From: Eledone cirrhosa
Taxonomy: Eukaryota
Length of the DNA: 64,000 nucleotides
Reading direction: 5' to 3'
NCBI GenBank assembly: GCA_964016885.1
Contig: CAXHJY010001320.1
Coordinates: forward strand, 12,525 to 76,524
Position numbers and translations under genes: made by a program. This document shows positions 1 through 64,000 of the stretch, piece after piece. The notes beneath the pieces were generated by a model that did no database searches, was not told the DNA's origin, and was given only the letters and a program-made list of their open reading frames with translations. Position 1 is the stretch's first letter; each line of letters opens with the position of its first letter.

Positions 1-98
1 GTCAACATCGGCGGGATTTGAACTCAGATCGTAAAGGGACATAACTATGCTGGAAAGCATGGCGTCCGACCCTCCACCGATACTGCCAATCCACCGCC
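1..98 (-). mobile_element. tRNA-derived SINE family 1, 5' part (cut by window edge)
   Basis: The reverse complement has an A-box-like TGGCAGTATCGG and a B-box GAGTTCAAATCC. It is near-identical to copies at 771, 13355, 13809 and 25421. Confidence 0.85.
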
Positions 99-120
99 AT
101 AATATACATAATACATCACC

Positions 121-510
121 TAATAATAATAATAATTTCTTTATTAGCCACACAGTACTCATATCAAGAAAATATTAAGGACAGCACAGGATGATACAGT
201 GTAGGTTTTTGCATGGGGAAAATTATAAGGAAAACAATGAAAACTGTAAAAATCCAAACAAAAACAAGCCCCCCCCCCCCCAAGCACCTAATAAAGGAGA
301 AACTTTCAAGGGTCACCCATGGAGAAAGCCCTCAAAAAGCCATGGTTACCTTGACAGCTAGGGCCAGTGCCTCCTCCCAGTTGTCCTGCAATCTACAGGT
401 GCACACTCAGAGTAGCCACCAGATAGAGGAAAACTACCTGCCCTTCCTGGCCAAAAGAAGGCTGTGGGACGATCGTCACGATGGAGTTGGTTGATAGCCG
501 GATCCATTCT
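121..510 (-). mobile_element. probable LINE 3'-end remnant with (TTA)n tail
   Basis: The minus strand ends in AATAAGAAATTATTATTATTA after a higher-GC body. The family was not recognised. Confidence 0.35.
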
Positions 511-770
511 ACATACAATAATAGCCGTTTGACAAATCTCCACAAGTCAGTAATGCTTGGATGCAGGATGAGTGCATGCAGAATGGTTTCTTGGTAGCTT
601 TAGCATCAACTGCAGTAGTAGTAGTAATAGCAGTAGTGGTGGAAGAAGAAGTAGTAGCAGCAGCAACATCCAAAACTGTATTAACTATATATAAGATGTA
701 CATATATATATAGACGTTAAACGATATATAGGAAATTTGAAAATATTAATGCCACAATGCAGACAACTAT

Positions 771-960
771 AATAATTGTTTCTACTTTTGGCACAAGGCC
801 AGCAATTACCCAGTACATTACTGGGACTTTATTTTATCGACCTTGTAAAGATGAAAGGTAAAGTTAACCTCAACGGGATTTGTACTCAGACCGTAAACGG
901 ACGTAACTATGCTGGAAAGCATGGTGTCCGACCCTCTACCGATACTGCCAATTCACTGCC
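771..960 (-). mobile_element. tRNA-derived SINE family 1
   Basis: Full-length match to the other family 1 copies, ending in ...GTAGAAACAATTATT on the minus strand. Confidence 0.85.
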
Positions 961-1840
961 CTACAACTATAATAATAGTTGATAATTATAGATAATTTTT
1001 GAATAAATCTGGTAATGTACCATTGGAGACAGAAAAAATGGACAGAGATGCCTGCAGGGAACCAAACCACATTTCTTGTATGCTGGGTGAGCAAATTTAA
1101 CCATTATACCAAAATGTCCCTAACCACTAATTATCATTGTTTTACATGTTTTAAGTGTGATGCTAGAAGTGTAAACAAGACTTGATTGACTTATGAAGCA
1201 TCAGGAAATTTAAAATTTGAAAGTATAGTTGCTACAAATCAACTATTATAATAATAGTTGATAACTAAATAATAGTTAAATAAATTGGATAAAGTACTGA
1301 AGATGTAAAAAAATGGTTCTATGCTAGAAAACTCTTCGTTTTAAAATGTTTATATTTACAAAAAAAAACCTTCCATCACAATTTTATGTAAGAAACTTTG
1401 TTACTTTATGTTTCAAACATAAGTTTGATAACGAGCAAATATTAGTAAATCCCCCAAATTCTTGATTTGAAAATCACGTGTTTCATTAAAGAAATATAGT
1501 AATGTATGGGTTAAAATATCATTTCAAAAGAAATGAGAGATTGTTCTTTAAAAATTGCTTTTGCTCTCAGAAAAAAAATCCATTTATATAACGGAAATGT
1601 GTCAAAATATATTATGTACTTCCAGTGGAGGCTGAATAATAATTTAAACTGTCTGTTCTGAGCCACTGGGTGTAGGTAGGTGTTTCATACAGACATATTA
1701 ATAAATAGGTCATATCTACACTGTCATATATGATGAATCTCAAATAAATGGCAGGAAGGATTTAATTGCTTGACTGTTATTAATTTAATCATTTTACTCT
1801 TGTAATGTTAACCTTTCTCTTTTATAATCTGAAAGTATCA

Positions 1841-2690
1841 GACCCAGATTCCATTGTCAGAGAAGCTGAAAAGCATAAGCTATCAAAGTACGAGCTGCTC
1901 TTCATATGTTTATTGTAAAACCCATAGTGGTCAGCTGCAACTTTGTGAATTTAGTATTTGACCCAGATTCCATCATCCGGCAGGCTGTGAAGATTGCAAT
2001 CTAACAAAGCACTGGCTGCTCTTTGATGATATGTTTATTGTTAAACCCATTTCAGTGGAAACATCTGTCATTCTGGGTCCTCCAAACTCTACTTCCCTAC
2101 TTACTGTGATCAGGACAGAGATGGCCATCTGAAACTGCAAGAATGAACCCCATAAAGTGGAGTGGCTTCTTTTTGAATCTATAGCAGTGGAAATATCTGG
2201 CATTTTGGGTCAACAAACCACCTCCCAACTTACTGCAATCAGGATGAATGTGGATATCTGCAAGAATGAGCCCTACAAGTTAGACAGGCCCTTTCAGTAC
2301 ATCTCCCTTTCTATCCTCTAAGGATAAAATGTTTACAATTTTGTTTGCTGGGACCATAAGGCAACATCCACTTGTGATTTTGCATTTCAAAGAGACAGAA
2401 CAAGCTAATGGAAGAACATGGCAATCTTTCATTGGTAATTCATGCTGTTACTATTTGACATTTCTGTCTTCTGGGACCATGAGGCAACACTCTACTGAGG
2501 TGTTGCACTTCAGAGAGACAAAACAGATGAATGAAAGAATGTAACAACCTTTCATTGGTTGATTTGTGCTGATAACAGCTCCACTATAACAACACATCAA
2601 GAAATGATAAATAAAAGCTAGACCAACTAATACCCAGATGAAAGGTTTTATGAAAGCTAGACCAACTAATACCCAGATGAAAGGTTTTAT
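1841..2690. repeat. series of paired diverged tandem duplications (A-A'-B-B'-C-C'-D-D)
   Basis: GACCCAGATTCCAT occurs at 1841 and 1960; AGTGGAAAyATCTG at ~2054 and ~2186; CTGGGACCATrAGGCAACA at ~2347 and ~2471. AAAGCTAGACCAACTAATACCCAGATGAAAGGTTTTAT is exactly duplicated at ~2613-2690. Confidence 0.7.
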
Positions 2691-2947
2691 CACTGTTTAT
2701 ACAACATACAAGTTTTTATGGCTGTATAAACATGTTTGAAGGACATTTGTTTGTTTTGTCTGCTCCATTGTTTGGGAATGAGTTGTTAGAGTGTCAGTTA
2801 AATGCTTCTGTATTTATACTGGCTCTCTGTGCTCTGAGTTCAAATCTTTCCATGGTCAACTTTGCCTTTCATCCTTTCGGGGTTGATAAATAAAGTACTA
2901 GTGTTTTGATGACAAATTCTAAGCCAAATTTCAAATGTTCATTTCGT

Positions 2948-3902
2948 TTAACTCTTAATGTCTTGTGCCACATGGAAACATAGCATCACAATTGTCAAGA
3001 AAAGTACAAAACAGCAATGAACTCGCTAATATATGAGAAACACTCTAAATGCACACATTTTTATATATATATATACATGTATATTCTTTCTTGGTCTCTT
3101 AGTTTTGTTTTGTTCTTGTTTCTTCAGCAAACATAATAATAAACCTTAATATGGCTGTTTAAAAGGCAACAGAATTTCTTCATTGAAAAAAAAAAAAATC
3201 TTTTTTTTCAGTTTCTTTTAACTCTTAACATCCTAAAAATATATATAAGCAAATTTGTTAATCAAATGTTTATAGTGTCTTTAGAGGTGGCAAAAAGCGA
3301 AGTTGTTAGAATGAAATGCCTTGGTATTTCTTTTCTAGCTCACTTCAAATCCCACCAAGACAAATTTTAGCTTTCATTCTTTCGGGGGCGATAAAATACT
3401 AGTACATGGATGCAATAGATTGACTGACTTGTTAACTCTTGACAGTCTTTAATGATTTAACAAAAAATGTCTTTAATAAAAAAAAAGTGGGGGTTGTTAA
3501 TTCAAATGTTTATAGTATGTTTTACTAGTGAACAGATTATGAAAATTTGGAGTAAACTGAAGATTTTAATTTTTAATGTGATGCAGTTAATAGTGCTGCT
3601 GTGTACATTTCAAAAAGGTAGTTTAATATGGTATGAGAGATTGAATTAGTTGGGTGGAATGCTCTGTGCATTCTGCAATCAAATCTCACTTCATTCTGTC
3701 AAGAGATGCAGCCAGCAGATAGTATCAGCAATAAAAAGACTTATGGTAACATTAGTTACCTTGGTCCAATGTCAATCAGCTTCTTTCCTTTCATGGCGTC
3801 TTCATTAGTGGATAGATCATTGGGAAAAGTTGCAGTATTAGAGTAAAGAGTTAAAATGTTAATGTGATACAGGTTCATGTGGCACAGGATGTTAAGAGTT
3901 AA
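2948..3902. mobile_element. degenerate TTAA-flanked inverted-repeat element (piggyBac-like MITE)
   Basis: TTAACTCTTAATGTCTTGTGCCACATG and CATGTGGCACAGGATGTTAAGAGTTAA form imperfect inverted termini with TTAA at both ends. Confidence 0.5.
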
Positions 3903-4587
3903 GTTGAAAGACCATAATATTGGTTTAGATTTATATTTGCCGTATCATGGTTATCATTGATCTTTTTTTTTGCTCTTTTTTTTTTAAACCTCTTCTTTAA
4001 GTCTCATCATTCATTTTCACCCAATTTTTTTCTTCTTTAGAAATATATTTTAAAAAATCAATGGGAGTGAGGAAGTTGAGAGGCATCAAAATCTGTGTGT
4101 TCCTACCAACTAGCCTTATTACTTGGCTAAAACAAAACAGTCAAATTTTTCTCTTTCTCTCTCTGATTCAAGATCACAATCATTTATTTGTTCATTCATT
4201 TTCACACAACACTATTGTGGAAAAATCAATTTAAATGTCACACAATCTTTTATTTCTTCTTGCTATTCTTGTTTTTGTTTATCTATATATCTAAAACAGA
4301 GAATGTCTGTCTGACTCCCTAAAACTCAACAACCACCCAACCGAGTTTTTTCAAACTTTACACATGTAATACTTATGGTCCTGTGAGTGTTTTGAGCAAA
4401 AAATATTTCAAATTTTCAATGCCCTAGGGACCGGTTAGCGATCTCTCTTTCTCTTAGTCTCTCTTTTTATATAGATACATAGATATAACGTTGCGCCCTT
4501 ATAATATCTGTTTGTATGTCTGGCTGTCTGCATTATGACATTATGACGCTGTGTGTGTGTGTGTGTGTATATATATGTATATATATA

Positions 4588-4631
<44 letters not shown>

Positions 4632-4636
<5 letters not shown>

Positions 4637-4680
4637 GGAGGTGAGTTTTATTGTACTACAATAAAACTCACCTCCTACAT
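4632..4680. repeat. perfect 24-bp inverted repeat (1-nt spacer) at the 5' junction of PLE-1
   Basis: ATGTAGGAGGTGAGTTTTATTGTA-C-TACAATAAAACTCACCTCCTACAT directly follows a (TA)n run. Confidence 0.95.
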
Positions 4681-4759
4681 TAACTTGCTCCTTAACGGTT
4701 GAGTGCTTACTCTCATATTGGATACCTTTTGATGGTCCTTTACCGTTTTCTTCTACAAC

Positions 4760-7254
4760 ATGGATTATTACAACATAACCAATTCAACTAAAGACATTCC
4801 TATACCTGGTAAATCTGAATTCACCAAACTTCTAATTGAAAAAACTGACTCCTTCGTAAGAAGACTTAGATGGATAGCCTATTTCTATGACCAGCGCCTA
4901 AAAGGGAACTTCTATACCAAGGAACATAACTTCCTCGATTATCTATTTAATTCTAGAAGAAATCCTCCTTCCAACAAAAATCTAGTGCAATTCGAAGAAG
5001 AGTTAACTAAAATTATAAAAAATCTTAAATTCAAGAGATACCCTTACAAAGGACAAGAGCACCTTGTAAATCTCAAGAACACAATTTCAAACCTAAATTC
5101 CTCAAAAAATGTTTTAGTCCACTCTGACAAAACCAATAACTTATATGGTATTTCCAAGGATAATTATAACAACCTTATCCTAAAGGAACTTAGGAAAAAA
5201 TATCGTAAAACCAACCATGATAATTTAGAACACATAAACTTTGAAGCCTCTGAGATTATGTCAAAACTTGGCATTGAAAAAAAGACCGAACCATTCCTCC
5301 CAAGAACTCCGAGGATAAATCTCAAGGATCACAAAAACAATTTTCGCACTGAACTACCTGTTAGATTAATCGCCCCCTCTAAATCAGATCTGGGGGTTGT
5401 TAGTAAAGCCATCTTGGATAGAATTATCCCACAGGTTCGTTCTAATTGCTCTTCTTTGAACCTAAATTTATGGTTTGGTACTTCTGAAGTGATTAGCTGG
5501 TTCAACAAATTGAATAATAAAAACAAACTAAAATTTGTTCAATTTGATATTGCCAGCTACTATTCTTCTATTTCGCCTTCACTTCTCAATAATGCTCTAT
5601 CTTTCGCACTTAAATATTCTGACATCACCACAGATGAACTTCACATCATTCTCACCGCATGTAAAACCATCCTAGAGTTCAACAACGAATATTGGACCAG
5701 AGCCGATACCTCTAACAACTTCGACATCACAATGGGAGCATCCGATTCATCCCAATTGACAGATTTAATTGGTATCTTTATTTTGAACTCTTTGAGTCGG
5801 AAAATTCCTCAACTTCGCGGTGGAATTTATCGTGACGATGGACTCTTTACTATCTTAAATTGCAACATAGTTAACCTTAATATTATTAAGAACAATATAC
5901 GTAATCTCTTTAACCAACATAACCTAAAAATTGAATTTGATAATAGCATCAAACTAGCTAATTTCTTGGATGTATCTCTTAATCTTGACACTGGCCTATA
6001 TTACCCTTACCATAAAAACAATGAGAACCTAAATTATGTTAACTTTAAATCTAACCATCCTACTAATATCAAGAATGCTATAGTTAGTAATATTGGAAAA
6101 AGAATATCTAACCTATCTTCTAATAAAAACATCTTTGATGCTAACGCCAATTACTATAATAACGCGCTTTCTAAAGCCGGCTATCCTGATAAAATCAAAT
6201 ATAGTAAAGAAACAAATTCTAGAAGAACTTACAGTAGAATAATTAATCATGATCATTCCAATAACTTTAATAAAAGACCTAGATACAAAAACATAATCTG
6301 GTATAATGCTCCTTTCTCCATCTCTATTAATAACAATATTAGGCATCCAGCTGTAGAAATTAAGCCAGAATCAGTTCCCGTCCCACCCTTGCAAGCAGGG
6401 AAAAAGCGGACGTAAAATGAAATGATGAATGATGATTACTAAATTATTCTTTAGTGCCTTAAATAAATGCTTCCCTCCCTCACATATCTATAGTAAAATA
6501 TTTAACAAACACACTATAAAATTTTCCTATTCTACATCCTCCAACATTTCCAACATTACCTCTAAACACAACAATAAAATACTAAATACTAAATCTCTTC
6601 CTTCCAACACTGAATATCATAATAATAGTAATAGTACTCCTGACGTCATTGTAAACCCTAGGCTAATTTCTGCAAACCCAAATACGTCAAACACAACTTC
6701 GCTAAATGTTCTTAATCCCATTCTAAATCAAGAAACTATTATTCCTATCGCAAATAACTTCTCCAATCCAATTCCTTCTATAGATAACACTAGGTCACTC
6801 GTTAATAATCTCTCTAATCGCAATTGCAATTGCCCTGTTAAAAATAAATGTCCTCTCAACAACCATTGTCTTGATAAAAACTTAATTTACGAATGTAAAG
6901 TTATAACTGACACCAATTCCTTCACCTATTTTGGCTCCACTTCCACCTCTTTTAAAGCTCGTCTTTATAACCATCATTCGTCTTTTAAATACAAACTTAA
7001 AAGAACCAACACGGCTCTCTCAGAACTCATATGGTCCTTGAAAGACAAAAATATTAAATATAGCATCTTTTGGAAGAAGGTTTCTTCTGCGTCTCCATAC
7101 TTGAACAGTTCTCTATCCAAAATTTGCAATCTCTGTCTAAATGAAAAAATTTACCATTATATCTAATTAAGATTCTATAATAAATAGACGCACTGACTTG
7201 TTTTCTATCTGCTTGCATAAATTCCACAAAACATTCCACAAAGTATACAGCTAA
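4760..7254 (+). pseudogene. Penelope-like element PLE-1 (Naiad-type), RT + C-terminal GIY-YIG endonuclease, disrupted
   Basis: Motifs include SDKTNNLY, FDIASYYSSI, FDITMGASD, IYRDDGL, FLDVSLNL, SNHP, WYNAPF, CNC-x5-CPL-x3-C, YFGSTSTSFKARLYNH and CNLCLNEK. It is split by a 97-bp insertion, and there is a frameshift plus stop near 7150 before INRRTDLFSICLHK. Confidence 0.9.
6342..6438 (+). mobile_element. 5'-truncated SINE family 2 tail inserted into PLE-1
   Basis: It matches 19719-19801 (GGCATCCAGCTGTAGAAAT...CGGACGTAAAATGAAATG) and ends in (GAT)n-like repeats. ATTA is duplicated at 6338-6341 and 6435-6438. Confidence 0.9.
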
Positions 7255-7677
7255 TATTCTTTATCAATTTAGGATCTTTTTCTCAAAGGCACATATATAT
7301 ATATATACACTTCTTTAAAAATATACCCATCTTTTCTACCTTATTTCAAAGGTTATTATACATTCTATAATACTTGTTACTCATTCTATATCGCTCCTAT
7401 TTATCACTTCCCTTTCTTCTCTTTTTCTTTTAATGTCTAACCCCTAATCTGTACCTTTTCTCACTGTTGTCTAACATAGAATCAATTATTACATAATACA
7501 ATACATTCTTACTCTATATCACCTTGTAAAAATCCTTCGTAAACAAATATTTTTTTGACGTTAGATTATTCATCCTCAATTCATTATTTTTTTCTCCCTT
7601 TCATCTAACTCATTCATGCTCATCTCACAATATATCCTTACTTAAATTACCTGTTGTTCTTTTTAATAATGCATATC

Positions 7678-7845
7678 AACATTTTCTTTCCATCGCACAT
7701 ATTATTAAACCCTTAAATATTATTCTTAATACATATTAACTTTTTCTTTTCCATCGCACATGTTATTAAACCCTTAAATATTATACTTAATACATATTAA
7801 CATTTTCTTTTCATCGCACATATTATTAAACCCCTCAATATACAA
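7678..7845. repeat. ~60-bp minisatellite, about 3 copies, downstream of PLE-1 ORF
   Basis: CATCGCACATrTTATTAAACCC recurs at ~7691, ~7752 and ~7812. Confidence 0.8.
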
Positions 7846-8299
7846 ACCTTAACTTTACATTATTTTTCTCTTCGTTAATTTTCAAATTCTTTTAATTTAT
7901 ACATTATCTTCCAACGGTTTTCAACCTCTCTATGTAAAACAATATATCTTTCTCAGTTATAAAAGCTATCTCTCTCTCTCTATCACCCATCTCTCCTTCT
8001 ATCTCATCCTTCCTCATTATACTCCTCCCTCTCCACTTTTTACTCTCATCTCCTCCTCTTTTTCATCCTTTCCACCCCACCCCCCTCAAAATAAAATATT
8101 TTTCCCAATATCACACATCAATCTAAAACTACTTTTCATATGTTGATTTAAAACTGCACTATCCACAAGTGTTTTTTAACCTTCATATCATGTCTTCCTG
8201 TTTTATCTGATGAAAACACAAATATTATTGCATGATGATATTTGTTTTTGAAATGCGCATAATAAAATACATGGAACTCTTTTAACCATCTTTTGTTCT

Positions 8300-8332
<33 letters not shown>

Positions 8333-8384
8333 GAGTGTAACGTTTTTTGAAATATTTACTTCTGCATTCACAGATTGTTTTTTT

Positions 8385-8435
8385 AGTTTCAGAAGATCCC
8401 ATTAAGAGTGAAAGCAGTGATTCTTTGCTTAAACT
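8385..8435 (+). ncRNA. type I hammerhead ribozyme, non-canonical core (CAGAAGA)
   Basis: The fold is AGTTT-CAGAAGA-tCCCattaaGAGt-GAAA-GCAgtgattcttTGC-TT-AAACT. A homologous copy lies at 58506-58556. Confidence 0.55.
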
Positions 8436-9305
8436 TTAATCTGTTATTTTAATATATATAATTATATGTTCGTGTACAGATATTTTTGCATACACAATAA
8501 CAAAATATAAACAAACGTATTTATTTCACGAGGCTCGATAAGGATAAATATATATCAAATATATAAGAACCCTAGAGCAAATCCCGAGCAACGGCGGGCC
8601 ATTCTGCTAGTATACATATATATATGTATATAAAGTAGGTGGTGGAATGAGCAGTAGTTTTGTTTATATACATATATATATATGTATATAAAGTAGGTGG
8701 TGGAATGAGCAGTAGTTTGTTTTGTTGTTTAATTCCAGGTTATCCCTGATCAGGCAGACCTATGATCTAAATCAATTCCAGCTGTGACCATCCCATCTTT
8801 TTTCTAATATCCAGAGAACCCAAGACCACATTAGCAAGTTGAGTGATCACATAACGGCTCCATTGCTGACACGAAATAGTTACCAGTAAAATGCTGGGTA
8901 TATTAAATCAACTACATGTACATCTCACTTCTCCTGCCAACCCCACCACTAATATTTATGTTCTGAATATCCAAGTCCTTTTCACTCCTGTTGGAAGAAC
9001 CCCTACCTGGTTGACCTCCACCGCTTTCTGTTTGGTTTTGGTTGTCAGGAGTGGAGCCATACTCACCAAGCCTGGCCAATTGCAGGTTGGTGAAGCTATG
9101 TAACTATAGTTGGGCTGTTGACTTTGAGGAGTTCATCTCCCTTTTCATGTTTTGAATAACAATATTATATTTATGAAGCCAGTAGCATGTGAAATGATGA
9201 AATAAATTAAGTATCCACATTACATAAAAATTAGCTGTCTATATTACAAAATTAGGTGTCTACATTACATAATTGGGTCATTTTTCAAAAATGTCATTGT
9301 ATTCA

Positions 9306-9494
9306 TTAATCTATTAGCATTTACATTAGTCTATATTTACTATTATATTTTCACAGTAAAGGCTTTATCTCACATAATATCAAATCTATGAGATTTTGAT
9401 ATTATTTATTTTGAGTGGCCAGTTACGGTTGGTTTGAACAGCAAGAGGTGAAAAAATTCTGGCTAGATACAACCATTTTAAATGCTAGCGTTAA
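9306..9494. mobile_element. degenerate piggyBac-like MITE
   Basis: Reverse-orientation homologue of 25639-25843, with TTAA at both ends. Confidence 0.65.
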
Positions 9495-10789
9495 TGTTTA
9501 CAGTAAAAAGTCATGGTTCATTGAGTTTTAAAAAATACATACTTTTTCTGTGAAAATGCCACACATTGTTAAGAAATTCACTTCGCTTCAGGTTGTAAAA
9601 TTAACTAGATGGAAACTGTTTGAAAGCCCATTGTGGGACTGTACCTATAACTCAAAGCCAGTCGTTGTCACTCACACAGTATCATGCTGAATCTCCCTGA
9701 GAATTACATTAACAGAACATGTGTCAGTGGGTTGCTCAACCACTCACATTATAATACAAGATGGACTGTACTTATAATTCAAAGGGCCCATCACTGTCAC
9801 TCACACATTGCTGAATCTCCCTGAAAAGTACATTAAGTAAACATATGTCTGTGTGAAACTCAACCACTTGCATATTAATTTCAGGAACAGGCTGCTCTAC
9901 TGATCGAACAACTCAAACAGCTGTTGTTGGAACCAATGGAGGTCTATTCCATTGGTTTATTTTCATACAATGAAAAGTCATGGCTCATAGAGTTAAAATA
10001 AATACATGTTTTTATTGTGAAAGCAATAAAAAACATGTCTCATCAAGAATTTCACACAAAAGACTAATTATAAATACAGACCTTATAATTAGCTGTCTAT
10101 ATTACAAAATTAGTTATCTACATTACATAATTGGGTAATTTTAAAAAAAAATGTTATTATATTTATTAAAATGTAACAAGGCACACATAATTTGATTGAT
10201 CTAGAGAGAGTTTCTCTGTTCAAATTATCTATTTCTAAATATTAGCACAAAGGAAGGGGAGAGAACAGGGCCAGCCCTACCATGAATGCCAATTAAGCAG
10301 CTGCCTAGTGTACAGACCTCAGAGAGATGCAATACTGAGCTTTAAAGGATCACAGTATTATACAAATTCTTATAAATATTTTAGATATATAATAATTTCC
10401 TGCAATCAGTAAATAAATCAATTGCAATGCTCCAGTGTGACCCTCAGCCAGTCAGCTGGAACAAGTAAAAAAGTAAATTATTAAACATCTTTGCCATGTA
10501 GCAGTTATGGAAATACCCAAAGTAGTGAAGAGGCCATATGGTGTTATGATCTGTATCACGATTTGCTATGAGTGAGCAGGTGTAATAATGTTTTTAGTGT
10601 GAGCAAGAAGTATCAAAAACTAGCTTTGTCAGCTTACTAAACAGTAAGTTGAAATTATTTTATTCGGGGGAATGGAGCACATAATTGAATGAAGAGTGTG
10701 CATAACTGAAAGATAGGGGTCCTCATTGTATTGTTACTGAGAAAAAAGTATTTTTTCTCAGTACAACTCAAATCCAACTAGTTTACTGA

Positions 10790-12378
10790 AAAGTGAAATG
10801 ACCCAATGCAAAAAAGACCTTGATGAGGTGTACACAACTGCTCTTGCAGAGTATGTAGAAGGAAAAAATAAGCAAACTTAAGACCCTTCATACAAACAAA
10901 CAGCATGCAGCCACATGGGCTTTAATCAATGAAATAACTGGCAAAAAAGAAAAGCATTCACCCATCATCAAAGGAGGCTCTCAAGAAGCTAGGAAAAAGA
11001 GCTGGACTGACTACTTCAAGGGTCTACTGGGCGAACCATCCCCTGTAGGCGATCTCTCAAAGTCTCACCTGAACTTGACATCTCTACTGGACTTTTCATC
11101 TTGAGTGAGATCAACCAGGTGATCAAAACACTTGCAAACAAAAGATCACCCGGTCTCGACAACATACCCAGTATAATTTGGAAAGACCCAAACCTTACTT
11201 CAGTCCTATCATCAATCTGCAACGACACCTTTATCAACAAAACTTCTCTAAAAAGTTGGCTAAAAGCAGGCATAGTTCCTGTCCCCCAAAAAGGCGACCC
11301 CCCCCCCCCCCCAAACTACCAAGGAATATCACTTATGCCCATTGCTGCCAAGATCTACAAGCTAATCCTCAACCGTATAGTTCCGTATGTTGATCCAAAT
11401 CCTTCGCATCAACCAAAACGGTTTTAGGTGTGGTAGATCTACACTTGCACAGATTTTGGCCTTGAGAAGAGTAGTGGAGATGAGAAACTCCAACAGACAA
11501 ATGGCTCTAGTTTTTGTTGACTTTAGAAAAGCTTTTGACAGCATAAACAGACATTCTGTTTGAAATTCTACCCTTGTATTGCATCCCAGCAAGACTTGTA
11601 GAAGCAATTAAGGCTCTGTATCTCAACACAAGTGCCACAATCATCATCCGTGATAGCCCAACAGGGTTCTTTGACATTTCAACAGGAGTGCTGCAGGGTG
11701 AGTCTCTTGCCCCATTCCTCTTTATCATTTCACTAGACTACACCCTGAGACCCTCAATTGACAAAATCAATAACAAAGGTATAACCATCAAACCCTGCAT
11801 GAGCTCTAGGCACCCCTCTAAACATCTCACTGACCTTGTACTTCTTGCAGATTGCCTAGAAAATGTGCAACAACTTTTGACATCTCTCCAAGCATGGTCA
11901 GCTTGCAAAAAAATGTCGCTCAAATCTTTCCAAAAACACCAAAATCAGACTCTTCCAAGTAACAATTCAGCCAATCTTGCTATATGGAAGTGAAACATGG
12001 ACGCTTTCATCCATCCAAACAACAAAAGCGCATTGATGGTACTTACACTCATCTGCTTCAACGCATTCAGAACATAAGCTGGTGGTATCTGACTTTGAGA
12101 GAGATATATGCCGGCCTCCCACGCATATCTGTCGTACGTAAAAGGAGAGTAAGATTTGCTGGCCACTGCCATCGTGCTGCCTATGAGGCTGTGTCCCCAT
12201 TAGTACTTTAGAAACCATAAGCAGTCACTAATAACAGGGGACACAAGCTCTCCTATCCCGATGTCGTCTCCAGAGATTCTGGTATTGAAATCCAGCATTT
12301 GGCAGTGGCAATGAACGACAGACCCACTTGGATATCAATTGTTTAGTCGATTTTGGCTGAGGCCGCCAGATGATGATG
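10790..12378 (+). mobile_element. old RTE-clade LINE, frameshifted RT
   Basis: Motifs SPGLDNIP, NYQGISLM, FVDFRKAFDSI, GVLQGESLAPFLF and RFAGHCHR are spread across frames. It ends in a GATGATGATG tail. Confidence 0.85.
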
Positions 12379-13009
12379 TATTGCTAACTTAGGGTACTAA
12401 ATATCCAGGTACTGCCTCTGGAGCCAGGTGATAGTAGAGGTGGTGCTATACCAAGGGGTGGTGTTAAACCAGATGGTGATTTCAGTCTACCACACAAATT
12501 AAGCCTGAAAGACAGTCAAGGTTAGTAGAATTTGTACCTAGAATATAACTTTTGCATATTATGTAAGAAAGTAGTATCAAGCAAAAACAGTTTGAATTGA
12601 TCTGTAACGATTATTATAATTTCCTATAAAAACTTCAAAAATTAATAGAAACTGCATCCTTGGGAGATAAACCACTTGTGGAACAAACTAAATCATTCTT
12701 ATATAAGGAACCAGAGTGCCAAGAGGTAACTCATGCATCCAAATATTGGAGAAATAAAGAAATGACATTAAGGATTGTGATGAATCCCAACATTATGACA
12801 TTAGACCTTCATAACCTTAGCGATTCTAAATACTGTATCATTAAAAAAAAATATTTTCATTATTGAATATAGTTGTTTGTTAATGCTTTCATTTACAGAA
12901 TAATTTTGATCTGTGTTTGTAGGAGGCTAAATGTAAGCCATTTTTTCCGTTAGATTTTCTACATGAATGTAATCTCATTTCTACAAATATAAAACAATGA
13001 AATGTCCCC

Positions 13010-13350
13010 CCCCCATCATGGACGCCGCAGTAAATGTGGGGTCACTGCTTCCGCTGCCGAACGGAATAAAAATACCAAGACCTATCAAACGTTCGGTGGA
13101 GTTGGGCTGTTGACAGCAAAGTTCTTGTCATCACTGGCAGTTCACCTTACTGAGGTGTCAGGTGATGTCAGTGACGGTGCCTCGTCATTTCAACGTCTTA
13201 GCCTCGCCATCATCCGTGGTAATGCTGCGAGCGTGTTGGCTTGCTTCAAGTGGGTAGTTAACCCCTAAGGTGTGAGGTGCGGCTGATTATCTCACTTAAT
13301 GGGGAAATGCTCCCCCCCCCCTTTTTTCCGTTATCTTTTATTCTATGAAT
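13010..13350 (+). mobile_element. CRE-clade-like non-LTR retrotransposon 3' fragment (restriction-like endonuclease C-terminus)
   Basis: Translation TFGGVG...FQRLSLAIIRGNAASVL resembles the QRLSxAxxRGNA terminal motif of CRE-type elements. Confidence 0.6.
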
Positions 13351-13354
13351 TTAT

Positions 13355-13527
13355 TGGATTGGCAGTATCGGTAGAGGGTCGGACGCCATGCTTTGCAGCA
13401 CAGTTACGTCCCTTTACGGTCTCAGTTCAAATCCCGCCGAGGTTAACTTTGCCTTTCATCCTTACGGGGTCGATAAAATAAAGTACCAGTAATGTACTGG
13501 CCTTGTGCCTAAAGTAGAAACAATTAT
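13355..13527 (+). mobile_element. tRNA-derived SINE family 1
   Basis: It has TGGCAGTATCGG (A box), AGTTCAAATCC (B box) and the family body. Confidence 0.85.
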
Positions 13528-13808
13528 ATTTTTATACACGGTTTAGATATTATATTTGTAATATCCTTCTAACGAATTGCGACCAATTTATAATGTTATT
13601 TATGTATATATTTAAAACATATTTGCTACTGTAAATTTATACAGTTGTAATAAATTATTAATTGATTATATGTATGTATTTCTATCTGATATAAGTGTAA
13701 TAAACGATTTATGTACCCAATTAAAAAATGAAATAAACTATTGTTTTTTATTCCATCAATATAATCACAATCTACTCGTAGAAAAATATATTTCTGCAAC
13801 ATTTCATT

Positions 13809-13999
13809 AATAATTGTTTCTACTTTTTGGCACAAGGCCAGCAATTACCCAGTGCATTACTGGTACTTTATTTTATCGACCCCGTAAGGATGAAAGGCAA
13901 AGTCAACCTCAGCGGGATTTGAACTCAGATCGTTAAGGGACGTAACTATGCTGGAAAGCATGGCATCCGACCCTCTACCGATACTGCCAATTCACCGCC
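13809..13999 (-). mobile_element. tRNA-derived SINE family 1
   Basis: Full-length reverse copy, tail-to-tail with 13355-13527. Confidence 0.85.
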
Positions 14000-14050
14000 T
14001 ATTTCATTCATAATATACATTTATAAGAAAGTTATGGGGAAACAAATTGG

Positions 14051-14817
14051 GGCGATATCCAATTTTAGTGGACTAAATGCTGCTTACGTGCTGTAGTTGC
14101 TGTTTACTTCAATGTATGAGGCTATTCCAATAAATTTACATTCCCTTTTTTTTAGCCGTTAAAAGAAATATAGATTTATTTATTGTTTTTTTTTTGCGAT
14201 TTATTTGCCACGTTTTTGTTTGTTTGTTTTTTTGTGATTTATTTGCCACTAGAGCATTAGGCGGGGGAAGTTTTTACAAAAATCAAGTACAAACATTTAA
14301 CGAGTGATTAAAAAGGAATATAAAAAATTAAGTCAATAGAGAGGCAGCCTTTTGGGGTCACACACACCCCCGTAGAAAGTGTGCGACCTTTCTGCCAGGG
14401 AGCACAGAGAGAGGGGGGTGCTCCCTTCTTCTCTTACCTGTACAAGCCGATATAGAGAGATGGGCCATTATTGCTAATTTCACCCATCTTTCATGGAATT
14501 GGCTGGGACTGAGTGCCTTTCTCTCCACCTTGATCCTTCTTTCGAAGTGGTATCGGAAGAAGAGGACCATTTGTTGGCCAGCGACATATCCCCACAGATC
14601 GGCAAAAAAAACAAACCAACAAACAAAAACGTGGCAAATAAAGAAATCTATGCCCCAGTGGCAAATAAATCGCAAAAAAAAACAATAAATAAATCTATAT
14701 TTCTTTTAACGGCTAAAAAAAAGGGAATGTAAATTTGTTGGAATAGTCTCATACATTGAAGTAAGCAGCAACTACAGCACGTAAGCAGCATTTAGTCCAC
14801 TAAAATTGGATATCGCC
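14051..14817. mobile_element. MITE with ~160-bp TIRs and 8-bp TSD (Merlin-like)
   Basis: The TIRs are GGCGATATCCAATTTTAGTGGAC... and ...GTCCACTAAAATTGGATATCGCC. The flanks are CAAATTGG (14043-14050) and CAAATAGG (14818-14825). A GG start with an 8-bp TSD fits Merlin. Confidence 0.75.
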
Positions 14818-15147
14818 CAAATAGGCGTGTATATAGGGGTATTAAACTAACTGTACGGGTGAATGAAGGAATCCCCTGGAATAAAAGCAGTGCTTTAAGA
14901 ACGAAGTCCTTTACGATATTTGTCCCGAACCAAGATATAGGCACTCAGCAACACAGACCGTCTGAAATGCAGTAAATTGATGATCGGTCAACTGGATATC
15001 TGTATATACCAACGACGTTAGTGTTTACACAAGGATACAATAAACAATCACAACAGTGAAAATAACGATTTTAAGTAAAATTATGTTAACGAAAGCAGAC
15101 TTATTTGATTGTTTTTTTTTTAATTGTATTTTTTTTTATATGTATAA

Positions 15148-15280
15148 TGGGCTTCCACACATTCCGTCAACCAAGTCCCGAGTTATCGTAGAAGACATTT
15201 ACCCAAGGTGCCGGTGTCGCACCGCGGGACAGAATCCAGAAACACCTGATACGAAGCAAAATCTTTAACCACTCAACTAA
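15148..15280 (-). mobile_element. degenerate tRNA-derived SINE (third family)
   Basis: It contains the GTAGAAGACAyTTrCCCAAGGTGCC core, and the minus strand begins with an A-box-like GAGTGGTTAA. Confidence 0.5.
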
Positions 15281-16984
15281 TATAGTCATGCCGTCCTAGC
15301 CAACTAAGTGTGTAGTTTTCCCCCCTTCCTATTTTTCATGTTTTCTTCTTCCTTTCGGTTTGTAAATATATAAAATTGAATATGAATAAATGATATATAT
15401 AAATATATATATAATATATGTGCGTGTGCATATAAAATAAATACAAGATCAGTGTCATTGTATGTAAGGCTGTAGTGTCTTTATCCTCTACTGAATAGAA
15501 AACTAACACACCCTTGTAAGTGGAACAAGTCTTTGAATAGAAGAGTGGGTAGATAGAGGGAGGGAGGGAAAAAGAGAATATTAAATAAATGTTATTTGCA
15601 ACGTCAATCGTAAATACAGAGCCATGTAGTAGATGCTACTTAGAGTTAGTAACATATATACATTCACAACAGTAGGTAAAGTAAGTTTAATTTAGTCGCT
15701 GGTCATATATACATACATAACAGGTAAATTAAGTTATCAAAGTTTTCATTAATACATTTATTTTTCACACATAATTATATATGTAATTTACATTTCAGAA
15801 ATATTTTTACACATGTCATTATATAATAAGCTTTTGTTAATTTCCGTAATTAAGACCGAAAATTGTATATATTATTTATATAACATAAATCAATAATTGT
15901 TGTAATTAAATGAAAGTATATATATGTATGTATTATATTGTATGTAAATTTAAACACACATATCATATTGTGTGTGTAATTGTAGCTTGAATGTAAACAG
16001 CTTGTAATTTGATGTAATTAGTTTATATTGAACTTTTGTTGACCTTCTTTTATCGTTGTTTTCTTAATAACCAGTCTAGTCAACTTTGTGTGTGGGATCG
16101 CGTATATATATATATATTTGTGTTATCTACAAAAAATAATAGGGTTGTACCCAATTTATTTCTGTGTTGTCAATGGCTTAATTCGCTATTTTAAATCACT
16201 TTACTGGCCACATTTAATCAAAACAGAAAGTAATTTAAATTCTAATAAGCTCTATCAGAAGGTGTTTAGAAGTAGTAGTAGTAGCAGAGAGAGATAGAAA
16301 ACATAAATACATGTCTAAATATACAAAGTTTACTATGTTCTCAGCTTGCTCTGGCAAACGAAGGTTGTAGGGGCAACAGCATTTCAAACAGGTTTCGGTT
16401 GAAACTGAACAGAAAACCAGCGAGAGAGAGAGAGAGTAACTATTAATAAGAATAACGATTCTTTTGCCAAGTTTTTTCACCCAACTTGACGCTATATCAG
16501 GAGCCCAACCAACTTCGTGACCAACCAGTTATCTTTGTAGGTCGCACCCCACATTCAGTCGAATACCTGCGTGTTATAGGACTTCATGCTCAATTACAGC
16601 TGAGATCTCTTCTTATCCTACATTATACACAACAACATCTGATCCTTCGTTTACGTTTGAAATTTCACTTGTGTTAAGAAAGAAATTATTTTTTCCACAT
16701 AATCTCTTTAGTTAACACGGTGTTGACCAAAAACCATTAACCATGGCTATATGGTGAGTACAAAATAAGTTTCGTTCAAATTTTCTCAGTTTTCCTGATT
16801 CCATCTCCCGCTCTCATCCGACACAAATGACTAATTTTAGTGAGTGTTCTGGGGGCATTTTTTTTTTTTTGCGACAACCACTTTACAGACATGACGAGGT
16901 ATATTATATGAAGGCAGCAACACTAAGAATTTATAGGGTCTACTATGTATATATATACACATATAAATATATTGACAGTAGTCT

Positions 16985-19150
16985 TTTTCTTCTCCTCCTC
17001 TTTCTTTGCCCACTTATTCCTGGGAGGATCGTGGGGGCAGAGTCCTTAAACATTCCTTCCAACGGGTCCTGTCAAGCAAGCATCTCCAACTGATCCTGCT
17101 GGATACTCGAGCGAGACCAGCCAAGCTCATGGATGTCATCCAACCATCTTGTTCGGCGTCTACCTCTGAATCTCCTGTCGGCTGATTTTGCCCATAGTAT
17201 CGGAGCTGTGGTCTCTCAATTCGAAGAAGTAGCGGTTCTACCTGGAGTGACTCTCCGATCTCCGACCTACTGATGTAGCGAAATCTGTTCACACCTTGAC
17301 CCCTGGGTGACATTTAATGGTTATTTTCTGGGTTATCTCCTTTCGAGCTAAACAGGTCTGAGAGTGGACGCCCTCTAAAGGCCAGCCTTTTGTTCTCAAT
17401 GCTTGGGGACAGGAGAAGCGACATAGAAAAAGAACCTGTCTTGGACCAGGACGGCAGTAGTTCGAAGCGGATCCTGATAAAGTTAACATGTAAACTATTG
17501 CTTTCTAGACTTCTTGGGTTCTTACAGACTCTTACTTTCTCTTACCCTCTCTCTTTCACTCAATCTTTATCTCTTGGTCTCTCTCTTTCACCAAGCCAGT
17601 GAAGTTCATGAAGTTTGCTTGGTAAATACAATTTAATTCTACTTTTACAAACAAACAAATAACGTACATAGCTTCGCCGTGAGCTATTTTCAATAAATTA
17701 ATAATATAGCGGTTTGGTGTCATCGTGGTTCATTTATATATATATTCATTTTCTGCATGATCAAGGAACTATGATATCAACATCATCTTATTGAACACTT
17801 ACTCACTTACCTGCACACATGCAACCTCTGGTCACACTGTATCATACAACAGTGACCATACGACGCAGCAAGCTTCAAGCGAGTACACACGCAACAAAGG
17901 AATCAACACCACAACACAATTAATTACCAACTGCTTGTATTCACGTATTCTTTTGGTCATTACCCAAAATTCATGACCATAAGTAAGGGTTAGCATGAAT
18001 ACGAAATTGAAGATAGCATGTTTGGCTTTTACGCCTACCTTTCTTCTTCTGATTACCAAATGCTGAAGTTAGTGCATTACTGCACCAGCTACTGCAATTC
18101 TTACACTTAATTCAGCCTCCTGCCTTCCATCACACGTGAACACGGCCCTGAAATACTTGAACTTCTCTACCTGCTTCAGTGGAACTCCATTCACTTGTAG
18201 AGTGCATTGTGCAGGCTTCTTGAGAGGACGAGTGTTTCAGTTGTCTCAGCACTGATTTTCATTCCAGCCATGCAGCACTTGGCATCAAACATATCAAGTG
18301 CAAGTTGGATATCACCTTCCGTTAAGTTAAGTTAAGTAACACCATGTTGTCTGCAAATTCTAGCCTACTGATTCTACACCTACCAGTCATGATACCACTT
18401 TCAACCTGGCTGTGCATGTCAATCCTGTTCATGTAAATAATAAACAGGAGAGGTGACAGTATGCACACTTTGCAGAATCTAACTCCCACATTGAATGGTT
18501 TCAATTTAGCACCATTTATCCAAACACAATTACGCAGGCATTTGTATCGAGACATCAGGGCAGCAAGAAGCTGACCATCGAGCCCATACTCCTGAATAAC
18601 CTTCCAGGAACATGGTCATATGCCTTTTCAAGGTTGACAAAACAAGAATATAGCTCTTGGTAAAACTCCCACGATTTCTCAAAGACCTGCTACAGTGTGA
18701 ATATTTGGTTGGCTGTACTGCATCTGGGGCAAAAACCACACTGTTCATCAGCTAGCTTGGATTTGACAATCTCCTTGAATCTCTTTGCCAGACACTTAGC
18801 ATAGACTTTTCCGGGGAGGCTTAACAAGGAGATCCCTCTGTAATTAGATCAATCTCTTGTCTCCTTTTTGAAAATTGGGATTATCACTCCCGATTGCCAT
18901 TGCTTAGGTGCTTTTCCAGAGATCCGGGCCATCCGGCACACATGAGTCATCCAAAGAATTCCTTCTCTATCAAGAGATGCCACCCAAGCAAAGAAAGAGG
19001 CCTACAAAGCTTGGCTTGCAAATAAGTCCTCCTTCTTGCACTTGCGGTACAAGCAAGCATGAAAAATCGCAGCAGAGACAGTAAAGTCATCCAAAGTTAA
19101 GGCATGGGAGGACTTTGGGGTTAAGCTGAAATTCAACTTCAGATCAACAA
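16985..19150 (-). mobile_element. fragmented old RTE-like LINE: 3' end 16985-17330, RT 17940-18970, inverted 5' piece ~18975-19150
   Basis: Minus-strand peptides LQVEPLLLRIERPQLRYYG and PFNVGV...[15 protein letters not shown]...FADNMVL are present. The + strand piece reads KKEAYKAWL...KAWEDFG. Confidence 0.7.
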
Positions 19151-19473
19151 ATTCATCAAATTGACAATGGTAGTGAAAGAGAAATGTTATGATATACAAT
19201 ATTGAAAAAAAACAACATATTTTGAAACTTCAAATTTACTACCTTTTTTTTTTAAAAAACAATTTCAAAATGATGAAAATAATAAGGTAGAATACAAATA
19301 TGTCATTATTTTTATGTGTTCTTTGTATAAAACAAGAAATGCACTATATAAGATGACAGGTATATAGTATTAAAGGTCAAAGATCATTTTTATACATGTC
19401 AACCATTATGACATCTTTATTCATTATTGTATTGTACATATTCTACTATGTTTCATGTAATTATAATAAACGA

Positions 19474-19808
19474 GGCACATGGCTTAGTGGTTAGAGCATT
19501 GGCCTTGCAATCGAAAGGTTGTGAGTTCAATTCTCAGACCGGGTGGTGTGTTGTTTCCTTGAGCAAGACACTTTATTTCACATTGCTCCAGTTTACTCAG
19601 CTGTAGAAATGAGATGATAGGGACTGAGGTCCTTATCATTCCACTGCAAAGTGGTCGTGTAGGTGCCACGGCAAAAAAGCACCCAGCACTCACTGTAAAT
19701 GAGGTTGGTGTTAGGAAGGGCATCCAGCTGTAGAAATCAAGCCAGTATCAGTTCCCGTCCCACCCTTGCAAGCAGGGAAAAGCGGACGTAAAATGAAATG
19801 AAAAAAAA
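19474..19808 (+). mobile_element. tRNA-derived SINE family 2 with RTE-derived 3' tail
   Basis: It has an A box TGGCTTAGTGG, a B box GAGTTCAATTC and a central TCCTTGAGCAAGACACTT domain. The 3' part shares long exact matches with the RTE-A 3' UTR (38740-38878). Confidence 0.9.
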
Positions 19809-19984
19809 GCAAAGTATACAATATTTTTTGAAAATTTAAGAATTTTCCGACAATGTTTTGGGGTTGCATATGTACCCCAGCAATACACCACTGCTTATAT
19901 ATTATCATCATCGTCATCACCGTTTAATGTTCATTTTTCCTCGTTAGCATAGGTTAGACGGGTTGTCCCATTTGAGGCAAGTTG

Positions 19985-20028
<44 letters not shown>

Positions 20029-20309
20029 TATATATATATATATATGTTCAAATAGGTGGCACACAAACTCTGAAAAACTATGGTTTCGGTGCATTAAGGT
20101 CGATACCATTCATTCCAGTGCTTATTGGGACATAACAAAACAGGTAGAGACAAGTTATGCCTTTAGGCAAATATAGAGTGCGCAAGGGCTTAGCCAAAGG
20201 AGAGAAATAGTAAAACAGAATAGGACTGTAGTCCAAACAAAGAAGGACACTGGGGTGTAGAAAAGGTAAGAAGAAAGAATAAGGGACATCACACCACCCG
20301 GCCTGTTTT

Positions 20310-21800
20310 CCTCTATTCTTTCTTATGCGTTGCCATTCATTTATAGTACTATTACACATCCATCGAAGCATACAAGCTTCATTTCTTTCCAATCTTCACA
20401 GGTCCTCTGCATTCAGGCCTTGCTACCATGCACATTGCTGTTCGTAAACATGCATTATACAATCTATCCTTCATTTTGAGGGAAAAACCTTTAGTAGCTA
20501 GCAGTGGTAGTAGTTCCCTAAACTTTTTCCATCCCGTTCTCACTCTGGCTACTGTACTTTCAGCACACCCACCTCCATTCCTGATTTAGTTACCCAGGTA
20601 GCAGAAACTGTCTACTGCTTCTACAGAACCCTCCATGAATTTGATAGAGCTTGTTTTCTGCAGGTATTTGCTGCTTATTGCTGCTGTGCAATGGCCACAT
20701 GGAAAACTTACGTTCTTAGCTAAACTACCTGTGATCCCACTATATCTCTTGTGTACCCATAGTTTGCATTTGGAATAGAGGATGGAATTTCTACCTATGC
20801 CTTTCCAGCACACTGGGCAAGGCCATTTCCCCAGGGAGACCAGGGCCCTTTTTTCCCTTCTACTTACTAGGACCTTAGTCTTTGTCTGGTTGACTTTAAG
20901 ACCCTTTGATTCTAGGCTATGCTTCTGGATTTGGAATTTATTCTCTAATGCTGCCATAGATTCAGCTATAAGTATTGATCATCTGCATACAGGACTTTCC
21001 ATGGGCAGCCAGTCTTAAACTCATCTGTTATAGCCTGCAGGATAATAAACAGGAGAGAGTTAAGAACAGAGCCCTGATGGACACCCACCTGCATGCTAAA
21101 TCTTTCATTATAGTTATTGTTAATTCTAACTTTGCTGACTGGTCCTCTATATATGGATTATACAGCCTTCACAAACCACTCATCTACTCTAGTTTTTTAG
21201 AGCGTACCAGATTATGCCACTGGGAACTTTATCAAAAGTTTTCTCCAGGTCAACAAATGCCAGGTAGAAGAGCTTACTTTTATCTAAGTACTTCTCCTGT
21301 AGTTGCTTCACAAGATAGAGGTTGTCAGTGGTACTTTTTCCTGACACAAATCTAAACTGCATTTCATCTATGTTAACTTGGTCCCTAACCAGCTGCTCTA
21401 TAATTTACTCTATTACTTTCATGACCTGGTCCTTCAACTTGATGCCTCTATAGTTTTCTCTATCTAGTGCATTCACCTTTACCCTTGTAGCAGTTGACAA
21501 TGAGGTGGCCGCACCAATCATTTGGTATGACACCATTTAGTATTACCTGGTTTATAATACAAGTGGTTAAACCCACCATCCCAGATGCTCTCAGCATCTC
21601 AGCGACTATCCCCAATGAATCAGCTACTTTTTTCGTCTTCATATCCTTAATTGCCTTACTATACTGCTGCTGACTTGTGTGGCTGAACCCTCTGTTGGGT
21701 CTATTTGGGGAAGACCATCTTGTCCCCATGCATTCTCTTCATTCAGTTATCTTTTATAATCACTTTTCCATGCTACTTTCTTTTCAGCGTCTGTGAAGGA
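20310..21800 (-). mobile_element. degenerate PHD-bearing RTE LINE
   Basis: [37 protein letters not shown] and IVNCYKGKG appear across frameshifted ORFs. Confidence 0.85.
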
Positions 21801-21809
21801 AAGTGCACC

Positions 21810-22382
21810 TTTATAATAATAATGAAATTATTGTGTACAGTGCTCAGGTGCACTACAACTCATCAAAGGTGCATGTATAGTACATAGAATAATATACTAA
21901 TGTTAGGGAAGTGAATTGTGTATGAATCATGATATACATGTGTGCATGTGTATGGAGGGGGAATATTAGGTGTAGTGTTGGTGAATCTCAGGAAGCATGG
22001 AGGTTTTAAAGGATGCAGTGTCTCGACAGCTAATAACTGATGCAGGTAGTTTGTTCCATGCTTCAGCAACTCAGTGTGAAAAAATGTTTCCGAAAGTCAT
22101 GGGAGCTGTGGTATTTTCTGAATTTGTTGGCATGCCCACGTGTGTTAGACACATGGAAATCAAAAAGGTACTCAGGGTTGTTGTTGGCAAGAAGGTTAAT
22201 AATTTTGTGGGTGTTTAGCAAGTCAGTTGCCAGGCGTCAAAGCTTCAATGTATCCATGCCCAGGGAAGCAAGGCATTCAGAGTATGGTAGATGCCTGATG
22301 GAGGGTATTTGCTTGGTTGCAGGTCTCTGAACAGTTTCCAGGCGGTCAATGTTTTGAGCAAGATAGAGGTTCTAGACTGGTA
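21810..22382 (-). mobile_element. CR1-like LINE 3' fragment
   Basis: The minus strand reads NIDRLETVQR...NTRGH...RKHFFTL...AEAWNKLPASV, with a (TTA)n tail at ~21812. Confidence 0.75.
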
Positions 22383-22691
22383 TCATCTCGGATACACTTC
22401 TTTCCAATGACATCACAATTTTCCTGACACGTTGCCCCACAATCCTAAACACCTCATGCCACAAAACATGCTTAAATTTTTAATCTTCTGTTTCCCTCAT
22501 TGCTCATTGCAAAGTATACTTATCACCTAGTTTTCTTCTTGTAAATGAAATGAGGCAATGGCCAAAGTGACAAGGGAGAAGGTCAAGGAAAATTAAACAT
22601 CTGAAGGGTATTATGGTAGTATATATATATATATATATATATTTCCATAGTATTTTGACTACTAATTTAATATAAGTAAAATATATATATA

Positions 22692-22915
22692 TGATCATCA
22701 TCCTTGTCATTTTTCTATTCGCTTTTCCATGCTTGCATGGGTTGGACAGGTCCTTCTCAGCATGGCATCTCTCCACATGTTATGTTGCTTCGTCATCTTT
22801 TCTGCTAGTCTTAGCGATTTGATGTTAGCTCTCACAACCTTTGCCCAGGTCGTTCTTGGTCGTTCTCTACTGCAGCTTCCTTCCATTGGGATTTCCTGGC
22901 ATTTCTCACCCAACG
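22692..22915 (-). mobile_element. RTE 3'-end fragment
   Basis: It encodes MEGSCSRERPRTTWAKVV and has the CATGCAAGCATGGAAAAG + (GAT)n terminus. Confidence 0.7.
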
Positions 22916-23669
22916 ATTATACTTAACTACTATCTATTAGTTACTATATTGATTTATCATGATCACTCAACCTTCTGAAATTATCAAACATCAAACTGAT
23001 TAAGTACTAAACTTCGCCTTTTGTTTTTATTACTCTCTCTATATATATTATTATCTCCACTGTTTCAAATTTCAGATTCCCCAATGCTTTGTAAGTCAAC
23101 TGAGTCTTGTTTATATATATAGCTATATGTATCATCATCATCATCATCTTATGTTTGATCCTTCATGCTTGTGTGGGTGGGATGTATCCTTTCCTTCACA
23201 GCCTTCCTCTACTCGCAGCTTTCCTGTTAGGTTCAGTGTTTTGAGATCAACTCTAATAATCTGTGCCCAGTTTTTTTTTTCATTTTCCTCTGCTGCATCT
23301 TCCATCGATTTCAGTAGCCAGTCCTCTGTTTAATCTACCAGGGTTAGTCCCTTTTTCTTTTACTCATTCTCCATATTCATCAACTTCTCAAAATAGCATT
23401 TACAGGCCTCTTTCATTTGAGTGTCAGTGAGGCTAAATATGCCTTTGTCATTCCAAACACACTTCCCTCCAACACAACAATATCCTGATTCACACTGACA
23501 GATTGCTTTGTAAAAAAAAACGGTGAAATTCTTAGAATTTATAATCTATTATTATCTTACTTACATCTCTAATATGTGGACAGGTATTCTTCAAGTTTTA
23601 CATTTATTGTAGTCCCTATTTTCAGTGACATGCATTTTTGAATTTTTATGTTTATTTTTTTCTTTTCAG

Positions 23670-23749
23670 CTTCGATGAGGAGACCATATCAAACTTTTCT
23701 TTTTATTATCACTTACTATTATCGATTTTATAATCGATAATTATCATCT
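23670..23749 (+). other. possible 5'-UTR exon of the ENTPD gene containing a 21-codon uORF
   Basis: A strong polypyrimidine acceptor TTTTTTCTTTTCAG| and a donor |GTATGT flank it. The uORF runs from ATG 23675 to TAA 23740. Confidence 0.4.
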
Positions 23750-23842
23750 GTATGTGCAGAATACTGATATGGTTTCTGAAACAATTGTCAGCCATTAAAT
23801 ATATTTGTTCAAGAATTTGCTATTGTTTTCTCTAACATTTAA

Positions 23843-23892
<50 letters not shown>

Positions 23893-24011
23893 AACTGAGC
23901 TTGAGCTCAGCCATCGGGGTCTTACTGGTTCCTATTACCCACTCTACTACCCTAAGTATTGAGTACTTTGGTGCGTTATGGTCCACCTGGTTCCTTACCA
24001 CATTTCCTTCG

Positions 24012-24074
<63 letters not shown>

Positions 24075-24186
24075 GTGTACATAATCCACATAGTATGACC
24101 AACTTTGAAATCTCATTGCTGCAAAGCTAACTCCTCAACCACATAGCCATATCTGACTGTTTTCATCTCTTTCTTGTTTCAGGTAA

Positions 24187-24454
24187 ATGGAAAAACCGTT
24201 GGTAAGAAAATTCTGTTGTAACTCCTCAAACAAACCGTTAAAGAAATTTAGTTCTTTTGACATTCAGCGCAAAATGTGGGTTGTAGGTTTTTCTGTTCTA
24301 TTTGCCATGATTATTTGGTTCTCTGCTGCTTACCACTGGGATTTCAAGTCTTCCAAAAGTCCTGAACTTTCCAGGAATATTTATGGCCTCATGTTTGATG
24401 CAGGAAGTACTGGTTCAAGGGTTCATGTATTCCACTTTATCAAAACTGAACATG
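24187..24454 (+). CDS. ENTPD5: ENTPD5/6-like NTPDase, coding exon 1 (TM anchor + ACR1)
   Basis: The acceptor TTTCAG ends at 24182. The exon has a hydrophobic segment MWVVGFSVLFAMIIWFSAAY and apyrase conserved region 1 YGLMFDAGSTGSRVHVF. It ends at a phase-1 donor G|GTATGT. ENTPD5 versus ENTPD6 cannot be resolved. Confidence 0.9.
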
Positions 24455-25147
24455 GTATGTATTTGAAATATTGAACTGTTTATTTGGTCTCTTTCTCTCT
24501 TTCTATCATAAATAAAGCTCCAATGCGGTCATAGGGCAGTGGTAGATTGATGGAATTAATATGGTTTGAGAGTGATGCTTTGCATTAACTGATTGCGTTC
24601 TGTGCATTTTGAGTTCAAATCCTGCCACCTAGGATTTGTGATCGTCAGATATTATCCATGCTCTGATCTGATGATCAACTAAATTCCTTTTTATGTGTCT
24701 CCATTATGGCAGTTGGATATGGCTGGGTCTTTAGAGCATTTTACATTTGTTCTGGTTTGTTTCCTCTGAGTTCAAATCCAACCGAAGTCCACTTTGTCTT
24801 TTTAACTGCCATTGCATGCGACATCATCATCAGCATAAGCCTGCTTTTCATGCTTGCATGGGCTGAATGTGTTGTAATGATCTGAGATTAGACAGGCTGG
24901 AGTTACCTGTATTTAATCTTTTCATGATCATATTTCTAATGCAAAATATTTGCTTATGGTTTTCAATTAATTTTGAAAATAATCAAGATATAGTATAAAG
25001 AGCTCCAAATTATTTTTCTTTGCTACATAAATAATATCTTAAGTTTGACACAAGGGCCTCAATGACATTTTCAACCAGGGGCCCTATGTAAGCTTAATCT
25101 GTCCTGATTCTTAAGTTAATCCAATCATGATTCAATATTAATTTCAG

Positions 25148-25227
25148 GAAAACAGATGGAACTAATATCAGATACTTTTAAAGAAATTAAACCTGGATTA
25201 TCTGCTTATTCCAGTAATCCACAGAGG
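25148..25227 (+). CDS. ENTPD5: ENTPD5/6-like coding exon 2 (80 nt)
   Basis: TTTCAG|GA continues phase 1 and reads KQMELISDTFKEIKPGLSAYSSNPQR (KPGLS motif). The donor is |GTAAGT. Confidence 0.9.
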
Positions 25228-25420
25228 GTAAGTTATTTTTAATCACAAAGAAACACATCTTTAACTTTTTCTGAATATATATTTCTAACAAGAATATACC
25301 AACTTTGTATTTTAGTTATCAAAGTATTTAATAATTATGAGATGTTTAATGAAATAACTAACTTTCAACTCAATAATAAAAAAAAATATTTGACTACTGA
25401 AATCAAATATTATCTGTCAT

Positions 25421-25608
25421 ATAATAATTGTTTCTATTTTTGGCACAAGGCCAGCAATTATCCCAGTGCATTACTGGTGCATTATTTTATCGACCCTATA
25501 AGGATGAAAGACAGTTAACCTCGGCAGGATTTGAACTCAGACCGTAAAGGCCTGTAACTCTGTGCTGCAAAGCAAGGCGTCCAACCCTCTACTGATACTG
25601 CCAATCCA
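25421..25608 (-). mobile_element. tRNA-derived SINE family 1
   Basis: Homologous to 13809-13999. Confidence 0.85.
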
Positions 25609-25638
25609 TTGTTATATAATAATGAGATTTGAGTTTAA

Positions 25639-25843
25639 CCCTTTAGCATTTAAATCGGCTGTATCTGGCCAGAATTCGCTCACCTCTTTCTGTTCAAGCT
25701 GGTTGTAACCGGCCACTCAAATTGATGTTAAGGTATTGTTCTCAAAATAAATATCAAAATCTCATAGATTCGATATTATGTGAGGTAAAGCCTTTACCAT
25801 GAAAATACAATAATAAATATAGAGTAATGTAAATGCTAAAGGG
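25639..25843. mobile_element. piggyBac-like MITE
   Basis: It has perfect 14-bp TIRs CCCTTTAGCATTTA/TAAATGCTAAAGGG with a TTAA TSD on both sides. Confidence 0.85.
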
Positions 25844-27032
25844 TTAAATTTAAATACTTTTATCGAGGTGGTTTCATAATGGTTAGTGTTTAAAATGGTT
25901 AATTTTTGGAGGTTAATGTGGTAGTGATAGTAGTAGTAGTTGCTGTTGCTATTTTTTGTTTAGTATTAGGGCAGTTCTGATTGAACAGATAAAAAATATC
26001 AATGATGTCCAGCTGTCACCACACTTAATTTTGGGGATATATCTTGGATTACATTGTCCAGTGCTTCCTTTATTTAAGATAGTAGTGTGTGGTGTTAGGA
26101 AGATTTGGCTGCTGGTTCTAACAAACTGAGAGACCTTATAAAGGCTCTTCTGTTGGATTATCTTAGCTCTTAGTTGTTGTTTCACTGCTCAAAACCACAT
26201 TAGTAAGACATTCTTAAGTACAAATCAACACCATGACTGCAATACATTAAATTTAAAGTCTTTACTCTAATATTGCAAGTTTCACAATGATTTTCCAGTA
26301 ATAAAGATGCTATAAATATTAGAATTAACAAACCTATATTTAGATACTGGTTACTATCTTAGTAATGAAATAATTACAAATAGTTAAGTAAATGAAATAA
26401 TAAATAAGTTTAGTAAATACCTCAAAATGTTTCATTAATTAATTGAAAATAGTAGTTTTGATTAGAAATACAATAATAGAAAGGTTAAAGTTTCCTATTT
26501 AAATTAAAATCTTCCAATATAATTTATATAAGAACGATACATTAAGTTATCATCTTAGTAATGAAATAATTATTTGAGTAAATCCTTCAAAATTATCCAT
26601 TAATTAATTGAAACAGAGTATTTCATTAGAAAGGGTTAAAAGTTGATCCTTGATTAGTAGTATGTAGGACTTCATTATTCAATGTACTCTTTCAAAGCTG
26701 TAGGGTATATTTATATGCTAGTGATTAGTAGGAATTCTACTAAAGGTACCGAAAGATACCATGTGGAAATGTTAATTAGGGAAGTGTGTCAGGGGATGGT
26801 GGTGGAGATGGTGATAATTATGTTACTGATAATGTGATGTTAATGGTGGTGGGAGTGATGGCAGTGGTGGTGATGATGATGATGATGGTGTTGGTGGTAG
26901 TGGTGGTTGTTGTGGTGGCAGCAATGGTGATGAGTGAGTGGTAGTGGTGGGGATGGTGACAGTGGTAATATTGGTTGTGGTGTTGGTGATGGTGGATATT
27001 TATTAATATTTTATTCTTTCTAATTATTGCAG

Positions 27033-27176
27033 GCAGCTAACAGTTTAGTTCCATTGCTGGAATTGGCCAAGCTGACTGTTCCGATGACTGCATGGCCCTC
27101 CTGTCCAATTGCCCTGAAAGCTACAGCTGGTTTGCGTTTACTTGGCAATAAAACAGCCCAAGATATTCTTGAAGAG
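27033..27176 (+). CDS. ENTPD5: ENTPD5/6-like coding exon 3 (144 nt, ACR2)
   Basis: TTGCAG| opens AANSLVPLLELAK...PIALKATAGLRLL...ILEE, closed by |GTCAGT. Phase is 0/0. Confidence 0.92.
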
Positions 27177-27309
27177 GTCAGTGGAACTGGACATTTGTAT
27201 TTCTCTTCTCAATTCTTTGCTACGTGTTTTTTATTTTTTTATTTTGGTGGGTGGAGTTTTCTTTTTATTTGTCTCTGTCATTTGTCTGCAGCCATACTGG
27301 GGTGCCACT

Positions 27310-27561
27310 TTAACCCCTTTTGTTACTATATCTTTAATGAAAGAGACTATTTATGAGTTTCAAAAATAATCAACCCTTTGGAGATATTTAGTAAAACAAC
27401 TAAGTTTCTCCTTATTCAGCTGGTGTTCTGAATATAACTTAACAAAGGTTCTTTCATAAAGTTATACTAGGTGTTTAGATAGATATAGATATTTAAAAAC
27501 AAATAGTTTCATTTCATAAAACCAAAGGTAGTTTCAGGCAGTTTGTTATCAAAAGAGTTAA
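27310..27561. mobile_element. degenerate TTAA-flanked MITE
   Basis: TTAACCCCTTTTGTTAC and GTTATCAAAAGAGTTAA form imperfect termini. Confidence 0.45.
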
Positions 27562-27679
27562 AGTCAATCATATTGACACTAGCACTTATTTTATTGATCT
27601 CTTTTAGTTGACAGACATAAACACATATACACACACATGCACACAGGCTCAGAATGGGCATAGGCAATAAAATGACAAC

Positions 27680-28810
27680 AGATATCTCAACTTAGGTGCC
27701 ATAGAAGAACAAAAAGACTGTTTCTATGAAGAACTCTTACTGATGACCTCAACAACTGATGACAGTGACTTCATCATTCTGACTAGTGACTTCAATGGAC
27801 ATGTTGGACAACACCAGGATGGCTACTTCAGAGTACATGTTAGCTATGTAAATGGCCCAAGAAATGAAGAGGTATCAAGGCTTCTAAAATTCAGTGATGT
27901 AAATGACCAAACTGGTTGCCCAAGAAATTAGCCAGTTACTTGATTACCAACCAGTCAGGTGAACATGCAAGCCAAATTGACTTCTTGTTTGATAAGGCCA
28001 TTCCCAAAGAAGAATGTGCTCCTCTTCAAAATAAGTTACTTATGATTGACATCAGAATAAAAACTAAATAAAATCTGAAATGCAAGAAAATCTGGAGAAT
28101 GGAAGCTCAAAGACCTCTCTGATAGATATAGGTTCAGAAAAACCCTATGTGATGCATATGACATGAGGGAGGAGGAGATAGGTACACATAACATAGAGAA
28201 CAATTGGAAGTCCCTATATAACAACCTACTGCAGGATAAGTCAAGTTGGAGCAAAGCACCAGCTAGATAGAGGGTGACCTGATGATGGAACAGTACTATG
28301 GAGAGAGCTGTTAAAGCTAAGAGACAGGTGGAAAACTGAAAAAATGGGGCAGAAAAGATTAGTATTAGGTAACTAAAAGAGAAGCTAGATGGCAGGTATA
28401 CATAGCATTAAAAAAAAGTTGAAAGCAGGAGGTTTGTCAATGTCCTATGGTTTGAGGATCAGAAACGTGTGGTGTTCTGCATCATAAAGCAGTGTTAGTA
28501 AGAGTCTGGATGCTGTTGGGGAAAAGTGTTCAAAATGACACCAGTGTAGTTAGCATCACATACACTCAAAAGAAAGATGTCTGGAAAAGCTATTTGGAGA
28601 GGTTGATGAATGGACATAAGTGGGAGGAAGTGAGACTACAGTCAGATGACCCACCAGAGGGATTAACTACTGAAATTGACAGTTATAGGATCAAAGAAAG
28701 AATAAAGGGGATGAAAAAGAGTAAAGCCGCTATACCACCAGAGATAGTAGCTAAGATGCTGAAATCATCTAGGAAAGTAGGAGCCAAATTAATCACTCAC
28801 ATAATCAATT
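27680..28810 (+). mobile_element. degenerate RTE LINE (APE endonuclease/linker)
   Basis: DFNGHVG, RNEEVSRLLKF and KKDVWKSYLERLMN are homologous to the 35835 ORF. Confidence 0.8.
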
Positions 28811-29644
28811 TTTACACACAACTATGTTTAAGATTGTTTCTGAACACCAGCAACAATGGTTGCAGCAATATCAACCAAACCAACATTACTGAATTACAAC
28901 CCATGTGTTCAAGTTTGGAAACACAAAGAAAAAACAGACATAAGGAAGGTTGCATTCAGAAATTTTGTGTGTTGAAAGAAGGTTATGTGTTTTAAGGTCA
29001 GGTTGTCATCACTTTAGCGGAAATGTTAGTTGTGTGTCATGTATCATGTGTTGATGTGTGATTGAAGTGGCGAAAGCAATTTATTTATTTTCCCCCAAAG
29101 TATTAGAAAATAAGTGGGTAAGAATCAACAAGGAAACAAACTGTTATTTGCCTATTTATTTTAGCCATGAAATGCTACAAAAACATATATTATGTCAATT
29201 TACAGAGTTCACAGAAAATGGAAATGTCTTTGTGTAGTGTAAATATGTTTTGATGTAACTGAATTTGTAAAGGGAGAGAAATAGATTGAATGCTTGTCTG
29301 CAGAGAGGTTAAGAAATTAGACACCTTCTGTATGTGTTTGATTGGCCACTTTTGGTCAGCCGTAGCTAGCAGTTTTAGGTGACCATAGTGTGTTCACATT
29401 AGGCAAAAAAGGATATATGAAAGTGTGTGATGGCTTAAATACTTGTTGGTATCGTTGTAGCTATTTTTGGCGATGTCAACATAGTTATTTTAATTTGCAT
29501 TAACTGAGGGATAATTTCTGTACATATGTAATTGATAGATTTATCCCAATCCTAAAAGAGATATATGTCAGAAACTATTATATCCCTGTATCCTCTGCTC
29601 TGTATGTATGTGTGTGTGTGTGTGTGTGTGTGGGGGGGGGGGGC

Positions 29645-29930
29645 TTTGTTGGTTCTGATGAGTGTTCCAGTTGTTTGATTGTGAAATAAACTTGTAAGTG
29701 GCCGAGCATTCCACAGATACATGTCTCAATGTAATTCTCAGGTATGTTTAGCGTGACAGAATATGGAACCAAACTGTCCCTTTGAATCATAGGTACAACT
29801 TATTTTAGCCAGCTGAGTGGATTGAGGCAACATAAAATAAAGTGTCCTACACAAGAATACAATGTGCTGCCAGGAATAGAAATCATGACTCAGATTGTGA
29901 ACTGAACACCCTAACTACTAAGCCATGTGC
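29645..29930 (-). mobile_element. tRNA-headed SINE sharing its head with family 2 but with a different tail
   Basis: The minus strand starts GGCACATGGCTTAGTAGTTAG and contains GACACTTTATTT...CACTCAGCTG. The tail resembles 9640-9935. Confidence 0.6.
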
Positions 29931-30429
29931 CTTCATGTGTCCTCTGCATTATTTCGGTAGCTCAGGTGGTCAAATACTTAAATAAAATGTGATTGACTTG
30001 GATTATTGCTGATGTTATCACAGTAGTCTTATTTATTACAGGTTTTTTATTCTCTCTTCATTCTATACATAAATGCACACAATACACTCTGTAAAGTGGT
30101 AGCACTGTTGCCATGATAAAATGCATTCAGTATAATTAGTAAAGTGTTAGTTCTGGTGCCAGGATAAAATGTACCTAGTATATTCTGTAAAGTGGTTGTT
30201 ATTAGGAAGGCATTCAACTGTAGAAACAATGCCAAACATGGAATGTATGTGCAAAATGAGTTTTCTGACTTGTCTTGGCTTTGATTGTGACTATCTGTCT
30301 AACTAATGCCTACATGTAAATTGAACATAAAATGATAATAGTGGTAATGAATATATAATGTATATATGTATATATAATGTATATATGTATAATGTAGTAT
30401 AATGTGTTTCTATATCAATGTTTTGCCAG

Positions 30430-30505
30430 GTAAAGCAGTTGTTTAATAGCTATCCTTTCAAAATGTCTGAAAATAATATCGAAATAATGAGTGGCAGTGA
30501 TGAAG
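30430..30505 (+). CDS. ENTPD5: ENTPD5/6-like coding exon 4 (76 nt, start of ACR3)
   Basis: TTGCCAG| opens VKQLFNSYPFKMSENNIEIMSGSDEG, ending G|GTTAGT. It includes the ACR3 catalytic Glu. Confidence 0.9.
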
Positions 30506-31732
30506 GTTAGTGTATGTGTATATATATATGTATGTATTTATCATATATTGTATGTAAACATCATGTGATTAGAAGCTGGTGGTGGAATTTGAAAATTGAA
30601 TTAGTAACTTTGCCGTATTTTTTTTACTATAGAAAATAGTCTAATAACAAAAGCATATAAGCCCCTAGAATGGGAAAAAATGGGCATCAGTGTGTGTGAG
30701 AATCAAACCACCACTTGTTATTATTAGACTATTTTCTGTAGTAAAAAAATTCTGCGAAGATTGCAATTTAATTCAGTTTTTATATATTATATATTTACCA
30801 TATTTCATTTTATATACATGATCACTGTTTTTTTCAAGCTGAAAAAAGAAAAATGGGAAAAAATTACATCCTTGAGTACAGCCAAATCAATGTAAATTTA
30901 TTAATAAATTTATGCTATGTTATCCATCAAAATCTTAATCTCACCCATATATTTCACTGACTTAGTTTCTCATGGCATCAAAAAAATGTAAAGCAATTGG
31001 ATGTTTAGCATTTTATAAACAAATGTTAATAAAAACATATTTGCAATCTTGCCATTTGAAATGAATATTTTAAGTTCAGTAAAATGTTGTGTATAATATG
31101 ACCCCATTTTTTGCCCTCAGTTCAAAAATTCTCCTATTCTACACAAGGAAATATGGTATGTATGTATGTATATGTATCATCGTCATTTAATGTCTGCTTT
31201 CCCTGCAGTACGGAAGTTGGGCTACTGACTTCCCAGACAGACTGAGGGGTCTGTATTCTGTCTATGCATGCTCATATCGAGGGCAGAGATGTACCTTTTG
31301 ACACAAACGGAAGGGTCTTCCTAACCCTTGTTTGGCAAGCTTTCTATGGCTGGATGTTCTTCATAAAAAAACCACTTTACAGTGTGTACTGGGTGCTTTT
31401 TTTATGTAGATCACCAGCACTAGAGAGGTTGTTATGACCTTGACACAACTAAAGGGTCCTTGCAACTCTTTTAGGAATGGTTTCTACAATGGGGTACCCA
31501 TCCTATCACCAACCACCCATACGGAGTGTATCAGGTACATTTTCGTGGCACCATCACTAGAGAGGTCATAAACCCAACTCTAGAGCTCTCTCAGCTCTGG
31601 GGAAGGGGGCAATAGGGGAGGTATGAAATTATAGGTGTTTATGGGGATTTGGCAGGGCATGAGAAAGGATAGGGGTGGCTGATTAGTGTATGAGGATGTA
31701 GAGGTGTGAGGTATGTGGACAATATGTTTGTA

Positions 31733-31771
<39 letters not shown>

Positions 31772-31806
31772 TTATATGTATGTATGTGTATGTGTGTGTA
31801 TGTATA

Positions 31807-33093
31807 CAGGGTGCGAACGATATTTGTTCGCAGGATTACTGTCTATGAAAAAATAACACAGTAGTTTTATTTATTAAGATTTATTTATCAAACTTGGGTC
31901 AGTTTGTCTTCATGATTTGTTCTTTCGATCTCACTCGATAAACCCACCATTGGCTTTGATGACGGCATCAAGGCGGCTTCGGAACCGGCTACAGGCCTTC
32001 ATCACTATCCCCCGACTTAGGCCCCTAAAGGCACTTGTGATCCTGGCCTTCAGATCGTCTTTCGTATTGCAGCTAGATCTGTTGGTGTCTTGTTCCACTG
32101 CGCTCCACACAAAGAAGTCGAGGGGGTTGCAGTCAGGCGAGCTGGGAGGCCAGATGTCAGGTGAAGTGTAGTCGACAAAGTTCTCTGACAGCCAGGCTTG
32201 GGTCTTTCGGCTGGTATGTCGGCTGGTATGGCAGGGCGCTGAGTCTTGCTGCCACACATACGGCCTATCTGCAGCTACCTGGTCGATCCAGGGCTTTACT
32301 ACCTCGCTCAGAATGCGGATGTAGCCATCGGTGTTCAGCTTGAGGCCCTCAAGGAAGAAGTGAGGTGGCATGACGTCACCTTGACTGCTGACAACACCTA
32401 AGATCAATGTTGTCGTTGGAAACTTGGTCTGCATGACTCTGGGCACGTCTTTGGATGAGACAGCGAGCCACCTGTTGTTCTGGGAATTGATCTTCTGGTC
32501 TTGGCAGAAGTTTTTCTCATCGGAGAAAAACCACAGCATGTCTGGCTCCAGTGGGTGTTTCAACTTGTTGATCAGCTTCTTTGCGTGCTTCAGTCGCTTT
32601 TCTTACATCGCCTTTGACAGAAATTGTCCTTTCCTCATCTTGTATGAAATGTAGCAAATGTCTTCATGTACCACCAGCCTAATGAGCTTTTCATCCACGC
32701 CTTTCTCCCTTGCAATGGCACGCATCGACTTGCTAGTTTCATTGTTGATGATATCCTGAACTTCAGCGACGAACTCGGGCGTTTTGAAGGCGTCAGATCA
32801 TCGATCATGTGTTTTCATCCCTGATGTTGCTTCATAGTCGAATCCTGAATCTTCCAATTCCTTTCTGACTTTTCCACCATTTTCCTGCTGATGCTGAGAA
32901 AGTCTGGAATTTCCTTATTTGTCCTCCCGGCGCAGATTCTAAGAAGAATTCCGTGTCTCTTCCACAAAATTGGACGTTCAAAATTATTCATAATCAATTA
33001 TTCTGAAAATAAATAATGGAAATATAGTCACTGTTTTTATGAAGACATAAAATTAGCAGTTGAAAATTGCGAACAAATATCGTCCGCACCCTA
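31807..33093 (-). mobile_element. Tc1/mariner DNA transposon, DD37D (maT)-type, defective
   Basis: It has 26-bp TIRs CAGGGTGCGAACGATATTTGTTCGCA (2 mismatches) and a TA TSD. The transposase shows WFFSDEKNF, WQQDSAPCH and WPPSSPDCNPLDFFVW. The N-terminal part is broken by stops and frameshifts. Confidence 0.95.
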
Positions 33094-33103
33094 TATATGT
33101 ATA

Positions 33104-33159
<56 letters not shown>

Positions 33160-33181
33160 TGTATATATATATATATGTATG

Positions 33182-33217
<36 letters not shown>

Positions 33218-33230
33218 TGTATATATATGT

Positions 33231-33897
33231 ATCATCATCAACGTTTAACGTCCGTGTTCCACGCTTGCATGGGTTTGGACGGGGGTATTCCCACTTGAGG
33301 CAAGAGTGATTGTCTTGCTCGCAGAGGACTGTCTGGCAGGTTTTCTACAGTTGGATGCCCTTCCTAACACCAACCACATTTACAGTGGGTCTGGGAGGTT
33401 TTTACCGTGTTGCCTACACGGCCACATTACAGCGTGGACTGTGTGTTTTTTTGTCGTGACACCTACACGATCTCATTTGTTTCGGCCTGGATGGTGTGGC
33501 ACCAACATAACTTTACATAGGAGGCGGTGGTGTGGATGGGGTGGGGGTGGTGGGACGGGGGTGTATTTTGTTAGAGATGCCTACTGGCTGTAGTAGGTTT
33601 TACTATGTATTTAGGCAAGGCGGGTCTTCTCTATTACTGAGTACCGCCAAAGGTCTTGGTCCAGTGACATAGTCTTGGAGAGGTGTAAGTGTGTGAGGTC
33701 GGAGTTTATCAGCCCGTCCCAGGATTTTCTAGGTCTGCCTATTCCGTGGCTACCGTCTATCTTTATTGCCCTGCACTTTGTTATACAGCTATCGACTTTC
33801 ATACGCATCACGTGTCCGTACCAACGTAGCCTTCTCTCGAGTAAACAACATCTGATCCCTCTTATTTCTAATTTTTTCCTTAGTTCGTTTATGCTTT
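33231..33897 (-). mobile_element. RTE-B LINE, 5'-truncated 3' end
   Basis: It encodes [21 protein letters not shown]...GRPRKSW and has a (GAT)n tail. Both flanks are TA arrays. Confidence 0.92.
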
Positions 33898-33980
33898 ATA
33901 TATGTATATATATATGTATATATATATGTATATATGTATATATATGTATATATGTATATATATGTATATATGTATATATA

Positions 33981-34013
<33 letters not shown>

Positions 34014-34158
34014 ATGTATATATATGTATATGTATATATATGTATATATATGTATATATATGTATATATATGTATATATATATGTATATATATGTATATA
34101 TATGTATATATATGTATATATATATATATGTGTATATATATATATATGTATATATATG

Positions 34159-34200
<42 letters not shown>

Positions 34201-34318
34201 TGTATATATATGTATATATATATATGTATATATATGTATATATATGTATATATATGTATATATATGTATATATATGTATATATATGTATATATATGTATA
34301 TATATATGTATATATATG

Positions 34319-34349
<31 letters not shown>

Positions 34350-34384
34350 GTATATATATGTATATATATATATGTATATATATG

Positions 34385-34415
<31 letters not shown>

Positions 34416-34426
34416 GTATATATATG

Positions 34427-34471
<45 letters not shown>

Positions 34472-34482
34472 GTATATATATG

Positions 34483-34561
<79 letters not shown>

Positions 34562-34633
34562 GTATATATATGTATATATATGTATATATATGTATATATA
34601 TGTATGTATATGTATATATATGTATATATATAT
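33898..34633. repeat. (TA)n/TATG compound microsatellite
   Basis: Direct reading of the sequence. Confidence 0.98.
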
Positions 34634-34649
34634 AGTTTTAATATAGAAG

Positions 34650-34700
34650 AGATTCTACAGGACTAGAACTGTTTCATTCATTAGAAATCATCAGGAATCT
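34650..34700 (-). ncRNA. type I hammerhead ribozyme at the 3' end of PLE-2
   Basis: Exact reverse complement of 44483-44533. Confidence 0.85.
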
Positions 34701-35415
34701 GGGTATCAAAAAATAAATATGGTATTTATAGGTCTCTACAAGTGGTAGGAGAGGGTGGGGAGTGGGATGGGTGCAGGTCATTGGTTGATAGAAAAGGGAA
34801 TTCATTAAAAGCTAATTCTACAAAGCTATAGTTTATTTTTATTTATATTTATTTATGTTTTTAGAGTAACAAAGGCAGACAGAATTCTATAAGCAGGTTC
34901 CGGATGGCATACCATTCCTTGTCAATAAGTTTCTCTTAAGCTAACAGGTGTCTATAAAATCAGTGGGGGGTCAGTCGTGGTCGATAGAATTAAAGAAAAG
35001 GGAGATTCTTTAAAAGCTAAAGTCATTAAGGTTCTACTAAGTGACAAAGGTCTAGAGAATTCTGCAGACAGATTCAAAATACTGAGTGCATATCTTACTA
35101 TTATCTTCGAACTTCTCTTAAACTAATCAACTATATGCCAAAAATCAACAGACACATTCACAAAAAAACAAAAAAACAAAAAAACAAAAAAACACATACT
35201 CACTCACACACTTACGCGCAACCATAAACACACACACAAACACATATACACACATAAGAACACACACACATATATAAAAATATATAAATATATATAAATA
35301 AATATATATTCATGTACACACACATACATACACACATACATACACACATACATACATACATACATATATAATATAATACATATACATATATATATATATA
35401 TATACACACACACAT

Positions 35416-35452
<37 letters not shown>

Positions 35453-35607
35453 CACACAGATACACACACACATACACATACATACACACACACACACACA
35501 CATATACACAAATAAATACACTCACACGCATACATACAAACATGAGTATACATATGTATAAATATCTATACACACACACATATACACACATATATATATA
35601 CACATAT

Positions 35608-35660
<53 letters not shown>

Positions 35661-35772
35661 TATATATATCCATACATATACAAACATACACATACATACA
35701 CAGACCTATACATAAATATACACATATATATACAGACATATAACGCATATATACACACACATATACATATAC

Positions 35773-35825
<53 letters not shown>

Positions 35826-35828
<3 letters not shown>

Positions 35829-38800
35829 GATGGGATGGGTGGTGTAGGTATACTATTAGCTGACAAGTGGGTAGATAAAGTAATCTCAGTGTACAGGGTA
35901 AATGCAAGAATCATTAAACTTAGACTAGTCCTGAATAAGACAATTACCACAATAATATCAGCTTACGCACCCCAATCGGGGCTGCCAGACGAACTTAAGG
36001 ATAGGTTTTACGAGTCCCTAATACACACTACTGCTCTAACAGACGACAAGGACTTCCTAATCATTGCAGGAGATTTTAACGGACACGTAGGTAAACACTG
36101 CGACGGCTTCAATAGAGTACATGGAGGCCATGGAGTTGGCACAAGGAATGAGGAAGGATTCAGACTTCTAGAATTCTGCGACGCCAATGACATGTCGATA
36201 TGTAACACAAACTTTAAAAAACCCGACAACCACCTGATCACCTATAGATCAGGGGAGCACTCTAGTCAGTTAGATTTTATCCTCATCAGAGGACGTGACA
36301 GATGGACGGTCGTAAACACAAAAGCCTTCCCTAGTGAGGAATGTACATCCCAACATAGCTTAGTTGTCAGCGACCTCACGGTCAGAACTAGACGAGCCCT
36401 GAAACAGAGGCCAACCTGGAGAAGAAAGATCTGGAAGCTGAAAGTCCCCTCAACCAGTAACAGATTTAAAGATATTTTACTCAACGCCTACGACAGTAAA
36501 GAAGAACAGATAGAGACATTTAACGTAGAAGAGAACTGGGAGTTCCTAAAAAATAACTTACTAGAGGCGACGGATGAGGTTTGTGGCTGGAGTAAGACCT
36601 CAAGCAGGAGGAGAGTGACTTGGTGGTGGAACAATAAGGTAGATGAAGCAGTCAAGGCCAAGAGACAGGCATGGAAAGAATGGAAGAACGGGGGGAGCAG
36701 GGTACATTACATAGAGACCAAGAGGGAAGCTAGGCGACAAGTATACTTAGCTAGGAGGGAAGCAGAGGATAGAAAATTCAAGCATGTTTTACAACGTGAG
36801 GACCAGAAACAGGAGGTATTCAAGATTGCGAGGCAGTGTGTCAGAGATAGTTGTGATGTCATTGGAGAGAAGTGTATCCGGAATGATAAAGGTGAGCTTG
36901 CCCTCACAAGTGCTGAGAAGAAAGATGCATGGAAGAGTCATTATGATAGATTACTAAATGAGGAGAATGCATGGGAAGAAGAGACCCTACCCCACGTAGA
37001 CCCTATAGAGGGACCAGCAGTACAAGTCAGCGGCAGCGTAGTAAGTAAGGCAATCAGAGATATGAAGATAGGGAAGGCAACCGGTCCATCGGGTATAGCT
37101 GCCGAGATGCTGAAGGCATCTGGGTCTGTAGGTCACACTATAACCACACGTATCGTTAACCAGGTAATACTAGAGGGGGCCATACCAAAAGATTGGTGCA
37201 GTAGCATCATTGTCAACTGCTACAAAGGTAAAGGCGATGCACTAGATAGAGGAAACTATAGAGGTATAAAGTTGATGGACCAGGTCATGAAAGTAACAGA
37301 AAGAGTTATAGCACAGCTGATTAGGGACCGGGTGAATATAGACGAGATGCAATTTGGGTTTGTACCAGGGAAAGGCACCACTGATGCCCTCTTCCTTGTG
37401 AGGCAATTACAGGAAAAGTACCTAGCTAAAAGTAAGCCACTCTACTTGGCATTTGTCGACCTTGAGAAAGCCTTTGACAGAGTTCCACGTGCAGTAATCT
37501 GGTGGGCTCTTAGAAAACTAGGAGTAGATGAATGGCTTGTGAAAGCGGTACAAGCCATGTATAGGGGAGCAGTCAGCAAAGTTAGGATTGGCAATGAGTA
37601 TAGCGAGGAATTTAGCGTACAGGTTGGGGTCCACCAGGGCTCTGTTCTTAGCCCTCTCCTGTTCATCATAGTCCTGCAGGCAATAACGGAGGAGTTTAAG
37701 ACCGGATGCCCATGGGAACTCCTGTATGCTGATGACCTCGCACTCATAGCTGAATCTATGGTAGAACTAGAGAATAAATTCCAAACCTGGAAGCAGGGAC
37801 TAGAGAGAAAGGGCCTCAAAGTCAACATGACAAAGACTAAGGTCCTTGTAAGTAGACGAGAAAACAGAACGCAGATCCCCTCAGGGAAATGGCCTTGCTC
37901 AGTATGTAGGAAAGGTGTAGGTAGAAACTCCATTCTCTGCCCCAAATGCAAACAATGGGTACACAAGAGATGTAGCGGGATCTCAGGAAGCTTAATTAAG
38001 AATGTAGGATTCACATGCAGCAGCTGTGCTGAAACAGCAAGCAAACAGCCACAGGAAACAAGTACCACCAATCTCTGGGAGGGCCCTGTAGAAACAGTAG
38101 ACAGCTTCTGCTACCTAGGTGACCGAATTAGCAACGGAGGTGGGTGCTCAGAAAGTACAATAACTAGGGTAAGAACGGGATGGAAGAAGTTTAGGGAACT
38201 ACTACCACTGCTAGCTGCAAAAGGCTTCTCCCTCAGAATGAAAGGCAGACTGTATGATGCGTGTATCCGAACAGCGATGTTGCATGGTAGTGAGACCTGG
38301 GCGCTGAAGGTGGAAGACTTACGTAGATTAGAGAGAAACGAAGCCTGCATGCTCCGATGGATGTGTAACAGTAATATACGTGAACGACAAAGCATAAAGG
38401 AATTGAGAGAGAGACTGAGCATAAGAGGAATCAAATGCTGCGTGCAGGAGAGGCGGTTACGCTGGTATGGACATGTGATGCGTATGAAGGATGACAGCTG
38501 CATAAAAAGGTGCAGAGCACTAGAAGTTGATGGAAACCGCGGAGTGGGGAGACCCAAGATGACTTGGGATGAGGTGATAAAAGCCGACCTTACCCAACTA
38601 CACCTCTCAAAGTCAATGACACACGACCGTGACTTCTGGCGTCACGCAGTAATACAGGGTACCCGACCTCCCATGGGTACATGCTGAAGCATATAAACAA
38701 TATGCCCCCCCCCCCCCCTCCACCGCAAGGTGGCCGTGGAGGTGCCACGGCAAAAAAGCACCCAGCCCACACTGTAAAGTGGACGTGTAGGCGCCACGAA

Positions 38801-38995
38801 AAAGCACCCAGCACTCACTGTAAATGAGGTTGGTGTTAGGAAGGGCATCCAGCTGTAGAAATCAAGCCAGATCAGTTCCTGTATGAGCAAGGCATGGTCA
38901 GCCGACCAGACACTGCCCACAACAGGACAACCCGTCTAACCCATGCTAGCGTGGAAGAACGGACGTAAAACGGTGATGATGATGATGATGATGAT
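35826..38995 (+). mobile_element. young RTE-A LINE, slightly 5'-truncated
   Basis: It has an uninterrupted ORF, a 3' UTR and a (GAT)n tail, and is inserted in a (TA)n run of the PLE-2 UTR. Confidence 0.95.
35835..38687 (+). CDS. RTE ORF: APE endonuclease (N-truncated) + RT + PHD finger, 950 aa
   Basis: Motifs are [51 protein letters not shown], a C4HC3 finger, FCYLG and RLRWYGHV. Confidence 0.93.
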
Positions 38996-39150
38996 ATATA
39001 CACATATACACACATATATATACACACACGCGCATACACACATACACACACCCACACACAAAATATATATACACACTCTCTCACGCACATATATATATAT
39101 ATACACATATATATATATATATACATACACACATATATATACATATATAT

Positions 39151-39219
<69 letters not shown>

Positions 39220-39318
39220 TATATATATATACACACACATACACACATATATACATACATACACACATACACACACATACACAGACACATACATATACAC
39301 ATATATATACACACATAT

Positions 39319-39408
<90 letters not shown>

Positions 39409-39462
39409 ACATATACACACACATATACACATACACATACATATATATATATATATATATTA

Positions 39463-39502
<40 letters not shown>

Positions 39503-39598
39503 ACACACATATACATACATATACACACACACACATACGCACATGTACATATATACACACATATACATATATACACACATATACATATATACATACAA

Positions 39599-39667
<69 letters not shown>

Positions 39668-39885
39668 TACACATATACACATATACAAACAAATATATAC
39701 ACATACAAGTAAATAGGTACTCAATAAATATACGCATATACGCAGGCACATAAAGACACCTCTACAGGCAGATAATGTAGATACGAAAGAGGTACTCACG
39801 TAACCATAGTGGCCGTATTTCAGGTTGAGGAGGGGTGGGGGTAGGGTGGGGAGGAGGTATAGGGGCCAATAGGGGGAGGTCGTTT

Positions 39886-42027
39886 TTAGCCATCGGGTTT
39901 TAACACTGGCTTAAAATGTTTGAATGTTGCAAAGTTCTTGTGCATGCAGTTCGGGCAGTGTTCAGAGAGTTTGTTCAGTAGCGGACCCTTGGCGAATAAA
40001 ATTTCGTAGCTCTCTGAAATACAAAGGTCGCAGCCCTTGTGTCCTCCGTTGTAAGAGCGCGCTTCCTGGAGTATTTTCCAATTAAGCGTGAAGGGGGTGG
40101 AGTTCCTTTTGAGGTCCCAAACGTAGGAGGCGAGCGTTGTCTGATTTGATTTATCCGGTCTTCTGAAGGAGTGGGTATGGGCATACCAACGGGTCTTAAA
40201 GTTGTTGGAGGTCATGCCGATGTAAGTTTTTTTGCAATCCTCGGTGCCTGAGATGACATCGCATTTGTATACGATGTCATTTGTGAGGCATTTGTTTTCT
40301 AGTGGGCATGCTTCCTTATTTAGGCAATTACATAGAGCCCCAGTCCGGGGATTGGTTTCGGAGGTGGTTGGCTTATTTAGTTTAGAGTTGTGGTTGGCTA
40401 TATTCCTAGCTAGGTTAGGTGTGGTGGAGTAAGACAGTCTTATAGTGTTCTTATTAAAGATGGTGTAGTACCTATGTTGTATGGGGAAGTGTAATTTCAG
40501 TAAAGTGAAGAAAATCCTAGCTATCGGAGTAGATACCTCTCTATTGAAGGGAGGGTTGTACCAGCTAATCTGCCTATGTCTATTCCTCCTCTGCAATTTT
40601 GCGGTGGTTTCTAGGTAAGTTATCTTATCTTTAAATCCGCTACGGGCTAGGGCGTCATTGTAGTAGGAGGCAGATGCATTAAAAATATCTTTGTTGGCGG
40701 AGAGGCCAGATATTCTAATAGAGACGCTTTTTACTAGGTTATCAGTGATGTTTTGGGGGTGGTTTGAATTAACATTAATATATTTAAGGGACTCGTGAGG
40801 TTTGTGGTACGGGTAATAGAGGGAAGTATCTAGGTCGAGAGTGACATCTAAGAAGTTGGCCCTAGTCAAATTAGAATCTATAGTTATACTAAATCCTAGG
40901 TTAGAGAAGAAAGAGCTTAAGTTTTTCCGAAACCCATCGGTGGTTCTGGGGCTAACCTTATGCAGGGCGAAGTGGCCGTCGTCTCGGTATAAACCTCCAG
41001 TTAGGCCGGTAAAGAGGTTCTTCAGGTTATGTAGGATGTACAGGCCCACAAGGTCGCTAATTTCAGCCGAGTCACTCGCCCCCATGCTAACGTCAAATGG
41101 GGTCTGAGATTTCTTGTTGATCCAGTAAGATCCATCGTGGTATAGAAAGGTCTTACGAGCGTGGAGGATAATAACTTGCTCAGCATCGGTAATGGTGGTA
41201 AAATTCCTGGCAAAGTTAATTGCGTCCTTCAGGAGGGGCTCCGAGATAGAGGCATAGTAGTTTTCTATGTCGAGTTGCAGGAAGCGAGTGTGGTGTTTAT
41301 CGGGTAATTCTTGGAACCATGATATTGCCTCAGATGTTCTACTCCAGAGTGGAAGTGGTGAGGCTGCCCGCAATGATGGTAGAACTCTATCCAGGATCTT
41401 CTTACTGATAGAGCCGATGTCGGAACGAGTGGGGTTGATAAGTCTGACTGATGGTTTGTTGAGGAAATTTCCCTTATGGTCCTTCAGGGTAAAGTGCGGG
41501 GTCTTTACCCTTAAAGGTTCGGTTCGGTCATGTAATTTAAGGGACTTGGCGATTTCTTTTCCGGCCGCGTTTGTCTCAGTCAGCGCCCTCTCTATTACCT
41601 TTTTGTAGGTGGTCGTGATGGTATTTTTTGCCAGCTTATTGTAGGTCTGTGGGTCTACCTCATAAACGTTTTTGGTTTTATCGGAGGAGACATAAAGATT
41701 AGGGGATTTTTTTATATTCCGTAATTCGGCATTTAAGTAGGCCTGGAATGGTGTGGTGGCTCTACGGAATTTAATATCCTTGATCATCTTGAAGAGGTCT
41801 TCTTCAAATGGTTGGAGTAGGCTGTTGGTGGGTGGTGTCTTATTCGTTTTGAAGCCGAACTTCTCATCATTGGTAGATGCTACATCAGGGTTGTCGAGGA
41901 AGAAGGCCCTCCATCTAATTCGCTTGATGAACTCGTCGGTACGTCTGATGAGTGTTTTTAAGTATAGTTTCCTTGGAGGGATAGGGATGTTCTTCAAGGA
42001 AATATCAAGGTCGAGTTTGGTCAGCAT
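39886..42027 (-). CDS. PLE-2 RT/GIY-YIG polyprotein, intact, 713 aa from first ATG
   Basis: Motifs are [67 protein letters not shown]-x5-CPL-x3-[24 protein letters not shown] and CMHK. There are no internal stops. Confidence 0.95.
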
Positions 42028-42112
42028 GGTTTCTTGATGATGGTTATAAGAGGCACAGAGAGTGCTAAAATGTACGTTATTCCGGGTTGAATCGGAGGTA
42101 ACCACAGACTTT

Positions 42113-42660
42113 ACCTCTAACTTTAAGACCCGTTGGTATGCCCATACCCACTCCTTCAGAAGACCGGATAAATCAAATCAGACAACGCTCGCCTCCTACG
42201 TTTGGGACCTCAAAAGGAACTCCACCCCTTCACGCTTAATTGGAAAATACTCCAGAAAGCGCGCTCTTACAACGGAGGACACAAGGGCTGCGACCTTTGT
42301 ATTTCAGAGAGCTACGAAATTTTATTCGCCAAGGGCCCGCTACTGAACAAACTCTCTGAACACTGCCCGAACTGCATGCACAAGAACTTTGCAACATTCA
42401 AACATTTTAAGCCAGTGTTAAAACCCGATGGCTAAAAACGACCTCCCCCTATTGGCCCCTATACCTCCTCCCCACCCTACCCCCACCCCTCCTCAACCTG
42501 AAATACGGCCACTATGGTTTACGTGAGTACCTCTTTCGTATCTACATTATCTGCCTGTAGAGGTGTCTTTATATGCCTGCGTATATGCGTATATTTATTG
42601 AGTACCTATTTACTTGTATGTGTATATATTTGTTTGTATATGTGTATGTGTGTGTGTGTG

Positions 42661-42725
<65 letters not shown>

Positions 42726-42856
42726 ATTTGTATGTATATATGTATATGTGTGTATATATGTATATGTGTGTATATATGTACATGTGCGTATGTGTGTGTG
42801 TGTATATGTATGTATATGTGTGTGTATATATATATATATATGTATATGTATGTATA

Positions 42857-42909
<53 letters not shown>

Positions 42910-42948
42910 ATACATATATATATGTATGTATATGTGTGTGTATATGTG

Positions 42949-42985
<37 letters not shown>

Positions 42986-42992
42986 ATGTGTG

Positions 42993-43041
<49 letters not shown>

Positions 43042-43150
43042 ATGTGTGTATATATATGTGTCTGTGTATGTGTGTGTATGTGTGTATGTGTGTGTATGTG
43101 TGTATATATATATATATGTGTGTATATATATATATGTGTGTATATATATA

Positions 43151-43181
<31 letters not shown>

Positions 43182-43305
43182 GTGTATATATATGTATATA
43201 TATGTGTGTATGTATATATATATATATGTGCGTGAGAGAGAGAGTGTGTATATATATTTTGTGTGTGGGTGTGTGTATGTGTGTATGCGCGTGTGTGTAT
43301 ATATA

Positions 43306-43366
<61 letters not shown>

Positions 43367-43478
43367 GTATATGTATATGTGTGTGTATATATGCGTTATA
43401 TGTCTGTATATATATGTGTATATTTGTGTATAGGTCTGTGTATGTATGTGTATGTTTGTATATGTATGGATATATATA

Positions 43479-43523
<45 letters not shown>

Positions 43524-43662
43524 ATATGTGTATATATATATGTGTGTATATGTGTGTGTGTATAGATATTTATACATATGTATACTCGTGTTTGTATGTA
43601 TGCGTGTGAGTGTATTTATTTGTGTATATATGTGTGTGTATGTATGTGTATGTGTGTGTATC

Positions 43663-43747
<85 letters not shown>

Positions 43748-43784
43748 GTATTATATTATACATGTGTGTGTGTGTGTATGTGTG

Positions 43785-43833
<49 letters not shown>

Positions 43834-44613
43834 GTATTATATTATATATGTATGTATGTATGTATGTATGTGTGTATGTATGTGTGTGTACATGAATATA
43901 TATTTATTTATATATATTTATATATTTTTATATATGTGTGTGTGTTCTTATGTGTGTATATGTGTTTGTGTTTATGGTTGCGCGTAAGTGTGTGAGTGAG
44001 TATGTGTTTTTTTGTTTTTTTGTGAATGTGTCTGTTGATTTTTGGCATATAGTTGATTAGTTTAAGAGAAGTTCGAAGATAATAGTAAGATATGCACTCA
44101 GTATTTTGAATCTGTCTGCAGAATTCTCTAGACCTTTGTCACTTAGTAGAACCTTAATGACTTTAGCTTTTAAAGAATCTCCCTTTTCTTTAATTCTATC
44201 GACCATGACTGACCCCCCACTGATTTTATAGACATCTGTTAGCTTAAGAGAAACTTATTGACAAGGAATGGTATGCCATCCGGAACCTGCTTATAGAATT
44301 CTGTCTGCCTTTGTTACTCTAAAAACATAAATAAATATAAATAAAAATAAACTATAGCTTTGTAGAATTAGCTTTTAATGAATTCCCTTTTCTATCAACC
44401 AATGACCTGCACCCATCCCACTCCCCACCCTCTCCTACCACTTGTAGAGACCTATAAATACCATATTTATTTTTTGATACCCAGATTCCTGATGATTTCT
44501 AATGAATGAAACAGTTCTAGTCCTGTAGAATCTCTTCTATATTAAAACTGTTATACTCTGCTATGTATTGAGTACCTTACTTACTGTGGTTACCTCCGAT
44601 TCAACCCGGAATA
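42113..44613 (+). repeat. inverted pseudo-LTR of PLE-2 (ORF 3' end + UTR + HHR + read-through into the element 5' end)
   Basis: 42118-44549 mirrors the minus copy. 44584-44614 (CTGTGGTTACCTCCGATTCAACCCGGAATAA) equals the element's 5' start at 42107-42077. Confidence 0.95.
44483..44533 (+). ncRNA. type I hammerhead ribozyme
   Basis: The fold is AGATTC-CTGATGA-tTTCtaatGAAt-GAAA-CAGttctagtcCTG-TA-GAATCT, with cleavage triplet GUA. Confidence 0.87.
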
Positions 44614-49354
<4,741 letters not shown>

Positions 49355-49359
49355 TATAT

Positions 49360-49770
49360 GTAAGCTCCTGGCTGTCTTAAGCTTCCAATGCTTTTGGTAA
49401 GCTGGAGAAGCTCTTTTGGTCAAAGTCCGATATCAGTATGTGCACAAAAGTTGAAGTGTATCAAGCATATATGCTTACAACCTTGCTGTATGGATGTGAG
49501 ACATGGTTAACATAATGTGGGTGTATTCAGTAGCTTGAAGGTTTCCACCAACAAAGCTTGCACCCCATCCTCAAGCTCTTATGCTGACTTCATACTCATT
49601 GAAATAACAACTTGATTTTGCATGTGGTATCTATACCAAACTGTGTTGCTCTGCAGGTGTGCTAACCTGGCACCACAAAGCATGCCATACCAATCAAACT
49701 TACCTGCATACTGTGTTGTATGACATGTAAATCACTTCTTGGTTTGATGAGCCATTTAAGGCAGCATCAA
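49360..49770 (+). mobile_element. old RTE/BovB-like fragment
   Basis: It reads ASNAFGKLEKLFWSK...TKVEVYQAYMLTTLLYGCETW...LEGFHQQSL. Confidence 0.6.
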
Positions 49771-50880
49771 CAACAGCAACATCAATAATATGTCTGTTTT
49801 TGTTTTTATTCTAAGAAGAGGCTGTACTCGGACATGAGTTGACTTGCACTATGTATGTGTGTGTGTGTGTATATATATAATATAAATAAAAAAGTTTAGA
49901 TGAATTGATAATACAACCATATAAAAGTAAAGAACATTTTAAAACTCAATGTGATTGTATAGTCCACAGCAAGATAGGTAACAGACAGTTCAAAATTCAA
50001 TCCAATCGGTAAATTTAATTAATTCTGATTAGATTATTATAACAGGAATGGAATATTTCAGTTATTTTAACAAAATGATCATCAATCAATTAAATGATTT
50101 AATTTAAATTTTTGTTAATCCTTATTCTTCTATATATATAATTAAAAATAACAAGAACGGACAGGAAATATCCCTTCAAAGTTTTAATGTTGCAAAAGAC
50201 ACTATATGTATTAGATGGTTCGCCCCAACAATAACACTGAATTCATGAACCATCTCTGAATCAAGTATATTCTCTGTTTGTGTTTGCTGTCATTTCTTTA
50301 ATCCATACCTGATGATGTTGTCAAGGTCTTGTGTCATGATCGAATGAAATAACTAGGCCATTGAAATATGTATAATGTTTTTTGTAACATTAAAATTTTA
50401 AAGGGATATTTCCAGTTTGGCCTTCTGTTATTCTTAAATAAATATTTTACTCTTTTCCTGCACCAGCCACTAGATACCACATCTATGCTGGATGAGTTGC
50501 ATAGCATAGTGCTTTTCTTACTATTACATCATAGTTTGCTAACCTGAATGACCGGTTCTACCCATTGGTAAACCACACAACATAAATGGTATATATATAT
50601 TTATATATATTGTTATAATTTGGGAGGGTCATGTTGCCAATAAGAAACACATGCAACCAGTTGCTTTCACTTCAATTTATTATAAATTTTATAAATTTCC
50701 GGTTGGTTGGTTGGTTCCACAACCGGATGGTTGTTCATATATGTCAAAGTTCTTTCGTCACACATTCTGTGACCTCTTCAGTGATTGGGGATTCTTTTCT
50801 TTGTTTTGTGCCTCTCCTTTGTTCTGTCCTACGCCATATTGAAAAAACAAGATGGCGTAGTGTTTTTTCAAGTGTTTTTT

Positions 50881-50911
<31 letters not shown>

Positions 50912-50913
<2 letters not shown>

Positions 50914-51138
50914 CATCATCATCATCATCATCAGGTTTAGCGTCCGTGTTCCACGCTTGCATGGGTTTGGACGGGGGTTTTCCCACTTGAGGCAAGAGTG
51001 GTTGTCTTGCTCGCATAGGACTGTCTGGCGGGTTTTCTACAGTTGGATGCCCTTCCTAACACCAACCACATTTACAGTGTGGGGCTGGGAGGTTTTTACC
51101 GTGTTGCCTACACGGCCACATTTACAGCGTGGACTGTG

Positions 51139-51173
<35 letters not shown>

Positions 51174-52414
51174 TCGTGACACCTACACGATCTCATTTGT
51201 TTCGGCCTGGATGTTGTGGGACCAACATAACTTTACATTGAAAGGGGCGGTGTGGATGGGGTGAAGGTGGTGGGACGGGGGGGTGTTTTGATAGAGATGC
51301 CTACTGACTGTAGTAGGTTTTTACTTTGTATTTAGGTAAGGCAGGTCTTCTCTATTACTGAGTACCGCCAAAGGTCTCGGTCCAGTGACATTGTCTTGGA
51401 GAGGTGTAAGCGTGTGAGGTCGGAATTTATCAGCTCGTCCCATGTTTTTCTGGGTCTGCCTACTCCGTGGCTACCGTCTATCTTTATTGCCCTGCACTTT
51501 GTTATACAGCTGTCGTCTTTCATGCGCATCACGTGACCGTACCAACGTAGCCTTCTCTCGAGTAAACAACATCTGATCCCTCTTATTTCTAATTTTTTCC
51601 TTAGTTCGTTTATGCTTTGCCGTTCACGTATATTACTATTGCACATCCAGCGGAGCATGCAAGCTTCGTTCCTCTCTAGTCTGCGTATATCCTCTGCACA
51701 CAATGCCCAGGTCCACTGCCATGCAGCATTGCTGTTCGTATGCAGGCATCGTATAACCTGCCTTTCATTTTTAGGGAGAACCCTCTAGCGGCTAATAGTG
51801 GTATAAGCTCTCTGAACTTTTTCCATCCAGTTCTGACTCTAGCTACTGTACTTTCAGAGCACCCTCCCCCACTGCTGATTTTGTCACCCAGGTAACGGAA
51901 GCTGTCCACTATTTCTATAGAACCCTCTGCGCAGTTGAAGGAGCTAGTATTTTGTGGGCACTTGCTGCTACTTATTGCACCAGAGCACCGGCCACATGTA
52001 AAATCTATGTTCTTAGTTAGCTTACCTGTGATCCCACTACATCTTTTATGCACCCATACTTTGCATTTGGGACATAAAATGGAGTTTCTACCTACGCCTT
52101 TCCTACACACTGAGCATGGCCATTTCCCAGATGGGACCGCCGCCTTATTTTCTTTCCTACAAACTAGAACTTTAGTCTTAGCCAGGTTAATTTTAAGGCC
52201 TTTTGATTCTAGGCCGTGCTTCCATGTTTGGAATTTCTTCTCTAGTTTGGTCATTGATTCAGCTATGAGCGTTAGATCATCTGCGTATAGGAGTTCCCAT
52301 GGGCAGCCGGTCTTGAACTCCTCTGTTATAGCCTGAAGGGCAATAATAAATAGTAGGGGGCTAAGAACAGAGCCCTGATGGACACCAACTTTTACGCTAA
52401 ACTCTTCACTATAT
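50912..52414 (-). mobile_element. RTE-B LINE, 5'-truncated, one frameshift
   Basis: It contains [16 protein letters not shown], the PHD finger, RWYGHV and a (GAT)n tail. Confidence 0.93.
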
Positions 52415-52452
52415 ATACATACATATAAATATATCTATATATAAATATATAC

Positions 52453-52483
<31 letters not shown>

Positions 52484-52486
52484 AAT

Positions 52487-52523
<37 letters not shown>

Positions 52524-52524
52524 A

Positions 52525-52589
<65 letters not shown>

Positions 52590-52628
52590 TATATATATAA
52601 ATATATATAAATATATATATATATATAT

Positions 52629-52898
52629 AAGTACCTAGCTAAAGGTAAACCCCTCTACTTAGCTTTTGTCGACTTGGAGAAAGCCTTCGACAGAGTCCCC
52701 CGCTCCATTATCTGGTGGGCTCTTAGAAAACTAGGCATTGACGAATGGCTTGTGAGAGCTATACAAGTCATGTATAAAGAAACAGTCAGCAAGGTCTTGA
52801 ACTCCTCTGTTATAGCCTGAAGGGCAATAATAAATAGTAGGGGGCTAAGAACAGAGCCCTGATGGACACCAACTTTTACGCTAAACTCTTCACTATAT
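52629..52898. mobile_element. chimeric RTE-B fragment (+ 52629-52792 fused to - 52793-52898)
   Basis: The + part equals the start of the 56306 copy. The - part equals 52310-52414. Confidence 0.9.
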
Positions 52899-52930
52899 AT
52901 ATATACATACATATAAATATATATATATAA

Positions 52931-53003
<73 letters not shown>

Positions 53004-53189
53004 AAATATTAAACAAATAATGAATAAAACAATGAAACAGTTCCTTATATTAAACAAAAAAAGTTCATTATTTAACGATCGTTTCTAGGATATATATGTG
53101 TTAGAATTGGCATGCATATTCAACAGATCTATGTACAAAATGATACAAAATTATACAAACTATCATTACTACCGTAAACTCTTGGTAGA

Positions 53190-54197
<1,008 letters not shown>

Positions 54198-55666
54198 TAG
54201 AAAACTAGGAGTAGATGAATGGCTTGTGAAAGCGGTACAAGCCATGTATAGGGGAGCAGTCAGCAAAGTTAGGATTGCAATGAGTATAGCGAGGAATTTA
54301 GCGTACAGGTTGGGGTCCACCAGGGCTCTGTTCTTAGCCCTCTCCTGTTCATCATAGTCCTGCAGGCAATAACGAAGGAGTTTAAGACCGGATGCCCATG
54401 GAACTCCTGTATGCTGATGACCTCGCACTCATAGCTGAATCTATGGTAGAACTAGAGAATAAATTCCAAACCTGGAAGCAGGGACTAGAGAGAAAGGGCC
54501 TCAAAGTCAACATGACAAAGACTAAGGTCCTTATAAGTAGACGAGAAAACAGAACCCAGATCCCCTCAGGGAAATGGCCTTGCTCAGTATGTAGGAAAGG
54601 TGTAGGTAGGAACTCCATTCTTTGCCCCAAATGCAAACAATGGGTACACAAGAGATGTAGCGGGATCTCAGGAAGCTTAATTAAGAATGTAGGATTCACA
54701 TGCAGCAGCTGTGCTGAAACAGCAAGCAAACAGCCACAGGAAACAAGTACCACCAATCTCTGGGAGGGCCCTGTAGAAACAGTAGACAGCTTCTGCTACC
54801 TAGGTGACCGAATTAGCAACGGAGGTGGGTGCTCAGAAAGTACAATAACTAGGGTAAGAACGGGATGGAAGAAGTTTAGGGAACTACTACCACTGCTAGC
54901 TGCAAAAGGCTTCTCCCTCAGAATGAAAGGCAGACTGTATGATGCGTGTATCCGAACAGCGATGTTGCATGGTAGTGAGACCTGGGCGCTGAAGGTGGAA
55001 GACTTACGTAGATTAGAGAGAAACGAAGCCTGCATGCTCCGATGGATGTGTAACAGTAATATACGTGAACGACAAAGCATAAATGAATTGAGAGAGAGAC
55101 TGAGCATAAGAGGAATCAAATGCTGCGTGCAGGAGAGGCGGTTACGCTGGTATGGACATGTGATGCGTATGAAGGATGACAGCTGCATAAAAAGGTGCAG
55201 AGCACTAGAAGTTGATGGAAACCGCGGAGTGGGGAGACCCAAGATGACTTGGGATGAGGTGATAAAAGCCGACCTTACCCAACTACACCTCTCAAAGTCA
55301 ATGACACACGACCGTGACTTCTGGCGTCACGCAGTAATACAGGGTACCCGACCTCCCATGGGTACATGCTGAAGCATATAAACAATATGCCCCCCCCCCC
55401 CCCCCCCCCATGGAGGTGCCACGGCAAAAAAGCACCCAGCCCACACTGTAAAGTGGACGTGTAGGCGCCACGAAAAAGCACCCAGCACTCACTGTAAATG
55501 AGGTTGGTGTTAGGAAGGGCATCCAGCTGTAGAAATCAAGCCAGATCAGTTCCTGTATGAGCAAGGCATGGTCAGCCGACCAGACACTGCCCACAACAGG
55601 ACAACCCGTCTAACCCATGCTAGCGTGGAAGAACGGACGTAAAAACGGTGATGATGATGATGATGA

Positions 55667-55670
<4 letters not shown>
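54198..55670 (+). mobile_element. RTE-A LINE, 5'-truncated, near-identical to 37511-38995
   Basis: The 326-aa ORF differs from the 950-aa ORF C-terminus by only a few residues, and it has a (GAT)n tail. Confidence 0.95.
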
Positions 55671-55709
<39 letters not shown>

Positions 55710-55719
55710 TATATATATA

Positions 55720-55985
<266 letters not shown>

Positions 55986-55994
55986 TAAATATAT

Positions 55995-56039
<45 letters not shown>

Positions 56040-56054
56040 TAAATATATATATAT

Positions 56055-56266
<212 letters not shown>

Positions 56267-56305
56267 AATATATATATATATAAATATATATATATAAATA
56301 TATAT

Positions 56306-57393
56306 AAGTACCTAGCTAAAGGTAAACCCCTCTACTTAGCTTTTGTCGACTTGGAGAAAGCCTTCGACAGAGTCCCCCGCTCCATTATCTGGTGGGCTCT
56401 TAGAAAACTAGGCGTTGACGAATGGCTTGTGAGAGCTATACAAGCCATGTATAAAGAAACAGTCAGCAAAGTTAGAATTAACAACGAATATAGTGAAGAG
56501 TTTAGCGTAAAAGTTGGCGTCCATCAGGGCTCTGTTCTTAGCCCCCTACTATTTATTATTGCCCTTCAGGCTATAACAGAGGAGTTCAAGACCGGCTGCC
56601 CATGGGAACTCCTATACGCAGACGACCTGACACTCATAGCGGAATCAATGGCCGAGCTAGAGAAGAAATTCCAAACATGGAAGCACGGCCTAGAATCAAA
56701 AGGACTTAAAATTAACCTGGCTAAGACTAAAGTTCTAGTTTGTAGGAAAGAAAATTAAGGCGGCGGTCCCTTCTGGGAAATGGTCGTGCTCGGTGTGTAG
56801 GAAAGGCGTAGGTAGAAACTCCATTTTATGTCCTAAATGCAAAGTATGGGTGCCTAAAAGATGTAGTGGGATCACAGGTAAGCTAACTAAGAACATAGAT
56901 TTTACATGTGGCCGGTGCTCTGGTGCAATAAGTAGCAGCAAGTGCCCACAAAATACTAGCTCTTTCAATTGCGCAGAGGGTTCTATAGAAATAGTGGACA
57001 GTTTCCGTTACCTGGGTGATAAAATCAGCAGTGGGGGAGGGTGCTCTGAAAGTACAGTAGCTAGAGTCAGAACTGGTTGGAAAAAGTTCAGAGAGCTTAT
57101 ACCACTATTAGCTGCTAAAGGGTTCTCCCTAAAAATGAAAGGCAGGTTGTACGATGCCTGCATACGAACAGCAATGTTGCATGGCAGTGAGACCTGGGCA
57201 TTGTGTGCAGAGGATATACGCAGACTAGAGAGGAACGAAGCTTGCATGCTCCGCTGGATGTGTAACAGTAATATACGTGAACGGCAAAGCATAAACGAAC
57301 TAAGGAAAAAATTAGAAATAAGAGGGATCAGATGTTGTTTACTCGAGAGAAGGCTACGTTGGTATGGACACGTGATGCGCATGAAAGTCGATA
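56306..57393 (+). mobile_element. RTE-B internal fragment, truncated at both ends
   Basis: It runs from [11 protein letters not shown] to [12 protein letters not shown] and ends abruptly at the hammerhead repeat. Confidence 0.93.
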
Positions 57394-57566
57394 ACAAATA
57401 ACGAAACGAAATTAAATTTCGTTTCGTTATTTGTTTTTATCGTCTCCGTTGAACCGGTACGTACTCACACTCTATGCAAATTAGTCTGCCCACTACTAAT
57501 TTTCATAGAAAAAGCATATAACGATATGTGCTTTTACGATTCTCCAGAAAGGCCGGTAGATAGGTA

Positions 57567-57611
57567 AATATTGCTGATGAGTTGTAACAACAACGAAACT
57601 AGTTCAATATT
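57567..57611 (+). ncRNA. minimal type I hammerhead ribozyme (unit 1)
   Basis: The fold is AATATTG-CTGATGA-GTTGTaacaACAAC-GAAA-CTAG-TT-CAATATT, with triplet GUU and palindromic stem III. Confidence 0.92.
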
Positions 57612-58041
57612 CCTTGTCTGGCTTTCTGGAGAATAGAGGAAAGGTGTTTCCTCAAAAACCAGTATGACTCTAAAAACCGGTTTGTCTGTGTGTTTACATA
57701 CAGAATAGCTGGACACTCACGGTAAAGTGACCAGTGAAAAACTTGGTACATCTACATATGTATACGTGTGTGTATTCATATGCATACTAGTATTTCAGTA
57801 TACATATGTGGATGTACATTTTTAACTTAATTATATATATATATATAAATATATATAAATATATATATAAATAAACGAAATTTAATTTCGTTTCGTTATT
57901 TGTTTTTATCGTTTCCGCTGAACCGGTGCGTACAATGACTCACGTTCTATGCAAATTAGTCTACCCACTACTAATTTTCATAGAAAAAGCATATAACGAT
58001 ATGTGCTTTTACAATTCTCCAGAGAAGCCGGAAGATGGGTA

Positions 58042-58085
58042 AATATTGCTGATGAGATGTAATACATCGAAACTAGTCCAATATT
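58042..58085 (+). ncRNA. minimal type I hammerhead ribozyme (unit 2)
   Basis: The fold is AATATTG-CTGATGA-GATGTaatACATC-GAAA-CTAG-TC-CAATATT, with triplet GUC. Stem II shows a compensatory change versus unit 1. Confidence 0.93.
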
Positions 58086-58394
58086 CCTGTCTGGCCCTCT
58101 GGAGAATAGAGGAAATGTGTTTCCTTGAAAACTCGTATGACTCTAAAACCCGGTCCGTCTGTGTGGTTACATACAGACTAGCTGACACTCACTGTAAAGT
58201 GTCTAGTGAAAGGCTCAGTACATGTACATATGTATACATGTGTGTATTTATATGCATACTAATACTTCCGTATACATATGTAGATGTACACTTTAACTTA
58301 ATTGTTTAAGCGTCAGTCATACAAAAGTGAGTTAGAAGCGAAACGAAATTTAATTTCGTTTCGTTATTTGTTTTTATATATATATATATAAATA

Positions 58395-59423
58395 TAGTAA
58401 TAATAATAAAATTGATGACTAAAATCCAAAGAGGGCTCGATAAGGAAAATATATATCAAATATATAAGAACCGTAGAGCAAATATTTATTAAAATAACAG
58501 ATTAAAGTTTAAGCAAAGAATCGCTGCTTTCACCCTTAACGGGATCTTCTGAAACTAACAAAGTCAATCTGTAAACGCAGAACTGGATATTTCAAAAAAC
58601 GTTGCAACGGAGGAAGACAGGAAGACGATACTTTGGTTCGTGGTAACGTTCACTGGCAAAGAACGGGAAAAAACGAATAATACGTCATTAATAGGAGCGG
58701 TGAAAAACAATTACGCGCAAAGACAGAACCACGTTTATGGTATAAAAGAGGTCGTAGGCTAATGTTCTCTTAGGTGGTGCATAGAGACGTTCTCTGGCAA
58801 TGAACGAAAAAACGAAGATAATAAGTCATATGTGGAGCGTGGAGAACAATAGCACGCAAAGACAAAATCACGTAAATGGTAAGCAGAAGTCGTAGACTAA
58901 AATTCTAACTAGGAGACCAAATGAATCTCCGCTACAGAGTTAAGAACAAAGTAAATAAATACAATACAGAAGTAATAGAAACAAATAAATACATACACGC
59001 AAACAGATACGTACATACACAAACATACGCATAACCTTACCATAGGTATACAAAACCACGCACATATAAATATGTATGTGTGTGTATGCTTGTGTACAAA
59101 TAAATAAATAATTATATAAACGTATAAGAATAAATAAATACGTATATAACAAGCGCACACACATACCTACATATAAATACACGAATGTTCGGAGACGTAA
59201 GTCAACTAAAACAAGAAGTACACATATACACACACCCACCATACGTACGAACCTGCATACTCACGCAGACGCAAAACTCCCGTATTCACATAGCCAAACC
59301 CTAAATACCAGAATATGTAAAACTTATACGCCATAACAGTCAAATATACGTACGAGAAGGTATACATACCTTCACAAAACATACGGGTAATTGCGTGTAT
59401 GTATTTATTTGTTTCTATTACTT
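58395..59423 (-). mobile_element. PLE pseudo-LTR/UTR fragment related to 8160-8582
   Basis: It shares GCTCGATAAGGAwAATATATATCAAATATATAAGAACC and the HHR region with 8340-8582. 59391-59423 is a 33-bp inverted copy of 58970-59002. Confidence 0.7.
58506..58556 (-). ncRNA. type I hammerhead ribozyme, non-canonical core (CAGAAGA)
   Basis: The reverse complement folds as AGTTT-CAGAAGA-tCCCgttaaGGGt-GAAA-GCAgcgattcttTGC-TT-AAACT. Confidence 0.62.
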
Positions 59424-60464
59424 AGTTTCACTGAATTACTAAAGCTGATTGGTTTAAGCGTCACGGCTGGTTGAGCATGCTAACGACCAATGAACATATC
59501 CAAAGCATCAATTGTTTTGTTATGTTTAGAAATGATGAAAATAGCATTTTCTGTTAATCATCACCATCAACATCACTTTTGTTGTTGTTGGTGGTGGTGG
59601 TGGTCGCCGTCGTCGTCGTCGTCGTCGTAGTACCCCTAAGCGTTATTATTGTTCATTTAGCTTGGGTTTGAATTTATCAATAAAATTCTTTTCTTTGATT
59701 TTTCTCTTGATTTCACTTGGGCTGTGTACAGATACCCCATCTGTCCATCAGATACCCCTAAGCGGCCACCTGGCAACATGTGGTCAGGCAATATTTATAA
59801 TATTCCCATTCTACAAATTACACAGCCCAAGTGAAATCAAGAGAAAAATCAAAGAAAAGAATTTTATTGATAAATTCAAACCCAAGCTAAATGAACAATA
59901 ATAATGCTTAGGGGTACTACTTCTACTACCACTATGACCATGACCACTAACAACAACAACAATAATAATAATAAAAGTGATGTTGATGGTGATGATTAAT
60001 AGAAAATGCTATTTTCATCATTTCTAAACATAACAAAACAATTGATGCTTTGGATATGTTCATTGGTCGTTAGCATGCTCAACCAGCCGTGACGCTTAAA
60101 CCAATCAGCTTTAGTAATTCAGTGAAACTACACACTGATTGGTCGAAATACAGTTTACAGGGCTTAGCATTCTGGAGCCACTTTTCTCTGTATAAAATGT
60201 ATAAAAGGTAGGAAATTTACCCATCTCATTACAGTTGAAAATTGCAAACTCAACTGTCACCACATATTATGAACCTGAAGATTGCGAAAGCATGAAAGTG
60301 CTTGTTCAATTAACACTTAGAATTTAATATTCTATCATACTATTTCATTATAATACCATTATATATTTTAAAGGATTGTAAATAAAACGAGTAAATCAGA
60401 CAAAGTTGGAATTCCTCTTATTAATAATCTTCTATACACAATCATACACACCCGTATCTATATC

Positions 60465-60465
<1 letters not shown>
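59423..60465 (+). mobile_element. PLE-3 remnant: GIY-YIG C-terminus + UTR + HHR with 5' inverted duplication
   Basis: It encodes HQIPLSGHLATCG...PFYKL...RKIKEKNFIDKFKPKLN* (to 59901). The inverted arms are 59423-59728 and 59819-60130. Confidence 0.75.
60270..60308 (+). ncRNA. minimal type I hammerhead ribozyme
   Basis: The fold is TGAAC-CTGAAGA-tTGCgaaaGCAt-GAAA-GTGC-TT-GTTCA. AAGUGCUU is self-complementary with G.U pairs. Confidence 0.8.
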
Positions 60466-60540
<75 letters not shown>

Positions 60541-60545
60541 TATGT

Positions 60546-62014
60546 ATAGTAGGGGGCTAAGAACAGAGCCCTTGGTGTTCATCAGGGCTCTGTTCTTAGC
60601 CCCCTACTATTTATTATTGCCCTCCAGGCTATAACAGTGGAGTTCAAGACCGGCTGCCCATGGGAACTCCTATACGCAGATGATCTAACGCTCATAGCTG
60701 AATCAATGGCCGAGCTAGAGAAGAAATTCCAAACATGGAAGCACGGCCTAGAATCAAAAGGCCTTAAAATTAACCTGGCTAAGACTAAAGTTCTAGTTTG
60801 TAAGAAAGAAAATAAGGCGGCGGTCCCCTCCGGGAAGTGGCCATGCGCAGAGTGTAGGAAAGGCGTAGGTAGAAATTCCATTTTGTGTCCCAAATGCAAA
60901 GTTTGGGTGCATAAAAGATGTAGTGGGATCACAGGTAAGCTAACTAAGAACATAGATTTTACATGTGGCCGGTGTTCTGGGGCAATAAGTAGCAGCAAGT
61001 GCCCACAAAATACTAGCTCTTTCAACTGCGCAGAGGGTTCTATAGAAATAGTGGACAGCTTCCGTTACCTGGGTGACAAAATCAGCAGTGGGGGAGGGTG
61101 CTCTGAAAGTACAGTAGCTAGAGTCAGAACTGGTTGGAAAAAGTTCAGAGAGCTTATACCACTATTAGCTGCTAAAGGGTTCTCCCTAAAAATGAAAGGC
61201 AGGTTGTACGATGCCTGCATACGAACAGCAATGTTGCATGGCAGTGAGACCTGGGCATTGTGTGCAGAGGATATACGCAGACTAGAGAGAAACGAAGCTT
61301 GCATGCTCCGCTGGATGTGTAATAGTAATATACGTGAACGACAAAGCATAAACGAACTAAGGAAAAAATTAGAAATAAGAGGGATCAGATGTTGTTTACT
61401 CGAGAGAAGGCTACGTTGCTATGGTCACGTGATGCACATTAAGGACGATAGCTGTATAACAAAGTGCAGGGCAATAAAGATAGACGGTAGCCACGGAATA
61501 GGCAGACCCAGAAAAACCTGGGACGAGCTGATAAACTCCGACCTCACACACTTACACCTCACCAAGACAATGTCACTGGACCGAGACCTTTGGCGGTACT
61601 CAGTCATAGAGAAGACCCGTCTTACCTAAATACAAAGTAAAACCTACTACAGTCAGTAGGCATCTCTAACAAAATACACCCCCGTCCCACCACCCCCACC
61701 CCATCCACACCGCCCCCTTCTATGTAAAGTTATGTTGGTGCCACACCATCCAGGCCGAAACAAATGAGATCGTGTAGGTGTCACGACAAAAAAACACACA
61801 GTCCACGCTGTAATGTGGCCGTGTAGGCAACACGGTAAAAACCTCCCAGACCCACACTGTAAATGTGGTTGGTGTTAGGAAGGGCATCCAACTGTAGAAA
61901 ACCTGCCAGACAGTCCTATGCGAGCAAGACAATCACTCTTGCCTCAAGTGGGAAAACTCCCGTCCAAACCCATGCAAGCATGGAACATGGACGTTAAACG
62001 ATGATGATGATGAT
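60546..62014 (+). mobile_element. RTE-B LINE, 5'-truncated with 5' fold-back
   Basis: It has a 330-aa RT C-terminus with PHD finger, a 3' UTR and a (GAT)n tail. A 27-bp inverted repeat lies at 60546-60572/60584-60610. Confidence 0.94.

Positions 62015-64000
<1,986 letters not shown>

What the first reader, a model, noticed from the sequence alone, without database searches (positions are those of the whole stretch)
57393..58376. Retrozyme/viroid-like module: ~468-nt non-coding tandem repeat with paired hammerheads and compensatory structure
Seen: two diverged units plus the start of a third, each with a complete hammerhead core (CUGAUGA...GAAA...GUH) and a palindromic stem III (ACUAGU). Stem II covaries between units (GUUGU/ACAAC to GAUGU/ACAUC). 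Stem I extends into a long outer helix that also covaries (UUCUCCAGAAAG/CUUUCUGGAGAA to UUCUCCAGAG/CUCUGGAGAA). Other hairpins fill the monomer: GAGGAAA..UUUCCUC, UCUGUGUG..CAUACAGA, GUACAUCUACAUAUGUAUAC..GUAUACAUAUGUGGAUGUAC and CGAAACGAAAUU..AAUUUCGUUUCG. Known: minimal type I hammerheads with palindromic stem III work as dimers, and non-LTR retrozymes are tandem HHR repeats that yield circular RNAs and are thought to use Penelope-like machinery. Inference: this is a non-autonomous ribozyme retroelement under structural selection. Cleavage after 57604 and 58078 would release a 474-nt monomer (57605-58078) that could circularise. I cannot tell whether this family is already described.
Basis: partly seen in the sequence, partly recalled or inferred. 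Interest (0 to 1): 0.88.

Follow-up and report, generated by a model that had tools for sequence, protein, structure and literature searches.

The report
Two hammerhead retrozymes inserted Penelope-style
These are two neighbouring copies, from two different subfamilies, of a very abundant non-coding repeat that carries a hammerhead ribozyme motif and sits in AT microsatellites as back-to-back arms ending at two fixed points; it is likely a new member of the known animal 'retrozyme' parasites, likely pasted in by Penelope-type transposon enzymes, and its predicted self-cutting and circular RNA are untested.

Summary
The hammerheads, hairpins and cleavage positions are real. The pair is not one native tandem array: unit 1 is a subfamily-A copy (466-nt period; 3 mismatches in 432 to its family) and unit 2 a subfamily-B copy (469-nt; 2 in 504), separated by an (AT)n tract, so the 474-nt product would be a chimera and the covariation is between subfamilies. 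The genome holds 9,276 exact A/B ribozyme cores and about 39,500 of this type (reversed-pattern controls 0-1), in at least five subfamilies with one predicted circular fold and compensatory changes. Insertions are mostly two arms joined head to head; 35 of 37 have one arm ending at site S1 and the other at S2, 74 nt apart, the Penelope 'tail' footprint, also seen in resident Neptune-type elements. Both arms share private variants (44 of 46). Verdict: new member of animal non-LTR retrozymes, likely mobilised by Penelope-like enzymes. No RNA evidence was obtained, the partner is unidentified, and a pure monomer-circle template is only partly supported. This scan has noted the same kind of element and footprint before on other DNA, including this genome.

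The parts
56308..57393 (+). Host LINE fragment (RT and PHD-finger region, one frameshift), cut at 57393; its 3' remainder is not found downstream in the window. Not part of the element.
   Evidence: RVT_1 E 4.7e-24; PHD; a sister copy at 33817 (-) continues past the same point; the LINE/repeat junction occurs once in the genome
57394..57413 (-). Very short inverted arm of the subfamily-A insertion, ending about 5 nt short of site S2; its inner boundary is ambiguous because the hairpin is self-complementary
   Evidence: (36-nt minus-strand match)
57401..57832 (+). Subfamily-A retrozyme arm (native period 466 nt), 5'-truncated, 3' end at fixed site S1
   Evidence: 3 mismatches in 432 to the family majority
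57568..57610 (+). Hammerhead of unit A: helix I 6 bp, CUGAUGA, helix II 5 bp, GAAA, palindromic ACUAGU; predicted cleavage after 57604; helix I extends through an internal loop to 57539-57634
57746..57817 (+). Long hairpin of unit A (a counterpart lies in unit B and in subfamilies C, D, E)
57833..57872 (.). Degenerate (AT)n tract: target of the A insertion and, inferred, later of the B insertion; replaces the native 33-40 nt linker
57873..58377 (+). Subfamily-B retrozyme copy (native period 469 nt), single-armed, 1.08 units, 3' end at fixed site S2
   Evidence: 2 mismatches and one deleted base in 504
58043..58084 (+). Hammerhead of unit B; predicted cleavage after 58078; loop II lacks one base relative to the B family
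58378..58393 (.). (AT)n tract shared, tail to tail, by the B copy and the neighbouring Penelope-type repeat
58394..58940 (-). Terminal repeat (pseudo-LTR) fragment of a Penelope-type element; separate insertion, no significant similarity to the retrozyme
   Evidence: 96% over 465 nt to L095 and 96% to L090, downstream of GIY-YIG-bearing frames

Best explanation
The locus holds two separate insertions of a non-coding, hammerhead-bearing repeat superfamily that is likely a non-LTR retrozyme, likely copied into (AT)n tracts by the reverse transcriptase and endonuclease of a Penelope-like element. Shown: the motif, the five subfamilies, the dispersed near-identical copies, the two fixed 3' ends, the head-to-head arms, the (AT)n flanks and the shared variants of the two arms. 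Inferred cycle: read-through transcription of a tandem array gives multimeric RNA; two neighbouring hammerheads likely pair through the palindromic ACUAGU and cut out monomers of 420-490 nt that may be ligated to circles; a Penelope protein dimer nicks both strands of an (AT)n tract and primes one cDNA at S1 and the other at S2 on the same RNA or the same donor's RNA; each cDNA runs through several units and ribozyme junctions, stops at a variable point, and the two are joined 5' to 5'. Here A inserted first (S1 arm in the microsatellite, a 20-nt S2-type arm on the LINE, with loss of the LINE's 3' part), and B later entered A's (AT)n flank.
For: Copy number: 9,276 exact A/B cores (control 0); 28,475 plus 11,054 cores of this type (controls 0 and 1). 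Best-scoring A and B copies are 98-100% identical and lie on many large contigs. Longest ATG frame in any of five monomers 51-66 codons. Circular folds z -6.0 to -10.4 against 25 shuffles each, sense strand more stable than antisense in 5 of 5. On 39 chosen pairs in 6 sequences 98.3% of cells pair, 10 pairs change on both sides, 3 of 500 shuffles reach that. Ends: of 54 A/B loci, 37 two-armed; 35 of 37 have S1+S2 (34, L253 resolved), p 5e-10 if ends were independent; 15 of 15 single-armed loci also end at S1 or S2; 83 of 92 printed ends have (AT)3 within 12 nt (my count). C, D, E have the same two ends at homologous positions 54-61 nt apart. Resident Neptune-type elements show two ends 41-68 nt apart running into (AT)n and two-armed copies with one of each. 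Arm haplotypes agree in 44 of 46 variants against 15% for wrong pairings. Papers: tail and inverted 5' copy as Penelope features (PMC8557442 passages); two internal start sites and nicking of both strands (PMC11167929); retrozyme circles in coral, mussel, axolotl (PMC7229834).
Against: No RNA evidence of any kind was obtained. No pseudo-LTR with significant similarity to the retrozyme was found among about six Penelope families sampled (best E 0.009, simple repeats and 12-24 nt words), unlike the Xenopus case (24 of 57 families matched known elements, bioRxiv 10.64898/2026.07.22.740005). In that preprint 8 of 9 predicted dimers did not cleave in vitro, and in PMC11167929 ribozyme cleavage was not needed for insertion. 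Variants present in only some units are shared across the two arms in 5 insertions (0.47 expected, maximum 3 in 2,000 wrong pairings) and recur within long arrays (40 cases), which a single monomer circle does not explain. The double-hammerhead was the predicted dimer optimum for A but not for B. Loci were picked as best-scoring matches or visible arrays, so the counts describe young copies. Covariation rests on only five related subfamilies and a structure derived from them.
Confidence: 0.85

Rival explanations
1. Same element and enzyme, but the template is an uncut linear multimer read from a donor array; circles, if made, are a by-product and the ribozyme has another role (for example trimming the transcript).
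For: Sub-array variants shared by both arms (5 vs 0.47), in L252 in mirrored order from the 3' ends; ribozyme mutants of an anole element still insert (PMC11167929).
Against: Some insertions have many identical units in both arms carrying the same private changes (L253: 6 plus at least 12 full units, 11 shared changes; L249); ribozyme helices covary across subfamilies; gene conversion between inverted arms could also produce the sharing.
Confidence: 0.35
2. A satellite-like repeat amplified at the DNA level (unequal exchange, fold-back duplication) from a stranded Penelope terminal repeat, with a vestigial ribozyme.
For: Recurrent variants inside long arrays suggest some DNA-level expansion; sporadic changes are strand-symmetric, A>G 20 vs T>C 22; the preprint proposes local amplification of terminal repeats.
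Against: Fixed 3' ends, variable 5' ends, one-S1-one-S2 pairing and thousands of dispersed young insertions are retrotransposition signatures; paired positions change together between subfamilies.
Confidence: 0.07
3. The repeat is the 3' part of, or is mobilised by, the adjacent LINE family.
For: The module directly follows a LINE frame in this window, and LINE copies here also end at (AT)n.
Against: The junction is unique in the genome (1 match), cuts the frame mid-codon region and carries an inverted arm; intact sister LINEs have a different 3' end; two alternative internal ends and obligatory pairing are Penelope features.
Confidence: 0.03
4. The repeat is simply the pseudo-LTR of an autonomous Penelope element not sampled here.
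For: Only 50 of 10,597 GIY-YIG candidates were fetched; the Xenopus families often match pseudo-LTRs.
Against: 0 of 185 ribozyme-bearing loci show the repeat as the same-strand terminal repeat of a Penelope frame; 18 have an unrelated-looking fragment nearby; arrays of 30 units without a frame exist. An ancestral origin from a pseudo-LTR remains possible.
Confidence: 0.08

Closest known systems
Animal non-LTR retrozymes (Cervera and de la Pena 2020, PMC7229834; Li, Clavereau and Pollet 2026, 10.64898/2026.07.22.740005)
   Same: Non-coding tandem repeats with one canonical type I hammerhead per unit, GC below 50% (0.35-0.38), no LTR, highly self-paired predicted circle with the ribozyme free to fold, tens of thousands of motifs, Penelope elements in the same genome. 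Helix III of 1 bp with a palindromic tetraloop as in axolotl HHR_Amex1; D and E have a U-U pair at the base of helix II as described for HHR_Amex2.
   Different: Units of 420-490 nt are above the 170-400 nt given for invertebrates in PMC7229834 though inside the 51-972 nt of the preprint; no pseudo-LTR homologue found; the two-armed, two-start-site insertion rule is not described in the parts of these papers that I read; no RNA data here.
EN+ Penelope-like elements (Neptune, Penelope/Poseidon, Naiad; PMC8557442, PMC11167929, PMC4209133)
   Same: 5'-truncated arms, inverted 5' copy, optional tail at one end only, AT-rich or (TA)n targets, hammerhead with palindromic helix III.
   Different: No RT or GIY-YIG frame; tail 54-74 nt instead of 30-40 nt (resident Neptune-type tails measured here are 41-68 nt); canonical rather than minimal ribozyme; arms of up to 31 units.
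Newt satellite 2 / amphibian hammerhead satellites (as described in PMC7229834; snRNA-type promoter recalled, from no call)
   Same: Weak helix III, expected to work as a dimer in multimeric transcripts.
   Different: No match to this genome's U1 or U2 upstream elements; the octamer-like word is one strand of a covarying helix and is altered in subfamily D.
Viroids and viroid-like circular RNAs (recalled)
   Same: Size, branched self-paired circle, hammerhead.
   Different: Genome-encoded in thousands of DNA copies; ribozyme on one polarity only (one search found none on the other strand here); no evidence of RNA-to-RNA replication or infectivity.

Membership tests
Animal non-LTR retrozyme | Type I hammerhead in each repeat unit | tested here: met
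   below Rfam gathering scores but complete core in both window units and in all five subfamilies
Animal non-LTR retrozyme | Head-to-tail tandem copies with at least two consecutive complete ribozymes | tested here: met
   family arrays of 2-31 units; the window pair itself is a chimera of two subfamilies, not a native dimer
Animal non-LTR retrozyme | Non-coding, no LTR, GC below 50% | tested here: met
   longest ATG frame 51-66 codons; GC 0.35-0.38; PBS and PPT were not searched for
Animal non-LTR retrozyme | Dispersed mobile copies | tested here: met
Animal non-LTR retrozyme | Highly self-paired predicted circular monomer | tested here: met
   prediction only; covariation
Animal non-LTR retrozyme | Self-cleavage of the transcript | not testable with these tools
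   needs in vitro transcription
Animal non-LTR retrozyme | Expression as linear and circular monomer RNA | not tested
Animal non-LTR retrozyme | Target-site duplication longer than 4 bp when present | tested here: inconclusive
   about 9-11 nt repeated on both sides in L260 and L048; not readable in pure (AT)n; absent at the window's A copy
Non-autonomous Penelope-dependent element | Inverted 5'-truncated arm and tail at one end only | tested here: met
   35 of 37 two-armed insertions
Non-autonomous Penelope-dependent element | Autonomous EN+ Penelope elements with the same target and end pattern in the genome | tested here: met
Non-autonomous Penelope-dependent element | Sequence similarity to the partner's pseudo-LTR | tested here: inconclusive
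   none among about six families sampled; sampling was 50 of 10,597 candidates
Autonomous Penelope-like element | RT plus GIY-YIG reading frame | tested here: not met
Minimal Penelope hammerhead (min-HHR) | Short helix I (4-5 bp), long helix II (7-8 bp), no defined loop 1 | tested here: not met
   helix I 6 bp with conserved internal loop, helix II 4-5 bp (definition)
snRNA-promoter satellite (newt satellite 2 type) | Internal snRNA-type proximal and distal elements | tested here: not met
   only AT-rich chance alignments to 13 U1/U2 upstream regions; U6 not examined

The most novel reading that the evidence does not exclude
A Penelope protein dimer primes both nicked strands on one retrozyme RNA at two structurally conserved start sites (loop of a small hairpin; U-rich strand after the next hairpin), always one each, and can copy ten or more units per arm; the five subfamilies are ribozyme RNA replicons selected for that docking fold without sequence kinship to the partner's terminal repeat, and mixed insertions such as L272 (retrozyme arm with long end, Neptune arm with short end) record the enzyme handling both RNAs.
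Probability: 0.45. Interest if true: 0.68.

Novelty: new member of a known kind. Interest (0 to 1): 0.45.

Why it matters
That Penelope enzymes mobilise animal retrozymes has been argued from co-occurrence and terminal-repeat similarity. Here the insertion footprint itself points to it, with a strict one-short-one-long rule and arm haplotypes that tie both arms to one template. A 466-nt non-coding RNA with two mapped start sites is a small substrate for the open question of how Penelope tails and inverted arms arise, and for whether circles or linear multimers are the template. About 39,500 cores of this type also make it a sizeable, recently active part of this genome. As a class it is known, and this particular locus is an end product rather than a likely source element.

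Tried and rejected
Rfam at gathering score: no hit in the window. No RNA holder listed among public runs; six holders of unknown kind in three studies: no evidence either way, and no reads or contigs were laid. snRNA-type internal promoter: rejected. ADAR or other strand-biased editing footprint in array variants: none, 229 changes over 307 units or part-units in 40 insertions, all six class pairs p above 0.08. LINE-retrozyme composite element: rejected. Search for a different family with the same helix III but another helix I: 758 matches (control 11), the 100 listed mostly point mutants of A-E; three odd ones inspected were not followed further. Partner by similarity: none; a 24-nt word near the octamer-like motif matches a Penelope-type repeat on the opposite strand at E 0.11, not significant. 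Candidate mixed insertion L272: the Neptune arm differs from its 11 nearest sisters' majority at 10 of 799 positions while the B units have 3 private changes in 1,237, so the Neptune copy may be older and a later deletion explains the junction equally well; kept as a lead only. Look-ups of earlier notes by sequence and by place returned nothing. Paper searches for the footprint in retrozymes: searches returned only PMC8557442 as relevant; (octopus, hammerhead, retrozyme; 20 of 97 listed) showed no description of such a family. A recalled Pfam accession was not in the library.

Full report
Observation. The two hammerhead cores, their predicted cleavage points (after 57604 and 58078), the extended helix I and the four hairpins are in the sequence as written. 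Rfam finds nothing at gathering score but gives Hammerhead_HH9 at E 3.6e-8 and Hammerhead_1 at E 5.7e-5; the two ribozyme regions fold at z -4.4 and -5.0. By the definition in PMC4209133 (passages) the motif is the canonical metazoan type I form (helix I 6 bp, helix III 1 bp with palindromic tetraloop), not the minimal Penelope form.

The pair is a chimera. Searching the 3.0-Gb genome with each unit returned different sets of copies: unit 1 found 466-nt arrays and unit 2 found 469-nt arrays, each 98-100% identical to its query and homogeneous within an array. Unit 1 has 3 mismatches in 432 to subfamily A and 42 in 428 to B; unit 2 has 2 mismatches and one deleted base in 504 to B and 43 in 498 to A. 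Unit 1 ends at a family end point (S1, 57832) and runs into (AT)n; unit 2 ends at the other family end point (S2, 58377). On the left a 20-nt inverted arm joins a LINE frame at 57393; a sister LINE continues past that point, and the junction is unique in the genome. On the right lies the terminal repeat of a Penelope-type element on the minus strand. So two insertions met in one microsatellite. The 474-nt stretch still folds strongly (z -10.5) but lacks one strand of the long-range helix kept in all native monomers.

The superfamily. Exact-pattern counts: 9,276 A/B-type cores (control 0), 11,054 cores with G or C opening helix II (control 1; includes the former), and 28,475 with A or T (control 0), about 39,500 motifs in all. 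These are motif counts, not insertions. Three more subfamilies (C, D, E; 420-490 nt) were found, C and D first by similarity in flanks and not by the pattern. All five fold as branched circles with the same helices and leave the ribozyme core free (z -6.0 to -10.4, 25 shuffles each). RNAalifold gives 19 of 81 pairs with a two-sided change; on 39 pairs that I chose, 98.3% of cells pair and 10 pairs change on both sides, with 3 of 500 shuffles as high and slid controls at 25-40%. The sequences are few and related and the structure was derived from them, so this is support, not a significance test. No monomer has an ATG frame above 66 codons.

Insertion footprint. Of 54 A/B loci examined (best-scoring matches and arrays that I picked, so young copies), 37 were called two-armed, joined 5' to 5' at variable points; 34 had one S1 and one S2 end, L253 became the 35th when its far end was fetched; L036 is S2/S2 with identical flanks and L025 has an aberrant end. 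L264 (S2+S1, missed by the junction filter) and L034 (two separate insertions) were left out of the 37; the 15 single-armed loci all end at S1 or S2. For 35 of 36 with both ends at fixed sites p is 5e-10 under independence. 83 of 92 printed ends have (AT)3 within 12 bases (my count). S1 and S2 are 74 nt apart in A and B and 54-61 nt in C-E, at homologous places that are more often unpaired than average. PMC8557442 (passages) lists the inverted 5' copy and the one-ended tail as Penelope features; PMC11167929 (parts 1-2 of 4) shows that the tail lies between two internal start sites and that both strands are nicked and extended. The genome has many GIY-YIG frames (150 scored of 10,597 candidates), several RT-GIY-YIG families (clade names Neptune and Penelope are my reading of recalled motifs, no tree was built), and three of them show two ends 41-68 nt apart into (AT)n with two-armed copies carrying one of each.

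Template. Arms run through many ribozyme junctions (up to 31 units), so the template was a circle or an uncut multimer. Majority variants of one arm are also those of the other in 44 of 46 cases (15% on average for wrong pairings), tying both arms to one template or donor; L253 has 6 and at least 12 identical full units with 11 private changes. Against a pure monomer circle, variants present in only some units are shared across arms in 5 insertions (0.47 expected) and 40 variants recur inside arrays; a mixed template, a multimer or later DNA exchange must contribute. No strand bias of changes was seen.

Partner. No terminal repeat sampled resembles the retrozyme, and 18 of 185 ribozyme-bearing loci have any Penelope frame fragment in their flanks. 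One, L272, has a B arm with the long end joined through 41 nt of inverted B to a 5'-truncated Neptune-type copy with the short end, the arrangement expected if one enzyme handled both RNAs; but the Neptune part looks older (10 of 799 differences against 3 private in 1,237), so it is a lead only.

Promoter and RNA. The octamer-like word is one side of a covarying helix and is changed in D, and U1/U2 upstream regions share nothing specific with the unit; transcription is likely read-through or from an unknown element. No RNA data were examined, so cleavage, circles and expression remain predictions; in the 2026 preprint (parts 1-3 of 5) only 1 of 9 predicted dimers cleaved.

Comparison and novelty. 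The element meets every sequence-level criterion of animal non-LTR retrozymes (PMC7229834: parts 2-3 of 6, Discussion and passages). It works like a non-autonomous Penelope element but is not an autonomous one. I found no printed description of this family or of the paired-end rule in retrozymes, but Repbase, Dfam, subscription journals and the supplements were not seen. This scan's earlier notes describe the same kind of element and footprint on other DNA, two of them in this genome; my reading was written before that look-up and they are not independent evidence. Verdict: real, new member of a known kind, with a testable mechanistic footprint; interest 0.45.

Noticed in passing
L272:2653-6390 (G000:C1:41489652-41493389): Two-armed insertion with a retrozyme B arm (long end) and a Neptune-type Penelope arm (short end) joined by 41 nt of inverted B; possible co-insertion or later deletion; age test leans to an older Neptune copy.
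   Followed up: partly
window 59423-60448: Two-armed fragment of a Neptune-type element (endonuclease C-terminus 93% to L094) forming the long inverted repeat; its terminal repeat ends at (AT)n near 60455.
   Followed up: partly
window 58394-58940 (-): Penelope-type terminal repeat with an internal 139-nt duplication and a hammerhead-like motif whose core reads CAGAAGA instead of CUGANGA; fragments of it flank many retrozyme loci.
   Followed up: partly
window 35562-38687, 51332-53008, 54200-55372, 56308-57393, 60553-61629: Several copies of an APE-type LINE with a PHD finger just after the RT domain (Pfam PF00628); RTE-like by recall, not tested.
   Followed up: no
window 39886-42432 and 4733-7236: Long frames with similarity to the Penelope-type protein of L095 (51% and 32-35%), the first in inverted arrangement; Pfam found nothing in them.
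   Followed up: no
L091:7200-7500 (-), L104:5480-5530: Neptune-type terminal repeats carry hammerhead-like motifs with 1-bp helix III and palindromic loops (CCGG, GUAC); one family reads UUGAAAA in the core, which would be a compensatory change of the C3-G8 pair (numbering recalled).
   Followed up: no
L171-L187, L206-L216: U1 and U2 genes lie in tandem arrays and share an upstream ACCTCCCTT-like word near -250, a TCAGT word near -58 and a TATA-like word near -30, with no octamer.
   Followed up: no
L188-L189 (G000:C1:5738093-5752746): A 31-unit arm opposite a 0.7-unit arm; units carry recurring variant combinations in a mosaic order.
   Followed up: partly
window 29655-29690: Isolated CUGAUGA...GAAA match without a convincing helix I or III; probably chance.
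   Followed up: no
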